64,000 nt of DNA from an uncultured Actinomycetes bacterium (GCA_963848665.1 CAWKEF010000008.1:165184-229183); one strand, 5' to 3'. Positions 1 through 64,000 are shown, counted from the stretch's first letter. Numbers and translations are program-made. The notes: generated by a model from the sequence alone, not told the origin.

Positions 1-114
1 GTGTACCCCGCCCACGGAACCGTCGACGCCCTCGTCAGGGCCGCCGACGGTGCGCTCTACGACGCAAAGCGTTCGGGCAAAGACCGCGTCGCAGCCGCAG
101 CGGCTTCTACGTAG
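1..114 (+). CDS. 3' end of a GGDEF-domain diguanylate cyclase gene (5' part outside window)
   Basis: Frame 1 reads ...VRAADGALYDAKRSGKDRV... and stops at TAG 112-114. The ALY.AK..GK.R segment is typical of the C-terminal end of GGDEF domains. Confidence 0.55.
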   Translation: MYPAHGTVDALVRAADGALYDAKRSGKDRVAAAAAST

Positions 115-3100
115 CGGCCGGGCTCGTGACCGTCTCGGCGGAGGCCGGCCGCCCGGGAGCACCGGCCAGCTCGACCGCCTCGTCGAGTCCGAGTCTGCGA
201 CCGTTTGTGCGCTCGGCGTCGAACGCCGTGTCGCCGAGGCTCGCGCGAACCGGTGAGAGGAAGCGCTCGCCGACCAGCACTTCGAGCGGCGAGAGCGCCG
301 CTCCGGTCGTCTCGCGCAATGCCTCCGCCGCGCCGAGCAGACGGACGGCGTCGACGGGGCGCTCTTCACAGGCCAGCACCGCACTCAGCCCCTGGACGAC
401 CTCCGCCGTGACGCGACGGTCGTTGCGCTCCCGCGCGAGCCGGAGCGCGTCGAGGAAGAGCCCGCGTGCCGCGGTCGGATCGCCTCGGAGCAGCCGGACG
501 CGCGCGAGGTTCGCGAGCACGGCCGAGACGATCCACGTGTCCTTGACCGCACGGCCGAGAACGAGGCCCTCCTCGAGGAGCGCTGTCGCCTTGTCGTACT
601 CGCCCCGCAACAGGTCGACGCGGCCGAGGCTCAGCAGCGAGTTGGCGACGAGCCGCCGGTCGCCGAGCGCGCGCCGGAGCTCGAGCCCGCGTTCGTAGAG
701 GCGCACGGCCTCGGCGTAGTCGCCCGCCGTGACCGCGAGCTCGGCGAGCGTGCCGAGCGCTCCGGACTCGGTCAGCGCGTCTCCTGCCGCCTGCGCGAGC
801 TCGAGGCTGCTCTCGGCGAGCCCTTGCGCCTCGCTTTCGCCCGCGGCCATCGCGAGCCAGGCGAGCTGGGCGAGGGCGGCGCCGCGCGCACGGTCGTCGC
901 GCCGTCTCGAGGCTTCGCTCGAATGCCTGTCGAGCCTCAGCGAAGTCGCCTTCGCCGAGCGCCGTGTAGCCGGCGGCGAAATGCGCGCTCGCAAGGGTCG
1001 ACGGCGCGACCTCGCCGCCCGCCGCGAGCGCCTCGTTCAGCCAGCGGCGGCCTTCGCCCATGAGTCCGCGCGTGCTCCAGAAGCGAACGAGCATGCCGGC
1101 GAGCCGCAACGCGATCTCCGCGTTGCCGGCCTCGATCGCCCACGTGAGGGCGGCGCGGATGTTGTCGGCCTCCTCGTCGAGCCGACCGAGCCAGATCGCC
1201 TGGTTCGCGCGCGTGAGCTCGGGCTCGGCCGCCTCGACGAGCGCGAGGTACCGCTCGGCATGACGCTGCCGAAGCGGCTCGAGGGCGTCGCTCCGAGACG
1301 AGCCGTTCGCGCGCGAACTGCCGGATCGACTCGAGCAGGCCGAAGCGCGGCTCGCCGTCGCCGCCGTCCCACTGGCGGACGAGGCTCTTGTCGACGAGCG
1401 AGGCGATCGTGGTCGAGCACCGAGCCGATGCGCGCATCGTCCGCGCACACGGCGTCGGCGATCTCGAGCGAGCAGCCGCCGGAGAAGACGCCGAGCCGGC
1501 GCAAGCAGGCTCTGCTCTGCCGGATCGAGCAGGTTGTAGCTCCACTCGATCGCGGCGCGCAGCGTGCGCTGCCGCTCGGGCAGGTCGCCGGCGCCGCCGG
1601 TGAGCAGGTCGAGGCTCTCGCCGAGCCGCGCCAGGATCGCCTGCGGCGACAGGAGCTTCACGCGCGCAGCCGCGAGCTCGAGCGCGAGCGGCAGCCCGTC
1701 GAGCCGGCGCGCAGATCGCTTCGACCGCGCCGCGGTTGTCGTCGTCGAGCTCGAAGCTCGGCTTCACCGTCCTGCGCCCGCTGGACGAAGAGCTCGACGG
1801 CCGACGCGGGCTCGAGCGGCGGCACCGGGAACACGCGCTCCTCGCGGAGGTTGAGCGGCGCCTGGCTCGTCGCGAGCACGGTCAGCGCCCGGTGCGGCGA
1901 GCGAGCAGCTCGTGCGACGAACGCGCCGCGGGGAGCACCTGCTCGAAGTTGTCGAGCACGACGAGCGCCGGCTCGTCGATCAGCGTGCGGGCGAGCGACG
2001 TCGACGAGCGGCACGTCGGGCGACTCCTCGACGCCGAGCACGCGCGCGATCGCCGAGCCGACGAGCGCAGGGTCGGAGGTGGGGGCGAGGTCGACGAATG
2101 CGGCGTGCAGTGACGTCGTCCGCGAGCTCGGCTGCAGCGGCGAGCGCGAGCCGCGTCTTGCCGGTGCCGCCGAGGCCGGTGAGCGTCAGGAGCCGTGCAC
2201 GTCGGGCCGGCGCGCCAGCTCGACGACAGCGGCGAGCTCGGCACCGCGTCCGATCAGCGGCGTCGGCTGCGCGGCCGGCAGACCGCGGACGAGGCGTGCG
2301 CCCGCGCGTCTGCACGGTCGGCGCCCGTGGCGCGACTGGCGACTGCATGGCCGCCGAGCGCCGTGCGAACCGCCTCGATCAGCTCGCGGCAGCTGCCGAA
2401 CCGCTCTGTCGTTCGATCTTCGCGAGCGCGCGGCCGACCACAGCGTCGAGCGCCTCGGGCAGCTCGGGCCGCAGCTCGCTCACCGCGGCGCGGCATCGTG
2501 CAGCTGCGCGTGCATGACCGCAACATCGGTCTCCCGGTCGAACGGCTTCTTGCCCGGTGAGCGACTCGAAGAGCAGGCAGCCGAACGCGTAGATGTCGGC
2601 GGGCGGCCCGACCGCCTCGCCGCGGATCTGCTCGGGCGCCGCATAGTCGAGCGTGCCGACGAAGAAGCCGGTGCGCGTGAGGCCTCGCGCGCCGGCGCGC
2701 TTCGCGATCCCGAAGTCCGTGAGGTAGACGCGCCCGGCCTCTTCCTCGATCAGCACGTTCGCCGGCTTGACGTCGCGATGCACGAGCTCGTGTCGCGTGC
2801 GCGGAGTCGAGCGCGCCGGCCACCTGCTCGAGGATCGCGACCGCGCGCTCCGGCTCGAGCAGGCCCGTCGGTCGATCAGGCCCGCGCCAGGTCGCCGCCC
2901 GACACGTAGCGCATCGCGATGTAGACGATGCCGTCGACCTCGCCCGCGTCGTAGATCGGGATGATGCTCGGGTGGTCGAGCGCGCGACCATCTGCGACTC
3001 GGCGATGAACCGCTCGCGGAAGTCCCCGTCGCCGCGCGAGCGCGGGCAGCAGCGTCTTCAGCGCCGCCTTGCGGCCGAGGATCGCGTGCTCCGCCTCGTA

Positions 3101-3185
3101 GACCGTTCCCATGCCGCCCTGGCCGAGCGTGCCGGTGATCCGGTAGCCGGCGAGTGTGAGACCCAGGTCCGAGCGTTTCGGTCAC
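107..3185 (-). pseudogene. Ser/Thr protein kinase - NB-ARC/AAA ATPase - TPR signalling protein (PknK/AfsR-like STAND architecture), interrupted by multiple frameshifts
   Basis: Kinase motifs are split over three frames: GMGTVYEAEH and AALK in ORF 2876-3112; HRDVKPANV, DFG and GTLDYAAPE in ORF 2379-3185. ATPase and helical pieces lie in ORFs 1658-2041, 937-1767, 1037-1504 and 366-1661 (LPERQRTLRAAIEWSYNLL). TPR repeats lie in ORF 107-994. The pieces are colinear on the minus strand but need at least 5 frame changes. Confidence 0.8.
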
Positions 3186-3208
3186 GTACGATTATGCTAA
3201 GGCCCCGG

Positions 3209-3812
3209 ATGCCGGATTACGTACTCGAGATCGTCGAAGGGCCCGAGGCCGGTCGCCAGATCCCGCGTCGCGGGGCCGACCGTGCATCGGGCGCGACCCG
3301 AGCGCGGCGTTGCGCTGCTGCAGGACGAGCTGCTTTCGCGGCAGCATGTGAGGCTGACGCCCGGAGGCGGACGGCGTCGCGTCGAGGACCTCGACTCCCG
3401 AAACGGCACCTTCGTGGACGGCGATCAGATCTTCTCCCCGGCACACCTGGCCCCGGGCGGCCAGCTGCTGCTGGGCGTGACCGTGCTCCAGCTCGGGCTC
3501 GCGCCCGAGGCGGCGCGCGGCGCCACGTCGGTGCGCGCGATTCCCGCGAGCCTGACGACGCTCCGGCCGCTTCCCGCCGAAGGCTCGGTCGCAGTGACGG
3601 CGGAACGACGGGTGCCGACGCTGGCGACCCCGGAGGCGACGCCGGACTACGTCCCGGCACTCGCTCGTCCGCGCCGGCGAGCAGCGGGCCGGGAGCCGCG
3701 GATCTGCTCACGCTGCTCGACGTGCACACGAAGGGCAAGGCGCGCGGAGCACCCATCGGGATCTTCGTCCTGTGCGTGTTCGCCGATCGTGCTCTATCTC
3801 GCGCTGCGTTAG
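3209..3812 (+). pseudogene. FHA-domain protein with C-terminal membrane anchor, frameshifted
   Basis: The ATG at 3209 gives MPDYVLEIVEGPEAG (frame of ORF 2972-4756). The FHA core SRQHVRL...LDSRNGTFVDG is in the frame of ORF 3282-3812. The hydrophobic C-terminus is split between both frames. Confidence 0.6.
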
Positions 3813-3853
3813 TCCGGCTTCGTCGTCAACGCGAAGGGCGGCGCCCGGGGCGG

Positions 3854-4397
3854 CTAATGGTGCGCCGCGAAATAGATGATCAACGCGGCCGCCGTCGCTG
3901 CGACGACGCCCCAGGACATCAGCATCGGGAAGAGCTGACGGCTCGCGATACCGCGTCGCGGGCGGCCGGCTGCCGGAGCCGCATGGGCGCCGAACGGCTC
4001 GGCGGGGACGCCGGGCGACGACGACACCGCCGGCGCGGCGACGACAGGCGCGGCGACGGTAGGAGCAGACGGGCGAGCAGAGGGGACAGGAGACGCGACC
4101 GTCTCGGCGGAGCGCGGCGCCTCGATCGCGAACACGCTGCGGCCCAGCTTGAGCGAGTCGCCGCCGGCGAGACGGGTCGCCGCGTCGATCTTGCGTCCGT
4201 TCACGAACGTGCCGTTCCGCGAGCCGAGATCCTCGATCTCGACGGCGGTCCCGACGAGGCGCACGACGGCGTGCCGGCGCGAGAGCTCCTCGTCGTCGAT
4301 CGTCAAGCCGGCGTCCTCGCGGCCGATCACGAGCTCGCCGTTCGAGCTCGATGCGCCGGCCGGCGAGCGGGCCTTCCGTCACGACGAGGACGCTCAC
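3854..4397 (-). pseudogene. FHA-domain protein with Pro/Ala linker and C-terminal TM helix (one frameshift near 4335)
   Basis: The GTG at 4397 overlaps the kinase stop (GTGA) and gives [18 protein letters not shown]. The frame then changes into ORF 3854-4330, which carries the FHA core SRRHAVV...LGSRNGTFVNG and the tail WGVVAATAAALIIYFAA. Confidence 0.7.
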
Positions 4398-5264
4398 AGC
4401 GCGGCCTCCGCGGCGCCGAGCAGGTCGGCAAAGGCTGCAGCCCCGTCCGGCCGGTCGCCCGGAGCCTTCTCGAGCGCGGCGAGGATCGCGGCCGAGAGCC
4501 CTGCTGGAAGCTCGGGGTGCTTCTCGCGCGGATCGGTGGGGGCCTCCTCGAGGTGAGCGAGCCCGACCTCGAAGAACGACTTGTGCGCAAACGGCGCCGC
4601 GCCGACGACGCACTCGTACGCGACGCAGCCGAGCGCGTAGAGATCGCTCTGCGGCGTTGCGGGATCGCCTCGGATCAGCTCGGGAGCGAGGTAGTCGAGT
4701 GTCCCCATGACCTGGCCGGGTTGGGTCAGCACGGTGTAGGCACGTCCTTTCGCTAGGCCGAAATCGGTGAGCTTCGCAGAGCCGTCCAGCGCAAAGAGCA
4801 CGTTGCCCGGCTTGACGTCGCGGTGGACGATGCCCGCACCGTGCAGGGCGTGGAGGCCGAGCGCGACGTCCGACATCACGCGCGCGGTGTCGGCCGCGGG
4901 CAGCGTGCCGTCGGCCTGGAGCCGGTCGGCGAGGGAGCCGCCCGCCAGGTACGCGACGGCGAGGTACTGGATACCCGTCCGCCTCTCCGGCCTCGAGAAT
5001 GGGGACGAGGTGCTCGTCCGCGACCTCGGCGGCGGCGCGCGCCTCCTGCCGGAAGCGCTGCTGGAAGACGTAGTCGCCCGCGAGCTCGGGCTTCAAGATC
5101 TTCAGCGCAACCTCGGTGTCGTCGCCTGCGCGGCGCGCACCGTAGACGCGGCCCATTCCGCCCTCGCCGAGCACCGACTCGATTCGATATGCCCCGACCG
5201 TGTCGCCGAGCCCCAGGTCTCCTGCCATCGCGTGAACCATAAGCGTTTTCACGCCGTCCGACAC
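4394..5264 (-). pseudogene. Ser/Thr protein kinase (Hanks type), one frameshift near 4.9-5.0 kb
   Basis: The N-lobe LGEGGMGRVY and VALKIL is in the frame of ORF 3708-5264. The catalytic part [16 protein letters not shown] and GTLDYLAPE is in ORF 4394-4879. Confidence 0.8.
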
Positions 5265-5289
5265 CCCTCTTGTGTCGCGTTCCCCGCCG

Positions 5290-5742
5290 TCACCGCCAGC
5301 GTTGCGGATCGCGGAGCCTGCGAGCCTCGCCGAGCAGAAGGCGATACATCACCGCCGGGTGGGCGAGGAGAAACGGCTGCAGCTCCTCCCGCGGCAGGAC
5401 GAGGCAGTGCAGGGCGGTCGTCGCGACGACGTCCGAGATCGACGGCTCGTCGAAGAGGATCGACAGCTCGCCGAACCAGTCGCCGCGCTTGAGCCGCAAC
5501 GGCTTCGTCGTTGCGAGCCGCGTCGCCGTGCGGTCGGCGACGTGTCCGTCGACGCGCCACTCGGCCTCGCCGTCGACGATGACGTGGAAGCCGCTGCCCG
5601 CGAAACCCTGCCGCTCCGCGCGCTCACCCGGCTCGAACCACTGCTCCTCGAATGTCCGTCCCGCCGTCTCGAGCTGCGCCGGCGTCAGATCTGCAAAGAG
5701 GGCGAGGCCAGCGAGCTTCGATTCGACATCGATCCGGCTCAC
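5290..5742 (-). CDS. stand-alone cyclic-nucleotide-binding (cNMP/CAP effector) domain protein
   Basis: Intact 150-aa ORF with LFADL...FGELS...cNMP-domain pattern. It is a paralogue of 10904-11308; both end in ...RWR. Confidence 0.8.
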   Translation of the reverse strand: MSRIDVESKLAGLALFADLTPAQLETAGRTFEEQWFEPGERAERQGFAGSGFHVIVDGEAEWRVDGHVADRTATRLATTKPLRLKRGDWFGELSILFDEPSISDVVATTALHCLVLPREELQPFLLAHPAVMYRLLLGEARRLRDPQRWR

Positions 5743-5844
5743 GACGTGGCGAGCCTATCGCCGCGCAGCACCGGGTTCAATCGCCCGTTGTGGTTGCCCA
5801 CGGCCTCCGGCTCGTTCCCCGAACCGGAGGCCGTGGGCCGGCCG

Positions 5845-8476
5845 TCAGCTGCTGCGCGGCCCCGCGTACGACCAGGAGAACCGCGTCACGTCGGCATTGC
5901 GCGGTGCGAGTGCGCCTGGCCGCGTCCCGCGGCGGACGAACAGGATCGGCGCCGGCGCTGCCTTCGCGATCGCCGCGCGGAGCTCACCGAGGCCCTCGTC
6001 CCGCCAGCGGTCGGAGAGGCCGATCACGAGCAGGCCCGCGCCGCTGTGTCGCCTGCAGCAAGCCGCCGCTCGACGAGATCGACGAGGACCGGCTCGGTCG
6101 TGATGCCGGCGAACTGCTGGACGACGAGCGAGGCCGAGCCGAGCACGCGGCTCGCGTCGCCCTGGCCGTTGCCGTTGCCGCCGCCCTTCGCGCCGAGCAG
6201 CTTCAGCGGCGCCTTGCGTCGCCGGCCGCGATCCACGCCGCCAGCTCGAGCGCAGCCCAGTCGTGGTCGCCGCCGCCGAACGGGGTCATGACCGGGTGCT
6301 CGGCATCGATCGGCGGCCGTCGTGCGGTCTCGACGAGCACCGCGACGTCGCACGGCGCCTCGGCGAGGACGTGACCGACGGCGCCGCGCGGGACGCCGCC
6401 GCCGAGGAGCGGCCGCCGGCCGTCGAGCATGATCAGGTCGACCTCCTGCTCCGACGCGAGCCGAACGTAGTCCTGGCCCGGAAGGATCGAGTTGAATGCG
6501 ATCGCCCTCGCCGTGATGCCGTGCGCGACGAGCTCGTCCCGGCGTTCGTTCAGCCTCTTCGGTCGACTCCGTCACATCGTCGGCGTCGCGCGTCACGCCG
6601 GTGACGAAGCGGTCGGGCACGATCAGCTGGGCGATGATGATCTCGCGCGGCGGGCTCCGACTTCGCGAGCGGCTCCGCGAGTCGCGAGCAGGGCGTCGAG
6701 ATTCGCTCGGGATCCTGCGGCGCGACGAGGATCGACTTCGTCGGCACCTTCGTCTCGCCGGTCGCGCGCGGCGCCCGGCGCAGCTCTTCCTCGACCGGCT
6801 CGGAGAGCTCGCTGCCGCGGGTCGACGAGCTGCAGGATCGGGCCGGCCATGAACGTCGTCACGAGCGCCATCACGACGAGCATCGTGAAGAGCTGGTGCG
6901 AGATGACCCCGAGGTCGAGCCCGATGTTCAGCACGATCAGCTCGGTCAGGCCGCGGGTGTTCATGAGCGTCCCGATGGCGACGGAGTCGCGAAGGGAGAA
7001 GCGGCCGTAGCGCGCCGCGAGCATCGCGCCGAAGAACTTGCCGACGATCGCGACGGCGATCAGCACCAGGGTCAGCACCCAGAGGATCGGCCGGTTCAGC
7101 GCGTTCACCTGCGTCTTCAGGCCCGTGACCACGAAGAACAACGGCAGCAGGACGAGCACGACGAAGTTCTCGAACTTTGCGCTGACGTCCGCGGTGAGGC
7201 CCGCGCGCCTCGGCATGATCAGGCCGAGCAGGAACGCGCCGAAGATCGCCGCGATGCCGATCTGCTGCGCGGTGAACGCCGACAGCGAGCACTGCGACGA
7301 AGATGATCCCGAGCCAGAACATCGGCACCGTCCCGACCTCGTCGTAGGCCTTCGAGACGCGGCCGAGCAGCGGCCGCCCGATGACGATGAGCAGCAGCCG
7401 TGAACGCGGCGGCGAGCACGATCACCTGGATCGCGTGGGTTGCGTTGCCGGTGCCGGCGACGGCCGTCGCGAGCGCCAGGAGGCCCCACGCGGTCACGTC
7501 GTCGATCGCCGCGCTCGCCGAGCGCGAGAGCGCCGACCGGCTTCTTGAGCATCCGCCGCTCGATCAGGATCCGCGCGAGCACCGGGAACGCCGTGATCGA
7601 CATCGCGACGCCCATGAAGAGCGCGAACGGCAGGTAGCGGACGTTCGGCGAGAGCAGCTTGTAGATCGGCAGCGCGATGAGGAATCCGAGCCCCATCGGG
7701 AACGCGACGCTCGTGTTCGAGATGAAGGCGGCCTGCCCGACCTTGCCGCGCAAGGCGCGCGGGTCGAGCTCCATGCCGACGAGGAACAGGTAGAACGCGA
7801 GCCCGATCTGGGCCGCCCCGGACAAGCAGCGGCACGATGTCCGGCGGGAAGAAGTAGTTCTTGCGCCGCGGGCCAGACGACGCCGAGCAGCGTCGGCCCG
7901 AGGAGGATGCCGGCGAGCACCTCGCCCATGACGCGCGGCTGGCCGAGACGGCGACGTGATGGCGCCGACGAGGCGCGCGGCAAGGAGCACGGCGGCGATC
8001 GCGATCATCAACCGTCCGAACGTCTGCTCGCTCGTCCGCTTGGGCGGCGGCTTCGCCGAGGAGCCCGGCGCCGGCAGCGGGGCCGTGAACTTCGCGGTCA
8101 CCGCCGACCCGCCGATCTGTCCGGTGAGGGTCTGTCCTGCGACGGCGAGATTGAGCGCGGCCGTGCCGCCGGTGAGGCAGTGCGCGTTTCCGGTCAAGTG
8201 CCCGCTGCGCAGGCGGAGCTTGCCCGAGGGTCCGCCGCTGAGATCGACGAACTGTCCCGACTGGTCGAGCTTGAAGCTCTTGCCGAGACACGCGGACGAG
8301 GAGCTGTAGAACCCGGCCACCGACGGCTCGGCATGACGGCCGTGGCCGATCCCGATCGACGTCGCGATCGCCGCGGCGAGAAACGCGCCGACGGCAACGT
8401 AACCCGCGACGAGCCGCGCCCCTTTCAGGCTGTCGGTCTTCTCCGCCGGAACCACCGATGCCCCAACAGTTGCCAC
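5845..8476 (-). pseudogene. CPA2-family cation/H+ antiporter (Kef/NapA-like) with extra N-terminal domain and C-terminal Usp-like region, multiple frameshifts
   Basis: The GTG at 8476 is preceded by GAGGAGGAG. Transporter segments (VMGEVLAGILLGP, QIGLAFYLFLVGMELD, AFPVLARIL, FFVVTGL) are spread over ORFs 6623-8590, 7564-7983, 7494-8870 and 6024-7328. The C-terminal pieces are in ORFs 6203-6430 and 5845-6027 (ILFVRRG.RPGALAP). Confidence 0.8.
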
Positions 8477-8540
8477 TACTCCTCCTCTTCGGGTTACGAT
8501 GCCGGATAGACGACCGTGAAGATACGACTTCTTTTTCGCG

Positions 8541-8873
8541 ATGTCTAGTGCATCTTCGAACCACAACGGTTCCTGGACCTTCGTGACCAATCACGCGGCG
8601 GTCCTCGTCTGCATCGCGCGCGATCCCGAGATCCGGCTGCGCGACGTCGCCGAACGGGTCGGGATCACCGAGCGGGCCGCGCAACGGATCGTCGCCGACC
8701 TCGCGAACGAGGGCTACCTGACGCGGCAGGCCAACGGCCGCCGCAACACGTACAAGCTCGAGACCGGCCGCGCGATGCGTCACAGGCTCGCCCGCCACCG
8801 CGTGATCGGGGACCTGCTCGACCTGATGCTGGACGGGCTGGACCTCGAGGAGCTCGACTCGCAGCGGCACTAG
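8541..8873 (+). CDS. winged-helix (MarR/ArsR-like) transcriptional regulator
   Basis: Intact 110-aa ORF with an HTH-like segment LRDVAERVGITERAAQRIVADLANEGYL. It is divergent from the antiporter gene. Confidence 0.65.
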   Translation: MSSASSNHNGSWTFVTNHAAVLVCIARDPEIRLRDVAERVGITERAAQRIVADLANEGYLTRQANGRRNTYKLETGRAMRHRLARHRVIGDLLDLMLDGLDLEELDSQRH

Positions 8874-8940
8874 CCGATCGGCGTGATGGCGCCCGCAGGA
8901 CTATGCGCGCACTGAACTAGAAACCGGCGCGCGACAACGG

Positions 8941-8946
8941 TAGCCT
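8941..8946 (+). promoter_or_regulatory. -10-like hexamer TAGCCT, 7 nt upstream of ATG 8954 (leaderless-type start)
   Basis: TANNNT hexamer directly upstream of the start codon, with no Shine-Dalgarno sequence. Confidence 0.4.
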
Positions 8947-8953
8947 TGCGCGC

Positions 8954-10312
8954 ATGCCACTCTCATCGCCTCGCGATTCGACCATCGCCGTCGTCGGCGA
9001 CGGCTTCGGCTCGCTCATCGTCTATGCGACCGCCGTGTACCTCGGCTTCCGTCCCGAGCAGATCACGATCTACGGGATCGAACGACCACCCGGTCAAGAC
9101 CTACGAGCAGTTCGCCTACAACCTCGGGCAGACCGTGCTCCGCTCGGAGTCGGAATCCCACTTCCTGCCGGCCGACTGGCCGACCTTCGCGGAGCTCGAG
9201 AGCTGGTCGCGCCGGAGTCTGGCGCCGCTCGTTCGCTCCGCCCGGCGCCGCTACAACCCGGGGCTGCCGGACATCATGGCCGAAGCGCGGATCGTCGCCC
9301 GCCGCCTCGGCTGGGACGACCAGCGCTACCCGGCCAAGGTGGGCTGGCTGCAGCGCGGGGAGCACGAACGGAGACGCGCCGCATTTCGTCCTCTTCGACG
9401 AGGAGGCCCGCTACATCGGCCGCGCGAAGCACGTCATGCTCGCCTGCGGCCACGGGCCGCTCTCGTTCCCGCCGGCGCTCGCGAAGGCGCGGCAGGATCC
9501 GGCGATGGCCGACCGAATCGTCCAGGCCTACGCGCCGAAGGAGTACGACCCCACCGGCCGCTACATCGTGATCGGCTCGGGGATCGCGTCGGTCAACGAG
9601 TGGGCGAACGTGATCGACGTCGGTGCGAAGTGCATCTCGCTCGTCCGCAATCCGACGCCGGACGAGCAGGACCTGAACACGCCGCGCTGCTTCTTCGAGG
9701 CGTTCGGCATCGACGCCTTCCAGGCGCTCGACTTCGACCAGCGCATCGAGTTTCTCGGCCGCATCCTCAAGGGAACCTCTCCGACACGGCGCGGCTGGGA
9801 CTCGAAGATCGCGCAGGGCCGCGCGGAGGGCCGCTTCGAGCAGCTGATCGGTGAGATCGACGAGGTCAAGAAGGGGCCGCTCGGCCTGCGCGTGCACGTC
9901 TCGAGCGCAGCAAGGCGAGGATCCCGGCTGGCTCGACGTCACCGGCGTCGTCGCCGGCACCGGCTTCAACAAGTCCGCGCTCTCCGTGCCGCTGCTGCGA
10001 CGCGTGATCGAGTTCTACAAGGTGCCGATCGAAGGTGGACGGATCAAGCTGCAGTCGAACTGCGGCCTGCCGGGGCTCGACCGTCCCGACTCGCGCTGCG
10101 CCGCGATGGGCATCCATGCGAACAGCGTCATCACGCACGGCGACACGATCGCGGGCCTCAAGTACATCGGCCGGCGGTTCGTCGCCGACTGCTTCGAGGC
10201 CGAGAAGCCGAAGGCACGCCGGTTGCCGTCGCGGCTCGCGATGCAGCTCGCGCTCGCGAACGAGACCGCCAAAGCGCTCCGCCAGGTGCGCCACGTGGAG
10301 CAGCTCGCCTGA
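8954..10312 (+). pseudogene. FAD/NAD(P)-binding oxidoreductase (two Rossmann GxGxxG motifs), frameshifted
   Basis: Colinear pieces are in ORFs 8954-9571 (IAVVGDGFGS), 8946-9854, 9436-10446 (YIVIGSGIAS) and 9851-10312. At least 3 frame changes are needed. Confidence 0.6.
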
Positions 10313-10898
10313 TGTGCCCGACAGTGCTCGGCCGCGTGCAGACCCGGGTCGCGATTCTCATCGGCCCGGCGATCCTCGCCGACGAATCCTCTCCGCGATC
10401 ACGCGCAACGAGGGCTGGATCGTCACGATCGGGATCTACCTGCTGATGGGCGTCGCGCTCGACGCCGCCGTCTATCCGTATCTGATCCGCTGGCAGCCGC
10501 CGTGGCTCACGGGTGTGCTCGCCGTGGGGGAGTTCGTGCTCCTGTTCGTGCTCGTCAAGGTGCTGAAGCCGGGCCACGCGCCGTACGGGGATCCGCACCA
10601 CTTCCTCGGAGCGAACGACTGGCGCCCGATCCTGCTCTACTGGGTGAGCTGGATGCTCGCGGTCGCGACGAAGATCGTCGTCCTGCCGCTCATCTCGCTC
10701 TCGTGGATCGAGAACGGCGGCGAGTTCCGCACGGTCGGCTGGTCGGTTGCGCCGGAGTACCAGCCGCTTCCGTTGATCGCGGCAATCGACGAACGTCCGT
10801 CGGACCGGAGCCTCTTGCGCGAGTTCTCGTCCGTCCATGCAGTGCCGGACGCCCAGCTGGCACGGCCGCTCTCCGGCGCGCATCGCGTCTCGAGCTGA
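10312..10898 (+). pseudogene. polytopic membrane protein of unknown function (one frameshift near 10385)
   Basis: The ATG at 10312 overlaps the upstream stop (TGATG). The hydrophobic segments of ORF 10035-10898 ([38 protein letters not shown]) continue the short N-terminal piece in the frame of ORF 9436-10446. Confidence 0.5.
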
Positions 10899-10903
10899 CG
10901 CTC

Positions 10904-11308
10904 GTGGCCGACAGCCTGGCACGGCACGCGCTCTTCGCCGACGTGCCCGCCGACGAGCTCGATGCGCTGACCGGAGAGATCGGCGTACGGGAGTTCGGCG
11001 AGGGCGAGTGGGTCTTGCGCGCCGGCGAGGCGAACAGCGGGCTGCACGTCATCCTCGAAGGCGAGGCAGGGGTCGTCATCGACGGCGTCGAGCGCACGGT
11101 GATCCACTCCGGGATGTTCTTCGGCGAGATCTCGGCTCTCCTCGACGAGCCGATCGCGGCGGACGTGTTCGCGCGGACGCCGTTGCGGTGCGCGGTGATC
11201 GACCGGACGGACCTGTTCCCGTTTCTGCTCGCCAACCCGAGTGTGACGCTCCGCCTCCTGCAGGCCGAGGTTCGGCGCCTCGCGGACACGAATCGATGGC
11301 GGGCATAA
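10904..11308 (+). CDS. stand-alone cyclic-nucleotide-binding domain protein (paralogue of 5290-5742)
   Basis: GTG at 10904. LFADVPADELD...FFGEISAL...RLLQAEVRRLADTNRWRA aligns along its length with the 5290-5742 product. Confidence 0.75.
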   Translation: MADSLARHALFADVPADELDALTGEIGVREFGEGEWVLRAGEANSGLHVILEGEAGVVIDGVERTVIHSGMFFGEISALLDEPIAADVFARTPLRCAVIDRTDLFPFLLANPSVTLRLLQAEVRRLADTNRWRA

Positions 11309-13153
11309 GCCTTCGCGCCATGACGGGCGCGATCGACCTGTCGGTCTCTGCGCTCGAGACGTACCTGCCGATCGCCGAGCACGGCGTCGTCGGCGACCTG
11401 CGTACGGTCGCGCTCGTCGGGACCGACGGGACGGTCGACTGGTACTGCTGCCCTCGCTTCGACTCGCCGAGCGTCTTCGCGGCGATCCTCGATCGGCACA
11501 AGGGAGGGCACTACCGCATCGCACCGTCCATGCACGACGGGACGGTCAAGCAGCTGTACTTCCCCGACACGAACGTGCTCATCACCCGCTTCCTGACCCC
11601 GCAGGGCGTGGGCGAGGTGCAGGACTTCATGCCCGTCCCGTCTGCGGGATCGGACCGGCAGCGGCTGATCCGGCGCGTGCTCTGCGTGCGCGGAACCATG
11701 CGCTTCACGATCGAGGTGCAGCCTCGCTTCGACTACGGTCGTGCGTCGCACGAGACGGTCGTGCACGAGAACGGCGTCGTCTTCCGCGGGTCAGACCTCA
11801 CGCTCGCGCTCTCGTCGACGATCGGGCTGCGCTCTGTCGGCGAACGGCGCGCACGGCGCGTTCACGCTCGAGCCGAACGAGACGGCCACCTTCGTGCTCG
11901 AGACCGTGACGGAGACGTACGTGCCGCGCGCGTTCAGCGAGGAGGAGACCCGCAAGGACTTCGAGGACACGGTCGCGTTCTGGCGCCGCTGGATCGCACG
12001 GTCGAAGTACCGCGGCCGCTGGCGCGAGATGGTGAATCGCTCGGCACTCGCGCTCAAGCTCCTGACGTATCAGCCGACGGGCGCGATGGTCGCCGCGCCC
12101 ACGACGAGCCTGCCCGAGCTGCTCGGCGGCGCGCGGAACTGGGACTACCGGTACACGTGGATCCGCGACACGGCGTTCTCGCTCTACGCGCTCCTCCGGC
12201 TCGGCTTCGTCGACGAGGCCGCCGGCTTCATGGACTGGCTCACCGATCGCTTCCGGGAGCGCGCCGGTACGGACTCGGGCCCCTTGCAGATCATGTACGG
12301 CATCGACGGCGGCTCCGACCTGCCCGAGGAGCTGCTCACGCATCTCGAGGGCTACTGCGGGTCGGCCCCTGTCCGCATCGGCAACGAGGCGGCCGACCAG
12401 CTGCAGCTCGACATCTACGGGGAGCTGATCGACTCCGTCTACCTCTACAACAAGTACGGAACGCCGATCTCGCACAGCGCCTGGAGCGACCTCGCCCGGA
12501 TCGTCGAGTGGGTGTGCGAGAACTGGGACCAGGCGGACGAGGGGATCTGGGAGGTGCGAGGCGGCCGCCAGCACTTCACGTACTCACGGCTCATGTCCTG
12601 GGTCGCGGTCGAGCGGGCGATCCGGATCGCGCGCCAGCGTGGCCTGCCCGGAGAGGTGCCGCGCTGGGCGGGCGTCCGCGACACGATCTACCACCAGGTG
12701 ATGTCGCGGGGCTGGAACGAGGAGCGCGGCGTGTTCGTCCAGCACTACGACACCGACGTACTCGACGCGTCCGTGCTGCTGATGCCGTTGACGAAGTTCG
12801 TCGCCCCGACCGATCCGCGCTGGCTCTCGACGCTCGAGGCGATCGGCAAGGAGCTCGTCTCGGACAGCCTCGTCTACCGGTACAACATCGAGGCTGCGCC
12901 CGACGGGCTCGAGGGCGACGAAGGCACCTTCTCGATCTGCACCTTCTGGTACGTCGAGGCGCTCGCCCGCGCCGGCCACGTCGACGAGGCTCGGCTCGCG
13001 TTCGAGAAGATGCTGACGTACGCGAACCACCTCGGGCTCTATTCCGAGCAGATCGGGCCGACCGGCGAGCTGCTCGGGAACTTCCCGCAGGCGTTCACCC
13101 ACCTGGCGTTGATCAGCGCCGCCGTCAACCTCGATCGGCAACTCGGCCCCTGA
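11296..13153 (+). pseudogene. glycoside hydrolase family 15 (glucoamylase/trehalase-like), one frameshift near 11.83 kb
   Basis: The N-terminal half (IAEHGVVGDLRTVALVGTDGTVDWYC.PRFDSPSVFAA) is in the frame of ORF 10837-13173. The catalytic (alpha/alpha)6 half (SLPE..GG.RNWDYRY.WIRD) is in ORF 11741-13153. Confidence 0.8.
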
Positions 13154-13169
13154 TGGGCCAGGTCCCCCG

Positions 13170-13925
13170 ATGACCAAGATCGGGCTGATCTCCGACATCC
13201 ACGGCAACCTCTTCGCGCTCGACGCCGTCCTCGCCGAGCTCGAGCGCGAGGACGTGGACGGGATCCTCTGCCTCGGCGACGTCGCGGCCGGCCCGCAGCC
13301 GGCGGCAGCCCTCGCGCGAGTCCAGGAGCTCGCCTGCCCGGTCGTGCTCGGCAACTGGGACGCCTGGTTTCTCGAGCGGCAGGCCGCCGCCCCGACGGAC
13401 GAGGTCGGGCTGCTGCTGCACGAGATCAACGCCTTCTGGGCCGACCAGCTCTCGGACGACGACCGGGAGGTGCTGCGCGGCTACCTCCCGCAGTTCGAGC
13501 TGCCGCTCGACGCCGGTGAGCGCGCCTTGTGCTTTCACGGCTCGCCCCGCTCGTACGACGACTTCATCTTCGCGACGACCTCCGACGAGGAGCTCGGCCG
13601 CATGCTGGGCGACCTGCGCCGGCCGCTCCTGATCGGGGGCCACACCCATCTCCAGCTCGTGCGCCGGTTCGAGCACTCCCTGTTCGTCAACCCCGGCTCG
13701 GTCGGGCTGCCATTCAGCGACTGGTGGCCCGACCGCGTCCTGATCGCGCCGCGGGCGGAATACGGCCTGCTCGTCCACGCCCCCGGCGAGCTCCGGGTCG
13801 AGCTGCGGCGCACGGCCTACGACGTCGGGTCGTTCCTCCGCCTGGCCCTCGAGAGCGGCATGCCGCACGCGCGCTGGTGGGTGGACTGCTGGACTGACGA
13901 AAGTCAAAGTCAGATTTATGCCTGA
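13170..13925 (+). CDS. metallophosphoesterase (calcineurin-like)
   Basis: Intact ORF with DIHGN, GD and GGHTH motifs. Confidence 0.85.
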   Translation: MTKIGLISDIHGNLFALDAVLAELEREDVDGILCLGDVAAGPQPAAALARVQELACPVVLGNWDAWFLERQAAAPTDEVGLLLHEINAFWADQLSDDDREVLRGYLPQFELPLDAGERALCFHGSPRSYDDFIFATTSDEELGRMLGDLRRPLLIGGHTHLQLVRRFEHSLFVNPGSVGLPFSDWWPDRVLIAPRAEYGLLVHAPGELRVELRRTAYDVGSFLRLALESGMPHARWWVDCWTDESQSQIYA

Positions 13926-13953
13926 TTCGGCGGCAAACACCACTTTTAAGTCG

Positions 13954-13959
13954 TACACT
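13954..13959 (+). promoter_or_regulatory. -10-like hexamer TACACT, 8 nt upstream of ATG 13968
   Basis: TANNNT close to the start codon, with no SD. Confidence 0.4.
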
Positions 13960-13967
13960 CCTAGTGA

Positions 13968-16900
13968 ATGGTCACCTGTCCGAACTGCGGGGAAGAGAAC
14001 CCCGAGCGGGCCCGGTTCTGCCTGGAATGCGGGACACCGCTCGCCGGGGCCGTTGCGGCGGCGCCGCCGCAGGTGCCGGACGAGGAGCGTAAGCTCGACA
14101 CGCTCGTCTTCGTCGACCTCGTCGGGTCGACGGCGCTCGCAGAATCGCTCGACCCCGAGGACGTCCTGGGCCTGCTCGAGCTCTACTACGGCCGCCTGCG
14201 TGCCGAGCTCGAGCGCTGCGGCGGCACGGTCGAGAAGTACATCGGCGACGCGATCGTCACGCATTTCGGCGTCCCGGTCGCCCACGAGGACGATCCCGAG
14301 CGCGCCGTTCGCGCAGCGCTCCTGATCCTCGACACGGTCGCGGCGCTCAACAGCGAGGACCCGATCCGCGAGATCCAGGTACGGATCGGCATCGCGACCG
14401 GCGAGGTGATCGCGACGCACGGCAACCGCGCCGAGGAGGGCAAGGGGATCGCCTGGGGCGACGTCCTCAACACCGCGGCCCGCATCGAATCCGCCGCGCC
14501 GGTCAACGGGATCCTCGTCGGCGAGGTCACCTACCGGGCGAGCGAGCATGCGATCGAGTACGTCGAGCACGAGCCGATCGCCGCGAAGGGCAAGGCGGAA
14601 CCGGTGCGTGTCTGGCAGGCGCTCGGCCTGCGTGAGACGACCGCGCGGGGGAGAGTGCGCGACGCGCCGCTCGTCGGCCGCGCCGCCGAGCTCGACCGCA
14701 TGCTCGCGCTCTGGGAGGCCGTACGGACGACGGGCAAGCCCGGGCTCGTGGCGATCATCGGCGATCCAGGAATCGGGAAGAGCCGCCTGCTCGCCGAGAT
14801 GGCGCACCGCGTGGCAGACGACGCCGACGTCCTCTGGGGCCGGTGCCTCTCCTACGGCGAGGGCATCACGTACTGGCCGGTCGTCGAGATCCTCGAAGGC
14901 GCAGCCGGGATCCTGAAGAGCGACGACGTCGACACGGTCTCGGGCAAGCTCGGTGCCCTCCTCGAGGGACTCGGCAGCGACGATCTCGACCAGCTTCGCA
15001 CCATGGCGTCGGCGCTCGCGAACCTGATCGGCGTGCCGCGGACGCCGCGGGGAACGTATTCCGCCGAGGAGATCTCGCAGGCCGAGCTCCACTGGGGCAT
15101 CCGCCGGGTGCTCGAGCTGCTCGCGGCAAAGCGTCCGCTCGTGATCGTCTTCGAGGACCTGCACTGGGCCGAGGAGACGCTCTTCGACCTGCTCGACTTT
15201 CTGCGCGACGCCGAGGGCCCGATCTATCTCGTCGGCTCTGCGCGGCGGGAGCTCGAGACGCTGCGGCCCGCGCTGTGCTCGGACGGCCAGAACCGGATCG
15301 CCATCGCCCTCGCGGCGCTCGGCGCGGAGGCGAGCGAGGCGCTCCTCGCCGAGCTCCTCGGCGCGCACGCGCTTCCCGCGGGCCGCCATGCCGAGCTCCT
15401 GCTCCGCAACGCCGCCGGGAACCCGCTCTTCCTCGAGGAGACCGTCCGCATGCTCGCCGATTCCGGCGCCCTCGAGGAAGGGGGCGACCTCGACGAGCTC
15501 ACGGTGCCCACGAGCCTCCAGGCGATGATCGGCTCCCGTCTCGACGGGCTGCCCGCCCAGGACAAGCGGGTCGCGCAGCACGCCTCCGTCGTCGGGAGCG
15601 TGTTCTGGAGCGGCGCCGTCGCAGACTTGCACGGGGCCGACGTCGCCCCGAGCCTGGACGCGCTCGAGCACCGCGACTTCGTCCGTGCCCACCATGAGAC
15701 GACGATCTCGGACGAGCGCGAGTGGACGTTCATGCACGCGCTGATCAAGGACGTCGCGTACGGGCGCGTGCCAAAGGGACGGCGGGCCCAGCTGCACGTC
15801 CGCTTCGTCGACTGGCTGGCCGGGCGTTCCGGCACGGGAGACGAGCTCGTGGAGATCGTCGCCTACCACCTCGAGCAGTCGTGCAAGCTCGGGCGCGAGA
15901 TCGGACGCGGCGACGTGCCGCCGCCGATCGAGCGTGCGGTCGATGCGTTGATGCGCGCCGCCGAGAAGGCCGAACGCCGGGAAGGCATCCGCGAGGCCGA
16001 CCGGTACTACGCACGCGCGCTCGAGCTCGTCGGCGACGAGCAGACCGAGCAGACGCTCGAGCTCAGGCTCGGCCGCGCCGGGACGCTGAACACGCTCGGC
16101 GAGTTCCAGAAGGCCACCGAGCTCTTTGCGTGTGTCGCGGACGAGTCGGTCGCGTTCGGCCGCCCGGATCTGCGGGCGAAGGCATTGATCGGCAGCGCGC
16201 GCATCGCGACGAAGCAGGGGCGCGCGGCCGATGCGCTCGCCCAGGTGACGGACGCCGAGGCGATCGCGGCCGAGTCGGGCGATCTCGCGCTGCAGGCCCG
16301 CGCCGGCTTCCAGGCCGCCTACGTGCGCTGGTGGTTCGAGCAGGCGGGTGAAGCGGCAGTTGCGGATCTCCGAGGGTGTCTCGCAATCGCAGAGTCGCTC
16401 GACGACACGGCGCTTCTGATCGAGGTTCGCAACAAGCTCGGGACACTCCTCTACAACGTCGGCGACCTGGCCGGGGCCGACGAGCAGTTCACGGGTCTCA
16501 TCCTGCTCGCGGGCGAGGCCGGAAGCGTCCGGGACCAGGCCCGTGCGACGTGGCAGCTCGGGCTCGTCAAGTACCACCTCGGCGAGCTCGAGGAGGCTGA
16601 GCGGCTCGGGCTGCAGGCTCTCGACTGGCTCGAGCGCACCGGTGACCGCTTCAACCAGCTCCAGAACCTCCGCACGCTCGCGCTCACCGCCCTCGCACGC
16701 GCACAGCTCCACATGGCGGAGGAGCGCTTGCGCACCGCGGTTCCGATCGCGCTCGAGATCGGCGGCGCGCTGCTCGTCGACATCTACCGGATCCTGGTCG
16801 ACGTCCTGATCGCCCAGGACCGGCTCCCCGACGCGCGCGAGCTCGCCGTGTTCGCCTTCCGGAGCGTGCCGGAGGAGGACGCGTACGCGCGGGCCGCGGG

Positions 16901-17207
16901 GCTCCTGATCGAAGCGAGCCTGCGAACCGCCGAGCGCCGCGGCGACGTCGCGGTGCAGAGCTTCACCAAGGCCCTCCAGCTCCTCGAGGAGCACCAGGGG
17001 CTGCCGCTCGACCTCGGCGAGGCCCGGCTTGCCTACGGCCGTGCGCTGCGGAAGCTCGGCAACAAGACACCGGCTCGGGTCGAGCTCGTTCGGGCGCGCG
17101 AAGATCTCGCTCGAGCGGGCGCGCGCGGGCTCGTCGATGTGATCGACCGCGAGCTCGCCGAGCTCGCGGAAGGGGCCGGCGTGGCCGGCCCCTTCGCGTC
17201 AGCCTGA
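13968..17207 (+). CDS. zinc-ribbon - class III adenylate/guanylate cyclase - AAA ATPase - TPR regulatory protein
   Basis: Intact 1079-aa ORF. It has CPNCG...CLECG at the N-terminus, a cyclase core (LVFVDLVGST...GDAIV..FG), Walker A GDPGIGKS, and a long helical-repeat C-terminus. It is a paralogue of 55988-58922. Confidence 0.9.
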   Translation: MVTCPNCGEENPERARFCLECGTPLAGAVAAAPPQVPDEERKLDTLVFVDLVGSTALAESLDPEDVLGLLELYYGRLRAELERCGGTVEKYIGDAIVTHFGVPVAHEDDPERAVRAALLILDTVAALNSEDPIREIQVRIGIATGEVIATHGNRAEEGKGIAWGDVLNTAARIESAAPVNGILVGEVTYRASEHAIEYVEHEPIAAKGKAEPVRVWQALGLRETTARGRVRDAPLVGRAAELDRMLALWEAVRTTGKPGLVAIIGDPGIGKSRLLAEMAHRVADDADVLWGRCLSYGEGITYWPVVEILEGAAGILKSDDVDTVSGKLGALLEGLGSDDLDQLRTMASALANLIGVPRTPRGTYSAEEISQAELHWGIRRVLELLAAKRPLVIVFEDLHWAEETLFDLLDFLRDAEGPIYLVGSARRELETLRPALCSDGQNRIAIALAALGAEASEALLAELLGAHALPAGRHAELLLRNAAGNPLFLEETVRMLADSGALEEGGDLDELTVPTSLQAMIGSRLDGLPAQDKRVAQHASVVGSVFWSGAVADLHGADVAPSLDALEHRDFVRAHHETTISDEREWTFMHALIKDVAYGRVPKGRRAQLHVRFVDWLAGRSGTGDELVEIVAYHLEQSCKLGREIGRGDVPPPIERAVDALMRAAEKAERREGIREADRYYARALELVGDEQTEQTLELRLGRAGTLNTLGEFQKATELFACVADESVAFGRPDLRAKALIGSARIATKQGRAADALAQVTDAEAIAAESGDLALQARAGFQAAYVRWWFEQAGEAAVADLRGCLAIAESLDDTALLIEVRNKLGTLLYNVGDLAGADEQFTGLILLAGEAGSVRDQARATWQLGLVKYHLGELEEAERLGLQALDWLERTGDRFNQLQNLRTLALTALARAQLHMAEERLRTAVPIALEIGGALLVDIYRILVDVLIAQDRLPDARELAVFAFRSVPEEDAYARAAGLLIEASLRTAERRGDVAVQSFTKALQLLEEHQGLPLDLGEARLAYGRALRKLGNKTPARVELVRAREDLARAGARGLVDVIDRELAELAEGAGVAGPFASA

Positions 17208-17216
17208 GCCCGCGCC

Positions 17217-18596
17217 TTACCGGGGCGCGCTCGTGATGCAGTTGTCGCTGCAGCACTGGGTCGGCGGGCAGAACTCGAACGGCGGCGGCGGGGGCGGCGG
17301 CGGCGCGCTGCACGCCGTCTCGCTCGTGCCGGTGCACGGGGTCTGCGTCCCGTCGATCACATGCTGTCCCGAGTCGCAGGTCGTGGCCGGCCCGCAGGAG
17401 TTCGTGAAGCTCTGACCCTGCTGCTGGACACGCTGGTCGACGGTGCAACGACCGCTCGTGTCGCACTCCCCGTACTGCTGGTCGTCCTGTAGGGCCGCCG
17501 GGCTCGAAGCATGCTGATCCGAGCGCTGGTCGACGTCGTAGACGTTGTTCGGGTTCGAGAACTGCTCCGGGTCCGACCACATCGGGCCGAACTGGCTCTG
17601 GGTCAGCGAGCCGACACGGTCAGCCTGCATGTTCTGGTGCTCCTGCTGATCGCCGTCGGCGGTCGAGAGCCCGCTGCTCGACTGGCTGAAGAAGACGCTC
17701 TCTCCGCCGCGAGTCGAGCCCTGCTGCTGCGTCGCGGTGACCGCCTTGCCGACGTGAGCGTCGTACTGGTTCTGCTGGTTCACCTGCGCGAAGTTCCGAC
17801 CCGAGTTCGAGCTCTGGTCGACGCCCGCGTTCGTGTTGATGTCGCCGTCGGCGTTCTGGGTCTGCGTGACCGACGCGCCACCCTTCGCGTCCGCGTGCAG
17901 CGCAAGCGACTGATCGATGCGGGCCGCGTTCGCGCCGCTGTCGCTGAACTGCGTCACCGACGCCTCCTGATGGCCGTTCTGCGTCTGCGCCCCGGTCGAG
18001 TCGGTGCTCTGGGTCTGCTGCTGGAGCGCCTGGTGGATCTCCACCGCATTTGGGCCGCTCCCGTTCTGCTGCAGGCTGCCGCCGTACTGGTGGGCCGTCT
18101 GGGCCGCACCGTTGTGCGCGTTCACCTGCTGGTCGATCAGCAGCCAGTTCCCACCTGTCGTGTTCGTCTGCCTGACGCTGCAGTCCTGGTCGACCATTGC
18201 CGCGTCGGACTGCTCCCGGCAGAACGCGACGTTCTGGCCGCCGCTCGAGACCTGGATGATCGTGCAGCCGTTCGGCGGCGAGGATGAGCCACCTGTCGAC
18301 GGCGTGCAGTAGAAGCGGTTGTCGTCGCCTTCCCTCGACGCGACCTGGAGTACCCGCTTCGCCTTCGTGCACGTCCAGCCCTTGCCCGGGCAGCTCGGTC
18401 CCGCGTAGTTGTGCGAGCCGCGCTGCACGACAACGCCTCGTGCACTGATGCCGAGCGAGGCCAGATACTGCACAGCCTCAGCCCGGCTCGAGATCGTGAT
18501 TGCCCCGCTCCTGTGCGTATACGCGCCTGCGCTCGAAGTGAGCACTGCCGCCGATGCCAGGATCGCGAGGACGAAAAGTCCCCCTCTACCACGCAC
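17217..18596 (-). CDS. secreted Q/N-rich repeat protein (curlin-repeat-like), Cys-rich ends, poly-Pro near C-terminus
   Basis: The GTG at 18596 lies 6 nt after GGAGAGGAG and gives the signal peptide (M)RGRGGLFVLAILASAAVLTSSAGA. The central ~250 aa carry reiterated x(V/I)xQ...G.N.A..(I/V)(D/N/H)Q units. The C-terminus has PPPPPPPP and several Cys. Confidence 0.75.
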   Translation of the reverse strand: MRGRGGLFVLAILASAAVLTSSAGAYTHRSGAITISSRAEAVQYLASLGISARGVVVQRGSHNYAGPSCPGKGWTCTKAKRVLQVASREGDDNRFYCTPSTGGSSSPPNGCTIIQVSSGGQNVAFCREQSDAAMVDQDCSVRQTNTTGGNWLLIDQQVNAHNGAAQTAHQYGGSLQQNGSGPNAVEIHQALQQQTQSTDSTGAQTQNGHQEASVTQFSDSGANAARIDQSLALHADAKGGASVTQTQNADGDINTNAGVDQSSNSGRNFAQVNQQNQYDAHVGKAVTATQQQGSTRGGESVFFSQSSSGLSTADGDQQEHQNMQADRVGSLTQSQFGPMWSDPEQFSNPNNVYDVDQRSDQHASSPAALQDDQQYGECDTSGRCTVDQRVQQQGQSFTNSCGPATTCDSGQHVIDGTQTPCTGTSETACSAPPPPPPPPFEFCPPTQCCSDNCITSAPR

Positions 18597-18731
18597 GTGT
18601 GTCTCCTCTCCCTGTACCTGCCCGCAGAAAATGCTCGCCCTCCACCTTGCAGCTATACAGCAATTCGGCGGGCGAACCAACCCCGGGCCGCAGGCTTCAC
18701 TCGAACGAGGGAGCTGGGCCGGACCGGTCGA

Positions 18732-18917
18732 TCAGTACCGGCGTCCGTCTCGCGGGCCGCGGCTCGACCAGAAGGTCCAGCCGGCCATTCCCGCGACGGC
18801 CAGCGTGAAGGCGATGCCGCCGATCCAGTCCCCGCTCGTGAACCGCCAGAGGCCGATTCCGGTCCCGATCGCGCCCATGAGCTCGATCACCTTGCGGGTC
18901 ATGACCGTTCTCGTCAT
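18732..18917 (-). CDS. small (61 aa) two-TM membrane protein
   Basis: The internal ATG at 18917 is preceded on the minus strand by TATGGT (18929-18924) plus 6 nt. The sequence is hydrophobic (IELMGAIGTGIGLW, IGGIAFTLAVAGMAGW). Confidence 0.45.
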   Translation of the reverse strand: MTRTVMTRKVIELMGAIGTGIGLWRFTSGDWIGGIAFTLAVAGMAGWTFWSSRGPRDGRRY

Positions 18918-19010
18918 CGCCCCACCATAGGCGGTCGCCCGGGCGCCTGTCGGCGAAATGTGGATCGGAGGGTGGGCGGGGGCGAGCCCGCCCACCCTCC
19001 GAGACGGAGG

Positions 19011-20597
19011 CTACGCGCCCGCGGGCTGGCCGACCGAGGGTACGCCGAGGCCGGACTCGATGCGCTCGAGCTCGTCATCGGAGCCCTGTCGAACGGGGCC
19101 CTTGAACCATTTGCGAGCCGACAGCAGGTACCACCCGCCGAAGAGGAGCAGCGCGCCGCCGACGGTGATCGGCGCGTAGTTGACGACGTTCCAGTTGAAC
19201 CCGGACTTCCACGGGATCCCCGTGGGCGTGACCGGCATCAGGAACAGGACGCAGATCAACGCGATCCACAGGATTGCGAGCGTGTCGATCCACTTGTAGT
19301 GCTTGCCGAGGTTCCACGGCCCACGCTCGAAGCGCTCGCCCGCGCGCAGGCGCAGGATGATCGGGAGCACGAACGCGATGTAGAGGCCGATGACCGCGAT
19401 CGACGTTCCGACGAGGTAGCCCGTCGCGTTGTTCCAGTACGTCGGGATCATCAGGGCCCACGAGAGCACCCCGATCGCGCACACCGAGTAGACCGGGACG
19501 CGGCTGCGGTTCACCTGGCGCCACCAGCGATGCCCGGGGATCGCGCCGTCGCGGGAGAACGCGAACATCATCCGCGAGGCAGACGTCACCGATGCCGTGC
19601 CGCAGAAGAACTGCGCGACGACGGCGATCACGAGCAGGAACTCCGCCCATCTCGTGCTCATCGAGGTCTGCCAGATATAGGTGACGATGTTCGTTCCCGC
19701 CGCGAGACCGCCCGCCGTGCTCGGGATCGCGAACGTCACCGCGAGCAGGAGCGCGAAGCCGAAGATCACGGAGACGACGACCGACATCACGATTCCCCAT
19801 GCAGCGGCTCGGGACGCGTTGCGGGTCTCCTCGCTCATGTGGGCGGACGCGTCATAGCCGGTGATCGTGTACTGCGACATCAGCAGCCCCAGGCCGAACA
19901 CGAACCAGAACACCGGGCTGTGCCAACCGTGGCCCGAGAAGCCGGAGTTGTTGATCGTCTTCGTGAAGACGTAGCTCGCCGACTGATGGTGGTCGGGGAC
20001 GATGATCAGAATCGCGACGATGATCGCGACGCCGGCCATGTGCCACCACGCGGAGATGGAGTTGATCGCCGCCAGCAGCTTGACGCCGAGCAGGTTCAGC
20101 ATCAGGTGCAGGAAGATGATCACCGTGAACGTCACGAAGATCGCGTGCCGCGTATTCGGGATCGAGGAGAACCAGAGATTCAGCAGCGAAGTCGTGAAGA
20201 TCGCCGCGCCGTAGTCGATCGCCGCGGTGACCGCAATCTGCCCGACGAGGTTGAACCACCCGGTGAACCAGCCCCAGGCGGGGCTCCCGAGCTTCGACGC
20301 CCAGAAGTAGAGGCCGCCGGCGGTCGGGTAGGTCGAGGCGATCTCGCCCATGGCGAGCGCGACGACGACGCACATGAAGCCGACGAGCAGCCAGCCCCAC
20401 GTGATCGCGACCGGGCCGCCCCATTGGAACGCGATGTAGTACGACGTCAGGCAGCCCGCGAGGATCGAGATGATCGTGAACGAGATCGCGAAGTTCGAGA
20501 ACCCGCCCATCTCGCGGTAGAGGACCTGCGCGTAACCGAGCTTGTGGAGCGTGCGCTCGTCGTCCGACGCGTGCACCCCTGGCGCTTCCGAGCTCAT
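19011..20597 (-). CDS. APC-superfamily amino acid/amine permease
   Basis: Intact 528-aa polytopic ORF. AAGGAGGA lies upstream of the ATG at 20597. The N-terminal pattern F.ISF.IIS.L.G...Y...GGP...WGW and GE..S.YPTAGGLY is typical of APC permeases. Confidence 0.9.
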   Translation of the reverse strand: MSSEAPGVHASDDERTLHKLGYAQVLYREMGGFSNFAISFTIISILAGCLTSYYIAFQWGGPVAITWGWLLVGFMCVVVALAMGEIASTYPTAGGLYFWASKLGSPAWGWFTGWFNLVGQIAVTAAIDYGAAIFTTSLLNLWFSSIPNTRHAIFVTFTVIIFLHLMLNLLGVKLLAAINSISAWWHMAGVAIIVAILIIVPDHHQSASYVFTKTINNSGFSGHGWHSPVFWFVFGLGLLMSQYTITGYDASAHMSEETRNASRAAAWGIVMSVVVSVIFGFALLLAVTFAIPSTAGGLAAGTNIVTYIWQTSMSTRWAEFLLVIAVVAQFFCGTASVTSASRMMFAFSRDGAIPGHRWWRQVNRSRVPVYSVCAIGVLSWALMIPTYWNNATGYLVGTSIAVIGLYIAFVLPIILRLRAGERFERGPWNLGKHYKWIDTLAILWIALICVLFLMPVTPTGIPWKSGFNWNVVNYAPITVGGALLLFGGWYLLSARKWFKGPVRQGSDDELERIESGLGVPSVGQPAGA

Positions 20598-20666
20598 CCA
20601 TCCTCCTTTTCGTGAGAAGACGCACTTGAAGCTAACTCTTCCGATCGGACGGTTTCAACCGTGCGA

Positions 20667-20672
20667 TAGGGT
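20667..20672 (+). promoter_or_regulatory. -10-like hexamer TAGGGT, 7 nt upstream of GTG 20680
   Basis: TANNNT close to the start codon. This supports GTG 20680 as the start of the GS-like gene. Confidence 0.4.
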
Positions 20673-20679
20673 CGCTTCC

Positions 20680-22014
20680 GTGTTGACACTCGACGAGCTG
20701 CGCGCCGACGTCGAGACAGGCGCCGTCGATACGGTCATCGCCGCGTTCACCGACATGCAGGGGCGGCTGATGGGCAAGCGCCTCGACGCCGAGTTCTTTC
20801 TCGACGAGCTCGACGCGGGCGCGACGGTCGAGGGTTGCAACTACCTGCTCGCCCTCGAGATGGAGATGGATCCGGTGCCTGGCTACGCGCTCGCGAGCTG
20901 GGAGCGGGGCTACGGCGACTTCGGCCTGCAGCCGGACCTCGAGACGCTGCGGCGGATTCCCTGGCACGAGGCCACGGCGCTCGTCCTCTGCGACGTGCAC
21001 TGGCACGACGGCTCGCCCGTCGCTCCATCGCCGCGCCAGGTCTTGAAGGCGCAGCTCGAGCGGGCGAAGGAGCGGGGCTTCGACGTCGCCTTCGGCTCCG
21101 AGCTCGAGTTCTTCCTCTTCCGGGAGAGCTACGAGCAGGCACACGCCCAGCACTACCGCGACCTCACCCCCTCGGTGCCCTACATCCTCGACTACCACAT
21201 CCTCGGAGCGGGCTACGACGAGCCGTTCATGCGCGCGATCCGGACGGCGATGAAAGCGGCGGGCATGAAGGTCGAATCGTCGAAGGGCGAGGCGTGGCCG
21301 GGCCAGCACGAGATCAACTTCCGCTACGCCCTCGGGGCGAAGGCCGCCGACGACCACGTCATCTACAAGACCGGTGCGAAAGAGCTTGCGCACCAGTGCG
21401 GGATGTCGCTCACCTTCATGGCGAAGCCCGACCACGCCTGGGTCGGCTCGTCGTGTCACATCCACTCGTCGCTCTGGCGCGACGGCGAGTCGGCGTTCGC
21501 CGGCGAGACGGATGTCTTCAAGCACTACCTCGCCGGCCAGATCGCGCTCGCGTCCGAGCTTGCGATCTTCTTCGCGCCCACGATCAACTCGTACAAGCGC
21601 TTCGCCGCAGGGAGCTGGGCGCCGACCACGCTCGCGTGGGGATACGACAACCGGACGTGCGGCTTTCGAATCGTCGGCCACGGCAAGGCGTTGCGGGCCG
21701 AGACGCGCATCCCCGGCGCAGACGCGAACCCGTACCTCGCGTTCGCGGCGCTGCTCGCCGCCGGGCTCCACGGCATCGAGGAGCAGCTCGAGCTCGGGCC
21801 CCCTTTCGAGGGCAATGCCTATGAGTCCGACGTCGAGCGCTTCCCGCACTCGTTGCGCGACGCGATCGAGCGGCTCGAGGGCGGCACCGTCGCGCGGCGC
21901 GTGCTCGGCGACGAGGTCGTCGATCACTATCTGAACTACGCGCGTACCGAGCAGCGCCTCTTCGACGATACGGTGACGTGTTACGAGCGGGAGCGGATGT
22001 TCGAACGTGGCTAG
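20680..22014 (+). CDS. glutamine synthetase family protein (gamma-glutamyl-amine synthetase, PuuA/GlnA3/GlnA4-like)
   Basis: It carries GS catalytic-domain motifs (KPDHAWVGSSCHIHSSLW, NSYKRF, R.E.R.PGADANPYL). The gene context is permease, amidohydrolase and ALDH. Confidence 0.9.
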   Translation: MLTLDELRADVETGAVDTVIAAFTDMQGRLMGKRLDAEFFLDELDAGATVEGCNYLLALEMEMDPVPGYALASWERGYGDFGLQPDLETLRRIPWHEATALVLCDVHWHDGSPVAPSPRQVLKAQLERAKERGFDVAFGSELEFFLFRESYEQAHAQHYRDLTPSVPYILDYHILGAGYDEPFMRAIRTAMKAAGMKVESSKGEAWPGQHEINFRYALGAKAADDHVIYKTGAKELAHQCGMSLTFMAKPDHAWVGSSCHIHSSLWRDGESAFAGETDVFKHYLAGQIALASELAIFFAPTINSYKRFAAGSWAPTTLAWGYDNRTCGFRIVGHGKALRAETRIPGADANPYLAFAALLAAGLHGIEEQLELGPPFEGNAYESDVERFPHSLRDAIERLEGGTVARRVLGDEVVDHYLNYARTEQRLFDDTVTCYERERMFERG

Positions 22015-22789
22015 GCCGGTCGTCGGCATAACGACGTACGTCGAGGAGGCGTCCTGGGGACACTGGACGCTCCCCGCGGCGCTGATCCCCTACGACTACG
22101 TGAGCGCGGTCGAGCGCGCGGGTGCGCGGGCCCTTCTCGTCCCGCCGAGCGCCGACGGCGTCGAGGAGACGCTCGACGTGCTCGACGGCATCCTCTTCTC
22201 CGGCGGCAACGACCTCGATCCGGAGTCGTACGGCGCGACCGCGCATCCGGAGACGACGGCCACGCGGCCGGAGCGCGACCGCGGGGAGCTCGCCCTGCTC
22301 GAAGGGGCGCTTGCACGCGACATGCCGGTCCTCGCAGTCTGCCGCGGGTTCCAGGTTCTGAACGTGGCGCGCGGGGGCGACCTCGTGCAGCACCTGCCCG
22401 AGGTCGTCGGCAATGAGCAGCACCGCGAGGTGAAAGGCGCGTTCTCCGATCACGGCGTGAAGGTCGACGAAGGCTCCCGGCTCGGCTCGGTGCTCGGCGA
22501 CCACGCGCCCGTCAAGTCGCACCATCACCAGGGAGTGGGCCGGGTCGGCGAGGGCCTGGTCGAGGTCGCGTGGGCCGACGACGGAACCGTCGAGGGTCTC
22601 GAGGACCCGGAACGGCGGTTCGCCGTCGGCGTGCTCTGGCATCCGGAGGCGGGCGACGACCAGAAGCTCTTCGAAGCACTCGTCGCGGAAGCTCGCGCCT
22701 ACCGGGAGGAGCGGGGCAGCGGGCGTAGGCTCGACGGAGCCCGCCAAGGAGCGGAGGCGCCGGCTCCGCCGGCGTCGGAGCGGGGATGA
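22007..22789 (+). CDS. gamma-glutamyl-gamma-aminobutyrate hydrolase family protein (class I glutamine amidotransferase-like, PuuD-like)
   Basis: VCRGFQVLN nucleophile elbow, HHQGV, and WHPE near the C-terminus. It overlaps the upstream gene. Confidence 0.9.
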   Translation: MARPVVGITTYVEEASWGHWTLPAALIPYDYVSAVERAGARALLVPPSADGVEETLDVLDGILFSGGNDLDPESYGATAHPETTATRPERDRGELALLEGALARDMPVLAVCRGFQVLNVARGGDLVQHLPEVVGNEQHREVKGAFSDHGVKVDEGSRLGSVLGDHAPVKSHHHQGVGRVGEGLVEVAWADDGTVEGLEDPERRFAVGVLWHPEAGDDQKLFEALVAEARAYREERGSGRRLDGARQGAEAPAPPASERG

Positions 22790-24132
22790 GCACCGTGCTC
22801 AACCCGGCGACCGAGGAGTCGCTCGCCGAGCTCGAGCCGGCCGGCATCGAAGAGACCGACGCCGCCGTGGCGCGGGCGAAGGCCGCGTACCCGGAGTGGC
22901 GCGCAGTGGCGCCGGCCGACCGCGCGCGGCTGCTTCGCCGGCTCGCGACGCTCGTCGAGGACCACCACGAGGAGCTCTCGCGGATCGAGTCGCGGAACGT
23001 CGGCAAGCCGATCAGCGGCGCACGCGGCGAGGTCGGCATGGTCGCCCAGGTCTTCCACTTCTACGCCGGGGCGGTCGACAAGTTCTACGGCGAGACGATC
23101 CCCGTAGCGGGCGGCATCGACATGACCTTCCGCGAGCCGCTCGGCGTCGTCGGGCTGATCACGCCGTGGAACTTCCCGCTGAACATCGCTTCGTGGAAGC
23201 TCGGCCCAGCGCTCGCCTGCGGCAACACCGTCGTGCTCAAGCCGGCCGAGCTGACCCCGCTCTCCTCCATGCGCCTCGGGGAGCTCGCACTCGAGGCCGG
23301 CATTCCCGAAGGGGTCGTGAACATCGTCGTCGGCAAGGGCTCGGTGGTCGGGCAGCGGCTGATCGAGCATCCCGACCTCGCCAAGATCGGCTTCACGGGC
23401 TCGACCGAGGTGGGGCAGCTCGTGATGCAGGGCGCGGCGAGCACCATCAAGCGCGTGACGCTCGAGCTCGGCGGAAAGTCCGCGAACATCGTCTTCGCAG
23501 ATGCGAATCTCGAGCAGGCGGCGGTCGCTGCGCCGTACGCGGTCTTCGACAACGCGGGGCAGGACTGCTGTGCCCGCTCCCGCATCCTGGTCGAGCAGAG
23601 CGCGTACGACCGCTTCGCGGAGCTCCTCGTCGAGGCGACGCGCCGGCTCAAGGTCGGCGATCCCGAGGACGAGGCGACGGAGATGGGGCCGCTGATCTCC
23701 GCGCAGCACCGCGAGACGGTCGCGAGCTTCGTCGAGGGCGAGCCGCTCTTCCGGGGCGACACGCCGGACGGCAAGGGCTTCTGGTACCCCGCGACGCTCG
23801 TCGAGGCTCGCCCGGGCGACCGGATCGCGCGCGAGGAGGTCTTCGGACCGGTCGCCGCGCTGATCCCGTTCGCCGACGAGGCGGAGGCGGTGCGCATCGC
23901 GAACGACTCCGACTATGGGCTCTCCGGCTCGATCTGGACGCGCGACGGCGGGCGGGCACTCCGCGTCGCCCGCGCGGTCGAGACCGGCGTGCTCTCGATC
24001 AACTCGAACTCCTCGGTGCGGCCGTCGACGCCCTTCGGCGGCTTCAAGCGGAGCGGTTTCGGGCGCGAGCTCGGCATGCACGCACTCGAGGGGTACAGCG
24101 AGGTGAAGAACGTGTTCTACTCCACCTCCTGA
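22786..24132 (+). CDS. NAD(P)-dependent aldehyde dehydrogenase
   Basis: Motifs FTGSTEVG, ELGGKS, catalytic-Cys region GQDCCA, and PFGGFK.SG.GRE. Confidence 0.9.
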   Translation: MSTVLNPATEESLAELEPAGIEETDAAVARAKAAYPEWRAVAPADRARLLRRLATLVEDHHEELSRIESRNVGKPISGARGEVGMVAQVFHFYAGAVDKFYGETIPVAGGIDMTFREPLGVVGLITPWNFPLNIASWKLGPALACGNTVVLKPAELTPLSSMRLGELALEAGIPEGVVNIVVGKGSVVGQRLIEHPDLAKIGFTGSTEVGQLVMQGAASTIKRVTLELGGKSANIVFADANLEQAAVAAPYAVFDNAGQDCCARSRILVEQSAYDRFAELLVEATRRLKVGDPEDEATEMGPLISAQHRETVASFVEGEPLFRGDTPDGKGFWYPATLVEARPGDRIAREEVFGPVAALIPFADEAEAVRIANDSDYGLSGSIWTRDGGRALRVARAVETGVLSINSNSSVRPSTPFGGFKRSGFGRELGMHALEGYSEVKNVFYSTS

Positions 24133-24896
24133 TGGGACGGCTCGACGGCAAGGTGTGCGTGATCACCGGCGCGGGCGGCGGCATGGGCGCCGACGCGGCG
24201 GAAGTCTTCGTCAGCGAAGGCGCGAAGGTATGCGTCGCCGACGTGAACGGCGACGCCGCAGCGAAGGTTGCCGATGCCGTCGGCGGCTTCGCCGTGCAGG
24301 TCGACGTGGCCGACGAGGCGTCGGTGCGGGCGATGTACGAGGCCGCGGCGGCCGAGCTCGGCGGGATCGACGTGCTCTACAACAACGCCGGCATCTCGCC
24401 CGCGGACGACGACTCGATCCTCGAGACCGGACTGGACGCGTGGGAGCGCGTGCAAGCCGTGAACACGCGCGGCGTCTTCCTCTGCTGCAAGCACGGAATC
24501 CCGTACCTGCTCGAACGCGGCGGCGGCTCGGTGATCAACGTCGCCTCGTTCGTCGCGCTCGTCGGCGCGGCGACGTCGCAGATCTCGTACACGGCGTCGA
24601 AGGGTGCCGTCCTCGCCCTGAGCAAGGAGCTGGGCGTGCAGTTCGCACGGCAGGGGGTCCGCGTGAACGCACTCTGCCCGGGCCCGGTCGAGACGCCGCT
24701 CCTCCTCCGGATCTGGAGCGAGACGCCCGGGGCTGCCGAGCGCCGGCTCGTGCACGTGCCGATGGGGCGGATGGCGAAGCCACGGGAGATCGTGAACGCG
24801 GCGCTCTTTCTCGCGAGCGACGAGTCGTCCTACGTGAACGCGGCGACGTTCGTCGTGGACGGCGGCCTGACCGCCGCCTACGTCACGCCTGAGTGA
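24132..24896 (+). CDS. short-chain dehydrogenase/reductase (SDR)
   Basis: The ATG overlaps the ALDH stop (TGATG). Motifs TGAGGGMG, NNAG and YTASKGAV (YxxxK). Confidence 0.9.
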   Translation: MGRLDGKVCVITGAGGGMGADAAEVFVSEGAKVCVADVNGDAAAKVADAVGGFAVQVDVADEASVRAMYEAAAAELGGIDVLYNNAGISPADDDSILETGLDAWERVQAVNTRGVFLCCKHGIPYLLERGGGSVINVASFVALVGAATSQISYTASKGAVLALSKELGVQFARQGVRVNALCPGPVETPLLLRIWSETPGAAERRLVHVPMGRMAKPREIVNAALFLASDESSYVNAATFVVDGGLTAAYVTPE

Positions 24897-24933
24897 GCTG
24901 CAGCTTTTCGGCGCTTCTGCCGATACGTGGGCC

Positions 24934-25329
24934 ATGTCCAAGGTGCTCGCACTCGGCGGCGGGGCGCTCGTCGGCATCGCCTGCTTCCTCCCGCTCCTCT
25001 CGCTGACCGTCACGTTCGGCGCCCTGTCGAGCTCGGGCAACGTGCACGCGACCGATCTCACGGCCGGCAAGGTCGCACTCGTGCTCGCGATCGGCTCGCT
25101 CCTCCTCGCGGTGATCGACATCCGCGGCGGCGACGGGTCGCTCCGCCGTCCCGCCGCCGCGTGCGCGCTCGTCGCTGCGGCGATCGTCGTCTACAAGAGC
25201 TGGACGCTCACGTCGAAGATCAACGGCGCGGGGGTGAGCTTCGCGCACGTCTCGATGGGGATGGGCATGTGGGTTGCGCTCGTCGGCGGCGGGATCGCCG
25301 TCGCAAGCGACTTCGTCGGCCGCGAGTAG
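24934..25329 (+). CDS. membrane protein of unknown function (4 predicted TM segments)
   Basis: Intact 131-aa hydrophobic ORF with GC3-rich codon usage. Confidence 0.55.
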   Translation: MSKVLALGGGALVGIACFLPLLSLTVTFGALSSSGNVHATDLTAGKVALVLAIGSLLLAVIDIRGGDGSLRRPAAACALVAAAIVVYKSWTLTSKINGAGVSFAHVSMGMGMWVALVGGGIAVASDFVGRE

Positions 25330-25377
25330 CCGATCGAGCGGGCCGCGCCGCCCGATCGCCACCCTTCTGCTCTGTTC

Positions 25378-25737
25378 CTAGGTCTTGCGGATCGTGAAGA
25401 CGCCTTTCTTCACCGTCGAGTGTGCGGCGACGCACGCGTACGGGTACGCGCCCGGCTTGCCGAAGTCCGCGACGAGCGTGGACTCCTGATGCGCCTTGAC
25501 GAGTCCCGACTTGAACCTCGTCGAGACGTCGAAGCCGTGCGACACGCTGCCGTTGTTGATGATGTGGAACACGATCCTCGTGTTCCGGTGGCTCACCGAC
25601 GTGTAGCCGAGCACGCAGCTGCTGTTCGTGATCGTCACGCTGACATTGAGCGACAGGGCGGGACGGGCGAACGCTGGGGCGGCCAGGAGCGCGGCGGCAG
25701 CGATGATGAGCGCGGCCACCGTTGCGTGGATACGCAT
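25378..25737 (-). CDS. secreted cupredoxin-like small protein
   Basis: Signal peptide MRIHATVAALIIAAAALLAAPAFA. The beta-rich body has H..D...and YPYAC..H resembling blue-copper ligand spacing; the Met ligand is not evident. Confidence 0.5.
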   Translation of the reverse strand: MRIHATVAALIIAAAALLAAPAFARPALSLNVSVTITNSSCVLGYTSVSHRNTRIVFHIINNGSVSHGFDVSTRFKSGLVKAHQESTLVADFGKPGAYPYACVAAHSTVKKGVFTIRKT

Positions 25738-25801
25738 GAAACTCCTCCCAGAGTGGGTGTTCTTGGACCTACCCCGGGTTCATGCCCGCGCGGAGGCGTT
25801 C

Positions 25802-26257
25802 CTACTCGTTGCCGACGACCTGGACGAGCCAGCGGCGGTCGCGCTCGCGGTCCAGCTCGATGAAGAGAACGCGCTGCCAGGTGCCGAGCTGGAGCTCGCC
25901 CTCGCGGACCGGCACCGATTCGCCGGCGGTGCCGAGCAGCATCGCCATGCAGTGCGAATGTCCGTTTCCCTGCTCCATGTCCTCGGGGCAGATGTTCTCG
26001 GTGCGGCGATCGAAGTCGTCGTGCGCGTAGTAGCTCTCGCTGGGCACCAGGCGGCGCAGCAGTTCGGCGAAGTCGTCGAGGAACCCGGCCTCGAACTCGT
26101 TCACGCGGACGCAGCACGTCGTGTGCGGCGAATAGACGCATGCGATTCCGTCCTGGATGCCGCTCTCGCGCACCGCGTTCTGCACGCTCTCCGTGATGTC
26201 GGTGACCGTCAGACCGCCCGAGGTACGGAGCTTCGTCTCGCGCTGGAAGACCTTCAC
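25802..26257 (-). CDS. YjbQ/UPF0047 family protein (secondary thiamine-phosphate synthase-like)
   Basis: Intact 151-aa ORF. TDIT..V...V..SGI.DG...V...HTT....NE.E and H..AMLLG are characteristic of UPF0047. Confidence 0.8.
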   Translation of the reverse strand: MKVFQRETKLRTSGGLTVTDITESVQNAVRESGIQDGIACVYSPHTTCCVRVNEFEAGFLDDFAELLRRLVPSESYYAHDDFDRRTENICPEDMEQGNGHSHCMAMLLGTAGESVPVREGELQLGTWQRVLFIELDRERDRRWLVQVVGNE

Positions 26258-26341
26258 AGCGGCATTCTGCTCGATCGAACCCGCCGACCGGCCCGAGAAC
26301 CGCGTAGCTCAGGAGAATCTGCAGGCCGTTACGCTCCCGGC

Positions 26342-26415
<74 letters not shown>

Positions 26416-26566
26416 TTTGACACCGCACGGCTAGACAAAAACCGCATGGTTGAGCGCAACGGGTGTGACATGAATGCCGCGTTTGCGCACTGCGTGCCCC
26501 CACCGGTGCCCCCACGGAAAAGCCATGCCCTCGCGCCGGGCACAGCTGAGGTCAGGCTCGCCCGAG

Positions 26567-26586
26567 CTAGAGGCTTGATGTGAAAC
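26567..26586. repeat. left arm of a 20-bp perfect inverted repeat (ctagaggcttgatgtgaaac)
   Basis: The exact reverse complement is at 26856-26875, 269 bp away. Confidence 0.85.
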
Positions 26587-26603
26587 TCCCCCAGGGTTAG
26601 ATT
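26575..26603 (+). promoter_or_regulatory. sigma-70-like promoter TTGATG-N17-TAGATT inside the inverted-repeat-bounded segment
   Basis: The hexamers and 17-nt spacer were read directly. GTG 26613 (a 64-codon ORF) lies 9 nt downstream of the -10. Confidence 0.35.
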
Positions 26604-26855
26604 CGCTTTGTTGTGACTCTGCGTGATCGGCTTCGCAGGTGGTGGAATCCCGCCCAGTGGGAAGACGATCATCCAACCGAGCGCAAACACCGAGCACAGC
26701 CCAACAAGAGGGCCGACGCGGAGCACAATCCCGTCACCGATCCAGCCACCTGGCTCGTTCGACAGGCCCGAGATCGCACGGACGGCGCCCTCAAGAAGCC
26801 GCGCTAGACCACTCCAAGTCGCTGGACTGACGTCGACGGCAATGATGCCGCCTGC

Positions 26856-26875
26856 GTTTCACATCAAGCCTCTAG
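26856..26875. repeat. right arm of the 20-bp inverted repeat (gtttcacatcaagcctctag); contains the integrase stop codon
   Basis: Reverse complement of 26567-26586. Confidence 0.85.
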
Positions 26876-27939
26876 TGCGCTGCGAGCTCGCCGACGAGCG
26901 TCGAGTGATCGAGCTCGCGATCGTCGAGCAGCACGTGCGTGTAGGTATCGGCGGTTACCGAAAGCGATCGCTGACCGACGCGTGAGCCGATCAGCGCCCA
27001 GGTCTCGCCCTGGCGGTGCCAGAGGCTGATTCGACGATGTCGGAGGTCGTGGGGCGACCAGGTTGGCGTACCCGACGCCTTGCATGCGCGTGCGATCGCC
27101 GTTCGCAGCCGCTCCTGGGTAACCCCTGGGAAGACAGGCCGATCGGCTTGACGGTCCTCGCGCGGTGGCAGCGTCGCGACGACAGCGGCGAAGAGGTCAG
27201 GCGGCAGAGAAACCCAGCGGCCGCGGCGACCCTTTTCGACTGCTCGGCGGATGCGCCAGCGAGTGTTCGGTTCGTCCAGGTCGCCGCAGTGCAGCCCTCG
27301 CTCATCGATCTCGCCTACGCGCATCCCGGTCGCGTCGAGTACGAGCACGGCGAGTGCGTACCGGCGCGGCATGAGCGGCAGGACGGCTTCGATGTGTCCG
27401 GCGGACGGCGGGGTCGGCTCTTCGCGCTCCTCGCGCGGTAGCCGCACGTGCACCCGGTCGCGAGCCGGATTGTCCGTCACGCCGGCGAAGTCGAGCACCT
27501 GCGCCAGCGCCGTCACGCTCTTGCGGATCGTCTCCCGCCTGCGACCATCTGCGTGCAGGGCGGCCACGAGCGCCGCGACGTCTGCGGCGGTGATTTCGTT
27601 GACGCGGTACGAGCCGAGCAGTGGCATGACGCGTGCAAGCTGAACGCGGTGGCCGACTGCCGTTACATCCGTGACGTCGACGCGAGAGGCGCGCCAGCGC
27701 TCGGCCACATCGGCGAGCGTCGGCGCGGCGGGTGGCATGGCTTCTAGCCGACGAGTCTCCGGGACGCGCATCGCGGCCAGCTCGCCCGCGACCCAGCCGC
27801 GCCGAGCGATTGCCTCCCGCCTCGTCGAGAACGAGCCTGCGTAGCGGTGAGTGCTCTCCCGGCCTCCGAGCCGATACTTGACCAGGTAGCGAGCGTTTCC
27901 GTCGGCGGTTTCGCGCCGTTCGACCCAGGCACTAGGCAT
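26872..27939 (-). CDS. tyrosine-type site-specific recombinase (phage integrase family)
   Basis: The C-terminal catalytic region has HDLRHRRIS and TYTHV (catalytic Tyr). The N-terminal SAM-like domain reads RYLVKYRLGG. ATG 27939 overlaps the upstream xis-like stop (ATGCCTAG). Confidence 0.85.
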   Translation of the reverse strand: MPSAWVERRETADGNARYLVKYRLGGRESTHRYAGSFSTRREAIARRGWVAGELAAMRVPETRRLEAMPPAAPTLADVAERWRASRVDVTDVTAVGHRVQLARVMPLLGSYRVNEITAADVAALVAALHADGRRRETIRKSVTALAQVLDFAGVTDNPARDRVHVRLPREEREEPTPPSAGHIEAVLPLMPRRYALAVLVLDATGMRVGEIDERGLHCGDLDEPNTRWRIRRAVEKGRRGRWVSLPPDLFAAVVATLPPREDRQADRPVFPGVTQERLRTAIARACKASGTPTWSPHDLRHRRISLWHRQGETWALIGSRVGQRSLSVTADTYTHVLLDDRELDHSTLVGELAAH

Positions 27940-28117
27940 GACGCGGCCGGACGCGGTCATCGCGGTAGGTGTACGCGGCGACCAGCTCGTGGTATTCCTC
28001 CGCACGGATCATCGGTCGCGAATAACCGGGTAGCGCAACGACCGGCAAGGTGCGGAACACGGCGTCGATCGCGCGCCGCTCCAAACCGAGCTGGCGCAGA
28101 TGCGAGCGGGTCAGCAA
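27932..28117 (-). CDS. excisionase/HTH-like small DNA-binding protein (start uncertain, TTG 28117 proposed)
   Basis: The C-terminal 60 aa of ORF 27932-28273 (LLTRSHLRQLGLERRAIDAVFRTLPVVALPGYSRPMIRAEEYHELV) fit the excisionase HTH pattern. It overlaps the int start by 8 nt. Confidence 0.45.
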   Translation of the reverse strand: MLTRSHLRQLGLERRAIDAVFRTLPVVALPGYSRPMIRAEEYHELVAAYTYRDDRVRPRHA

Positions 28118-28319
28118 TGCGCCCCGGCGTCTCGAGCAGGTCAGCGGCCGAAGGTCGATGCGTGCCCTCGGTCGAGTGTCGCGGCCGACTCTCAGGGCGG
28201 GGGCGGGCTTCCGGCGGCTCCGAGCGGGGCGCCTCGAGCTGTAGCTGCTCCCGCGGAATACGGCGCATCGCATGAATGTAGCATATCCGTCTCAGTGGCG
28301 TCTTACACCCCATCGAGGG

Positions 28320-28325
28320 TAGAAT
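28320..28325 (+). promoter_or_regulatory. -10 hexamer TAGAAT, 6 nt upstream of GTG 28332
   Basis: Read directly; there is no SD. Confidence 0.45.
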
Positions 28326-28331
28326 GGCAGC

Positions 28332-28621
28332 GTGACGAGCGGGACGCTGATCCGGGAAGCGCGCCTGCGGGCCGGCCTCTCGCAGGTGGAGTTGTCGGAG
28401 CGAAGCGGCAAGGACCGGGCGCAGATCGCCCGCTGGGAGCGCGATGTCGTGCAGCCGAGCTTCGAGACGCTGCGCGAGCTGGTGCGCGCTGCGGCTTTGA
28501 CCTCGAGACCTCGCTGGTGCCATACGAGGCGGATAGCCGCCATGATGCGCGCTTGCAGAAGGCGCTGCAGCGGACGCCGCAGGAGCGGCTGCAGGCGATG
28601 CTCAAGGCACGCGGCCGCTGA
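28332..28621 (+). pseudogene. XRE-family (Cro/CI-type) HTH protein, one frameshift near 28.49 kb
   Basis: LIREARLRAGLSQVELSERSGKDRAQIARWERD is a classic XRE HTH. The C-terminus continues in the frame of ORF 28100-28621 (...GFDLETSLVPYEADSRHDARLQKALQRTPQERLQAML). Confidence 0.7.
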
Positions 28622-29127
28622 TGGCCGAGCGCTTTGATCCGATTGCGGCGTTGAAGGCGCTTGATCGTCAGCGGGTGGCCTATGTCGTTGTCGGCGGGCT
28701 CGGCCGGGTTATCCACGGCAGCGATGAGCTGACGGACGGCCTGGACATCGTGCCTTCGCTGCGTGAGGAGAACCTGGGCCGGCTGGGGTTGGCGCTCGAG
28801 GATCTGAACGCGCGCCGTTCGGATGGGAAGCGGCTGGCGTTTGAGCGCGATCTCGACCAGTTGCCGGTGCTCGAGCTCGAGACCGACGCGGGCGAGGTGA
28901 AGCTCGTGCCGGAGCCGGCCGGCACGGGCGGCTACGACGACCTGCGCCGGGCGGCGCGGCGCGAGCCGCTAGGCCAGGGCGTCCGCCCCCAGGTCGCCTC
29001 GCTGGGCGACCAGGCACGGATGCTCGCGGCCCTCGACCGCGAACAGGACCTCCAAGCGCTGCGGACGCTCCGCCGTCTGATCGAACTCGAGCAAAGCATC
29101 AGCCGTGGCATCGAGCTCGGTCTCTGA
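28621..29127 (+). CDS. nucleotidyltransferase-fold-like protein (possible toxin/effector partner of the XRE protein)
   Basis: The ATG overlaps the upstream stop (TGATG). YVVVGGLGRVIHGSDELTDGLDIV resembles the G(G/S)-x(9-13)-D.D signature of minimal nucleotidyltransferases. Confidence 0.5.
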   Translation: MAERFDPIAALKALDRQRVAYVVVGGLGRVIHGSDELTDGLDIVPSLREENLGRLGLALEDLNARRSDGKRLAFERDLDQLPVLELETDAGEVKLVPEPAGTGGYDDLRRAARREPLGQGVRPQVASLGDQARMLAALDREQDLQALRTLRRLIELEQSISRGIELGL

Positions 29128-29549
29128 GCCGTCAAGCCGCGCCCACCAAGCTCCGGCCGTACAGCAACTACCCACCGGAATAGCCAGCGAGACGCAGATG
29201 CATCCTTCGATGCTTTGCTCACTCGAGGCGCCCTCGGACACGATCGGGACGACCCCTCATGATCGGGCAAATCGTTTCGATCGGACAGCCACGCGAGCAG
29301 TCCGCGGTCGGCTTGTGGCGAATCAGCACAAAGAGTGCATCTGTGTCTCGCTTGTCTTCTCGGACGAGTAGAACGTTTCTTACTGGACCTCGACGCGGTC
29401 GATGTGGCAGCCGATGTCATTCCCCCCTCGCACCGCTTCGCTTTTCTGCTCGGGGGAGAGATGCGGGGCACAGCGTGAATGGGCGGGCTGAGGCTGGCCG
29501 CGCCCGCGCTGGTCGGGCGCGGCTCGGGCAGGACTCCCCATTGTCTGAC

Positions 29550-29555
29550 TAGAAT
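29550..29555 (+). promoter_or_regulatory. -10 hexamer TAGAAT, 6 nt upstream of ATG 29562
   Basis: Read directly; there is no SD. Confidence 0.45.
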
Positions 29556-29561
29556 CAGAGA

Positions 29562-30446
29562 ATGGGTGCGGGGCAGGTCGCTGCGCTGCGGAGCTTCAAC
29601 CGGTCTGTGACGGAGCGGGTGGGCGCGCTCGAGGTCGAGTACCTGGGGCGGGACCGGCCGCTCGGCGAGTCGCGGCTGCTGTGGGAGCTTTCCTCGGAGC
29701 CGCGGGAGATCCGGGAGCTGCGGCGCGGTCTCGGGCTCGATTCGGGCTACGTGAGCCGGCTGCTCCGCTCGCTCGAGGGGCAGGGTCTCGCGATCGTCGA
29801 CGAGAGCGCCTCCGACGGACGCGTTCGCACGGCGCGCCTCACCTCGCGGGGCCGCCGCGAGCGGGCGGAGCTCGACCGCCTCTCCGACGAGCTCGCCTGG
29901 TCGATCCTCGAGCCGCTCGACGAGCGTCAACGCGCGAAGCTCGCGGAGGCGGCCGAGACCGTCGAGCGGCTCCTCGAGGCCTCGCTCGTCACGATCTCGG
30001 CCGAGGATCCGTCGAGTCCCGATGCCCGCTCGTGCATCGAGCAGTACTTCGCCGAGCTCGCCGAGCGGTTCGACACGGGCTTCGACCCGGCGTTGAGCAT
30101 CCCGGCCGATGCCGACGACATGACGCCTCCGAGGGGCCTCCTGCTCGTCGCGCGGCTACGCGAGCAGCCGGTGGGCTGCGGCGCGCTCAAGCACCACCCC
30201 GGCGAGCCGTCCGAGCTCAAGCGGATGTGGGTCGACCGGGGAGCGCGCGGCCTCGGCCTCGGCCGGCGCCTCCTCGGAGAGCTCGAGCGGCGTGCGGCGG
30301 CGGCGGGCGCCTCGACGGTGCGGCTCGAGACGAACAGGACCCTCGTCGAGGCGATTCGGCTCTACCGGTCGGCCGGGTACAGGGAGGTTCCGCGCTTCAA
30401 CGACGAGCCGTACGCGCACCACTGGTTCGAGAAGCAGCTCTGCTGA
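29562..30446 (+). CDS. MarR-type HTH domain fused to GNAT N-acetyltransferase
   Basis: The N-terminal wHTH reads REIRELRRGLGLDSGYVSRLLRSLEGQGL. The C-terminal GNAT domain has the acetyl-CoA loop RGARGLGLGRRLL and ...AIRLYRSAGY. Confidence 0.85.
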   Translation: MGAGQVAALRSFNRSVTERVGALEVEYLGRDRPLGESRLLWELSSEPREIRELRRGLGLDSGYVSRLLRSLEGQGLAIVDESASDGRVRTARLTSRGRRERAELDRLSDELAWSILEPLDERQRAKLAEAAETVERLLEASLVTISAEDPSSPDARSCIEQYFAELAERFDTGFDPALSIPADADDMTPPRGLLLVARLREQPVGCGALKHHPGEPSELKRMWVDRGARGLGLGRRLLGELERRAAAAGASTVRLETNRTLVEAIRLYRSAGYREVPRFNDEPYAHHWFEKQLC

Positions 30447-30473
30447 TCCGAAGCCGGGCCCCGGCTCCCTATC

Positions 30474-30896
30474 TTGGGGGAGGCGCCGAGACCCCCCGTC
30501 AACGATGACAAGAGGGTGGGTGACTTCGCGAAGCTCAACGCGGACGCGCTCGACCGGGCGCTCGCGATCCGTCGGCGCGACCTCGAGAGCGCGGGCGAGG
30601 AGGAGCGGGCACGGGGTGAGTTCGCCCTCGCTGCCATCGAGGGCTACGCGGCGCTCCTGCGGCTTCCGGCGGTGCCTGCCCCGGCGCGCAACCCGGTCCG
30701 CTACTGCTTCAAGCTCGTCTTTCCGGACGGCCGTTGGAGCGTCGACGAGAAGCAGCTCCCGGCCGCCCCGCAGGAGGGCGACGTCCTCGACTTCGACGGC
30801 TACGGCGGCTGGCGCATCCAGGGCTCCCAGCACGTCGGCGTGAAGCCCGCCGGCAAGGCGCCGCGCGAGTTCTTCGTCTGCGCCCCAGCCGCGTAG
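30474..30896 (+). CDS. hypothetical protein
   Basis: A 140-codon ORF with GC3-rich usage and no competing gene on the other strand. The start is uncertain. Confidence 0.4.
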   Translation: MGEAPRPPVNDDKRVGDFAKLNADALDRALAIRRRDLESAGEEERARGEFALAAIEGYAALLRLPAVPAPARNPVRYCFKLVFPDGRWSVDEKQLPAAPQEGDVLDFDGYGGWRIQGSQHVGVKPAGKAPREFFVCAPAA

Positions 30897-30935
30897 GACC
30901 GCGTAACGTTCCGGTCAGTCGTCAGACTGATCGAC

Positions 30936-31586
30936 ATGTTCCTCTTCTCGAAACCCAGCACGATGATCACGGCCGACGAGGCGCTGCCCGGCCGCGACGA
31001 GCCCATGCCCGTTCCCGCAGCGCACGAGGTGCTCGGCACGCCGATCGCGCCGCCGTTCCCCGAAGGGCTCGAGCAGGTAGTTCTCGGCCTCGGCTGCTTC
31101 TGGGGCGCGGAGCGCCTCTTCTGGAACGCGCCCGGCGTCTACACGACCGCGGTCGGCTACGCCGGCGGCTTCACCCCGAATCCGACGTACGAGGAGGTCT
31201 GCTCGGGGCACACCGGGCACACCGAGGCCGTGCTCGTCGTCTTCGATCCTGACGTCACGAGCTACGACGAGATCCTCCGCCTGTTCTGGGAGGGTCACGA
31301 CCCGACCCAGGGCATGCGCCAGGGCAACGATCGCGGCACGCAGTACCGGTCGGCGATCTATACGGCCGGCGAATCACAGCGTGCCGCCGCCGAGGCAGCG
31401 CGCGAGCGTTTCCAGGCGGAGCTCGGCAAGGCCGGCTACGGCGAGATCACGACCGAGATCGCGGAGGCAGGGCCGTTCTACTACGCCGAGCCGTACCACC
31501 AGCAGTACCTCGCGAAGAACCCGAACGGCTACTGCGGGCTCGGCGGCACCGGCGTCGCCTGCCCGGTCGGGCTCAAGACCGCGTAA
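30936..31586 (+). CDS. msrA: peptide-methionine (S)-S-oxide reductase
   Basis: GLGCFWGAE active site, GYAGG...[13 protein letters not shown], and QG.D.G.QYRS.I. Confidence 0.95.
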
Positions 31587-31603
31587 CCCTATTCGGCCGT
31601 TCC

Positions 31604-31640
31604 CCGTTCTTCGGTCATGGCTCTGAAGACCGAAGAACGG
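31604..31640 (+). terminator. perfect 13-bp inverted repeat (ccgttcttcggtc / gaccgaagaacgg) 18 nt after the msrA stop; its loop holds the ATG of the next gene
   Basis: Read directly. The stem arms are 31604-31616 and 31628-31640, and the 11-nt loop is atggctctgaa. There is no U-tract. Confidence 0.45.
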
Positions 31641-31850
31641 GTGCGGTCGGCGATCGCCCAGGTCGGCGAGGGCATCTCGGAGAAGGCGTGGAGCGTCGGT
31701 CGCGACAAGAAGGCCGAGCGCAAGAAGCGCCTTGCCTGGGGTGCGCTCCAGGGCGGCATCGCAGCCGTGTTCACGCTTGCGGCCCGTCGCCTCGTCGCGA
31801 AGGCGTGGGGCGTGCTCACCGGCGAGCAGCCGCCCTCCAAGAAGATCTAA
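31617..31850 (+). CDS. small DUF4235-like protein
   Basis: A 77-aa ORF whose C-terminal segment AARRLVAKAWGVLTGEQPP resembles the actinobacterial DUF4235 signature. Confidence 0.55.
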   Translation: MALKTEERVRSAIAQVGEGISEKAWSVGRDKKAERKKRLAWGALQGGIAAVFTLAARRLVAKAWGVLTGEQPPSKKI

Positions 31851-32578
31851 GCCGTCTCGCCGCCGTCCATCGAGATCACGGCGCCGGTGAAATACGCGCC
31901 CTCGTCGCTCGCGAGAAACGCATAGAGCGCAGCGATCTCGTCCGGCCTCGCGTGCCGGCCGAGCGGGATCGACTCGTTCACGCGGGCGAGCATCTCGGGC
32001 GTGTACTCCGCTTCCTGCATCGGCGTCAACACATAGCCCGGGCACACGGCGTTGACCCGCACGTGCGGCGCGAGCTCGCGCGCCATCGTGCGCGCGAGCA
32101 GGATCACGCCGGCCTTCGACGCGTTGTAGTCGGCGTAGTACTCGTGGCCCGTAAGGCCGTTCGTCGAGGCCGTCATGAGAATGACGCCGCCGCCGCCGTC
32201 CGTCATTCTGCGCGCCGCCTGCTGAGCACAGTGAAAGACGCCGGTCAGGTTGACATCGAGCACGCGTCGCCAGTCTGCGCCGTCGATCTCGAGAAACGGC
32301 TTGCGGATCGAGATGCCGGCGTTCGCAACGAGTACGTCGATGCCGCCGAGCAGCTCGTCCACCGCGACAAAGGCGGCTGCGACTGCGTCCGCATCGGCGA
32401 CGTCGCAGCGCAGGGCCTCGATGCCCGGGATGCGGCCGGCGGCCGTTGCGACCTCTTCCTCGCCGACCGCGAGCGCGGCGACGTGGGCGCCCTCCTCGAT
32501 GAAGCGCCGGCTCGTCGCCTCACCGATACCGCTCGTGCCGCCTGTGACGACGACGCGCTTTCCGGTGAGGCCCTTCAT
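31847..32578 (-). CDS. short-chain dehydrogenase/reductase (SDR)
   Basis: ATG 32578 overlaps the upstream stop (ATGA). Motifs TGGTSGIG, NAG and YNASKAG. Confidence 0.9.
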   Translation of the reverse strand: MKGLTGKRVVVTGGTSGIGEATSRRFIEEGAHVAALAVGEEEVATAAGRIPGIEALRCDVADADAVAAAFVAVDELLGGIDVLVANAGISIRKPFLEIDGADWRRVLDVNLTGVFHCAQQAARRMTDGGGGVILMTASTNGLTGHEYYADYNASKAGVILLARTMARELAPHVRVNAVCPGYVLTPMQEAEYTPEMLARVNESIPLGRHARPDEIAALYAFLASDEGAYFTGAVISMDGGETA

Positions 32579-33618
32579 GCGGCGAGCCGCTCGGCGAGAT
32601 AGCGCAGCGCGATCGGATAGCGGTACTCGATCGAGCTGTGCGTCCCGTCGAAGAGCTCGAAGAAGACGTCCGTGACGCCGATCCGCTCGAGCGCCTGCCG
32701 AAAGCCCTCGGCGCCGAGGTCGAGATAGAACTGGTCGCGCTTGCCCGAGTCGATGTAGATCGCACGCAACCCGCGCAGAGCGTCCGAGTGCGTGTCGACC
32801 ATGCGCACGGGGTCCCACGCGAGCCAACGCTCCCAGACCTCGTCGATCAGCTGCCCCGTCTTCGGGTCGAACGGCAGATCGATCGAGCCGTCCTCGTTCG
32901 CCGAGTAGCACGCCGCCATCGCCCAGGTGTTGAGCATCGGGAAGTCGCTCGACCTCGAGAACGCAGGCCGGGAGCGGAAGTCCTGCCAGAAGCTCTCGAA
33001 CGAGCCGTCGTAGGTGTCGCGCAGGACGCGCGTCGCATCGCGGAAGTCCGGGAGATAGCAGAGCTCGAACAGCGCGTCGCCGGCGTGCGTCGCAAGGCCT
33101 CCGAACAGGTCGGGGCGCAGCATCGGGGTCACCATTGCGCCGTACCCGCCGCTCGACTTGCCTGCGATGCCGCGGTTGCGGGCGTCGGCGAGCGTGCGAT
33201 AGCTCGAGTCGACGAACGGCACTACCTCGTCGCAGAGATAGGTGTGGTAGTTGCCGACGCCGGGGGAGTCGAGAAACTGCGACCCGCCGTAGGACGTCCA
33301 CGCATCGACGAAGACGACGAGGGCCGGCGGGCAGCCGCCGTCGGAGAAGAGCGCGTCCACCAGCTCGATCACGTTCGGACGGAACGCGGAGCGGTTGCGC
33401 CACATGTCGATCTGGCCGGTGTGGCCCTGGATCAGGTAGATCGACGGAAGCCGGACATCGGCGGCGGCCGGCGGGGTGTACACCCAGAGCGGCCGCACAT
33501 GCGGATCGCCGAGGCGATTGCCGCGCAGCGCGGCGCTCTCGAGGACGTGCTCGTCGAGCCGCCCTACGAGCTCACGCGACCAAGGTTCCACGAGCCGCAT
33601 TCTTTCTCGTTCCGTCAC
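32575..33618 (-). CDS. alpha/beta-hydrolase esterase (esterase D/enterochelin-esterase-like)
   Basis: Intact 347-aa ORF with the nucleophile elbow GKSSGGYGA and Putative-esterase-like blocks (YLIQGHTG, VVFVD). Confidence 0.8.
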   Translation of the reverse strand: MTERERMRLVEPWSRELVGRLDEHVLESAALRGNRLGDPHVRPLWVYTPPAAADVRLPSIYLIQGHTGQIDMWRNRSAFRPNVIELVDALFSDGGCPPALVVFVDAWTSYGGSQFLDSPGVGNYHTYLCDEVVPFVDSSYRTLADARNRGIAGKSSGGYGAMVTPMLRPDLFGGLATHAGDALFELCYLPDFRDATRVLRDTYDGSFESFWQDFRSRPAFSRSSDFPMLNTWAMAACYSANEDGSIDLPFDPKTGQLIDEVWERWLAWDPVRMVDTHSDALRGLRAIYIDSGKRDQFYLDLGAEGFRQALERIGVTDVFFELFDGTHSSIEYRYPIALRYLAERLAA

Positions 33619-33628
33619 ATCTCGCGGC

Positions 33629-33634
33629 TAGAGT
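33629..33634 (+). promoter_or_regulatory. -10 hexamer TAGAGT, 7 nt upstream of GTG 33642
   Basis: Read directly; there is no SD. Confidence 0.4.
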
Positions 33635-33641
33635 CGCCGTC

Positions 33642-34046
33642 GTGGGCCGGGTGGTCGGGATTTTGCTCGCGGTTGCGCTGCTCGCCGCGGGCTGCGGAGT
33701 GCGCACGACGAAGCCGTTCACCGCCACCGGAACGATCGGCTGCCTCAGGTCGCACGGCTTCACCGGCGTGACGAGGGACCCGGTCAAGGTCGGGTTCATC
33801 GCCGCTTTCGCGGACAACGGTGGAATCCAGGCGCGCTCGTCGACCGGAAACCTCCTCACGATCGCCTTCACGGCCGACTCGGACTCGACCGCCTCGACCG
33901 AGCAGGCGTTCCGCTCGCACGCTCCGAAGAGCCTGCGTCCGCACATCACCGACATCATGTCCTCGAACCGGAACGCGGTACTCGTCTGGACGACGACGCC
34001 GGGCTCGGACGAGCTCGCGGCCGCCACGGGCTGCCTGCACCCCTAG
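33642..34046 (+). CDS. lipoprotein of unknown function
   Basis: (M)GRVVGILLAVALLAAGC has the lipobox LAAGC. This is the C-terminal part of ORF 33135-34046. Confidence 0.65.
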   Translation: MGRVVGILLAVALLAAGCGVRTTKPFTATGTIGCLRSHGFTGVTRDPVKVGFIAAFADNGGIQARSSTGNLLTIAFTADSDSTASTEQAFRSHAPKSLRPHITDIMSSNRNAVLVWTTTPGSDELAAATGCLHP

Positions 34047-34071
34047 AGGCTTGATGCAAGCCTCTGGCTAG
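34043..34071. repeat. imperfect palindrome ctagaggcttg-atg-caagcctct(gg)ctag, sharing 14 nt with the 26567 repeat
   Basis: Read directly. It lies between the lipoprotein stop and pdxS and overlaps the pdxS -10. Confidence 0.7.
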
Positions 34072-34074
34072 AAT
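34069..34074 (+). promoter_or_regulatory. -10 hexamer TAGAAT, 7 nt upstream of ATG 34082 (pdxS)
   Basis: Read directly; there is no SD. Confidence 0.45.
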
Positions 34075-34081
34075 CCCGCGC

Positions 34082-34966
34082 ATGGCCGAGTACGGGACGA
34101 TGCGGGTGAAGAGCGGCCTCGCCGAGATGCTCAAGGGCGGGGTGATCATGGATGTGGTCAACGCCGACCAGGCGAAGATCGCCGAGGCCGCCGGTGCGGT
34201 CGCGGTGATGGCGCTCGAGCGCGTCCCGGCCGACATCCGCGCCGACGGCGGCGTCGCCCGGATGTCCGATCCAGAGGTGATCCGCGAGATCCAGGAGGCC
34301 GTGACGATCCCGGTGATGGCGAAATGCCGCATCGGCCACTTCGCCGAGGCGCAGATCCTCGAGGCGCTCGAGATCGACTACATCGACGAGTCGGAGGTGC
34401 TGACGCCCGCCGATCTCGCGCACCACGTCGACAAGTGGAAGTTCACGGTGCCGTTCGTCTGCGGTGCGACGAACCTCGGCGAGGCCCTCCGCCGCATCGG
34501 CGAAGGCGCGGCGATGATCCGCACGAAGGGCGAGGCGGGCACGGGCGACATCGTCAACGCCGTCACGCACATGCGGGCGGTGTTCGGGCACATTCGCCGT
34601 CTGGGCGCGCTCGCCGAGGAAGAGCTCTACACGGAGGCGAAGAACGTCCAGGCGCCGTACGAGCTCGTGAGCTGGGTCGCCGAGCACGGACGCCTGCCGG
34701 TCGTCACCTTCACTGCGGGCGGCATCGCGACTCCGGCCGATGCGTCGCTCTGCATGCAGCTCGGCGCCGACGGCGTCTTCGTCGGCTCGGGCATCTTCAA
34801 GTCGGGCGATCCCGAGCGCCGCGCGAAGGCGATCGTCGAGGCGACGACGCACTTCAACGACGCGGAGATCCTCGCGCGCGTGTCCGCCGGCCTCGGCGAG
34901 CCGATGGTCGGCATCTCGACGCAGTCGCTCGACCCGTCGCAGCTGCTCGAGACGCGCGGCTGGTAG
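34082..34966 (+). CDS. pdxS: pyridoxal 5'-phosphate synthase, lyase subunit
   Basis: [36 protein letters not shown] and the rest of the ORF match the highly conserved PdxS sequence. Confidence 0.95.
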
Positions 34967-35005
34967 CCGAAGCGCCGTCCGCTCCGGGGAATACGGTTCC
35001 CCCGG

Positions 35006-35908
35006 ATGCAGGCGGCCGTTCGTAAACCTGTCTGGACGACGTCGTCGTTCCTGCTCTACGCGGGCGGGCTGACCGTCCTCGGCGCGGTGGTCGGCGCCCT
35101 CGCCTACCTCGCGAGCCAGTACGGCAGCGGCGCCTACGTCGCTTGGGCACTCCTGCCGCTCTTCGTGCTGTACGCCGTCGCCTTCGTCTTCCGGTCGCGC
35201 GGCGAATGGATCGCGGCCGGCGTCTTCGCCTTCGTCGGGCTCCTCATGTGGATCAATTTTCTCGGCGCGCTCGAGAGCTGGTGGGGCTGGCTCGGGAAGA
35301 GCCAGAGCTCGGCATTCGGCGGCTGGCACTGGGGGGCGCTCCTCGTCGCGGCGCTCGCCTTTGCCGCCGCGATCGTCGACCTGCTCCTCTTCCGCTTCCC
35401 GCTCCTCGTCCTCGTCGCCGCGCTCGCGGCTTGGTACTTCGTCACCGACGTCCTCTCCGGCGGAGGCAGCTGGACCGCGGTCGTCACGCTCTTCATCGGG
35501 CTCGTCTACCTGCTCGTCGGCGTCTCGCTCGACCGGGGGCGGCGAAGGCCGTACGGCTTCTGGCTCCATCTCCTCGCCGGTCTGCTCATCGGGGGCGCGC
35601 TCCTCTACTGGTGGCACTCGGGCGACACGGACTACGCGCTCCTCTCCGCGGCCGCGGTCGTCTACGTGGGCATCGGCGTGTCGACGGGCCGCTCGAGCTG
35701 GGCCGTGCTCGGCGTCGGGGCGATCCTCGTCGCGTTCGGCCACTTCTCGAACGAGTGGGCGAGCACGAGCTTCTCGTCGGTCTTCACGGGGAACCGCGAC
35801 TGGGTGCCACCGCTCGTCTTCGGCATCGTGGGCTTCTTCATCGTGCTGCTCGGCCTCCTCGCCGGGCGGCGCGCCGCTCCGTCGGCGCCCGCGCTGCCGC
35901 CGGAGTAG
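35006..35908 (+). CDS. polytopic membrane protein of unknown function, inserted between pdxS and pdxT
   Basis: Intact 300-aa ORF with about 8 hydrophobic segments and Trp-rich loops. Confidence 0.7.
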
Positions 35909-35915
35909 ACGCCAC

Positions 35916-35921
35916 TACAAT
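35916..35921 (+). promoter_or_regulatory. -10 hexamer TACAAT, 7 nt upstream of GTG 35929 (pdxT)
   Basis: Read directly; there is no SD. Confidence 0.45.
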
Positions 35922-35928
35922 CCGCGCC

Positions 35929-36495
35929 GTGGACAGAACGCTGAGAATCGGCGTGCTCGCCGTGCAGGGCAACTTCCGTGAGCACGCCGCGATGCTGCGC
36001 CGCCTCGGCGCGGAGCCGGTCGAGGTGCGCCTGCCGAGCGAGCTCGACGGCCTCGACGGCCTGATCATCCCGGGCGGCGAATCGACGACGATCACGCGCC
36101 TGATGGAGCTCTACGGGCTCGACGAGGCACTGCGCGGGTTCGGCGAGCCCATCTTCGGCACCTGTGCCGGCATGATCGTGCTCGATCGGGACCATCTCGG
36201 CCTCGCCGACATCAGCACGGCGCGAAACGCCTTCGGCCGGCAGGTCCACTCCTTCGAAGCCGACCTCGACATCGGTCAGGCGGGCGCGCCGCTACGGGCG
36301 GTCTTCATTCGCGCGCCCTGGATCGAGGAGGCCGGGCCCGGCGTCGAGATCCTCGCCGAGGTCGACGGTCACCCGGTGCTCGCACGAGACGGCCGCATCC
36401 TCGTCGCGGCGTTCCACCCGGAGCTGACCGACGACTCGCGAATCCACGAGCTCTTTCTCGACCAGGTTCGGGAGGGCGAGCATGTCCGGGCATAG
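35929..36495 (+). CDS. pdxT: pyridoxal 5'-phosphate synthase, glutaminase subunit
   Basis: [27 protein letters not shown] (catalytic Cys) and FHPEL. This is the C-terminal part of ORF 35143-36495. Confidence 0.9.
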
Positions 36496-37237
36496 CAAGT
36501 GGTCGTCGATCAAGCACAAGAAAGGCGCCGCGGACGCGAAGCGGGGCAAGCTGTTCTCGAAGCTCTCGCGCGCGATCATCGTCGCGGCGAAAGAAGGCGG
36601 GGGCGACCCCGCCGGCAATCTCGCCCTGCAGAACGCGATCGAGAAGGCGAAGTCGTACTCGATGCCGAAGGACAACATCGATCGAGCGATCGCGAAAGGC
36701 TCCGGCGCGGATGCCGACGCGTCGGCGTTCGAGACGGTCGTCTACGAGGGCTACGGGCCGAGCGGCGTCGCCGTGATCGTCGAGGCGCTGACCGACAACC
36801 GCAACCGCACGGCGAGCGATGTACGCCACACGTTCGCGAAGAACGACGGCAATCTCGGCGGTTCCGGTGCGGTCTCGTGGCTCTTCGAACGGCGCGGCGT
36901 CGTGCTCGTTCCGGCGGACGGCACCGACGAGGATGAGCTGACGCTCGCTGCTGCGGAGGGTGGCGCCGACGACGTCGCGCTCGACGGATCGTCCTACCAG
37001 GTGCTGACCGCGCCCGAGAGCCTCGCCGCGGTGCGCGCGGCAATCGAGCGTGCCGGCTTCGCGATCGACTCGTCCGAGCTCACGATGTTGCCGAAGACGA
37101 CGATCGAAGTCGCGGACGAGAGCGACGCGAAGAAGGTGCTCCGCCTGATGGACCAGCTCGAGGACAACGACGACGTGCAGGACGTCTACGCGAACTTCGA
37201 CATCCCCGAGCGAGTCCTCGAGGCCGTGGCCGGCTAG
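36482..37237 (+). CDS. YebC/PmpR family DNA-binding transcriptional regulator
   Basis: [28 protein letters not shown] is the invariant YebC N-terminus. GGGAGGG lies 5 nt upstream of the ATG. Confidence 0.95.
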
Positions 37238-37253
37238 AGCCGGCGCTCCGCCG

Positions 37254-38573
37254 TCACTTCCAGCCGATCGCGCCCTTGTAGACCACGAACGGGAGGACGC
37301 CGACCGCGAGCAGGCCGAGGCCGGCCGCGACGAGCCGCGGTGCCCGCGACGCGAGCCGATCGGCGCACCAGCCGAAACAGAGCGCCCAGGCACCGAGCGT
37401 CGAGAGCATGTACGTCGGCTTCAGGACGTCGCCGTCCGGCGTGGGATAGCTGACGGTGAAATAGAGATAGCCCGCGATGCCTGCGAGGGGCAGCAGCGCG
37501 ACGAGCAGCCGTTCGGCGAAACGGCGCCGAAGCGAGCGGGCGAGGAGCGCGAGCCAGCCGACGACGGCGAGGATCGTCGGCACGACCCCGAAGACGCTCT
37601 GCACCGAGAGCCAGCCGTTGATCGCCGGCCGGGGCTTCGCCTCGGTGCCCTGATCCCACACGAAGACGCCGTACCAGTCGCCCCAGATGTCCGCATAGGT
37701 CTGAGGGCCCGCGAGGTTCACGAGGTTCGGTCGGTAGGGCTTCGTGAACACCTGCGGCAGGCCCGGATCGAGGTAGAAGCTTGCCGGGCGGCGCTCCAGG
37801 AGCGGCTTGTCCACGTGCGCGGGATCGAAGATCGGGTTCGCGTAATTGGCGGCGCGGTACACATACCAGGGGGTCGAGATGGCGACGCACGCGGCAAGCG
37901 CAATCGCGAGCGCGGTCGCAAGCTGCCGCCGCTCGGCTCGGCGCCAGCGCAATGCGGCGACAAACGCGAGCACGACGACAGCCAGCGTCCAGAGGGAGAA
38001 CTGCCGGACCATCTCGCCGGCGCCGAGCGCGACGCCCAGACCCAGTGCTGCGCGTCGGCTGAACCGCCGGCGAACGAGCATGCGCGCGGTGAGGTAGAGA
38101 CAGAGCACCGACACGAAGAGGTCGATCGTCTCGGGGTTGTACATCGACGCCGTGCGCAGCAACACGGGCGAAAATGCGACGTAGCCGAGCGCGGCAGGCA
38201 CAAGCCAGCGCCGGTCCGGCCAGAGGAGGCGAGCGAGCGCGCCGACGAGCAGGGCGATTCCGATCACAGCGGGGACATTCAGGAACTGCGCGAGCTTGTG
38301 CGGCTCGCCCATGCCCGCCTCGCGGCCGATCCACGTCACACCGCCCGCGATCGCGTAGTAGAGCGGGGGCGAGTAGTACTCGGGCGTCTCGTTTGCGTGC
38401 GGTAGCCGCAGGTTGTTGATCAGGAAGTCGCCGTACTCGCGGTGGGAGGTGGCGTCGTAGCCGGCCCCCGATGGATACGACGCTGCATTCCAGGCGGCGA
38501 CCAGGCCGACGAGCGCGATGAGGAAGAGACTGAGGCGCTCCGGAGTCAGCCGTCTGGCCGCAGCGATCCCCAC
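37254..38573 (-). CDS. GT-C fold membrane glycosyltransferase (PMT/ArnT, GT39/GT83-like)
   Basis: GTG 38573 lies 10 nt after the upstream stop. There are about 11 TM segments, a first extracytoplasmic loop with YDATSHREY, and a general layout like polyprenyl-phosphate-dependent glycosyltransferases. Confidence 0.6.
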   Translation of the reverse strand: MGIAAARRLTPERLSLFLIALVGLVAAWNAASYPSGAGYDATSHREYGDFLINNLRLPHANETPEYYSPPLYYAIAGGVTWIGREAGMGEPHKLAQFLNVPAVIGIALLVGALARLLWPDRRWLVPAALGYVAFSPVLLRTASMYNPETIDLFVSVLCLYLTARMLVRRRFSRRAALGLGVALGAGEMVRQFSLWTLAVVVLAFVAALRWRRAERRQLATALAIALAACVAISTPWYVYRAANYANPIFDPAHVDKPLLERRPASFYLDPGLPQVFTKPYRPNLVNLAGPQTYADIWGDWYGVFVWDQGTEAKPRPAINGWLSVQSVFGVVPTILAVVGWLALLARSLRRRFAERLLVALLPLAGIAGYLYFTVSYPTPDGDVLKPTYMLSTLGAWALCFGWCADRLASRAPRLVAAGLGLLAVGVLPFVVYKGAIGWK

Positions 38574-38583
38574 GAAGGGGAGC

Positions 38584-39336
38584 CTACGGGGCCTGAACGA
38601 CGACGCGCGAGTTCGGCCGCGCGACCGCGAGCACGAAGTCGATCTTCGCGCCGACGCTCGTGCCGAGCGCGCGCGACAGCGACGTCGGGACGCGGAAGCC
38701 GAGGTCGGCAGAGACCATGAGCCGCCGCAGCAAGCGGTCGCCCTTCGTCGTAAGAAGCTCGACCTTCGAGGTCTTGGTGGCCGCCTCGAGGCGTTTCGCG
38801 TCGTCGCCCTGGATCGTCGGCACGTTCCGGCCGGCGAGCGCAGCCACGCCCGTGAGCCCGTTCGCAGCCGCGACGACGTCGAGATCGCCCGTGACACGGT
38901 CGAGTGTCGCGCCGTCGCTCGTCATCTTCGGGCTGCGAATCCACGAGCCGATGTCCATCCCGCTGAAGCCGCCGGAGAACGAGAGGCCCTCGGCCTGCGC
39001 CGCCGAGAGCTCCTTCGTACGGCCGTTCGAGATCACCCAGAGATGCTGCCCGTTCGAGACGAGCGTGGCGGTCGCCGGTTTGCCGTTCGTCATCTGGGTG
39101 TAGACGATTCGCGCGAGCGGCGGCTTGCCGGCGCGCAGCGCGAACGGCCCCTTCAGCTCGAACCCGAACGGCTTGCCGCCACCGTGCGGCGTCACCACGA
39201 GCTTCAGGTCGAGCACGCCGCTGTGGATCTTCGCAACGTTCTTGCCCGTCGCAGAGACGACGCCGGACGCGCTCGAGCCGCCGCACCCCGAGGCGGCGAG
39301 CGCGAGGAGCGCGACGACCGGCAAGCAGCGGATCAC
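38584..39336 (-). CDS. lipoprotein of unknown function
   Basis: MIRCLPVVALLALAASGCGG has the lipobox LAASGC. The ATG overlaps the upstream stop (ATGA at 39333-39336). Confidence 0.7.
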   Translation of the reverse strand: MIRCLPVVALLALAASGCGGSSASGVVSATGKNVAKIHSGVLDLKLVVTPHGGGKPFGFELKGPFALRAGKPPLARIVYTQMTNGKPATATLVSNGQHLWVISNGRTKELSAAQAEGLSFSGGFSGMDIGSWIRSPKMTSDGATLDRVTGDLDVVAAANGLTGVAALAGRNVPTIQGDDAKRLEAATKTSKVELLTTKGDRLLRRLMVSADLGFRVPTSLSRALGTSVGAKIDFVLAVARPNSRVVVQAP

Positions 39337-40139
39337 GGCGTCGTTGTCGTCGGCGTCGTCGTTGTCGTCCCGGTCGTCGTCGTGCCGGTCGTCGTCGTGC
39401 CGGTCGTCGTCGCGTCCGTGGTGGTCGGCGCGGTCGTCGTCGTTCCCGACGTGTCCGTGGGCGTCGTCGTCGTATCGACCGTCCCGGTGTCCGTTGTCGC
39501 AGTCGTCGTCGGCGGGGGATTCGGCTTGTTGCTTCGGTGACCGAACGAGTAGTCCGAATTGTCGCCCTCGTCCCCGTGCCCGTCATTCCGGCCCACGGGC
39601 ACGAGCTGCGTTGCGAGCACCTGCTGCAACCGGTCGATCACCCCCGGCAGCAGAGCCTTGATCTGCTCGTTCGAGAGGTGATGCACACCCCAGCTCTTGA
39701 TCTCCTCCCGGATGTCGTGCAGCTCGTGTTGGCCCTGCTTCGTGAACTCGACGGGCCCGCCGGTGCTGATCACGAACTGGTAGGCCGTCGCGAAGGTGTC
39801 GCAGAGGGTGCAGTTGTCGTTGACCGAGACCGCCACGTTCTGGGGCGACATGTTCGTTGTCGTCGTGCTCTCGTCGAGGACGATCTCGATCGCGATCGCC
39901 GTGGTCTGACACGACTCGCACGAGGAATAGGCGGCTGCGCCGTTCTCCTCGTCCACCGTGTCGCCGAGAACATGGCGGACGGCGAAGGCGAACTGGAAGA
40001 GGCTCGAGTTGTCCTGCGTATTGATCGCGATCGCGCAATTCGCGCCCTGCGGGCAGGTGCTGTCGTCGGCGCGGGCAGCCACGCCCGGCGCGAACGCAGC
40101 GGCGAGCGCAATCAGGAGGACGACGAGACGGTGCTTCAC
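39333..40139 (-). CDS. secreted protein with three Cys pairs (CxxxxxC, CxxC, CxxC) and a ~60-aa Thr-rich C-terminal tail
   Basis: Signal peptide MKHRLVVLLIALAAAFAPGVAARA. The ATG overlaps the upstream stop (ATGA at 40136-40139). The tail reads TTTATTDTGTVDTTTTPTDTSGTTTTAPTTTDATTTGTTTTGTTTTGTTTTTPTTTTP. Confidence 0.75.
   Translation of the reverse strand: MKHRLVVLLIALAAAFAPGVAARADDSTCPQGANCAIAINTQDNSSLFQFAFAVRHVLGDTVDEENGAAAYSSCESCQTTAIAIEIVLDESTTTTNMSPQNVAVSVNDNCTLCDTFATAYQFVISTGGPVEFTKQGQHELHDIREEIKSWGVHHLSNEQIKALLPGVIDRLQQVLATQLVPVGRNDGHGDEGDNSDYSFGHRSNKPNPPPTTTATTDTGTVDTTTTPTDTSGTTTTAPTTTDATTTGTTTTGTTTTGTTTTTPTTTTP
39336..39520 (-). repeat. low-complexity Thr-codon (ACN) tract encoding the tail of the secreted protein
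   Basis: Read directly. It mirrors as a poly-Val spurious ORF on the plus strand. Confidence 0.8.
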
Positions 40140-41893
40140 GGCGTGGTCGTTGTCGTCGTCGTCACGGTGGCCGTCGCCGTCGTCGTCGGCGTCGTCAGCG
40201 TCTCAGTGGTCGTCGCCGTGGTGAGGGTCTCCGTCGTCGTGGTCGGGACCGACGTCGTCGCTGCTCCGCCCGGGGTCGTCGACGAGGGAGTCGTGCTCGT
40301 GCTCGTCGTCGGGATCGTCTCGGTCGTCGTCGTCGTGTCCGTCCTCGTCGTAGAGGTGGGCGTGGTCGAGGACCGCTGCTTCTTCTTGACGGGTGCCGTC
40401 GCCGGCGTGACCGCCTTCGGCGAGGGAGCCGCGGGCGGCTTCCCGGTCGGGATCCGCTTGATCTCGCTCACCGCGCCGCCGAGGGTGCCGCGCTCGTTCG
40501 GCGAGATCGGCTTGTACACGGAGCGTGGGATCCACGTGTACGCCGCGAACGCCGCCGCCGTCGCGGCTGCGATGACGAGGAGCGCACGCCCGGCCGGGCG
40601 GCCCTCCGTCGCCTTCCAGGCTCCGCGTCCGGCCCGCCGCCCCAGCATGAAGAACGTCGCGACGAGGCCGAGCGGGACGAGCAGGAGGACGATCATCTGG
40701 ATCACGTCGACGACCATCGAGGCTGCCCCCGCATGCCCGAGCTTGTGCGCAGTCGCGACGAACGAGTCGTACGCCGTGGCAAAGACCCGGGGCATGTTCA
40801 TCACGGTCAGCCCGAGCAGGAATGCGAGCAACGGAACGAGGATGACCACGTAGGCGGTGACAGCGACCCGAGCCCACGGCTTCAGCTCCTCCACGCTGTC
40901 CTCGGTCTCCTTCCACGGCAGGAGACTCTTCAGCACCGGCTTGATGCGCATGAACATGTCGGGCACGCCGGTGAGATCGCTCACGATGTAGTAGCCGTCG
41001 AGCCGGATGAACGGGAGGAACTGGTGCATGATCTCGAGGTGCTGCAGCGGGATGATCAGGAGCAGCGGCTCGAAGCCCGTCGCGAAGTACGCGCCGGCGG
41101 TCAAGAGGATGAAGATCGTGTTGAAGTAGACGCCGCCGAGATCGGTGCGCAGGCGTCCCTTCTTGTCGAGTCGGTACGCGTCGGTGACGTCGGTGTAGAC
41201 GGCGGGCCAGACGAGGTAGAGGCCGACGCCCATCTTCCCGGGGCGGGCGCCGCCGTAGGCGCAGGCCGTTGCGTGACCGCATTCGTGAAACGCCGCCGAC
41301 AGGACGATGAGCCCGAGCAGCAAGAGGATGAAGAACGGGTCGTAGAGCGTCGAGCGGACGCTCTGCGCGATTCCGTGGTAGCCGAAGAGCCAGACGTCGA
41401 ACACGACGAGGCCGGCGAGAACCGCCAGGATCACGGGCGGTAGGAACAGCGGCCGGAAGACCTTGGTGACCGCGTTCACGACGCGCTCGGGGACGACACC
41501 GGCGCGGAACTTCAGCGCGAGCAGCGGGTCGATCTTCTTCAGCTCCTGCTCCTCGCCGTCGGCGGCTGCGGCGACGCCGAGCGGCACGAGCTTCCCCTCG
41601 ACGAGGCCCTCCACCATCTCGGCGTCGAGCCCCCGCTCGAACCGCTCGGTGACGCGCTCGGCGATCTCGCCGTAGCTGCGCTGCCCGTCGATCTCCTCGG
41701 CGATGTAGTAGAGGAGCTCGGCCATCTGCACCATCTGGCCGTCCGAGCGGCGCGCGATGTACGGCGGATCCTTGAATCCCGAGCCTTCGTACTGGCCGAT
41801 CAGCTCGATGCCGGGGGCGAGGCGCGGCGCACTCCCGACCTTCCCGTTCTCGGGCGGCGTGCGAAGGACCTGCGTCTCTGCCGTGTCCGAAAT
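40136..41893 (-). CDS. PqqD/RRE-like N-terminal domain fused to an M50 (site-2 protease) membrane metalloprotease, with a Thr-rich C-terminal tail
   Basis: HExxH in a TM helix (AAFHECGHA) and the second S2P motif (FLPFIRLDGYY). The N-terminal ~90 aa (PRLAPGIELIG...DGQMVQMAELLYYIAEEIDGQRSYGEIAERVTERFERGLDAEMVEGLVEGKLVPLG) fit the PqqD pattern. The ORF in the track (to 42214) overlaps two peptide genes, so the true start is downstream of 41959. The only candidate that keeps the N-terminal domain is ATT 41893, 8 nt after GAGGGAG. Confidence 0.8.
   Translation of the reverse strand: MSDTAETQVLRTPPENGKVGSAPRLAPGIELIGQYEGSGFKDPPYIARRSDGQMVQMAELLYYIAEEIDGQRSYGEIAERVTERFERGLDAEMVEGLVEGKLVPLGVAAAADGEEQELKKIDPLLALKFRAGVVPERVVNAVTKVFRPLFLPPVILAVLAGLVVFDVWLFGYHGIAQSVRSTLYDPFFILLLLGLIVLSAAFHECGHATACAYGGARPGKMGVGLYLVWPAVYTDVTDAYRLDKKGRLRTDLGGVYFNTIFILLTAGAYFATGFEPLLLIIPLQHLEIMHQFLPFIRLDGYYIVSDLTGVPDMFMRIKPVLKSLLPWKETEDSVEELKPWARVAVTAYVVILVPLLAFLLGLTVMNMPRVFATAYDSFVATAHKLGHAGAASMVVDVIQMIVLLLVPLGLVATFFMLGRRAGRGAWKATEGRPAGRALLVIAAATAAAFAAYTWIPRSVYKPISPNERGTLGGAVSEIKRIPTGKPPAAPSPKAVTPATAPVKKKQRSSTTPTSTTRTDTTTTTETIPTTSTSTTPSSTTPGGAATTSVPTTTTETLTTATTTETLTTPTTTATATVTTTTTTTP
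40139..40375 (-). repeat. low-complexity Thr-codon tract encoding the C-terminal tail of the M50 protein
   Basis: Read directly (…TTPTSTTRTDTTTTTETIPTTSTSTTPSSTTPGG…TTTATATVTTTTTTTP). Confidence 0.8.
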
Positions 41894-41918
41894 GGTCTCG
41901 TCTCCCTCAGGTGTTGGC

Positions 41919-41946
41919 GGCCGGGGCGGCTTGCGCCGCCCCGGCC
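41919..41946 (-). terminator. perfect 12-bp GC-rich hairpin with a 4-nt loop, between the last peptide gene and the M50 gene (candidate attenuator or partial terminator)
   Basis: The plus strand reads ggccggggcggc-ttgc-gccgccccggcc. It starts 13 nt after the stop of the fourth peptide gene. There is no U-tract. Confidence 0.55.
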
Positions 41947-41958
41947 CGTGTCTACGAG

Positions 41959-42165
41959 CTAGTTGCTCTGGTGCAGGTCGCCGATCTGCTGCTCGGCGTT
42001 CGCATACGCGACGGAGTTGTCCGAAAGGACGTTGGCCGCCACGGCTGCGTTGATCGGTGCTGCGAGGTTCGCGTTGACGAGCGACATGGCCGCCCGCTCC
42101 GGCAGCTCCTCGCCTGCGAGCTCGTTGAGCTCGTCCCGCGTCAGCTTCCGATACTCGTCGGACAT
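41959..42165 (-). CDS. precursor-like small peptide, copy 4 (68 aa)
   Basis: MSDEYRKLTRDELNELAGEELPERAAMSLVNANLAAPINAAVAANVLSDNSVAYANAEQQIGDLHQSN. It starts 2 nt after the stop of copy 3. Confidence 0.75.
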   Translation of the reverse strand: MSDEYRKLTRDELNELAGEELPERAAMSLVNANLAAPINAAVAANVLSDNSVAYANAEQQIGDLHQSN

Positions 42166-42167
42166 GA

Positions 42168-42374
42168 CTAGTTGCCCTGGTTGAGGTTGCCGATGTCCTG
42201 CGTCGCGTTCGCATACGCCGTGGAGCCGTCGCTCAGCGCGTTGAGGGCGACTGCGGCGTTGATCGGCGCGGCGACGTTCGCGTTCACGAGCGACATGGCT
42301 GCCCGCTCGGGGAGCTCCTCGCCCGCCATCTCGTTCAGCTCTTCGCGCGTCAGCTTGCGATACTCGTCGGACAT
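42168..42374 (-). CDS. precursor-like small peptide, copy 3 (68 aa)
   Basis: MSDEYRKLTREELNEMAGEELPERAAMSLVNANVAAPINAAVALNALSDGSTAYANATQDIGNLNQGN. AAGGAGG lies 7 nt upstream of the ATG. Confidence 0.8.
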   Translation of the reverse strand: MSDEYRKLTREELNEMAGEELPERAAMSLVNANVAAPINAAVALNALSDGSTAYANATQDIGNLNQGN

Positions 42375-42386
42375 GTAGATGCCTCC

Positions 42387-42596
42387 TTAGCCGTTGCTCT
42401 GGTCGATGGATCCGATGTGCTGCTCCGCGTTCGCATATGCGACGGAGTTGTCGCTCGCGACGTTCAGCGCCGCGGCGAGATTGATCGGTGCGACGACGTT
42501 CGCGCTTACGAGCGACATGGCCGCCCGCTCCGGCAGCTCTTCACCGGCGAGCTCGTTCAGCTCCTCACGCGTGAGCTTCCTGTACTCCTCGCTCAT
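42387..42596 (-). CDS. precursor-like small peptide, copy 2 (69 aa)
   Basis: This uses the internal ATG 42596 of ORF 42387-42668, 1 nt after the stop of copy 1: MSEEYRKLTREELNELAGEELPERAAMSLVSANVVAPINLAAALNVASDNSVAYANAEQHIGSIDQSNG. Confidence 0.75.
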   Translation of the reverse strand: MSEEYRKLTREELNELAGEELPERAAMSLVSANVVAPINLAAALNVASDNSVAYANAEQHIGSIDQSNG

Positions 42597-42597
42597 G

Positions 42598-42801
42598 TCA
42601 GTTCCCCTGGTCGATGTTGCCGGATTGCGCAGCCTGCGCCGCCGCGACTGCGTTGTCCGAAAGGACATTCGCCGCCACAGCCGCGTTGACGGGAATCGCG
42701 ATGTTCGCGTTGATCAACGACATCGCGGCCCGCTCGGGTAGTTCGTCGCCCGCCAGTTGGCTGAGCTCGTCGGCTGTCAGCTTCCGATACTCGTCTGCCA
42801 T
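42598..42801 (-). CDS. precursor-like small peptide, copy 1 (67 aa)
   Basis: MADEYRKLTADELSQLAGDELPERAAMSLINANIAIPVNAAVAANVLSDNAVAAAQAAQSGNIDQGN. GGAGAGGAGAG lies upstream of ATG 42801. Confidence 0.8.
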   Translation of the reverse strand: MADEYRKLTADELSQLAGDELPERAAMSLINANIAIPVNAAVAANVLSDNAVAAAQAAQSGNIDQGN

Positions 42802-43064
42802 TCGACTCTCCTCTCCTACGCTTCGTCTGCAGGCTCGACCGGCGGCGGAAAGACCGTCACCGGTTCTGTCTGCTCTCTCTCGTCCGTCGTGACACTCACC
42901 ACGCTCGTGTGGGCATTGGGCCGGCCGAGATTCACGGCGACCGCCGCGTGGGTCCTTCCCTGCAGCTCTCGCCGCAGGCGCGTGATCGCCGCATTCAACA
43001 TGGATTACAAACGGGAAACCCTCGCTCCCGGTTACGGCCTGCAGGAGATGTCCGACCCCGTGCC

Positions 43065-43070
43065 TAACGT
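43065..43070 (+). promoter_or_regulatory. -10-like hexamer TAACGT, 6 nt upstream of GTG 43077 (ruvC)
   Basis: Read directly; there is no SD. Confidence 0.35.
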
Positions 43071-43076
43071 GTCCGC

Positions 43077-43565
43077 GTGAAGGTCATCGGCATCGACCCG
43101 GGGACGGCGAATTGCGGGTACGGGATCGTCCACGAAAGCGGCGGGCGCCTCAGGGCCATCGGCCACGGCTCGTGGTCGACCCCCGCCGGCGAGCGGCTGG
43201 AGCTGCGTCTGAGGACGATCTTCGAGGGGGTGGCGGCACTCGTCGCCGAGCACGCACCCGATGCGGTCGCGCTCGAGGAGTCGTTCGTCGGCGTCGACGC
43301 CCGCACCGCGCTCTCCGTCGGACAGGCGCGAGGCGCCGTGCTCGTCGCGGCCGCGCTGCAGGGCGTCGAGTGCACCGAATATGCGCCGGCTCGAGTGAAG
43401 CAGGCCGTGTGTGGCTACGGGCGTGCCGAGAAGGCGCAGGTGCAACGGATGGTGAAGGCGATTCTCGGGCTCGACGCGCTGCCGACGCCGAACCACGCGG
43501 CCGACGCGCTCGCGGTCGCGATCTGTCACGCGCTTGCGCCGCCGCTCCTGAAGCTGGCGGGCTGA
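43077..43565 (+). CDS. ruvC: crossover junction endodeoxyribonuclease RuvC
   Basis: KVIGIDPGTANCGYGIV and the rest of the ORF match RuvC. It is first in a ruvCAB arrangement. Confidence 0.95.
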   Translation: MKVIGIDPGTANCGYGIVHESGGRLRAIGHGSWSTPAGERLELRLRTIFEGVAALVAEHAPDAVALEESFVGVDARTALSVGQARGAVLVAAALQGVECTEYAPARVKQAVCGYGRAEKAQVQRMVKAILGLDALPTPNHAADALAVAICHALAPPLLKLAG

Positions 43566-43569
43566 GCAG

Positions 43570-44139
43570 GTGATCGCGCGCCTGCGGGGCAAGCCTGTCG
43601 CATCGACGCCGGAGGGGCTCATCCTCGATGTCGGCGGCGTGGGCTATCTCGTCGCAGCCACGCCGAGCGCGGTGCGCAAGGCCGACGGCGCCGAGGAAGT
43701 GAGCGTCGAGACCTACCTGCACGTCCGCGAGGACGTGCTGCAGCTCTACGGCTTCGCCGATCGTTCCGAGCGGGAGCTCTTCATCCAGCTCCTGAGCGTG
43801 AACGGCATCGGCCCCAAGGTGGCGCTCGCAATCGTCTCGGGCTCTCCGGCCGAGGAGCTGCGCCGTGCGATCGTGCGCGAGGACGCAGTTCGCTTCCAGG
43901 CGATCCCGGGCATCGGCAAGAAGACGGCCGAGAGAATCGTGCTCGAGCTGAAGGAGAAGCTCGCAGTGACCGCGATCGCACCGGTGAGCGGAGCCGACGT
44001 CGACGACCACGTCGTCGCGCGTGACGCGCTCGTCGAGCTCGGCTACTCGATCGCCGACGCGGAGCGGGCACTCGCAGAGACCGACGCGGCGGGGACTCCC
44101 GAGGAGCGGGTGCGGCAGGCGCTGCGGAGGGCCGCGTGA
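43570..44139 (+). CDS. ruvA: Holliday junction branch migration complex subunit RuvA
   Basis: MIARLRGK......L.LDVGGVGY...LL.V.GIGPK.ALAI and [12 protein letters not shown] (HhH motifs). Confidence 0.95.
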
Positions 44140-45143
44140 GCTCGTTCGTTGCGCCGGTACTCGAGGCCGACGAGGAGGAGCTCGAGGTCAGCCTCCGCCC
44201 GCGCCGGCTCGCCGACTTCGTCGGGCAGGAGCGCGTGAAGGAGCAGCTCCAGATTGCGCTCACTGCGGCAAAGGCCCGCGGCGAGGCACTCGACCACCTA
44301 CTGCTTGCGGGCCCGCCGGGCCTCGGCAAGACGAGCCTCGCGTACATCGTCCGCGAGGAGCTCGGGGTCGGCATCCGCACCATCGCCGGACCCGCGGTCG
44401 AGAAGAAGGACATCGCTGCGATCCTCACCTCGCTCGAGCCACGCGACGTGCTCTTCGTCGACGAGATCCACCGCATGAGCCGCACCGCCGAGGAGATCCT
44501 CTATCCGGCGCTCGAGGACTTCCGGATCGACATCGTCATGGGGGAGGGGGCGGCGGCGCGCACGCTGACGCTCGACCTGCCGCCGTTCACCATGGTGGGC
44601 GCGACGACGCGCACGGGCCTCCTGACGACGCCGCTCCGCGACCGCTTCGGATTGACGTTTCGGCTCGACTACTACGACGCGACCGAGCTCTGCCTGATCG
44701 TGCACCGTTCGGCCCGGATCCTCGACGTCCAGATCGCGGCCGACGCAGCAGAGGAGATCGCCTGCCGCTCGCGCGGTACGCCCCGCATCGCAAACCGGAT
44801 CCTGCGGCGCGTGCGTGACGTCGCGCAGGTGCGCCACCAGGGCTCGATCACGAACGACATCGCGCGCGAGGCGCTTCAGCTGCTCGAGATCGACGAGCAG
44901 GGCCTCGATCGGGAGGCTCGCGAGCTCCTGCGTTCGATCGCCGAGAAGTTCGACGGCGGCCCGGTCGGCCTCTCCACGCTCGCCGCCTCGCTCGGCGAGG
45001 AGCAGGAGACGATCGAGGACGTCTACGAGCCGTACCTGCTCCAGCTCGGCTTCATCCAGCGCACGCCTCGCGGTCGCACGATCACGAAGCTCGGACGCGC
45101 GCACATCGGGGCGGCCGCCGTCCCCGAGGCAAAGCTCTTCTGA
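44136..45143 (+). CDS. ruvB: Holliday junction branch migration DNA helicase RuvB
   Basis: LRP..L.DFVGQE, Walker [10 protein letters not shown], Walker [10 protein letters not shown], and the RGTPRIANR arginine finger region. Confidence 0.95.
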
Positions 45144-45189
45144 CCCGGCGGTAGAGTCCTCGGCGTTCGAGCGCGATGAGGCTCGCGCC

Positions 45190-45882
45190 TTACGCGGTGA
45201 CTGGGAGGAGCCGTGCGTGCAGTCTGCGTGCGGCGGCAACGAGCCACGGCGCCACGAGGAGCGCCATGACGTCGAACCAGACGTAGCCGCTCGCGACGCC
45301 GCTCGGCGGATTGCCGTCCGGAATCCCGAGTCCGGGCAGATCGGCCGCCCACCGCCAAGTGCCGATCGACGTCCCATACAGCTCGAGCGCGCCGACGACG
45401 AGGAAGACGCCGGCGTAGATCGCGCGCGAGTGCGAGCGCCAGAGGAACACGCAGAGGAGCGGCACGCCGATCGCTCCGGCGACATCGAGGCGCGGCAGCA
45501 CGGTGAGCCCGGCGAGACCCCAGCCGATCGCTCCGACCGCGGCCGCGGCAACGAGGAATCGTGCGCGCACGACCGCGGCCAGTGCGAGGCCGCTGAGATA
45601 CACGAGCCCGTGCGCGGGCGGGATGAACGTCGGCAGATTGTGCAGGCGGTAGTGGTAGACGCCCCAGACGAGCGACCCGGTGACCTCGCCTACCGTCGCG
45701 AACACGACGACTCCGACCGCCTGCGCCCGCATCGTCGCCGGCAACGGGCGGAGCGCTGCGAGCAGCACGACCCACGTCAGCGCCCCGAGCAGCAGTTGTC
45801 CGTGGAAGCCGACCTGCGTATCGACGGCGAGGAGCGCAGCGAGGTACGCCGGGCCTCCGGCTGCGTACCAACGGGGGATCAT
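45190..45882 (-). CDS. polytopic membrane protein of unknown function
   Basis: ATG 45882 overlaps the upstream stop (ATGA). It is 230 aa and strongly hydrophobic, and is the C-terminal part of ORF 45190-46959. Confidence 0.6.
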   Translation of the reverse strand: MIPRWYAAGGPAYLAALLAVDTQVGFHGQLLLGALTWVVLLAALRPLPATMRAQAVGVVVFATVGEVTGSLVWGVYHYRLHNLPTFIPPAHGLVYLSGLALAAVVRARFLVAAAAVGAIGWGLAGLTVLPRLDVAGAIGVPLLCVFLWRSHSRAIYAGVFLVVGALELYGTSIGTWRWAADLPGLGIPDGNPPSGVASGYVWFDVMALLVAPWLVAAARRLHARLLPVTA

Positions 45883-46337
45883 TTGCGGTACTGGAGCTCG
45901 TGCCAGCTCGGCGTCGGCAGCAGCTCGAGGAGCGCCCGACCGCCGCGCGGGTCGCGATAGGAGAACTCCGCGCTCTCCTCGTCGAAACCGACCTCGAGCT
46001 TGCCGTCCTTCACGCGGTGGTCGAGCCACGCGCCGCGGAACACGAGCTTCTTCAGCCAGTAGACGAGCGACTCGCCCTCGACGAGGGAGACGTTCTCCCA
46101 ATGGCGAACGAGGTAGCGGCCGAGCGACGAACGGGGCTCTTCGATTGCGTCCCGTTCGACGAGCTCGACCAGGTCGGCCGTCTCGTCGCCGTCGAGCTCG
46201 TTCCCTCCGAGGAGGCCGAGCTTGACGGCGGCTGCAGTGACCCGCTGCTCGAAATCCTCCGCGTTGAAGCTGAAGCGGTAGCCGAGAAACTCGACGACGT
46301 ACTCGTCGCCGGAGTCGTAGTTGCCGGCTCCGTCCAC
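45879..46337 (-). CDS. acidic cytoplasmic protein of unknown function
   Basis: Intact 152-aa ORF, translationally coupled to the downstream membrane protein gene. Confidence 0.55.
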   Translation of the reverse strand: MDGAGNYDSGDEYVVEFLGYRFSFNAEDFEQRVTAAAVKLGLLGGNELDGDETADLVELVERDAIEEPRSSLGRYLVRHWENVSLVEGESLVYWLKKLVFRGAWLDHRVKDGKLEVGFDEESAEFSYRDPRGGRALLELLPTPSWHELQYRK

Positions 46338-46348
46338 GGCCCGAAGCG

Positions 46349-46354
46349 TACCCT
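46349..46354 (+). promoter_or_regulatory. -10-like hexamer TACCCT, 6 nt upstream of GTG 46361
   Basis: Read directly. Confidence 0.35.
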
Positions 46355-46360
46355 TGGGCC

Positions 46361-46645
46361 GTGCGCCGGCTTCGCATCCCGATCGCCTTCGTCGCCGTCG
46401 CCGGCATGGTCGCGGCGACCGCGCTCGCCCTCGGCTGGCCGATCGAGCGGGCCGTGTATCTCGCGCCCGTGATCGTCGTCGGCTTCGCCGCGGTCGCCGG
46501 GCTCCTGATCCTGTGGGGCAAGGTGGCCCTGCAGGGTCTTCGCGAGACGAGGCGGCCTCGGCTCGTGATCGCGCTCTGGGTCGCCGGGATCCTCCTACTC
46601 GTGCTGCTCAGCGTGCTCGGCGTCGAGCTGCCGCGCGAGGGGTAG
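46361..46645 (+). CDS. small membrane protein (3 TM)
   Basis: A 94-aa hydrophobic ORF in leaderless-type start context. Confidence 0.5.
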   Translation: MRRLRIPIAFVAVAGMVAATALALGWPIERAVYLAPVIVVGFAAVAGLLILWGKVALQGLRETRRPRLVIALWVAGILLLVLLSVLGVELPREG

Positions 46646-46666
46646 CTCGCGCACCGAGCCTGACGG

Positions 46667-47764
46667 TCACATGAGCACCTTCGGGAGGGCATCGAGCAGA
46701 CGCTCGACGTCCTGCCGCTCCGTGTAGGGCGCGATCGAGATCCGCAGCAGATCGTGCCGCGGTCCCATCGTCGGGATCTCGATGCGGTGGTCGTCGAAGA
46801 GCCGGCGCGACAGGTCGGGGTCCGGCCGCGGCAGCCGCACGCTCGCCATCTGGAGAATCTGAGCGTCCGGCGCGAGCGGCTCGGTGCCGAGGAGCGCGCA
46901 GAGCTCGCTCCGCGCTTCGCGGGCGAGGGCAACGCACTCCACACGGACGTCGTGTGCACGATGGAATGCGATCGCGTCGGGCACCGTGAGGTAGGCGGCG
47001 GAGTCGCGTGTCCCCTGCTGCTCCGTCCGCGAGATGAACGTCGCCGGCTCGCCGTAGCCCCAGCTCACGATCGGCCCGTCGACCCGATCCTGCCACTCGG
47101 GCCGCACATAGAGGAAGCCGGCTCCCTTGGGCGCACACAGCCATTTATGGCAATTGCCGGCGTAGAAGTCTGCGCCGAGCGCGGCGAGATCGAGGTCGAC
47201 CTGCGCAACCGCGTGCGCGCCGTCGACGATCGTGGCGAGCCCGTCCGCCCGCGCGCGGCCGACGATCTCCTCCACCGGAAGGAGCAGCGCCGTCTCCGAG
47301 GTGATGTGCGAGAGGAACAGCGCTCGCGTTCGCTCCGTTCGGTGCTCGAAGAGCGCGCCGACGTCGGCACGCACGTACCGCGCTCCCGCACGCTCGCACG
47401 CCCGCTCCCACATGAGATCGCACGCGCCGTACTCGAGACTCGTCGCAAGCACCTCGTCGCCCGGCTGCAGGTCGAGCGCGCGGGCTGCGACGTTCACGCC
47501 GGTGGTCGCGTTCGGCACGAAGGTGAGGTCTTCGGCCGGCGCGCCGACGAACGCGCCGAGCTCGGCGCGCGCCTCCCGAAGCAGCTCGGGCAGCCGTCGG
47601 ATGATGAACTCCACCGGCTCGCGCTCGAGATCGAGCTGCCAGGCCTGGTAGCGCTCGAAGACGGCTTTCGGACAGGCGCCGAACGTGCCGTGGGTCAGAT
47701 ACACGATCTCGGGATCCAGCAGAAAGTGCTCGCGCACGCCGCCGAGTATGTCGTCCGACCGCAT
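46667..47764 (-). CDS. class V aminotransferase (cysteine desulfurase/isopenicillin-N epimerase-like, PLP-dependent)
   Basis: ATG 47764. Motifs THGTFG, NATTG, SHITSETA, DGAH, and the PLP-Lys region NCHKWL.APKG.GFL. Confidence 0.85.
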   Translation of the reverse strand: MRSDDILGGVREHFLLDPEIVYLTHGTFGACPKAVFERYQAWQLDLEREPVEFIIRRLPELLREARAELGAFVGAPAEDLTFVPNATTGVNVAARALDLQPGDEVLATSLEYGACDLMWERACERAGARYVRADVGALFEHRTERTRALFLSHITSETALLLPVEEIVGRARADGLATIVDGAHAVAQVDLDLAALGADFYAGNCHKWLCAPKGAGFLYVRPEWQDRVDGPIVSWGYGEPATFISRTEQQGTRDSAAYLTVPDAIAFHRAHDVRVECVALAREARSELCALLGTEPLAPDAQILQMASVRLPRPDPDLSRRLFDDHRIEIPTMGPRHDLLRISIAPYTERQDVERLLDALPKVLM

Positions 47765-47782
47765 CCCTACCGTGAGCGAACC

Positions 47783-49663
47783 ATGCACGAGGGCACCTGG
47801 ACAGTCCGTCCGTGCCCGCACCGGCTGCAGACCGAGCTTGCCCGGGCGCTCGGGATCAGCGAGCTGACGGCAGGCGTTCTCGTCCGGCGCGGGCTCACCG
47901 ATCCGGACGAGGCACGCGCATTTCTCGAGGGCGCGGGCGCGCCTCACGACCCCTTCCTGCTCGGCGACATGCGGCTCGCCTGCGAGCAGATTCGCGCAGC
48001 CGTCGCCGCGGGCCGCCGCATCTGCGTGCACGGCGACTACGACGTCGACGGTATCGCGGCGACGACGCTCGCGGTGCTGCTGCTGAAGGAGCTCGGCGCG
48101 GACGTGGAATGGCATCTGCCGAGCCGGTTCGACGAGGGCTACGGCGTCTCGAGCGTCACGCTCGCCCGGCTCGCCGACGAAGGCTGCGGGCTCGTGCTCA
48201 CGGTCGACTGCGGAATCACCGCGGTCGCGGAGGTCGCCGAGGCGCGCGCACGCGGGTTGGACGTGATCGTGACCGACCACCACCGGCCGGGGGCGACGCT
48301 GCCCGACTGTCCGGTCGTCGCGACGCGGCCGTCCGGCTATCCGTTTCCGGAGCTCTGCGGCACGGGCGTCGTGTACAAGCTCGGCCAGGCGCTCTTCGGC
48401 GTCGACTCCGAGATCCCGAAGCGGCACCTCGACCTCGTCGCGCTCGCGACGATCGCCGACGTCGTTCCGCTCGTCGACGAGAACCGCGCGCTCGCGATCT
48501 CCGGTTTGCGCGCCCTCGCACGCACCCAGAAGCCCGGGCTCCAAGCGCTCATGCGCGCCGCCGGGGTCGACCCCGCGACGGTCGATGCAGGCGCCTGTGG
48601 GTTCCGCCTCGGGCCCCGCATCAATGCGGCCGGGAGGCTGGGACATCCGCGCGCAGCGCTCGAGCTCTTGCTGACCGATGACGCAGACGACGCGCGCCGG
48701 CTCGCCAACGAGCTCGAAGAGCTGAACCGTGAGCGTCAGGCGGTGGAAGGCCGCATCTTCCGCGAAGCCGCGCAGCAGATCGAGAGCTGGCCCGACGAGC
48801 ACCGCCGGCGCCGTGCCTACGTCGTCGCAGGCGAGAGCTGGCACGAAGGCGTGATCGGCATCGTCGCGTCGCGCCTCGTCGAGCGGTTCAACCGGCCGGT
48901 CGTCCTCCTCGCCGGCACCGACGGCGAGTGGAAGGGCTCCGGGCGGTCGATCCCGTCGTTCGACCTGCACGGCGCACTCGGCGCGTGCTCAGCGCTCCTC
49001 GGCCGGTGGGGCGGCCACCGCGCAGCCGCGGGCTTGTCGATCAAGCCCGAGAACATCCCGGCCTTCGCCGCCGCGTTTGCGGAGCATGCGTCCGGCCTTC
49101 TCGTCGACGACGACCTCCGCTCGACGACCGTCGTCGACGCCGTCGTGCCGCGCGGGATGCGGCTCACGCTGGAGCTGTGCACAGAGCTCGGCCGGCTCGC
49201 GCCGTTCGGGCTCGGCAACCCCGAGATCACGCTCCTGGCTCCGGGCTGCGAGCTCGGCGAGCTGGCGACCGTCGGCGAAGGCAAGCATCTGCGTTTCCGT
49301 GTTCGCCGCGACGGCGCCGACGCGGGTAGCGCGATCGCGTTCGGCTTCGGCGCGCAGCTCGACGACTACCGTGACGAGCGCCGCTTCGACGTCGCCTTCC
49401 GGCTGCAGGAGAACCGCTGGAACGGCACCGTGTCACCGCAGCTCGTCGTGCGGCGCATCTTCGGCGCCGTCGTGCGCTTCGACGAGTTGCGCGACTGGCT
49501 CGTCGCCGAATACCGCAAGCCGGCTGCGGCGCGCTCGGCCGATGCGGCGGCGATCTTCGCCGAGCTCGAGATCGAAGCAGCCGGGCTCGGGCGCCGGCAT
49601 CTGCTCGAGTCGGAGCGCTTTCGCGCGCTGCTCGAGCGCGAGCCGCTCGCGCGTGCCGCCTAG
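47783..49663 (+). CDS. recJ: single-stranded-DNA-specific exonuclease RecJ
   Basis: The internal ATG 47783 of ORF 46754-49663 is used because the upstream part is antisense to the aminotransferase. Motifs: DHH family HGDYDVDGI, TVDCG, VTDHH, and GGHRAAAG (DHHA1). Confidence 0.9.
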   Translation: MHEGTWTVRPCPHRLQTELARALGISELTAGVLVRRGLTDPDEARAFLEGAGAPHDPFLLGDMRLACEQIRAAVAAGRRICVHGDYDVDGIAATTLAVLLLKELGADVEWHLPSRFDEGYGVSSVTLARLADEGCGLVLTVDCGITAVAEVAEARARGLDVIVTDHHRPGATLPDCPVVATRPSGYPFPELCGTGVVYKLGQALFGVDSEIPKRHLDLVALATIADVVPLVDENRALAISGLRALARTQKPGLQALMRAAGVDPATVDAGACGFRLGPRINAAGRLGHPRAALELLLTDDADDARRLANELEELNRERQAVEGRIFREAAQQIESWPDEHRRRRAYVVAGESWHEGVIGIVASRLVERFNRPVVLLAGTDGEWKGSGRSIPSFDLHGALGACSALLGRWGGHRAAAGLSIKPENIPAFAAAFAEHASGLLVDDDLRSTTVVDAVVPRGMRLTLELCTELGRLAPFGLGNPEITLLAPGCELGELATVGEGKHLRFRVRRDGADAGSAIAFGFGAQLDDYRDERRFDVAFRLQENRWNGTVSPQLVVRRIFGAVVRFDELRDWLVAEYRKPAAARSADAAAIFAELEIEAAGLGRRHLLESERFRALLEREPLARAA

Positions 49664-50385
49664 TTCGGCTTCCGGCCGACGAAGATCGCCCAGCTGAAGA
49701 GCGCGCGCTGATAGCGCAGGTAGGCAGCTCGATTGGCCTCGTGGCGCTCGCGGATAGCGGGAGCATCGGGATCGTCTGCATGCGCGGCGAGCCACTCCTC
49801 GAATGCGCGCCAGTGGAGCGACTCGTACGTGTCCCAGTCGTCCTCCGACGACGCGATGAGCGTCACGAGCGCGAGACCGGCTTGCTCCAGCCTGTCTGCG
49901 GTCTCGCGGAGGGGCAGATAGCCCTCGTCGTCGATGCCGTCCGGGATGGGCCAGGTCCGCCAGAACGGCTCGCCGACCGCGACGTGCCCACCCGGACGCA
50001 CAGCCGGAATGAGGGCAGCGAGCGTGCCGTCGAGCCCGTCCCAGACGAACGAGGCTCCGAGACAGAGCGCCGCGTCGAACGCGCCGGCCTCGACGGGGAA
50101 GGCCTCTGCGTCGCCCTCCACGATCTCGACACGGTCGCCGAGCTTGGCGTTGGCGACACGCTCGCGCGCAGCGTCGGCGAACTCGGACGACCGCTCGACG
50201 CCGACGACGTGGCAGCCGAACGTCGATGCGAGCAAGGTCGCCGGTCCCGCCTTGCCGCAGGCCATGTCCAGCACGCGACTGCCGGGGCCGAGGCGAAGAC
50301 GCTCGCCGAGCAGGCGGATCTTCTCCTCGCTCGTCGGGTTCTGGAGCTCGTGGTCCTGCTCGCCGACCGCGAAGTACCAAGGCAT
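49660..50385 (-). CDS. class I SAM-dependent methyltransferase
   Basis: Motif I VLDMACGKAG, then the post-I acidic residue and following blocks. Intact 241-aa ORF. Confidence 0.85.
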   Translation of the reverse strand: MPWYFAVGEQDHELQNPTSEEKIRLLGERLRLGPGSRVLDMACGKAGPATLLASTFGCHVVGVERSSEFADAARERVANAKLGDRVEIVEGDAEAFPVEAGAFDAALCLGASFVWDGLDGTLAALIPAVRPGGHVAVGEPFWRTWPIPDGIDDEGYLPLRETADRLEQAGLALVTLIASSEDDWDTYESLHWRAFEEWLAAHADDPDAPAIRERHEANRAAYLRYQRALFSWAIFVGRKPN

Positions 50386-50619
50386 GCGGCGAAGACTACG
50401 CGCGCCGGGACTGCCGACAGCTAGCGACCGAACGAGACTTTCGCCATGCGCCGCGGCGCCGGGCGGACAGTCCGCGCGTGCTCGTCGAGCGAGGCGAGCG
50501 CGCGTGCGAGCTTCGCGACCTTGCGCGCGTTCTTTCGGCGGAAGCTGAGCACAGAACGCGACAATTCGACCGGGAAACGGCGGTTCCTCCCGCGGGGATA
50601 CGCCCGCGGAGGCCCTGAG

Positions 50620-50625
50620 TACACT
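50620..50625 (+). promoter_or_regulatory. -10-like hexamer TACACT, 8 nt upstream of GTG 50634 (relA)
   Basis: Read directly. Confidence 0.35.
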
Positions 50626-50633
50626 GAGAAGCA

Positions 50634-52844
50634 GTGGCGACGGTCGCGACAGGAGAGAAACACCAGGACCTCCTCGACGGATTGCTCGCGGAGATTGCGG
50701 AGTACGGCGGTGGGGTCGACAAGGAGCTCGTGACGCGGGCGTTTCGGTTCGCCGAGGCTGCGCACGAGGGACAGCAACGCCACTCCGGATCGGACTTCAT
50801 CGAGCACCCGGTGGGCGCAGCGCGCATCTGTGCCGAGCTCCGGCTCGACGAGCAGACACTGGCCGCGGCCCTTCTCCATGACGTCGTTGAGGACACCGCG
50901 ACGTCGATCGACGACGTGCGCACGGAATTCGGGGAAGAGGTCGCCCGCCTCGTCGAGGGCGTCACGAAGCTGACGCGGATCCAGTTCCAGAGCCGCGAGC
51001 AGACCGAGGCCGAGAACTACCGCAAGATGATCGTCGCGATGTCCGAGGACGTCCGCGTGATCCTGATCAAGCTCGCGGACCGGCTGCACAACATGCGCAC
51101 GATCGAGTACCTCGGGAAACAAAAGCAGATTCAGAAGGCGAAGGAGACGCTCGAGGTGTACGCCCCGCTCGCGCATCGCCTCGGCATCCATGCGCTCAAG
51201 TGGGAGCTCGAGGATCTCGCCTTTCAGACGCTCCATCCGCGGAAGTACGAGGAGATAACGACGATGGTCGCCGAGCGGCGCGCCGACCGCGAAGGCCATG
51301 TCGCGGAGGCGTCTGCGGTGCTCGCGCGCGAGCTCGAGAAGGTGGATATTCCCGCGGAGATCACGGGGCGCGCGAAGCACTTCTACTCGATCTACGACAA
51401 GATGGCGAAGAAGGGCCGCGAGTTCAACGAGATCTACGACCTCACCGCGATGCGCGTCACCGTCGAGCGCAACGCCGAGGAGGGAACCCGCGACTGCTAC
51501 GGCGCGCTCGGTCTGATCCACTCTCTCTGGAAGCCGATGCCGGGCCGCTTCAAGGACTACATCGCGATGCCGAAGTTCAACGGCTATCGCTCGCTGCACA
51601 CGACCGTGATCGGGCCCGAGGGAAGGCCGCTCGAGATCCAGGTGCGAACACGCGAGATGCACGAGACCGCCGAGCTCGGAGTCGCCGCGCACTGGTTCTC
51701 GTACAAGGTTCGCGGCGGCGCGAAGCCCGGCGAGGAGTGGCTCGACTGGGTCAAGCAGCTGATGGACGTGCACGACGAGGAATCCGACGCGCGCGAGTTC
51801 GTCAAGTCCTTCCGGACAGACCTCTTCGACGAGGAGGTGTTCGTCTTCACGCCGAAGGGCGAGGTGAAGACGCTGCCGGCGGGCGCCACGCCCATCGACT
51901 TCGCGTACGCGGTGCATACGGACGTCGGGCATCGCACCGTCGGCGCGAAGGTGAACGGCCGCATCGTGCCGCTGCACTACAAGCTGAAGAGCGGCGACCG
52001 CGTCGAGGTGCTCACGTCGAAGAGCGGGCGCGGCCCTTCGCGTGACTGGCTCTCGCTCGCCGCGTCGTCACGCGCGCGGAACAAGATCCGGCAGTTCTTC
52101 TCGCGCGAGCAGAAGGAGGACCTCGAGGCCAAGGGCCGCGATGCGCTCGAGGGCGCGCTCAGGGCGCAGAGCCTTCCGTACCGCAAGCTCGCCGGCTCCG
52201 CGGTGCTCGCCGGGGTGATCCGCGAGTCCGGGTACAAGAAGGCGGAGGACTTCTACATCGCGCTCGGCTCCGGCAAGCTGACCGCCGGCAGCATCGTCAA
52301 CAAGGTGCTCCAGAAGCTGAAGGTCGAACAGGTCGCCGAGGAAGAGGCCGTCCTTCCCCGCAAGAAGCCGCGCGCGCGCGATGCGATCGCGAGCAACACG
52401 TACGGCATCAACGTCGTCGGGGTCGAGGACGTCCTCGTGCGTCTGGCGAAATGCTGCACGCCGGTACCGGGCGACGCGATCGTCGGCTACATCTCGCTCG
52501 GCAAGGGCATCACCGTGCATCGGGGCGACTGCCCGAACGTCCGTGCGCTCATGCGCAATCCGGAGCGGTTCACGCCGGTCGAGTGGGACGGTGCGACCTC
52601 GGAGAGCTTCCGCGTGCAGATCGCGGTCGACTCCTGGGACCGGCCGCGCCTCCTGGAGGACGTCGCCCGCACCTTCGCGGAGCACGGGGCCAACATCGTC
52701 TCCTACGGCGGCGTCGTCGAGGATCAGATGGCGAAGAACTGGTACGTCGCGCAAGTCGGCGACCTGAAGTCGCTCCGCACGCTGCTGACCGCGCTCCGAA
52801 ATGTCGAGGCGGTCTTCGACGCGTATCGCGTCACGCCGAGCTAG
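50634..52844 (+). CDS. relA: bifunctional (p)ppGpp synthetase/hydrolase (RelA/SpoT homologue)
   Basis: HD hydrolase motif LLHDVVEDT, synthetase block GYRSLHTTV, a TGS region (FTPKGEV..LP.GATP.DFAY.VH) and a C-terminal ACT-like region. Confidence 0.95.
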   Translation: MATVATGEKHQDLLDGLLAEIAEYGGGVDKELVTRAFRFAEAAHEGQQRHSGSDFIEHPVGAARICAELRLDEQTLAAALLHDVVEDTATSIDDVRTEFGEEVARLVEGVTKLTRIQFQSREQTEAENYRKMIVAMSEDVRVILIKLADRLHNMRTIEYLGKQKQIQKAKETLEVYAPLAHRLGIHALKWELEDLAFQTLHPRKYEEITTMVAERRADREGHVAEASAVLARELEKVDIPAEITGRAKHFYSIYDKMAKKGREFNEIYDLTAMRVTVERNAEEGTRDCYGALGLIHSLWKPMPGRFKDYIAMPKFNGYRSLHTTVIGPEGRPLEIQVRTREMHETAELGVAAHWFSYKVRGGAKPGEEWLDWVKQLMDVHDEESDAREFVKSFRTDLFDEEVFVFTPKGEVKTLPAGATPIDFAYAVHTDVGHRTVGAKVNGRIVPLHYKLKSGDRVEVLTSKSGRGPSRDWLSLAASSRARNKIRQFFSREQKEDLEAKGRDALEGALRAQSLPYRKLAGSAVLAGVIRESGYKKAEDFYIALGSGKLTAGSIVNKVLQKLKVEQVAEEEAVLPRKKPRARDAIASNTYGINVVGVEDVLVRLAKCCTPVPGDAIVGYISLGKGITVHRGDCPNVRALMRNPERFTPVEWDGATSESFRVQIAVDSWDRPRLLEDVARTFAEHGANIVSYGGVVEDQMAKNWYVAQVGDLKSLRTLLTALRNVEAVFDAYRVTPS

Positions 52845-52854
52845 CGCGCGGCGT

Positions 52855-52868
52855 CACTCGATCGAGTG
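52855..52868. repeat. 14-bp perfect palindrome cactcgatcgagtg, overlapping two 12-bp direct repeats gtcactcgatcg (52853-52864, 52868-52879), just after the relA stop
   Basis: Read directly. Confidence 0.7.
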
Positions 52869-53097
52869 TCACTCGATCGGCGGAGCGGGGTACCCCGAAC
52901 GGGGGAGGGGCCGAAAGTGGCCGCTCACAGAGCCACGCCGTTCCCTCGAGCGAGGGATTGGGCGAGGAGGCGGCCGAACCCTGAATCGAGGGATCGACAG
53001 GAAGCGTGCGCGGATTACAACGTGATGTGGGGAGGGGGCGCACCAAAAAGCTGCGGCGCCCGGTCGGCGAGGACTCGGCCGGGTGCGCGGCTCAGCT

Positions 53098-53451
53098 TCA
53101 GGGCTCCCAGGACTCGCCGCCGGTATCCCAGCCGACGAGGCAATGGCCGGCGACGAGAGCGGCGACGCGCTCGAGGAACGTGCGGTCTTCCTCGGGCGCG
53201 TCGTCGATCGCAAGCTCAGCGACGCGGTCGCCCTGCCACGTGACCGGCACGCGCGTGCGGTGGGTCTCGTTCGGCGCTCCGGCGTGCGGGCCGAGTACGA
53301 GCTCGCCGTCCTCCAGGAAGAAGATGCCCGCCCAGGTGTAGCGGGCGCGTTCGTGGAGCGCCGCCACGACCTGCCGGAGGATGTCGTCCGCGTCGCCTCC
53401 GCGGTCGAGGATGCGCTCCACCGCTTCGAGCGCAGCGCTAGTGCTCGACAT
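53098..53451 (-). CDS. small GAF-domain-like protein
   Basis: A 117-aa ORF whose pattern YTWAGIFFLEDGELVLGPHAG is typical of single-domain GAF proteins. Confidence 0.55.
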   Translation of the reverse strand: MSSTSAALEAVERILDRGGDADDILRQVVAALHERARYTWAGIFFLEDGELVLGPHAGAPNETHRTRVPVTWQGDRVAELAIDDAPEEDRTFLERVAALVAGHCLVGWDTGGESWEP

Positions 53452-53902
53452 CGCTCCCCTCGAACTCGATCACCTGCGTGCGGTAGTCATCGGGAACCGC
53501 GAGCGCCTTGCGCTCCTCGAAGTCGACGTAGACGAGCGTCTGGTGGGCGGTGACGAGCAGCGTGTCGTCCGGCAGCTTGTAGGCGGCGAACTCGAAGGTG
53601 ATGCTCGTCCGCCCGATCCGCGAGACGCGTGCGTCGATCTCGAGCTCGTCGTCGAACCGTGCGGGCGCGAAGTATTCGACGTCGTTCGCGCGCATGACAA
53701 AATCGCCGTCGCTCTCGCGGTGCAGCTGACCGAGCATCCGAAGGTACTCGACGCGTGCCAGGTCGAAGTAGGGGTTGTAGCGGCCGTAGTACACGATCCC
53801 TTGCGCGTCGGTATCGGAAAACCCGACGCGAGTGCGAGCGCTGAACTTGAACGGCGGCCGAACCACGCGCGTGATCCTATTCGCCGGGCCTGGCGAAGCC
53901 AT
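53438..53902 (-). CDS. acyl-CoA thioesterase (hotdog fold, 4HBT/YbgC-like)
   Basis: RVGFSDTDAQGIVYYGRY is the catalytic-Asp N-terminal signature. The ORF is 154 aa. Confidence 0.85.
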   Translation of the reverse strand: MASPGPANRITRVVRPPFKFSARTRVGFSDTDAQGIVYYGRYNPYFDLARVEYLRMLGQLHRESDGDFVMRANDVEYFAPARFDDELEIDARVSRIGRTSITFEFAAYKLPDDTLLVTAHQTLVYVDFEERKALAVPDDYRTQVIEFEGSDVEH

Positions 53903-53919
53903 GTCCCGGTGTCAGACAC
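53900..53919. repeat. 20-bp direct repeat catgtcccggtgtcagacac, copy 1 (contains the palindromic core gtgtcagacac)
   Basis: An identical copy is at 54507-54526. The two flank the transposase-like gene. Confidence 0.85.
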
Positions 53920-53978
53920 GAACAAGTCGTGACGTTTTCGTGACGGTTCCGTGACAGGTAGGCGGCTACCGTCGCGGG

Positions 53979-54533
53979 ATGGGCCGCGAGCTTCGCATCA
54001 TCGACCCGGACGCGATCTATCACGTCATTCCCGTCGGGAGCGCGAAAGGGCCGATCGGCTTCGACGCGCACGACTTCGAGTCGCTCCAGGCGGACATGGC
54101 CAGGGCAGCTGTGCGCTACCAATGGGAAGCGTTCGCCTGGTGCGTGATGTCCACGCACTACCACCTGATCGTCAGGACGCCCAAGGACGGCTTCTCGCCA
54201 GGGTTTCAGCTGGTGAACGGCAATCACGCACGCCGAACGAACTTCCGCCACGCGCGGACCTCGCACCTCTTCAAGAACCGGCCGTTCGCGCTCCGGGTCG
54301 AGAGCGACGCCCACCTCGTCGCGGCGATCCTCTATGCCATCCGGAACCCCATCGCCGCCGGCCTCTGCAGGCACGCCTCGCATTGGCCTTTCAGTAGCTA
54401 CCGCGCGACCGTCGGACTGGCGGAGGCACCGTCCTGGCTGAACCTCGCTGCCCTCCGCGAGCTGTTCGGCGGTCCCGCCGAGTTCGAGCGGCTCGTCCAC
54501 GACGGACATGTCCCGGTGTCAGACACCGATTGA
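53979..54533 (+). CDS. IS200/REP-associated tyrosine transposase (RAYT, Y1 HUH) family protein
   Basis: YHVIPVG..., HUH motif STHYHLIV, and the catalytic-Tyr helix ILYAIRNPIAAGL, followed by W.FSSY. Confidence 0.75.
   Translation: MGRELRIIDPDAIYHVIPVGSAKGPIGFDAHDFESLQADMARAAVRYQWEAFAWCVMSTHYHLIVRTPKDGFSPGFQLVNGNHARRTNFRHARTSHLFKNRPFALRVESDAHLVAAILYAIRNPIAAGLCRHASHWPFSSYRATVGLAEAPSWLNLAALRELFGGPAEFERLVHDGHVPVSDTD
54507..54526. repeat. 20-bp direct repeat catgtcccggtgtcagacac, copy 2
   Basis: Identical to 53900-53919. It lies within the last codons of the transposase-like gene. Confidence 0.85.
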
Positions 54534-54537
54534 GCCG

Positions 54538-55887
54538 CTAGCCCCGGATAACGCCCAGCACCTCGTCGCGCTTCTGCTCCATCAGTTGCTCCGAGCGGGC
54601 TTCCAGGTTCAGGCGGAGCAGGGGTTCCGTGTTGGACGGGCGCACGTTGAAATGCCAGTCGTCGGCGGAGACCGAGATGCCGTCGAGGTGCGACACTTCG
54701 CCCTCCGACGCATACCGTTCCTTCAGCTCCTGCAGCTTCAGCGCGACATCCGACACAGGCGTGTTCAGCTCGCCCGTGATGAAGTAGCGCGACCGGAACG
54801 GCGCCAGGATCTCCGACAGCTTCCGGCCTTCGCGGGAGATCAGCTCGAGCATGAGCAGAAACGGCACGACGCCCGAGTCCGCCTGCGAGAACTCGCGGAA
54901 GTAGTAGTGCCCGGACACCTCGCCGCCGAACGCCGCCTGCTCCTTCCGCATCCGGTGCTTGATGTACGCGTGCCCGACGCGGTTGATCAGCGGCTCGCCC
55001 CCCGCGGCGACGATCGTCTCCGGCACCGCCCAGCTCGCACGCACGTCGTAGATGATCTTCGCCCCGGGCTCCTTCGCGAGCACCGCCCGCGCCAGCAGCG
55101 CCGTCGCGAAGTCTCCGGGAACGAACTCGCCGCTGTCGTCGACGAAGAAGCAGCGATCCGCGTCGCCGTCGAACGCGACGCCGAGATCGGCGCCCTCCGC
55201 GAGGGTCCGCTGGACGATGAACTCCCGGTTCTCCGGCAGCAGCGGGTTCGGCTCGTGGTTCGGGAAGGAGCCGTCGGGCTCGAAGAAGCACCGCTCGGCC
55301 GACACGGCCGGCAGCCGCTCGAGCACCGGGGGAAGCATCGCGCCCGCCATCCCGTTCGCCGCATCGATCACGACCTTGAGCGGCCGCAAGGCGTCGACGT
55401 CGATGAACGACAGCACGCGGTCGACGTATTCAGGCCAGATGTCATAGAGCGACACGCGGCCCGCACCGCCGGCCACCGCCGAGCCGTCGATCGCGAGCGC
55501 CTTGTCGCGCACGTCGAGCAGCCCCGACTCGCCGCCGACGGGCAGCGCGCCGCGCCGCACGATCTTGAGGCCCGTGTACTCCTTCGGATTGTGCGAAGCG
55601 GTGACCATGATCCCGCCGTCGAGCTCGAGCTTCCCGACCGCGAAGTAGACCATCTCGGTTCCGACGAGGCCGAGGTCGAGCACGTCGGCTCCTTCGTCGG
55701 CTGCGCCGCGCGTGACCGCCTCGGCCATCTTCGGGCTCGACAGCCGGACGTCCCGCCCCACGGCGATTCGCCGGGGCTCGAACTGCTGCACGTACCCGCG
55801 CCCGATCGCATACGCACCCGCCTCGTCGAGCTCGGCCGGGTAGATCCCGCGGACGTCGTATGCCTTGAAGACCTTCGGATCGAGCAT
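54538..55887 (-). CDS. phosphomannomutase/phosphoglucomutase
   Basis: TASHNP phosphoserine loop, AFDGDADR metal-binding loop and GGE.SGH sugar-binding loop. Confidence 0.9.
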   Translation of the reverse strand: MLDPKVFKAYDVRGIYPAELDEAGAYAIGRGYVQQFEPRRIAVGRDVRLSSPKMAEAVTRGAADEGADVLDLGLVGTEMVYFAVGKLELDGGIMVTASHNPKEYTGLKIVRRGALPVGGESGLLDVRDKALAIDGSAVAGGAGRVSLYDIWPEYVDRVLSFIDVDALRPLKVVIDAANGMAGAMLPPVLERLPAVSAERCFFEPDGSFPNHEPNPLLPENREFIVQRTLAEGADLGVAFDGDADRCFFVDDSGEFVPGDFATALLARAVLAKEPGAKIIYDVRASWAVPETIVAAGGEPLINRVGHAYIKHRMRKEQAAFGGEVSGHYYFREFSQADSGVVPFLLMLELISREGRKLSEILAPFRSRYFITGELNTPVSDVALKLQELKERYASEGEVSHLDGISVSADDWHFNVRPSNTEPLLRLNLEARSEQLMEQKRDEVLGVIRG

Positions 55888-55975
55888 GGCGTCGATGCTA
55901 TGGAACGCCGCGCCCAGGTGATGTGTCCTACCGATCGTGAGCTCGGCCGCAGGCCGTAGCAGGCAGTGGGCCGAC

Positions 55976-55981
55976 TACCAT
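55976..55981 (+). promoter_or_regulatory. -10-like hexamer TACCAT, 6 nt upstream of ATG 55988
   Basis: Read directly. Confidence 0.4.
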
Positions 55982-55987
55982 TGAGGC

Positions 55988-58922
55988 ATGGAGCGCAAGC
56001 TTGCGACGGTCCTTTTCGTCGATCTCGTGTCGTCGACCGAGCTTCTCGCCGACGCCGACCCGGAGGTCGTGCGCCGCCGCGTGAGCCGCTTCTTCGACCA
56101 GGTCTCGCACTGCATCATCACGCACGGCGGGACGGTCGAGAAGTTCGCCGGCGATGCGGTGATGGCCGCCTTCGGCGTGCCACTCGCCCACGAGGACGAT
56201 GCCGAGCGCGCGGTTCGGGCGGCGCTCGCCACCCTCGATCGCGTCCACGAGCTCGGCTTCCAGGCGCGGATCGGCATCGAGTCCGGAGAGGTCGTCGCCG
56301 ACGATGTCGAGTCGACCTTCGCCACAGGCGAGGCGGTCAACCTCGCCTCACGCCTCCAGGCGGCCGCAGGATCGAACGAGATCCTGATCGGCCCGGGAGC
56401 GGCGAGCCTCGTGCGCGGCCGGGTCGAGCTCGAGTCGCTGGGCCCGCTCGAGCTGCGCGGCTGGCGGGAGCCGGTCGCCGCTCACCGTGTCGTGTGCGCG
56501 GTCGAGCTGAGCGAGCCGCTCCGAAGCCTCACAGCACCGCTCGTCGGCCGCGAGTCCGAGCTCGAGCTCCTGGAGAACACGTATGAGCGCACCGTGCGCG
56601 ATCGCCGCGCGGCGCTCTTCACGATCTACGGCGACCCGGGCGTCGGCAAGAGCCGCCTCGCGCGCGAGTTCGTGGCGGGCCTCGAGGGGGCGACGGTGCT
56701 GATCGGCCGCTGCCTGCCCTACGGCGAGGGTGTCACGTACTGGCCGCTCGCGGAGATGGTCAAGGCGTCGTCGGGCATCACCGACGACGACCCGCTCGAC
56801 GAGGCACAGAAGAAGCTGCGCGACTACTGCGAGGACGACGCAGTCGCGGATCTGCTCGGCCTCGCCGTCGGCGTGCTCGAGGCAGTCGAGGGGGAGCGCG
56901 CCCAGCAGGACATCGCCTGGGCGGCCCGCGCGTGGGCCGAGCAGCTCGCCGAGGCGCAGCCCCTCGTCCTCGTGTTCGAAGACGTGCACTGGGGCGAAGA
57001 GCCGTTGCTCGAGCTCCTCGAGCATCTCGCCTCGTGGGTGCGGGAGGCGCCGCTTCTCCTCGTCTGCCTGGCACGGCCCGAGCTGCTCGACGTCCGCCCG
57101 TCCTGGGGTGGGGGGCGCGTCAGGGCGACAACGCTCGAGCTCGAGCCGCTGCAGGCGGAGGAGAGCGCCGAGCTCGTCGAGGCGCTGACGCGAGAGCTCG
57201 AGCTCCCGGTCGACACCCTGGCCGTGCTCGCGAAGACGGAGGGCAACCCCCTCTTCGTCGAGGAGACGATCCGCATGCTCGCGGAACGCCCGCGCAGCGG
57301 CGCGGAACGCATCCCGGACACCCTGCAGGCCCTCATCGCCGCACGCATCGACCGGCTGCCCGCCGGTCCGCGCATCATCCTTCAGCGCTCGTCGGTGATG
57401 GGACGGATCTTCATGCACGGCGCGCTCACGAAGCTGACGCCCGAGCTCACCGACGTCGACGCGGCGCTCGACGAGCTGCTTCTCCGCGATCTCGTGGTGC
57501 GCGAGCCTCGCGCGACGATCAGCGGCGAGCAGGCGTACAAGTTCAAGCATGTGATGATCCGGGAGGTCGCGTATTCCGGCCTGTCGAAATCGTCGCGCGC
57601 CGACCTGCACCACGCGTATGCCGAATGGCTCGGCGAGCGCGCGCACGACGAGGTGCTCGAGATCCGTGCCTTCCACCTCGACCAGGCTGCCCGGCTTCTG
57701 ACGGAGCTCGACGGCGTCGCGCCGGACGACCTGCGTGAGGAGGCGGCACAGGCGCTCACGAAGGCCGGCCACCGTGCGCTCTCGCGCGAGGCCTTCCGCA
57801 GCGCGCGCAAGCTCCTGCTGCGGGCGGTCGAGCTCGCTCCTTCCCTCGATCGCCGGTATCTCGCCGGACGCGCCGCCTGGCGGCTGACCGACTATCCGGC
57901 GGTCGTCGCCGAGATGGGGGAGGTCGCGGCGGACGCCGAGCGCTCGGGCGACACGAAGGTCCAGGGTCGCGCGCTCGCCGCGCTTTCTGAGGCGGTTCTC
58001 TACCACCGCGCCGACGCCGTCACCGCCCGCCGCCATGTCGAGAAGGCGATTGCCGTGCTCGAAGGCGAGCCGCCCGAGATCAGGTTCGAGTCGCTGCGCG
58101 TGGCCGCGCAGGTCGCGCAGTGGCTCGGCGACTACACGGAGTTCGAGCACTGGGAGAAGAAGGCGCTCACTGCCGCGCGCGAGGCCGATCGGAAGGATCT
58201 CGAGGTGATCGCCGTTCGCGGCTTGATCGATGCGAGCGTGATCCGTCTCGAGCTGGCACAGGCTGCGCCGCTTCTGCTGCGTGCGCTCGAGCTCGCCGAG
58301 GAGAGCGGCAGTCTCTTCAGCCGCGCCTCCGCCCTCAGCGTCAAGGGTTGGCTCGAGCTCATAAGCGAGCGCCCCGCCGAAGCCGAGGAGGACTACGCGG
58401 CGGCACGCGCCCTCTACGCCGAGCTCGGCAACTCGACGCGTGAAGCCGCGACGGTGATGATGCTCGGCCGCGCAGCGTTCGCCCAGGGCGAGTTCGACCG
58501 CGCGGAGAAACATCTCGTCGAACTCGGTCCGAATGCTCAAGGGTCTGAACGATCGCGGATCGTTGTGCGAGGCACAGCGCGCGCTCGCGATGGTGCTCGT
58601 GGAACTGGGGCGGATCGACGAAGCCGAGCGTCATGCACTCGAGGCGCGGGAGACGGTCGGCCCGGACGACCGGATGTCGAGCTCGTCGACGAAGCTCGCG
58701 CTCGGGCTCGTCCGCGCTGCGCAGAAGCGCGACGAGGAGGCCGAGGAGCTGCTCCGTGAAGCCGTCGAGGGGTTCGCGATGTACGACCTGCGTGCCTTCG
58801 AGCACTGGTCGCTCCGCCACCTGGCGGAGTTCCTCCGCACCCGCGGGCGCGAGGACGAGGCGGCGGTCTACGAGGAGCGGCGCGCGGCGCTGTCGCCGAG
58901 CAGCAGAGTCCCGATGATCTGA
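55988..58922 (+). pseudogene. class III adenylate/guanylate cyclase - AAA ATPase - TPR regulatory protein (paralogue of 13968-17207), one frameshift near 58.52 kb
   Basis: Cyclase core (LATVLFVDLVSST...GDAVMAAFG), Walker A GDPGVGKS and a long TPR region. The last ~130 aa continue in ORF 58533-58922. Confidence 0.85.
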
Positions 58923-59731
58923 GTCGATGCGTCGTCCGGCGACTCGCTGATCACCGTCGCAGGGCGATCGAAGGACTCGAGCGCGGCGCGAAGAGGCTCG
59001 ACGCGCAGCGTGCCTTCTCCGTAGGGCAAGTGCTTCGTCTCGTTCCGGTTCGCGTACGCGATGTCGCTGAAGTGGATGTGGAACGGCGCGCCGGGCTCGA
59101 TCACCTTGTCCGTCGCCTCGAGCGCAGCCGCGAAGACCTCGACTGCGGTGTAGGCGCCGTCACTCGTCGCGTGCAGATGCGCGAAGTCGAGCACCGGGCG
59201 GACGAAATCGACCTGCGATGCGATCGCCAGCACGTCCTCGAGCGTGCCGAGCTCGCGTACGCGTCCCATCACCTCGATACCGAAGGGGACGAGCCGGTCC
59301 TTGGCCTCGAGCCGGTCGCGCAGGTCGCCGAGCTGGTCGACGACGTCGTGGATCGCCTGCTCACGCTCGCGTCCGAGCAGGAAGCCAGGATGAAAGACGA
59401 TCAGCTCCGCGCCCGCCGCCTTCGCGAGCCCGGCCGTGTGGTCGAGCATGCCGAGCGCCATCTTGAACTTCTTCTCGCGGGCGACGTGCCCCATGAAGGC
59501 GGCGAGGGGCGCGTGGACGGACAGCACGATGTCCTCGGCCCGGAACGCCTCGGCGAGTGCGGGCGCAGCGTCGTAGTCGAGCCAGAAGCCGCCCGCGAAG
59601 CCGATCTCGCAGGCGCGGTAGCCGCGGGCAGCGAGGAGTGCCGCCGACTCCTCGAACGACGGCGCATCCGGCAGTCCAGAGGGCCCGAGGCGGATCTCTC
59701 CCACGGCGGGAGCGTAGTCCGTCCGACGCAC
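58868..59731 (-). CDS. xylose-isomerase-like TIM-barrel protein (sugar phosphate isomerase/epimerase or AP endonuclease 2 family)
   Basis: A 287-aa ORF with blocks Y.A.EI.F, SVHAP, V.HPG and HIHFSD that resemble this fold family. Its 3' end overlaps the convergent cyclase gene by 55 nt. Confidence 0.65.
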   Translation of the reverse strand: MRRTDYAPAVGEIRLGPSGLPDAPSFEESAALLAARGYRACEIGFAGGFWLDYDAAPALAEAFRAEDIVLSVHAPLAAFMGHVAREKKFKMALGMLDHTAGLAKAAGAELIVFHPGFLLGREREQAIHDVVDQLGDLRDRLEAKDRLVPFGIEVMGRVRELGTLEDVLAIASQVDFVRPVLDFAHLHATSDGAYTAVEVFAAALEATDKVIEPGAPFHIHFSDIAYANRNETKHLPYGEGTLRVEPLRAALESFDRPATVISESPDDASTQIIGTLLLGDSAARRSS

Positions 59732-59735
59732 TTTC

Positions 59736-59741
59736 TACGGT
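59736..59741 (+). promoter_or_regulatory. -10-like hexamer TACGGT, 6 nt upstream of ATG 59748
   Basis: Read directly. Confidence 0.35.
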
Positions 59742-59747
59742 TTCTCC

Positions 59748-59987
59748 ATGACCAAGAAGCCTTCCCGGATCGACCTGCTCGAGCTCGACATCGACCTCCG
59801 CCTGACCGATCTCTGGCGCGAGGCCGGCGAGATCTCCGAGTGGAGTCTCGAGGTGGTCGCCGCCTTCATGCGCGCCGCCTACGGCAAGGGCTACTGCGAC
59901 GCGCTCACCGAAGACTCCCCTGGTTCGCTTTGTCACGATCACGGCTACCGCGTGCCCGGTCGCCGCGTGATCGCCGGCGAGCACTAG
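59748..59987 (+). CDS. hypothetical small protein (79 aa)
   Basis: ORF in leaderless-type start context, with no recognisable motif. Confidence 0.4.
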   Translation: MTKKPSRIDLLELDIDLRLTDLWREAGEISEWSLEVVAAFMRAAYGKGYCDALTEDSPGSLCHDHGYRVPGRRVIAGEH

Positions 59988-60009
59988 CGAGCAAGAGCCG
60001 CGCCGGGGG

Positions 60010-60015
60010 TATTCT
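60010..60015 (+). promoter_or_regulatory. -10-like hexamer TATTCT, 7 nt upstream of GTG 60023 (ccmE)
   Basis: Read directly. Confidence 0.4.
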
Positions 60016-60022
60016 TGCGGGC

Positions 60023-60421
60023 GTGAGGCGCAGTCCCGCCCGGCTCGTCATCGCGTTGTCCGTCGCAGCGGCGCTCGCGGTCTTCGTGATCTACACCGCG
60101 GTCGCAGGCGCCGGCACGCCGCAGCTCCAGCCGTCGGACCTCGCGGGCCGGCACGGCGACGTGCTGCTCGTCGGCAAGGTGGTGCGGGCGAGCGGCGACG
60201 CGCACTCGAGCGCCGGCATGCGGTTCGTGCTTCGCAATGTGACGAAGCATCCCCGGGCCCGCGCCAGCGTGGTCTACCACGGCACCGTCCCCGACCTCTT
60301 CGGCGTCGGCCGAGAGGTCGTCGTCACCGGGGCGATGCACAACGGCGTCTTCGTCGCGAGCGACGGCACACTCTCGACGAAGTGCCCGTCGAAGTACGCA
60401 CCGGCCAAGAAGACGACGTAA
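60023..60421 (+). CDS. ccmE: cytochrome c maturation haem chaperone CcmE, CxxxY variant
   Basis: An N-terminal TM anchor, then an OB-fold pattern (V.Y.G.VPDLF..G.EVVV.G) and a C-terminal KCPSKY in place of the canonical HxxxY. Confidence 0.85.
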   Translation: MRRSPARLVIALSVAAALAVFVIYTAVAGAGTPQLQPSDLAGRHGDVLLVGKVVRASGDAHSSAGMRFVLRNVTKHPRARASVVYHGTVPDLFGVGREVVVTGAMHNGVFVASDGTLSTKCPSKYAPAKKTT

Positions 60422-62383
60422 ATGGCGGCGCTCGGTCGGGCGGCGCTCCTCCTCAGCTTCGGACTCCTCGTCTATGCAGTCGTTGCGGGCTCGTTCGCGG
60501 CCTGGCAGCGCCGCCGGCGGCTCGCCGTGTCCGCGCAGAACGCACTGCTCGCATCGTTCGGGACGACCCTCGTCGCCGCGGGCGTGCTCTTTGCAGCGCT
60601 CGCGCGCCACGATTTCTCCTTCGCGTACGTCGCGCAGCACATCAACCGAACGCTGCCGCTCGGCTACAAGCTGTCTGCGTTCTGGGGCGGCCAGGAGGGA
60701 TCGCTTCTGCTGTGGCTCACGATCCTGTCCGGCTACGCCGCGCTCGCCGTCTGGCTCAACCGCCGCAGGCGCGACCTGATCGCGTGGGTCGTGCCGGTGC
60801 TCGCAGCTGTCGCGACGTTCTTCGCCTTCATGCTCTGCTTCGTCTCGAGCCCGTTCGCGACCTCACCCGCGCCGGCAGACGGCGCGGGCATGGTGCCGAG
60901 CCTGCAGAACCCGTACATGCTCGCGCACCCACCGCTCCTCTACCTCGGGTATGTCGGACTGACGATCCCGTTCGCGTTTGCGATGGGCGCGCTGCTCTCG
61001 CGCCGCACCGACGAGCGCTGGATCGTCGCAACGCGGCGCTGGACGCTCTCCGCCTGGATGTTTCTGGGCGTCGGCCAGCTGCTCGGCGCGCACTGGGCCT
61101 ACGTCGAGATCGGCTGGGGCGGCTACTACGCGTGGGATCCCGTGGAGAACGCAGCGCTCATGCCGTGGCTCGCCGCGACGGCCTTCCTGCACTCGGTCAT
61201 GATCCAGGAGAAGCGCGGCATGCTGAAGGTATGGAACATGGTGCTCGTCTCGCTCGCGTTCCTCCTCTCGATCTTCGGCACGTTCCTCACGCGTTCGGGC
61301 GTGATCCAGTCGATTCACTCGTTCTCGCAGAGCCCGCTCGGCGGCTGGTTCCTCGGCTTCATCGTCGTCGCCACGGTCTTCTCGGTCGGGCTCATCTACC
61401 TGCGCCTGCCGCTCCTGCGCGCGAGAACGAAGCTCGAGTCGCTCGTCTCCCGTGAGGCGACGTTCCTCTACAACAACCTGCTGCTCGTCGCGCTCTGCCT
61501 GACGATCCTCTGGGGCGTCGTCTACCCGTTGGTGACGAACGCGGTGCGCGGCGAGACGCGCTCGGTCTCGAAGCCCTACTACGACTTCTTCCTCCACAGC
61601 TTCGGCTTGCCGTTGATTCTCCTCATGGGCATCGGCCCGCTCGTCGCGTGGCGGCGCGCTTCGCTGAAGGCGCTCGGGAAGACGTTTCTGATCCCGCTCG
61701 CGGCGGCGATCGTCACGGGCGGCATCCTCCTCGGCCTCGGGTTCGACTCGTCCTGGCCGGGCCTGCTCGCCTACACGTTCTCCGCCTTCGTCGCCGCGTC
61801 GATCGTGCTCGAGTTCGTGCGCGGGAGCCGCGCCACGGGATCGCTCTTTCGCCTCATCGGCAGAAACCGCCGGCGCTACGGGGGCTACATCGTCCATGCC
61901 GCCGTCCTGCTCCTCGCCATCGGCATCGCAGGCTCGAGCGCGTACCAGACGGTGCGGGAGAAGGGCCTCCGGCCCGGGCAGTCGCTCGAGCTCGCCGGCT
62001 ACACGTTGCGCTACGAGACCCTCGAGACGAAGAAGACGGCGAACGCGGTCGAGACGCGGGCGGTCGTGCTGGCGTCCCGCGGCAACTCCACGATCGGCCG
62101 TCTGCATCCCGGCAAGAACTTCTATCCGATTGCGCCCGGTGGCGCGCAGACCTCGAACGAAGTGTCGATCTATCACGACCCGCGCAACCTCGGGGATCTG
62201 TTCCTGATCGCCGACCAGATCGACAAGAACGGAACCCTTTATCTGAAGGTGCTGGTGAAGCCGCTCGTGAACCTCGTCTGGGCGGCCGGCTTCCTGTTTC
62301 TCTTCGGCGCTCTCGTCGCGCTGTGGCCGGACGCGGTCGAGCAGCGGCGACTCTCCGAGCGCTACGCCGCCGCGCCCGCATGA
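60422..62383 (+). CDS. ccmF: cytochrome c-type biogenesis protein CcmF (haem lyase)
   Basis: WWD motif WGGYYAWDPVENAALMPWL, conserved His residues and about 15 TM segments. Intact 653-aa ORF. Confidence 0.95.
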   Translation: MAALGRAALLLSFGLLVYAVVAGSFAAWQRRRRLAVSAQNALLASFGTTLVAAGVLFAALARHDFSFAYVAQHINRTLPLGYKLSAFWGGQEGSLLLWLTILSGYAALAVWLNRRRRDLIAWVVPVLAAVATFFAFMLCFVSSPFATSPAPADGAGMVPSLQNPYMLAHPPLLYLGYVGLTIPFAFAMGALLSRRTDERWIVATRRWTLSAWMFLGVGQLLGAHWAYVEIGWGGYYAWDPVENAALMPWLAATAFLHSVMIQEKRGMLKVWNMVLVSLAFLLSIFGTFLTRSGVIQSIHSFSQSPLGGWFLGFIVVATVFSVGLIYLRLPLLRARTKLESLVSREATFLYNNLLLVALCLTILWGVVYPLVTNAVRGETRSVSKPYYDFFLHSFGLPLILLMGIGPLVAWRRASLKALGKTFLIPLAAAIVTGGILLGLGFDSSWPGLLAYTFSAFVAASIVLEFVRGSRATGSLFRLIGRNRRRYGGYIVHAAVLLLAIGIAGSSAYQTVREKGLRPGQSLELAGYTLRYETLETKKTANAVETRAVVLASRGNSTIGRLHPGKNFYPIAPGGAQTSNEVSIYHDPRNLGDLFLIADQIDKNGTLYLKVLVKPLVNLVWAAGFLFLFGALVALWPDAVEQRRLSERYAAAPA

Positions 62384-62706
62384 CGCTCGCGCTCGCGCTC
62401 GGCGCCGGGCTCGCGCTCGCCGCCGTCCTCTTCGTCGCGCGGCCGTTCCTGCGCGAGCCGGCTCCGGCGAGCGACCGGTTGGACGAGCCGAGCGAGCTCG
62501 AGCGCAGGAGGCTCGAGCTCGTCGAGGAGCGCGACCGCGCCCTCGCCGCGCTGAAGGAGCTCGAGTTCGACCACCGCACCGGCAAGGTGACCGACGAGGA
62601 CTATCGGCGGCAGATCGGGCCGCTGCGCCGGAGCGCCGCCGCCGCGTTACGCGCGCTCGAGCCGCGGGCAGAGGCGACGCATGAGCGCATCCGCAGTGGC
62701 CGCTGA
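62380..62706 (+). CDS. small TM + coiled-coil protein, possibly a CcmI (CycH) N-terminal-like cytochrome c maturation component
   Basis: ATG 62380 overlaps the ccmF stop (ATGA). A TM helix is followed by LKELEFDHRTGKVTDEDYRRQ, which resembles the CcmI N-terminal module. Confidence 0.45.
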   Translation: MTLALALGAGLALAAVLFVARPFLREPAPASDRLDEPSELERRRLELVEERDRALAALKELEFDHRTGKVTDEDYRRQIGPLRRSAAAALRALEPRAEATHERIRSGR

Positions 62707-63511
62707 GGCCTGCCCCAATTGCGGCGCCGACGTACCGGCGGGCGCGCGGTTCTGCCCCGCGTGCGGCGCGAAGGTCGATTCGGGCTCGACCGTGAGAGCC
62801 GACATTCCCGCGAGCGAGACTGGGCCTGTTCCGGTCTCGATGCAGCGCAGCGACCCGCATTGGTTCGGCGTCGCGCCGCCGCATCTCCTGCTCGGGACTG
62901 CAGCGATCGTCTTCGTCGTCGCGCTCGTGCTCTTTGCGACCGGCCATTGGCCGTATGGGCTCATCCTGCTCGGCGTCGCGTCGCTCCTCGTCGCCGGCTT
63001 TCTCGAGGCGGCGCGGCGGCGGCCCGACTCGAACATGACGCGCGCCACCGTCGATGCGCGTGAGCGAGCACGCTCCTCCTGGGAGACGCTGCGCGTGAGG
63101 CAGCTCGCCGCCGCCGAGGCGCGACGGAGCCAGAACGCGCTCCTCGTGCTCGAATCCGACCGCCGCGCCGCGCTGCAGGAGCTCGGGGCTGCCGCGTATT
63201 CCGGCGATGCCGGAGCCGAGCAGGCAGCCCGCTCGCGACTCGGGGAGATCGAGGCGAATGAGGCCGAGCTTCGCGCTCGGCTCGAGGCCGCCCTGAGCGA
63301 GGCGGACGAGAGGATTCGAAAAGCCCGACTTCCGGTACAGGAGACCGTAATGGTGCTTCCCACCGAACCCACCCCGCCTCCCGGCGAGGCAACGCCCCCG
63401 CAGCCCGCGATCGTGCCGGAGCCGTATCCGCCGCCCGACGAGGCGACGCCGCCGCAGCCGGCCATCGTCCCGGAGCCCACGCCCACGCCTGCGCCACCCA
63501 GAGAAGACTGA
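62681..63511 (+). CDS. zinc-ribbon membrane protein with coiled-coil and Pro-rich repeat tail
   Basis: CPNCG...CPACG at the N-terminus and two TM helices. The C-terminal 18-aa unit containing EATPPQPAIVPEP is repeated twice. Confidence 0.7.
   Translation: MSASAVAAEACPNCGADVPAGARFCPACGAKVDSGSTVRADIPASETGPVPVSMQRSDPHWFGVAPPHLLLGTAAIVFVVALVLFATGHWPYGLILLGVASLLVAGFLEAARRRPDSNMTRATVDARERARSSWETLRVRQLAAAEARRSQNALLVLESDRRAALQELGAAAYSGDAGAEQAARSRLGEIEANEAELRARLEAALSEADERIRKARLPVQETVMVLPTEPTPPPGEATPPQPAIVPEPYPPPDEATPPQPAIVPEPTPTPAPPRED
63386..63478 (+). repeat. two copies (period 54 nt) of a 39-nt unit encoding EATPPQPAIVPEP
   Basis: The copies at 63386-63424 and 63440-63478 differ at 6 positions, all synonymous third-codon positions. 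Confidence 0.8.
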
Positions 63512-63552
63512 TCTGCGCAGGGACGGCCGTGGCGACGGCGAAGCTCTCGTCG

Positions 63553-64000
63553 ATGGCGAAGAGCGCCCTGCTTCTGCTCGCGCTGATGTGCGCAATCGCG
63601 GCGCCGGCCGCCCTCGCCGGTGACAACTACGGCGACCAGAAGGCGGCCGTCGACGCGAAGCTCGGTCAGCTGCACGCGAAGATCGCGCGCGCGCAGGCGA
63701 AGGAATCCCACCTGAGCGCGCAGATCGGGAGCCTGACGACGCAGATCCACTCGCTCGAGCGCAAAGTCGGCGACGTCTCGGCGCAGCTCGCGTCGCTGCA
63801 ATCCGATCTCGCGCTGCATCAGCGGCGGCTCGACAAGCTGAACGAGCTGTACAAGCTGCAGACCATCCGATTCACGTACCTACGGCATGAGTACAAGCTT
63901 GCGCTGAGACGGCTCAATCTGCGACTCGTCGACATCTACAAGGAGAACGAGCCCACGACCGTGGATGTGCTGCTGGCTGCACGCAATTTCAGCGACGTCA
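63553..64000 (+). CDS. 5' part of a secreted coiled-coil protein (N-terminal module typical of PcsB/EnvC/RipA-like cell-wall hydrolases); continues beyond the window
   Basis: The frame is open from GTG 63529 / ATG 63553 to the window end. It has the signal peptide MAKSALLLLALMCAIAAPAALA and then heptad-like LSAQIGSLTTQIHSLERKV...; it is not in the ORF track because it has no stop. Confidence 0.6.
   Translation, partial: MAKSALLLLALMCAIAAPAALAGDNYGDQKAAVDAKLGQLHAKIARAQAKESHLSAQIGSLTTQIHSLERKVGDVSAQLASLQSDLALHQRRLDKLNELYKLQTIRFTYLRHEYKLALRRLNLRLVDIYKENEPTTVDVLLAARNFSDV

Follow-up and report, generated by a model that had tools for sequence, protein, structure and literature searches.

How is a protease gene translated when its reading frame offers no canonical start codon ahead of its first conserved domain? 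The question is raised by a 64,000-nt stretch of DNA from an uncultured Actinomycetes bacterium (GCA_963848665.1 CAWKEF010000008.1:165184-229183; hereafter the window, with positions counted from its first letter). There, four tandem genes for peptides of 67–69 aa precede, in this order, a GC hairpin of 12 bp, a Shine-Dalgarno sequence (SD), an ATT codon and a protease ORF (Table 1). An initial annotation of this DNA had proposed a PqqD/RRE-like domain fused to an S2P/M50-type protease, starting either at the ATT or at a codon hidden by an assembly indel. We compared the locus with about 90 related loci (88 for codon entropy, 89 for synteny and 74 tandem loci for start classes). This comparison of about 90 clusters suggests that the weak start is real and limits the enzyme relative to its peptide substrates. 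Taken jointly with this start and this reading of expression control, the gene at 41893–40136 probably encodes an N-terminal RRE joined to an intramembrane metalloprotease, polytopic and with HExxH and LDG motifs, of the M50-like group found in RiPP maturation.

Organization of the locus

The protease ORF comprises 585 codons from the ATT at 41893 to a TGA stop (40138–40136) that overlaps the GTG of the next gene; both conserved downstream genes begin with such 4-nt stop/start overlaps (GTGA). Precursor genes lie upstream of the protease in 75 of 81 loci. The 268-aa gene is syntenic in 72/89 loci and the gene for the 250-aa lipoprotein-like protein in 55/89; the former protein gave no Pfam, NCBIfam or PDB match, and no family match was found for the latter. 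Wider neighbours include yebC, a pdxT-like gene, an SDR gene, msrA and ruvCAB.

Table 1. Features of the locus, in window coordinates
Feature	Position	Strand	Description
Precursor peptide gene 1	42598..42801	(-)	67 aa, ATG 42801, stop included; belongs to the aligned 248-gene family
Precursor peptide gene 2	42387..42596	(-)	69 aa, ATG 42596, stop included; start set by homology (MSEEYRKL...)
Precursor peptide gene 3	42168..42374	(-)	68 aa, stop included
Precursor peptide gene 4	41959..42165	(-)	68 aa, stop included; stop codon 41961-41959
GC-rich hairpin	41919..41946	(-)	12-bp perfect stem, GCAA loop, no T-tract; terminator-like, between precursors and protease gene
Shine-Dalgarno GAGGGAG	41902..41908	(-)	Duplex energy to anti-SD -7.8 kcal/mol; 8-nt spacer to ATT
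Proposed near-cognate start ATT	41891..41893	(-)	Sole in-frame start-like codon from peptide-4 stop to domain
N-terminal linker, residues 2-22, with ETQVL motif	41828..41890	(-)	Low pLDDT
Predicted RRE/PqqD-like domain, residues 23-110	41564..41827	(-)	AF2 pLDDT >90, Foldseek, PDB profile match
Internal ATG, M54	41732..41734	(-)	Start in public gene call; rejected; within strand beta3
HExxH zinc-binding motif, H203-E-C-G-H207	41273..41287	(-)	Inside predicted membrane helix
LDG motif, L298-D299-G300, putative third zinc ligand	40994..41002	(-)	Conserved in relatives
Linker and polytopic membrane metalloprotease body, residues 111-484	40442..41563	(-)	NCBIfam matches below cut-off; helical model
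Thr/Pro-rich C-terminal tail, residues 485-585, and TGA stop	40136..40441	(-)	From sequence
Conserved downstream gene, 268 aa	39333..40139	(-)	Apparent signal peptide (read by eye), paired Cys motifs, Thr-rich tail
Conserved downstream gene, 250-aa lipoprotein-like (LAASGC lipobox)	38584..39336	(-)	Start overlaps preceding stop (GTGA)

The peptides share a leader motif, ELP[ED]R[AE]AMSL in an alignment of 248 members. The last residues of the four window peptides are N, G, N and N, and a C-terminal Thr occurs in only 35/248 family members. For peptide gene 2, the mechanical ORF begins upstream of the ATG placed by homology. For peptide 3 the database contains 6551 relatives, not one of which carries a functional name; counted as clusters, there are 6551 for the precursors and over 3700 for the protease. 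The hosts are MAGs of Thermoleophilia, Acidimicrobiia and Chloroflexota. The cassette shows neither a modifying enzyme nor an exporter, so the label “RiPP precursor” is used by analogy. The membrane protease probably acts in peptide maturation, with these small peptides of secreted type as the family that it trims.

The N-terminal domain and the protease core

The AF2 model of residues 1–135 reached pLDDT >90 across residues 21–110, with elements in beta3-alpha3 order (strands 30–34, 45–48 and 54–57; helices 59–67, 74–85 and 91–105), and the model of the full-length protein shows the same elements. The RRE-like fold on which the initial annotation depended, a three-stranded antiparallel sheet and then three helices, is modelled with confidence over residues ~23–110. 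Foldseek searches of the PDB returned lasso-peptide B1 proteins and PqqD as best matches (TfuB1 6jx3_B, probability 0.99, TM-target 0.68; PqqD 5sxy, 0.98 and 0.60; TbiB1 5v1u, 0.94 and 0.57), with weak E-values of 0.03–0.1 across the structural matches. TruD, LynD and McbB ranked lower, and GdmN and Rv2067c had scores similar to those of the RRE matches. A profile built from 81 domains had PqqD 3g2b as its top PDB match (E = 0.022), and hhalign against an approximate PqqD sequence, which yields a lead only, gave a probability of 65%. Pfam PqqD (PF05402) matched neither the window protein nor any of 61 relatives. The NCBIfam model daptide_HExxH aligned to residues 43–313 (E 1.6e-29), so that the match includes the N-terminal domain. 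Daptide proteases have been described as RREs fused N-terminally to a site-2 protease (Ren et al. 2023, Nat Commun 14:1624); with this RRE-fused intramembrane metalloprotease as the closest HMM family, the fusion is of a known kind. Each of these statistics is weak singly; together, model topology, structural matches, PDB profile and daptide-family homology support an RRE/PqqD-like peptide-binding domain.

The HExxH and LDG motifs reported in the initial annotation are present and invariant or nearly so in relatives. HECGH lies in modelled helix 186–213; the HExxH motif is invariant in a 25-sequence alignment of close relatives, and its conservation is 90% or higher among 61 aligned diverse ones. 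R297-L-D-G-Y-Y is likewise invariant in the former; in the latter, D299 and G300 reach the same level of 90% or higher, in a segment modelled with low confidence. The full-length model is helical and of moderate confidence (mean pLDDT 69); Foldseek with this model returned no solved site-2 protease, and a profile search found no sequence relative in the PDB. The daptide_HExxH match scored 103 bits against a curated equivalog cut-off of 300, and the YydH/LiaK NCBIfam match over the HExxH core (E 6e-11) scored 42 bits against 225. Pfam M50 (PF02163) left the window protein unmatched at E <= 0.1 and gave weak matches in 6/61 diverse relatives (best E = 4e-4).

Translation start of the protease

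Between the peptide-4 stop and P23 (41827) of the PRLAPG segment, the frame contains no ATG, GTG or TTG. The ATT, 8 nt past GAGGGAG, is the sole in-frame near-cognate codon in this interval, in line with its initial annotation as the only plausible initiator.

The orthologues favour non-canonical initiation: across about 90 loci, the homologous start position toggles between ATT, ATC, ATA, CTG, ATG, GTG and TTG. The closest relatives, L085 and L090, are independent assemblies that carry the same GAGGGAGACGAGAC-ATT in frame; the SD-ATT of the window is also present in L081 and L087, and L089 has ATC-TTG at the homologous position. The GGGAG of the SD is conserved, and a T[QE]V[LQ] motif is kept downstream of the start with third-position changes between loci (cag/caa, gtc/gtt, ctt/ctg/ctc). 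Among the 74 tandem loci (start assignment being partly arbitrary in class D loci), a near-cognate start is obligatory in 12, which have an SD with ATT, ATC, ATA or CTG and no canonical codon available, and plausible in up to 30, counting 18 more with an SD, a near-cognate codon and only an SD-poor canonical codon. The weak start is not universal, as 18 tandem loci begin the gene in the ordinary way, at a canonical codon with SD. At the start position ATT is strongly over-represented, beyond chance: it makes up 4–5.5% of the Ile codons within these ORFs versus 7 of the 14 Ile-type codons there, a comparison whose counts and binomial P overstate independence, as the loci share ancestry. Weak starts recur, with differing codons, in Gaiellales, Acidimicrobiales, Rubrobacteraceae, Chloroflexota and Dormibacterota.

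Four other accounts of the start were weighed. If the public gene call were right, translation would begin at M54 and the conserved sequence before it would be an untranslated leader. M54 is the first canonical in-frame codon, the identical public protein P0001 (NCBI/ENA, 532 aa) and about eight orthologous gene calls begin there, and the upstream GACGGCCAG offers weak SD-like pairing (-5.7 kcal/mol). However, codons P23–Q53 have entropies of 0.45, 0.36 and 1.10 bits at positions 1, 2 and 3 over 88 loci and include invariant residues, a coding-type pattern that places the 31 codons before M54 under purifying selection. The codon aligned with M54 is GTC, ACG, ATC or similar, and not ATG, GTG or TTG, in 55/88 loci, and a start at M54 would remove strands beta1 and beta2 of the confidently modelled domain, a truncation anticipated in the initial annotation; we consider this start extremely unlikely. 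The ATG-GTG pair at M54–V55, with a weak SD-like sequence, and the ATG or GTG at this position in 33/88 loci could instead speak for two isoforms under different substrate control, full-length from AUU and RRE-less from M54. Yet the position is that of a beta-strand hydrophobic residue, encoded equally often by GTC, ATC or ACG, and no conserved SD was seen before it, which makes this very unlikely too. A sequencing or assembly indel might conceal a canonical start such as the out-of-frame GTG at ~41836–41834, ~55 nt after the ATT: it follows an SD-like GGGAAGG, and its frame closes after 10 codons (VRRASPPASS and a stop), so that one indel would be enough to link it with the ORF. Against such an error, the assemblies of L085, L090, L081 and L087, from other samples, keep both the frame and the SD-ATT, the in-frame ETQVL after the ATT is conserved with visible third-position changes, and near-cognate starts recur across many assemblies and several phyla; we rate it more improbable still. 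Least probable of all is a start at ATG 42214, within peptide gene 3, which opens the longest mechanical ORF and would yield a 692-aa protein. The initial annotation had this codon's overlap with peptide genes 3 and 4 right; its description as the annotated start did not hold, the public call being M54. No stop interrupts the frame in the 135 codons that precede the domain, but the extension is an Arg-rich alternative frame of the peptide genes that lacks an SD (-2.1 kcal/mol) and contains the hairpin, and most orthologues have an in-frame stop after the last peptide gene and before the protease start (e.g. L020, L068, L059, L053, L003 and L005). Read directly, that stop lies 1–3 codons upstream of the SD-linked near-cognate codon in L020 and L068, and 4 codons upstream in L059. 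We favour, from sequence comparison, translation from the near-cognate AUU at 41893 and not from Met54.

Hairpin, proposed weak initiation and expression ratio

The hairpin after the last precursor gene has a centroid energy of -34.9 kcal/mol (z = -3.8). Of the 74 tandem loci, 92% have its equivalent (<= -25 kcal/mol over 44 nt), versus 4% of ORF-body controls; a U-tract accompanies it in L059, L026, L020 and L068. Canonical starts were found in 246/250 precursor genes (98%), with a median SD energy of -9.65 kcal/mol. Orthologues whose protease start is canonical mostly have no SD. In the 27 class-B loci, those with a canonical but SD-poor protease start (such ATG starts being possibly mis-assigned), the median SD energy of the protease is -1.9 versus -9.25 for precursors of the same locus. 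Where precursors are divergently transcribed, five of seven loci have a canonical protease start with SD. The low enzyme-to-precursor ratio suggested initially thus gains comparative support from the hairpins, the SD-poor canonical starts and the strong precursor SDs.

The AUU start could be real and its weakness nevertheless mere drift, tolerated at a gene of low need and not a selected device for stoichiometry or regulation. In favour of this, close relatives differ freely in the codon (ATT, ATC-TTG, ATG, GTG), and 18 tandem loci combine a canonical codon with an SD. However, weakness is reached by two alternative routes, near-cognate codon with SD or canonical codon without it, which resembles compensation; it recurs with different codons in the lineages named above. 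It is absent from 246 of the 250 precursor genes and co-occurs with the conserved attenuating hairpin, and where the protease has an upstream region to itself, canonical starts with SD predominate. We judge drift to be unlikely, and infer that weak initiation was selected for stoichiometry.

Proposed mechanism

We consider it probable, on the sequence evidence, that the gene product is an RRE-guided leader peptidase kept scarce by a terminator-like hairpin and weak initiation. The operon would make many precursors from ATG codons with strong SDs and little enzyme: the GC hairpin after the last precursor gene would attenuate protease expression, and AUU 41893, 8 nt after GAGGGAG, would initiate protease translation in a region that is deliberately weak. 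Given their GTGA overlaps, the two downstream genes are probably throttled together with the protease. The RRE domain, probably cytoplasmic, would bind the conserved acidic leader of the four precursors (…EELxxLAGEELPERAAMSL…) and pass the middle segment of each, rich in Asn, Ala and Pro, to the active site within the membrane. There the leader would be removed at a presumed cleavage site, perhaps with coupled release across the membrane, an export step modelled on the proposal for EpeP. The protease start may also be sensitive to IF3.

A wider reading is more tentative, and we hold it to be somewhat doubtful: that the cassette represents a very abundant peptide system, as yet without a name, in Actinomycetota, Chloroflexota and Dormibacterota of soil, with Cys-free precursors, an RRE-guided protease, two extracytoplasmic partners and an evolutionarily tuned enzyme level. 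In such a system the precursors, with a two-residue periodic Asn/Ala/Gln face, would possibly form strands or amyloid, and the intramembrane protease may mature and perhaps also export them. Lineages may have tuned the enzyme repeatedly by swapping its start to AUU, AUC, AUA or CUG or by dropping the SD; on this reading the cassette would be a natural translational rheostat, possibly IF3-sensitive, placed behind a leaky terminator.

Comparison with known systems

The daptide protease MpaP/DapP (NF041824), the best HMM match, has the same order of N-terminal RRE and membrane HExxH protease, and in daptide clusters too the protease adjoins several short precursors in tandem, whose conserved leader motif is acidic and contains Pro. 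Daptides are defined by an invariant C-terminal Thr and an ELExMEAP leader (Ren et al. 2023, Nat Commun 14:1624), whereas none of the four window peptides has a final Thr and their family leader reads ELPERAAMSL. The protease score is below the NF041824 equivalog cut-off, and the cassette is without a transporter, DapB (DUF-RRE), DapC (Fe-ADH), DapD (aminotransferase) or DapM (methyltransferase); the three downstream genes gave no Pfam or NCBIfam match of the DapB/DapC/DapD/DapM type. We rejected identity with the daptide system on these grounds.

EpeP/YydH and LiaK (NF058609) and the pearlin proteases TglG/TmoG are membrane HExxH proteases that mature ribosomal peptides, as proposed here. EpeP is thought both to cleave and to export its peptide (review PMC10885120); a similar double role would explain a cassette without a transporter. 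We found no description of an N-terminal RRE in EpeP/YydH, LiaK, TglG or TmoG in the sources consulted. The epipeptide (YydF/EpeX) system was also set aside: the score falls short of the NF058609 cut-off (42 vs 225 bits), and those clusters need a radical-SAM epimerase, a gene not present in this cassette. The discrete RREs PqqD, TfuB1 and TbiB1, the best structural matches, share the predicted beta3-alpha3 winged-helix fold; the window domain differs in its fusion to a membrane protease, its failure to match PF05402 and its identity of only 13–18% to the structural matches.

For the start codon, infC offers a precedent, as it begins at AUU and is autoregulated by IF3. Streptomyces sigR starts at GUC and is repressed by IF3, and its near-cognate start sets the stoichiometry of the co-transcribed partners SigR and RsrA (Feeney et al. 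2017, PMC5472188). mRNAs that begin with AUU or AUA do get translated but differ from AUG mRNAs in how they compete (PMC5499595). As in infC and sigR, the non-canonical start and SD of the window are conserved across relatives and plausibly set partner stoichiometry: the conserved protein has no canonical start, and the SD stands at 8-nt spacing. The weak codon is not fixed here, in contrast to those genes, but varies (ATT, ATC, ATA, CTG) and alternates with SD-less canonical starts. Lantibiotic-type operons such as nisA-nisB separate the precursor gene from the processing genes by a hairpin. The window likewise has a stable stem-loop right behind its last precursor gene, with the enzyme genes following, but combines it with a weak translation start.

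Comparative evidence for the protease start

The gene for the 585-residue protease lies directly downstream of four precursor genes, whose products form one family sharing the pattern MSDEYRKLTREELNELAGEELPERAAMSL…NANVAAPINAAVA…Q.N. Between the stop codon of precursor gene 4 and P23, the first residue of the conserved PRLAPGIELIG, the protease frame contains no ATG, GTG or TTG, and the ATT at 41893 is its sole near-cognate codon. This ATT and the Shine-Dalgarno (SD) sequence preceding it had been described in the initial annotation, whose coordinates, codons and SD proved accurate on rechecking. Two other starts have to be considered. The longest mechanical ORF begins at ATG 42214, which the initial annotation had taken for the annotated start; it does open the longest ORF, inside peptide gene 3, but no deposited annotation begins there. 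The public gene call P0001 (identical to the window protein, 532 aa) begins at an internal ATG at 41734 (M54).

Features of the precursor–protease locus
Feature	Position	Strand	Remark
Precursor gene 1	42801-42598	minus	67-69-aa peptide family
Precursor gene 2	42596-42387	minus	67-69-aa peptide family
Precursor gene 3	42374-42168	minus	67-69-aa peptide family
Precursor gene 4	42165-41959	minus	67-69-aa peptide family
GC hairpin	41946-41919	minus	after precursor gene 4; perfect 12-bp stem, GCAA loop
SD GAGGGAG	41908-41902	minus	ten bases after hairpin, 8 nt before ATT
ATT	41893-41891	minus	in frame with long ORF
Protease stop TGA	40138-40136	minus	end of ATT-frame ORF
Stop/start overlap GTGA	40139-40136	minus	protease and next gene, 4 nt
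Second stop/start overlap	39336-39333	minus	next gene pair, same 4-nt GTGA type
Partner 1	39333-40139	minus	apparent signal peptide (by eye); paired Cys C..C, CESC, CTLC
Partner 2	38584-39336	minus	lipoprotein-like, LAASGC lipobox

Orthologous loci were fetched from genomes (80) and metagenomes (10), covering Gaiellales, Solirubrobacterales, Acidimicrobiia, Rubrobacteraceae, Chloroflexota and Dormibacterota MAGs; a metagenome scan with the single window protein gave eight loci, the closest relatives. Across 88 loci, the 31 codons from P23 to Q53 had position entropies of 0.45, 0.36 and 1.10 bits, and half of the codon differences over this stretch were synonymous. At 55 of the 88 loci, GTC, ACG, ATC or a similar codon is aligned with M54. 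Judged by its codon pattern, the stretch upstream of M54 is translated, and a start at M54 was rejected both for this reason and because the aligned codon is mostly a non-start codon. The ATG at 42214 was also rejected as the protease start, since most orthologues have an in-frame stop separating the last peptide gene from the protease start.

Start classes were assigned in 74 of the 75 tandem loci (precursors upstream on the same strand as the protease), those with complete upstream sequence. A canonical start was preceded by an SD in 18 loci (class A) and was SD-poor in 26 (class B); an SD lay 5–9 nt before ATT, ATC, ATA or CTG, with no canonical codon available, in 12 loci including the window (class C), and the remaining 18 had an SD and near-cognate codon with an SD-poor codon as the only canonical one (class D), the assignment to classes B and D relying in part on heuristics and the counted loci sharing ancestry. 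An in-frame stop, read directly, lies 1–3 codons (L020, L068) or 4 codons (L059) before the near-cognate codon. Gaiellales-clade loci have a common N-terminal motif, T[QE]V[LQ], and third-position changes downstream of the start; their aligned start codons are ATT (8), ATC (7), ATG (4), GTG (1), TTG (1) and CTG (1), a count that includes one duplicate pair, L002/L082. ATT accounts for 4–5.5% of Ile codons in ORF bodies versus 7 of 14 Ile-type start codons, uncorrected for shared ancestry, and this apparent enrichment supports a start function.

The initial annotation had also considered that an assembly indel might hide a canonical start. L085, whose domain is 91% identical to that of the window, carries the same …TGAGGGAGACGAGACC-ATT; in L090, GAGGGAGACGAGACG-ATT is in frame and lies 5' of the internal ATG picked by the gene caller; and L089 has ATC-TTG at the homologous start place. 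Because these loci stem from independent samples, an indel is very unlikely, and with the same frame and SD-ATT kept in L085 and L090 we rejected a hidden canonical start. The initial annotation had looked to orthologues to locate the start: aligned, they have near-cognate or canonical codons at this place and a coding signal upstream of M54.

In three distant loci from Chloroflexota and Dormibacterota (L068, L073 and L079), CTG-GAA (…TCACG-CTG-GAA…) appears to serve as the start, behind a very strong SD (AAGGAGG or GGAGGAGG, -10.8 to -12.8 kcal/mol). A canonical codon is unavailable in L068 and L073, and L079 offers only an SD-poor GTG downstream. On sequence grounds, this CTG looks like an independent near-cognate start using a different codon.

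Initiation signals of precursors and protease

The precursor genes of the same loci begin canonically in 246 of 250 cases (219 with ATG), the four exceptions being masked or degenerate. Their SD duplex energy has a median of -9.65 kcal/mol, with 87% of the 250 genes at or below -6. At SD-poor canonical protease starts the median is -1.9, versus -9.25 for precursors of the same locus (27 class-B loci, any gene arrangement). In L007, L008 and L003, for example, ATG or GTG stands in place of ATT and the GGGAG is gone. The two SD/codon patterns therefore point to weak initiation, reached either by an SD that precedes a near-cognate codon or by a good codon that lacks an SD. Where precursors are divergent, the protease has a canonical start with SD in 5 of 7 loci, which fits weak starts mattering under co-transcription. 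These seven loci (L031, L035, L042, L058, L065, L066 and L075) have two precursor genes each and mostly GTG or ATG protease starts; they are labelled mostly Acidimicrobiaceae, Acidimicrobiales or Acidimicrobiia, L066 only Actinomycetota.

The hairpin of the window has a centroid energy of -34.9 kcal/mol (z = -3.8). In 92% of the 74 tandem loci a hairpin of ≤ -25 kcal/mol in 44 nt comes after the last precursor gene, versus 4% for ORF-body controls (Mann-Whitney P = 4e-21); stem sequences vary among loci, with a U-tract added in some lineages. Being without a T-tract, the window hairpin was missed by a terminator scan. A sigma-70 scan found no promoter, and an Rfam search of the whole window returned only a distant tRNA, with nothing in the peptide–protease spacer. 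The 4-nt overlaps suggest translational coupling of the two partners with the protease, and because of these GTGA stop/start overlaps the weak start probably limits expression of the two downstream genes as well.

Domain and protease identity

A model of the N-terminal domain was built with 35 homologues over residues 1–135 and has pLDDT above 90 for residues 21–110. It consists of strands at 30–34, 45–48 and 54–57 followed by helices at 59–67, 74–85 and 91–105. Among PDB entries, the best whole-small-protein match in Foldseek was a lasso-peptide B1 protein with bound leader (6jx3_B; prob 0.99, TM-target 0.68), together with PqqD (5sxy; 0.98, 0.60) and TbiB1 with leader (5v1u; 0.94, 0.57); heterocyclases containing a RiPP recognition element (RRE) ranked lower, and E-values of the domain matches were only 0.03–0.1. 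A profile of 81 domains placed PqqD 3g2b top among all PDB sequences (E = 0.022). These structural and profile tests are individually weak and agree with each other, and the PqqD/RRE-like fold read from the sequence in the initial annotation is supported by the predicted strand and helix order and by the matches to B1 proteins and PqqD. Conservation within the domain peaks at the hairpin of strands 2 and 3, YIARRxDGQ, which has two invariant Arg.

HECGH (H203-H207) and RLDGYY (D299) do not vary among close relatives and reach at least 90% conservation in an alignment of 61 sequences (relatives 33–56% identical), 6 of which weakly match Pfam Peptidase_M50. Pfam gave no useful match for the protease itself, the four peptides or the three downstream proteins. 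NCBIfam daptide_HExxH (‘daptide biosynthesis intramembrane metalloprotease’) aligned with residues 43–313 (profile 17–289) at 1.6e-29, well under its curated cut-off. Confidence in the full-length model is moderate (pLDDT 69), with only moderate quality in its membrane part, and no site-2 protease was among its Foldseek matches; a PDB sequence search with the full-length profile found no match. We assign the protein to M50 because of its motifs and HMM similarity, and conclude that the RRE–protease fusion is probably real, but of a kind already known: Ren et al. (2023) describe the daptide proteases as site-2 proteases with an RRE at the N-terminus.

Precursor family, partners and chromosomal site

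The precursor family comprises 6551 database clusters, named only ‘hypothetical protein’ or, at JGI, ‘predicted peroxiredoxin’, a name we take to be spurious; NCBIfam gave no match for the four peptides. Cys is absent from every family member. From about residue 31 to the C-terminus, the window peptides (41959-42801, minus) and 248 homologous genes from L001-L090 have conserved residues at alternate positions (N31 N33 A35 P37 N39 A41 A43 N45 L47 D49 S51 A53 A55 A57 Q59 · I63 Q65 N67), with a mean of ~3.85 bits versus ~2.8 at intervening positions, estimated by hand from the alignment table. Such a two-residue period suggests an extended strand-like small/polar face, amyloid- or solenoid-like; it could also reflect alternate-residue modification, for which the cassette contains no such enzyme.

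The two partners are conserved, extracytoplasmic and unannotated, and syntenic in 72 and 55 of 89 loci; neither has a PDB sequence match, and Pfam and NCBIfam assigned no family to the three downstream proteins. Long Thr/Pro-rich C-terminal tails occur on the protease (40136-40441, minus) and the next protein (39336-39530, minus). The gene after the lipoprotein (37254-38897, minus) encodes a PMT_2/DUF2142-like membrane glycosyltransferase candidate (Pfam E = 1e-4 to 7e-4, under cut-off), which is not conserved across other loci; tails and transferase candidate together could mean that the tails are O-glycosylated.

The wider neighbours are housekeeping genes. The yebC-ruvC-ruvA-ruvB group is usually contiguous. 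In the window (36482-43565) the cassette is opposite in strand to flanking yebC (36482-37237, plus) and ruvC-ruvA-ruvB (from 43077, plus). The same upstream position of ruvC recurs in each of 24 other loci, mainly Gaiellales-type (L001-L008, L011, L017, L021, L030, L036, L046, L054, L055, L057, L063, L070, L081-L083, L087 and L088), and yebC flanks the other end of the cassette in 18 of them. Such a shared placement speaks for a stable chromosomal feature inherited vertically, and the fixed site in Gaiellales favours a physiological role over that of an accessory antibiotic.

Proposed mechanism and relation to known systems

Building on the gene anatomy, conservation and predicted fold established here, we propose that the promoter-proximal precursor genes would be strongly expressed, that only some transcripts would pass the hairpin, and that those reading through would be poorly translated from AUU, yielding little RRE-protease and little of the two partners. 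The RRE domain would bind the acidic precursor leader, and the protease may cut in or beside the Asn/Pro-containing hydrophobic stretch. A near-cognate start under IF3 control sets stoichiometry in infC. A further precedent is the GTC start of Streptomyces sigR, also under IF3 control (PMC5472188), and mRNAs with AUU and AUA starts are usable in a context-dependent manner (PMC5499595). By analogy, the product may be released outward, as proposed for EpeP (PMC10885120).

Among the 120 closest database entries, at least 22 are visibly distorted gene calls, as is the public call for the window gene. By hand tally, about 8 of P0001-P0120 begin MVQM or MAELL and have a truncated RRE, and about 14 extend upstream across the SD, with AGGGAG read as ‘RE’ (…RETTIS…). 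The RRE is cut off or the ORF extended because callers allow ATG, GTG and TTG only. Such calls leave the peptide-binding domain invisible to RRE-based genome mining, by which the daptides were discovered. With 16–40% of family members apparently AUH/CUG-started and many others starting at SD-less AUG, the family offers an unusually clear natural series, alongside partner genes of the same operon that are strongly translated, and could serve the study of enzyme-to-substrate ratios set by initiation strength. In the literature consulted we found no description of family-wide near-cognate or SD-less starts for the protease, and nothing relevant on Thermoleophilia RiPPs.

In daptide precursors the C-terminal Thr is invariant and the leader carries an ELExMEAP motif; DapB, C, D and M are encoded in the same clusters (Ren et al. 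2023, Nat Commun 14:1624). In contrast, the C-terminal residues of the window peptides are N, G, N and N, Thr is C-terminal in only 35 of 248 family members, the leader motif across the 248 genes is ELP[ED]R[AE]AMSL, and two unannotated extracytoplasmic proteins stand in place of the Dap neighbours. On these differences and the sub-cut-off NCBIfam score, we rejected daptide membership. Epipeptide membership was rejected as well, the YydH/LiaK epipeptide protease profile matching at 6e-11, well under its curated cut-off, and no radical-SAM gene lying in the cassette. RRE-fused membrane proteases are not confined to daptides: the domain fusion is known, and here it accompanies a large uncharacterised precursor family and cassette without a recognisable modifying enzyme.
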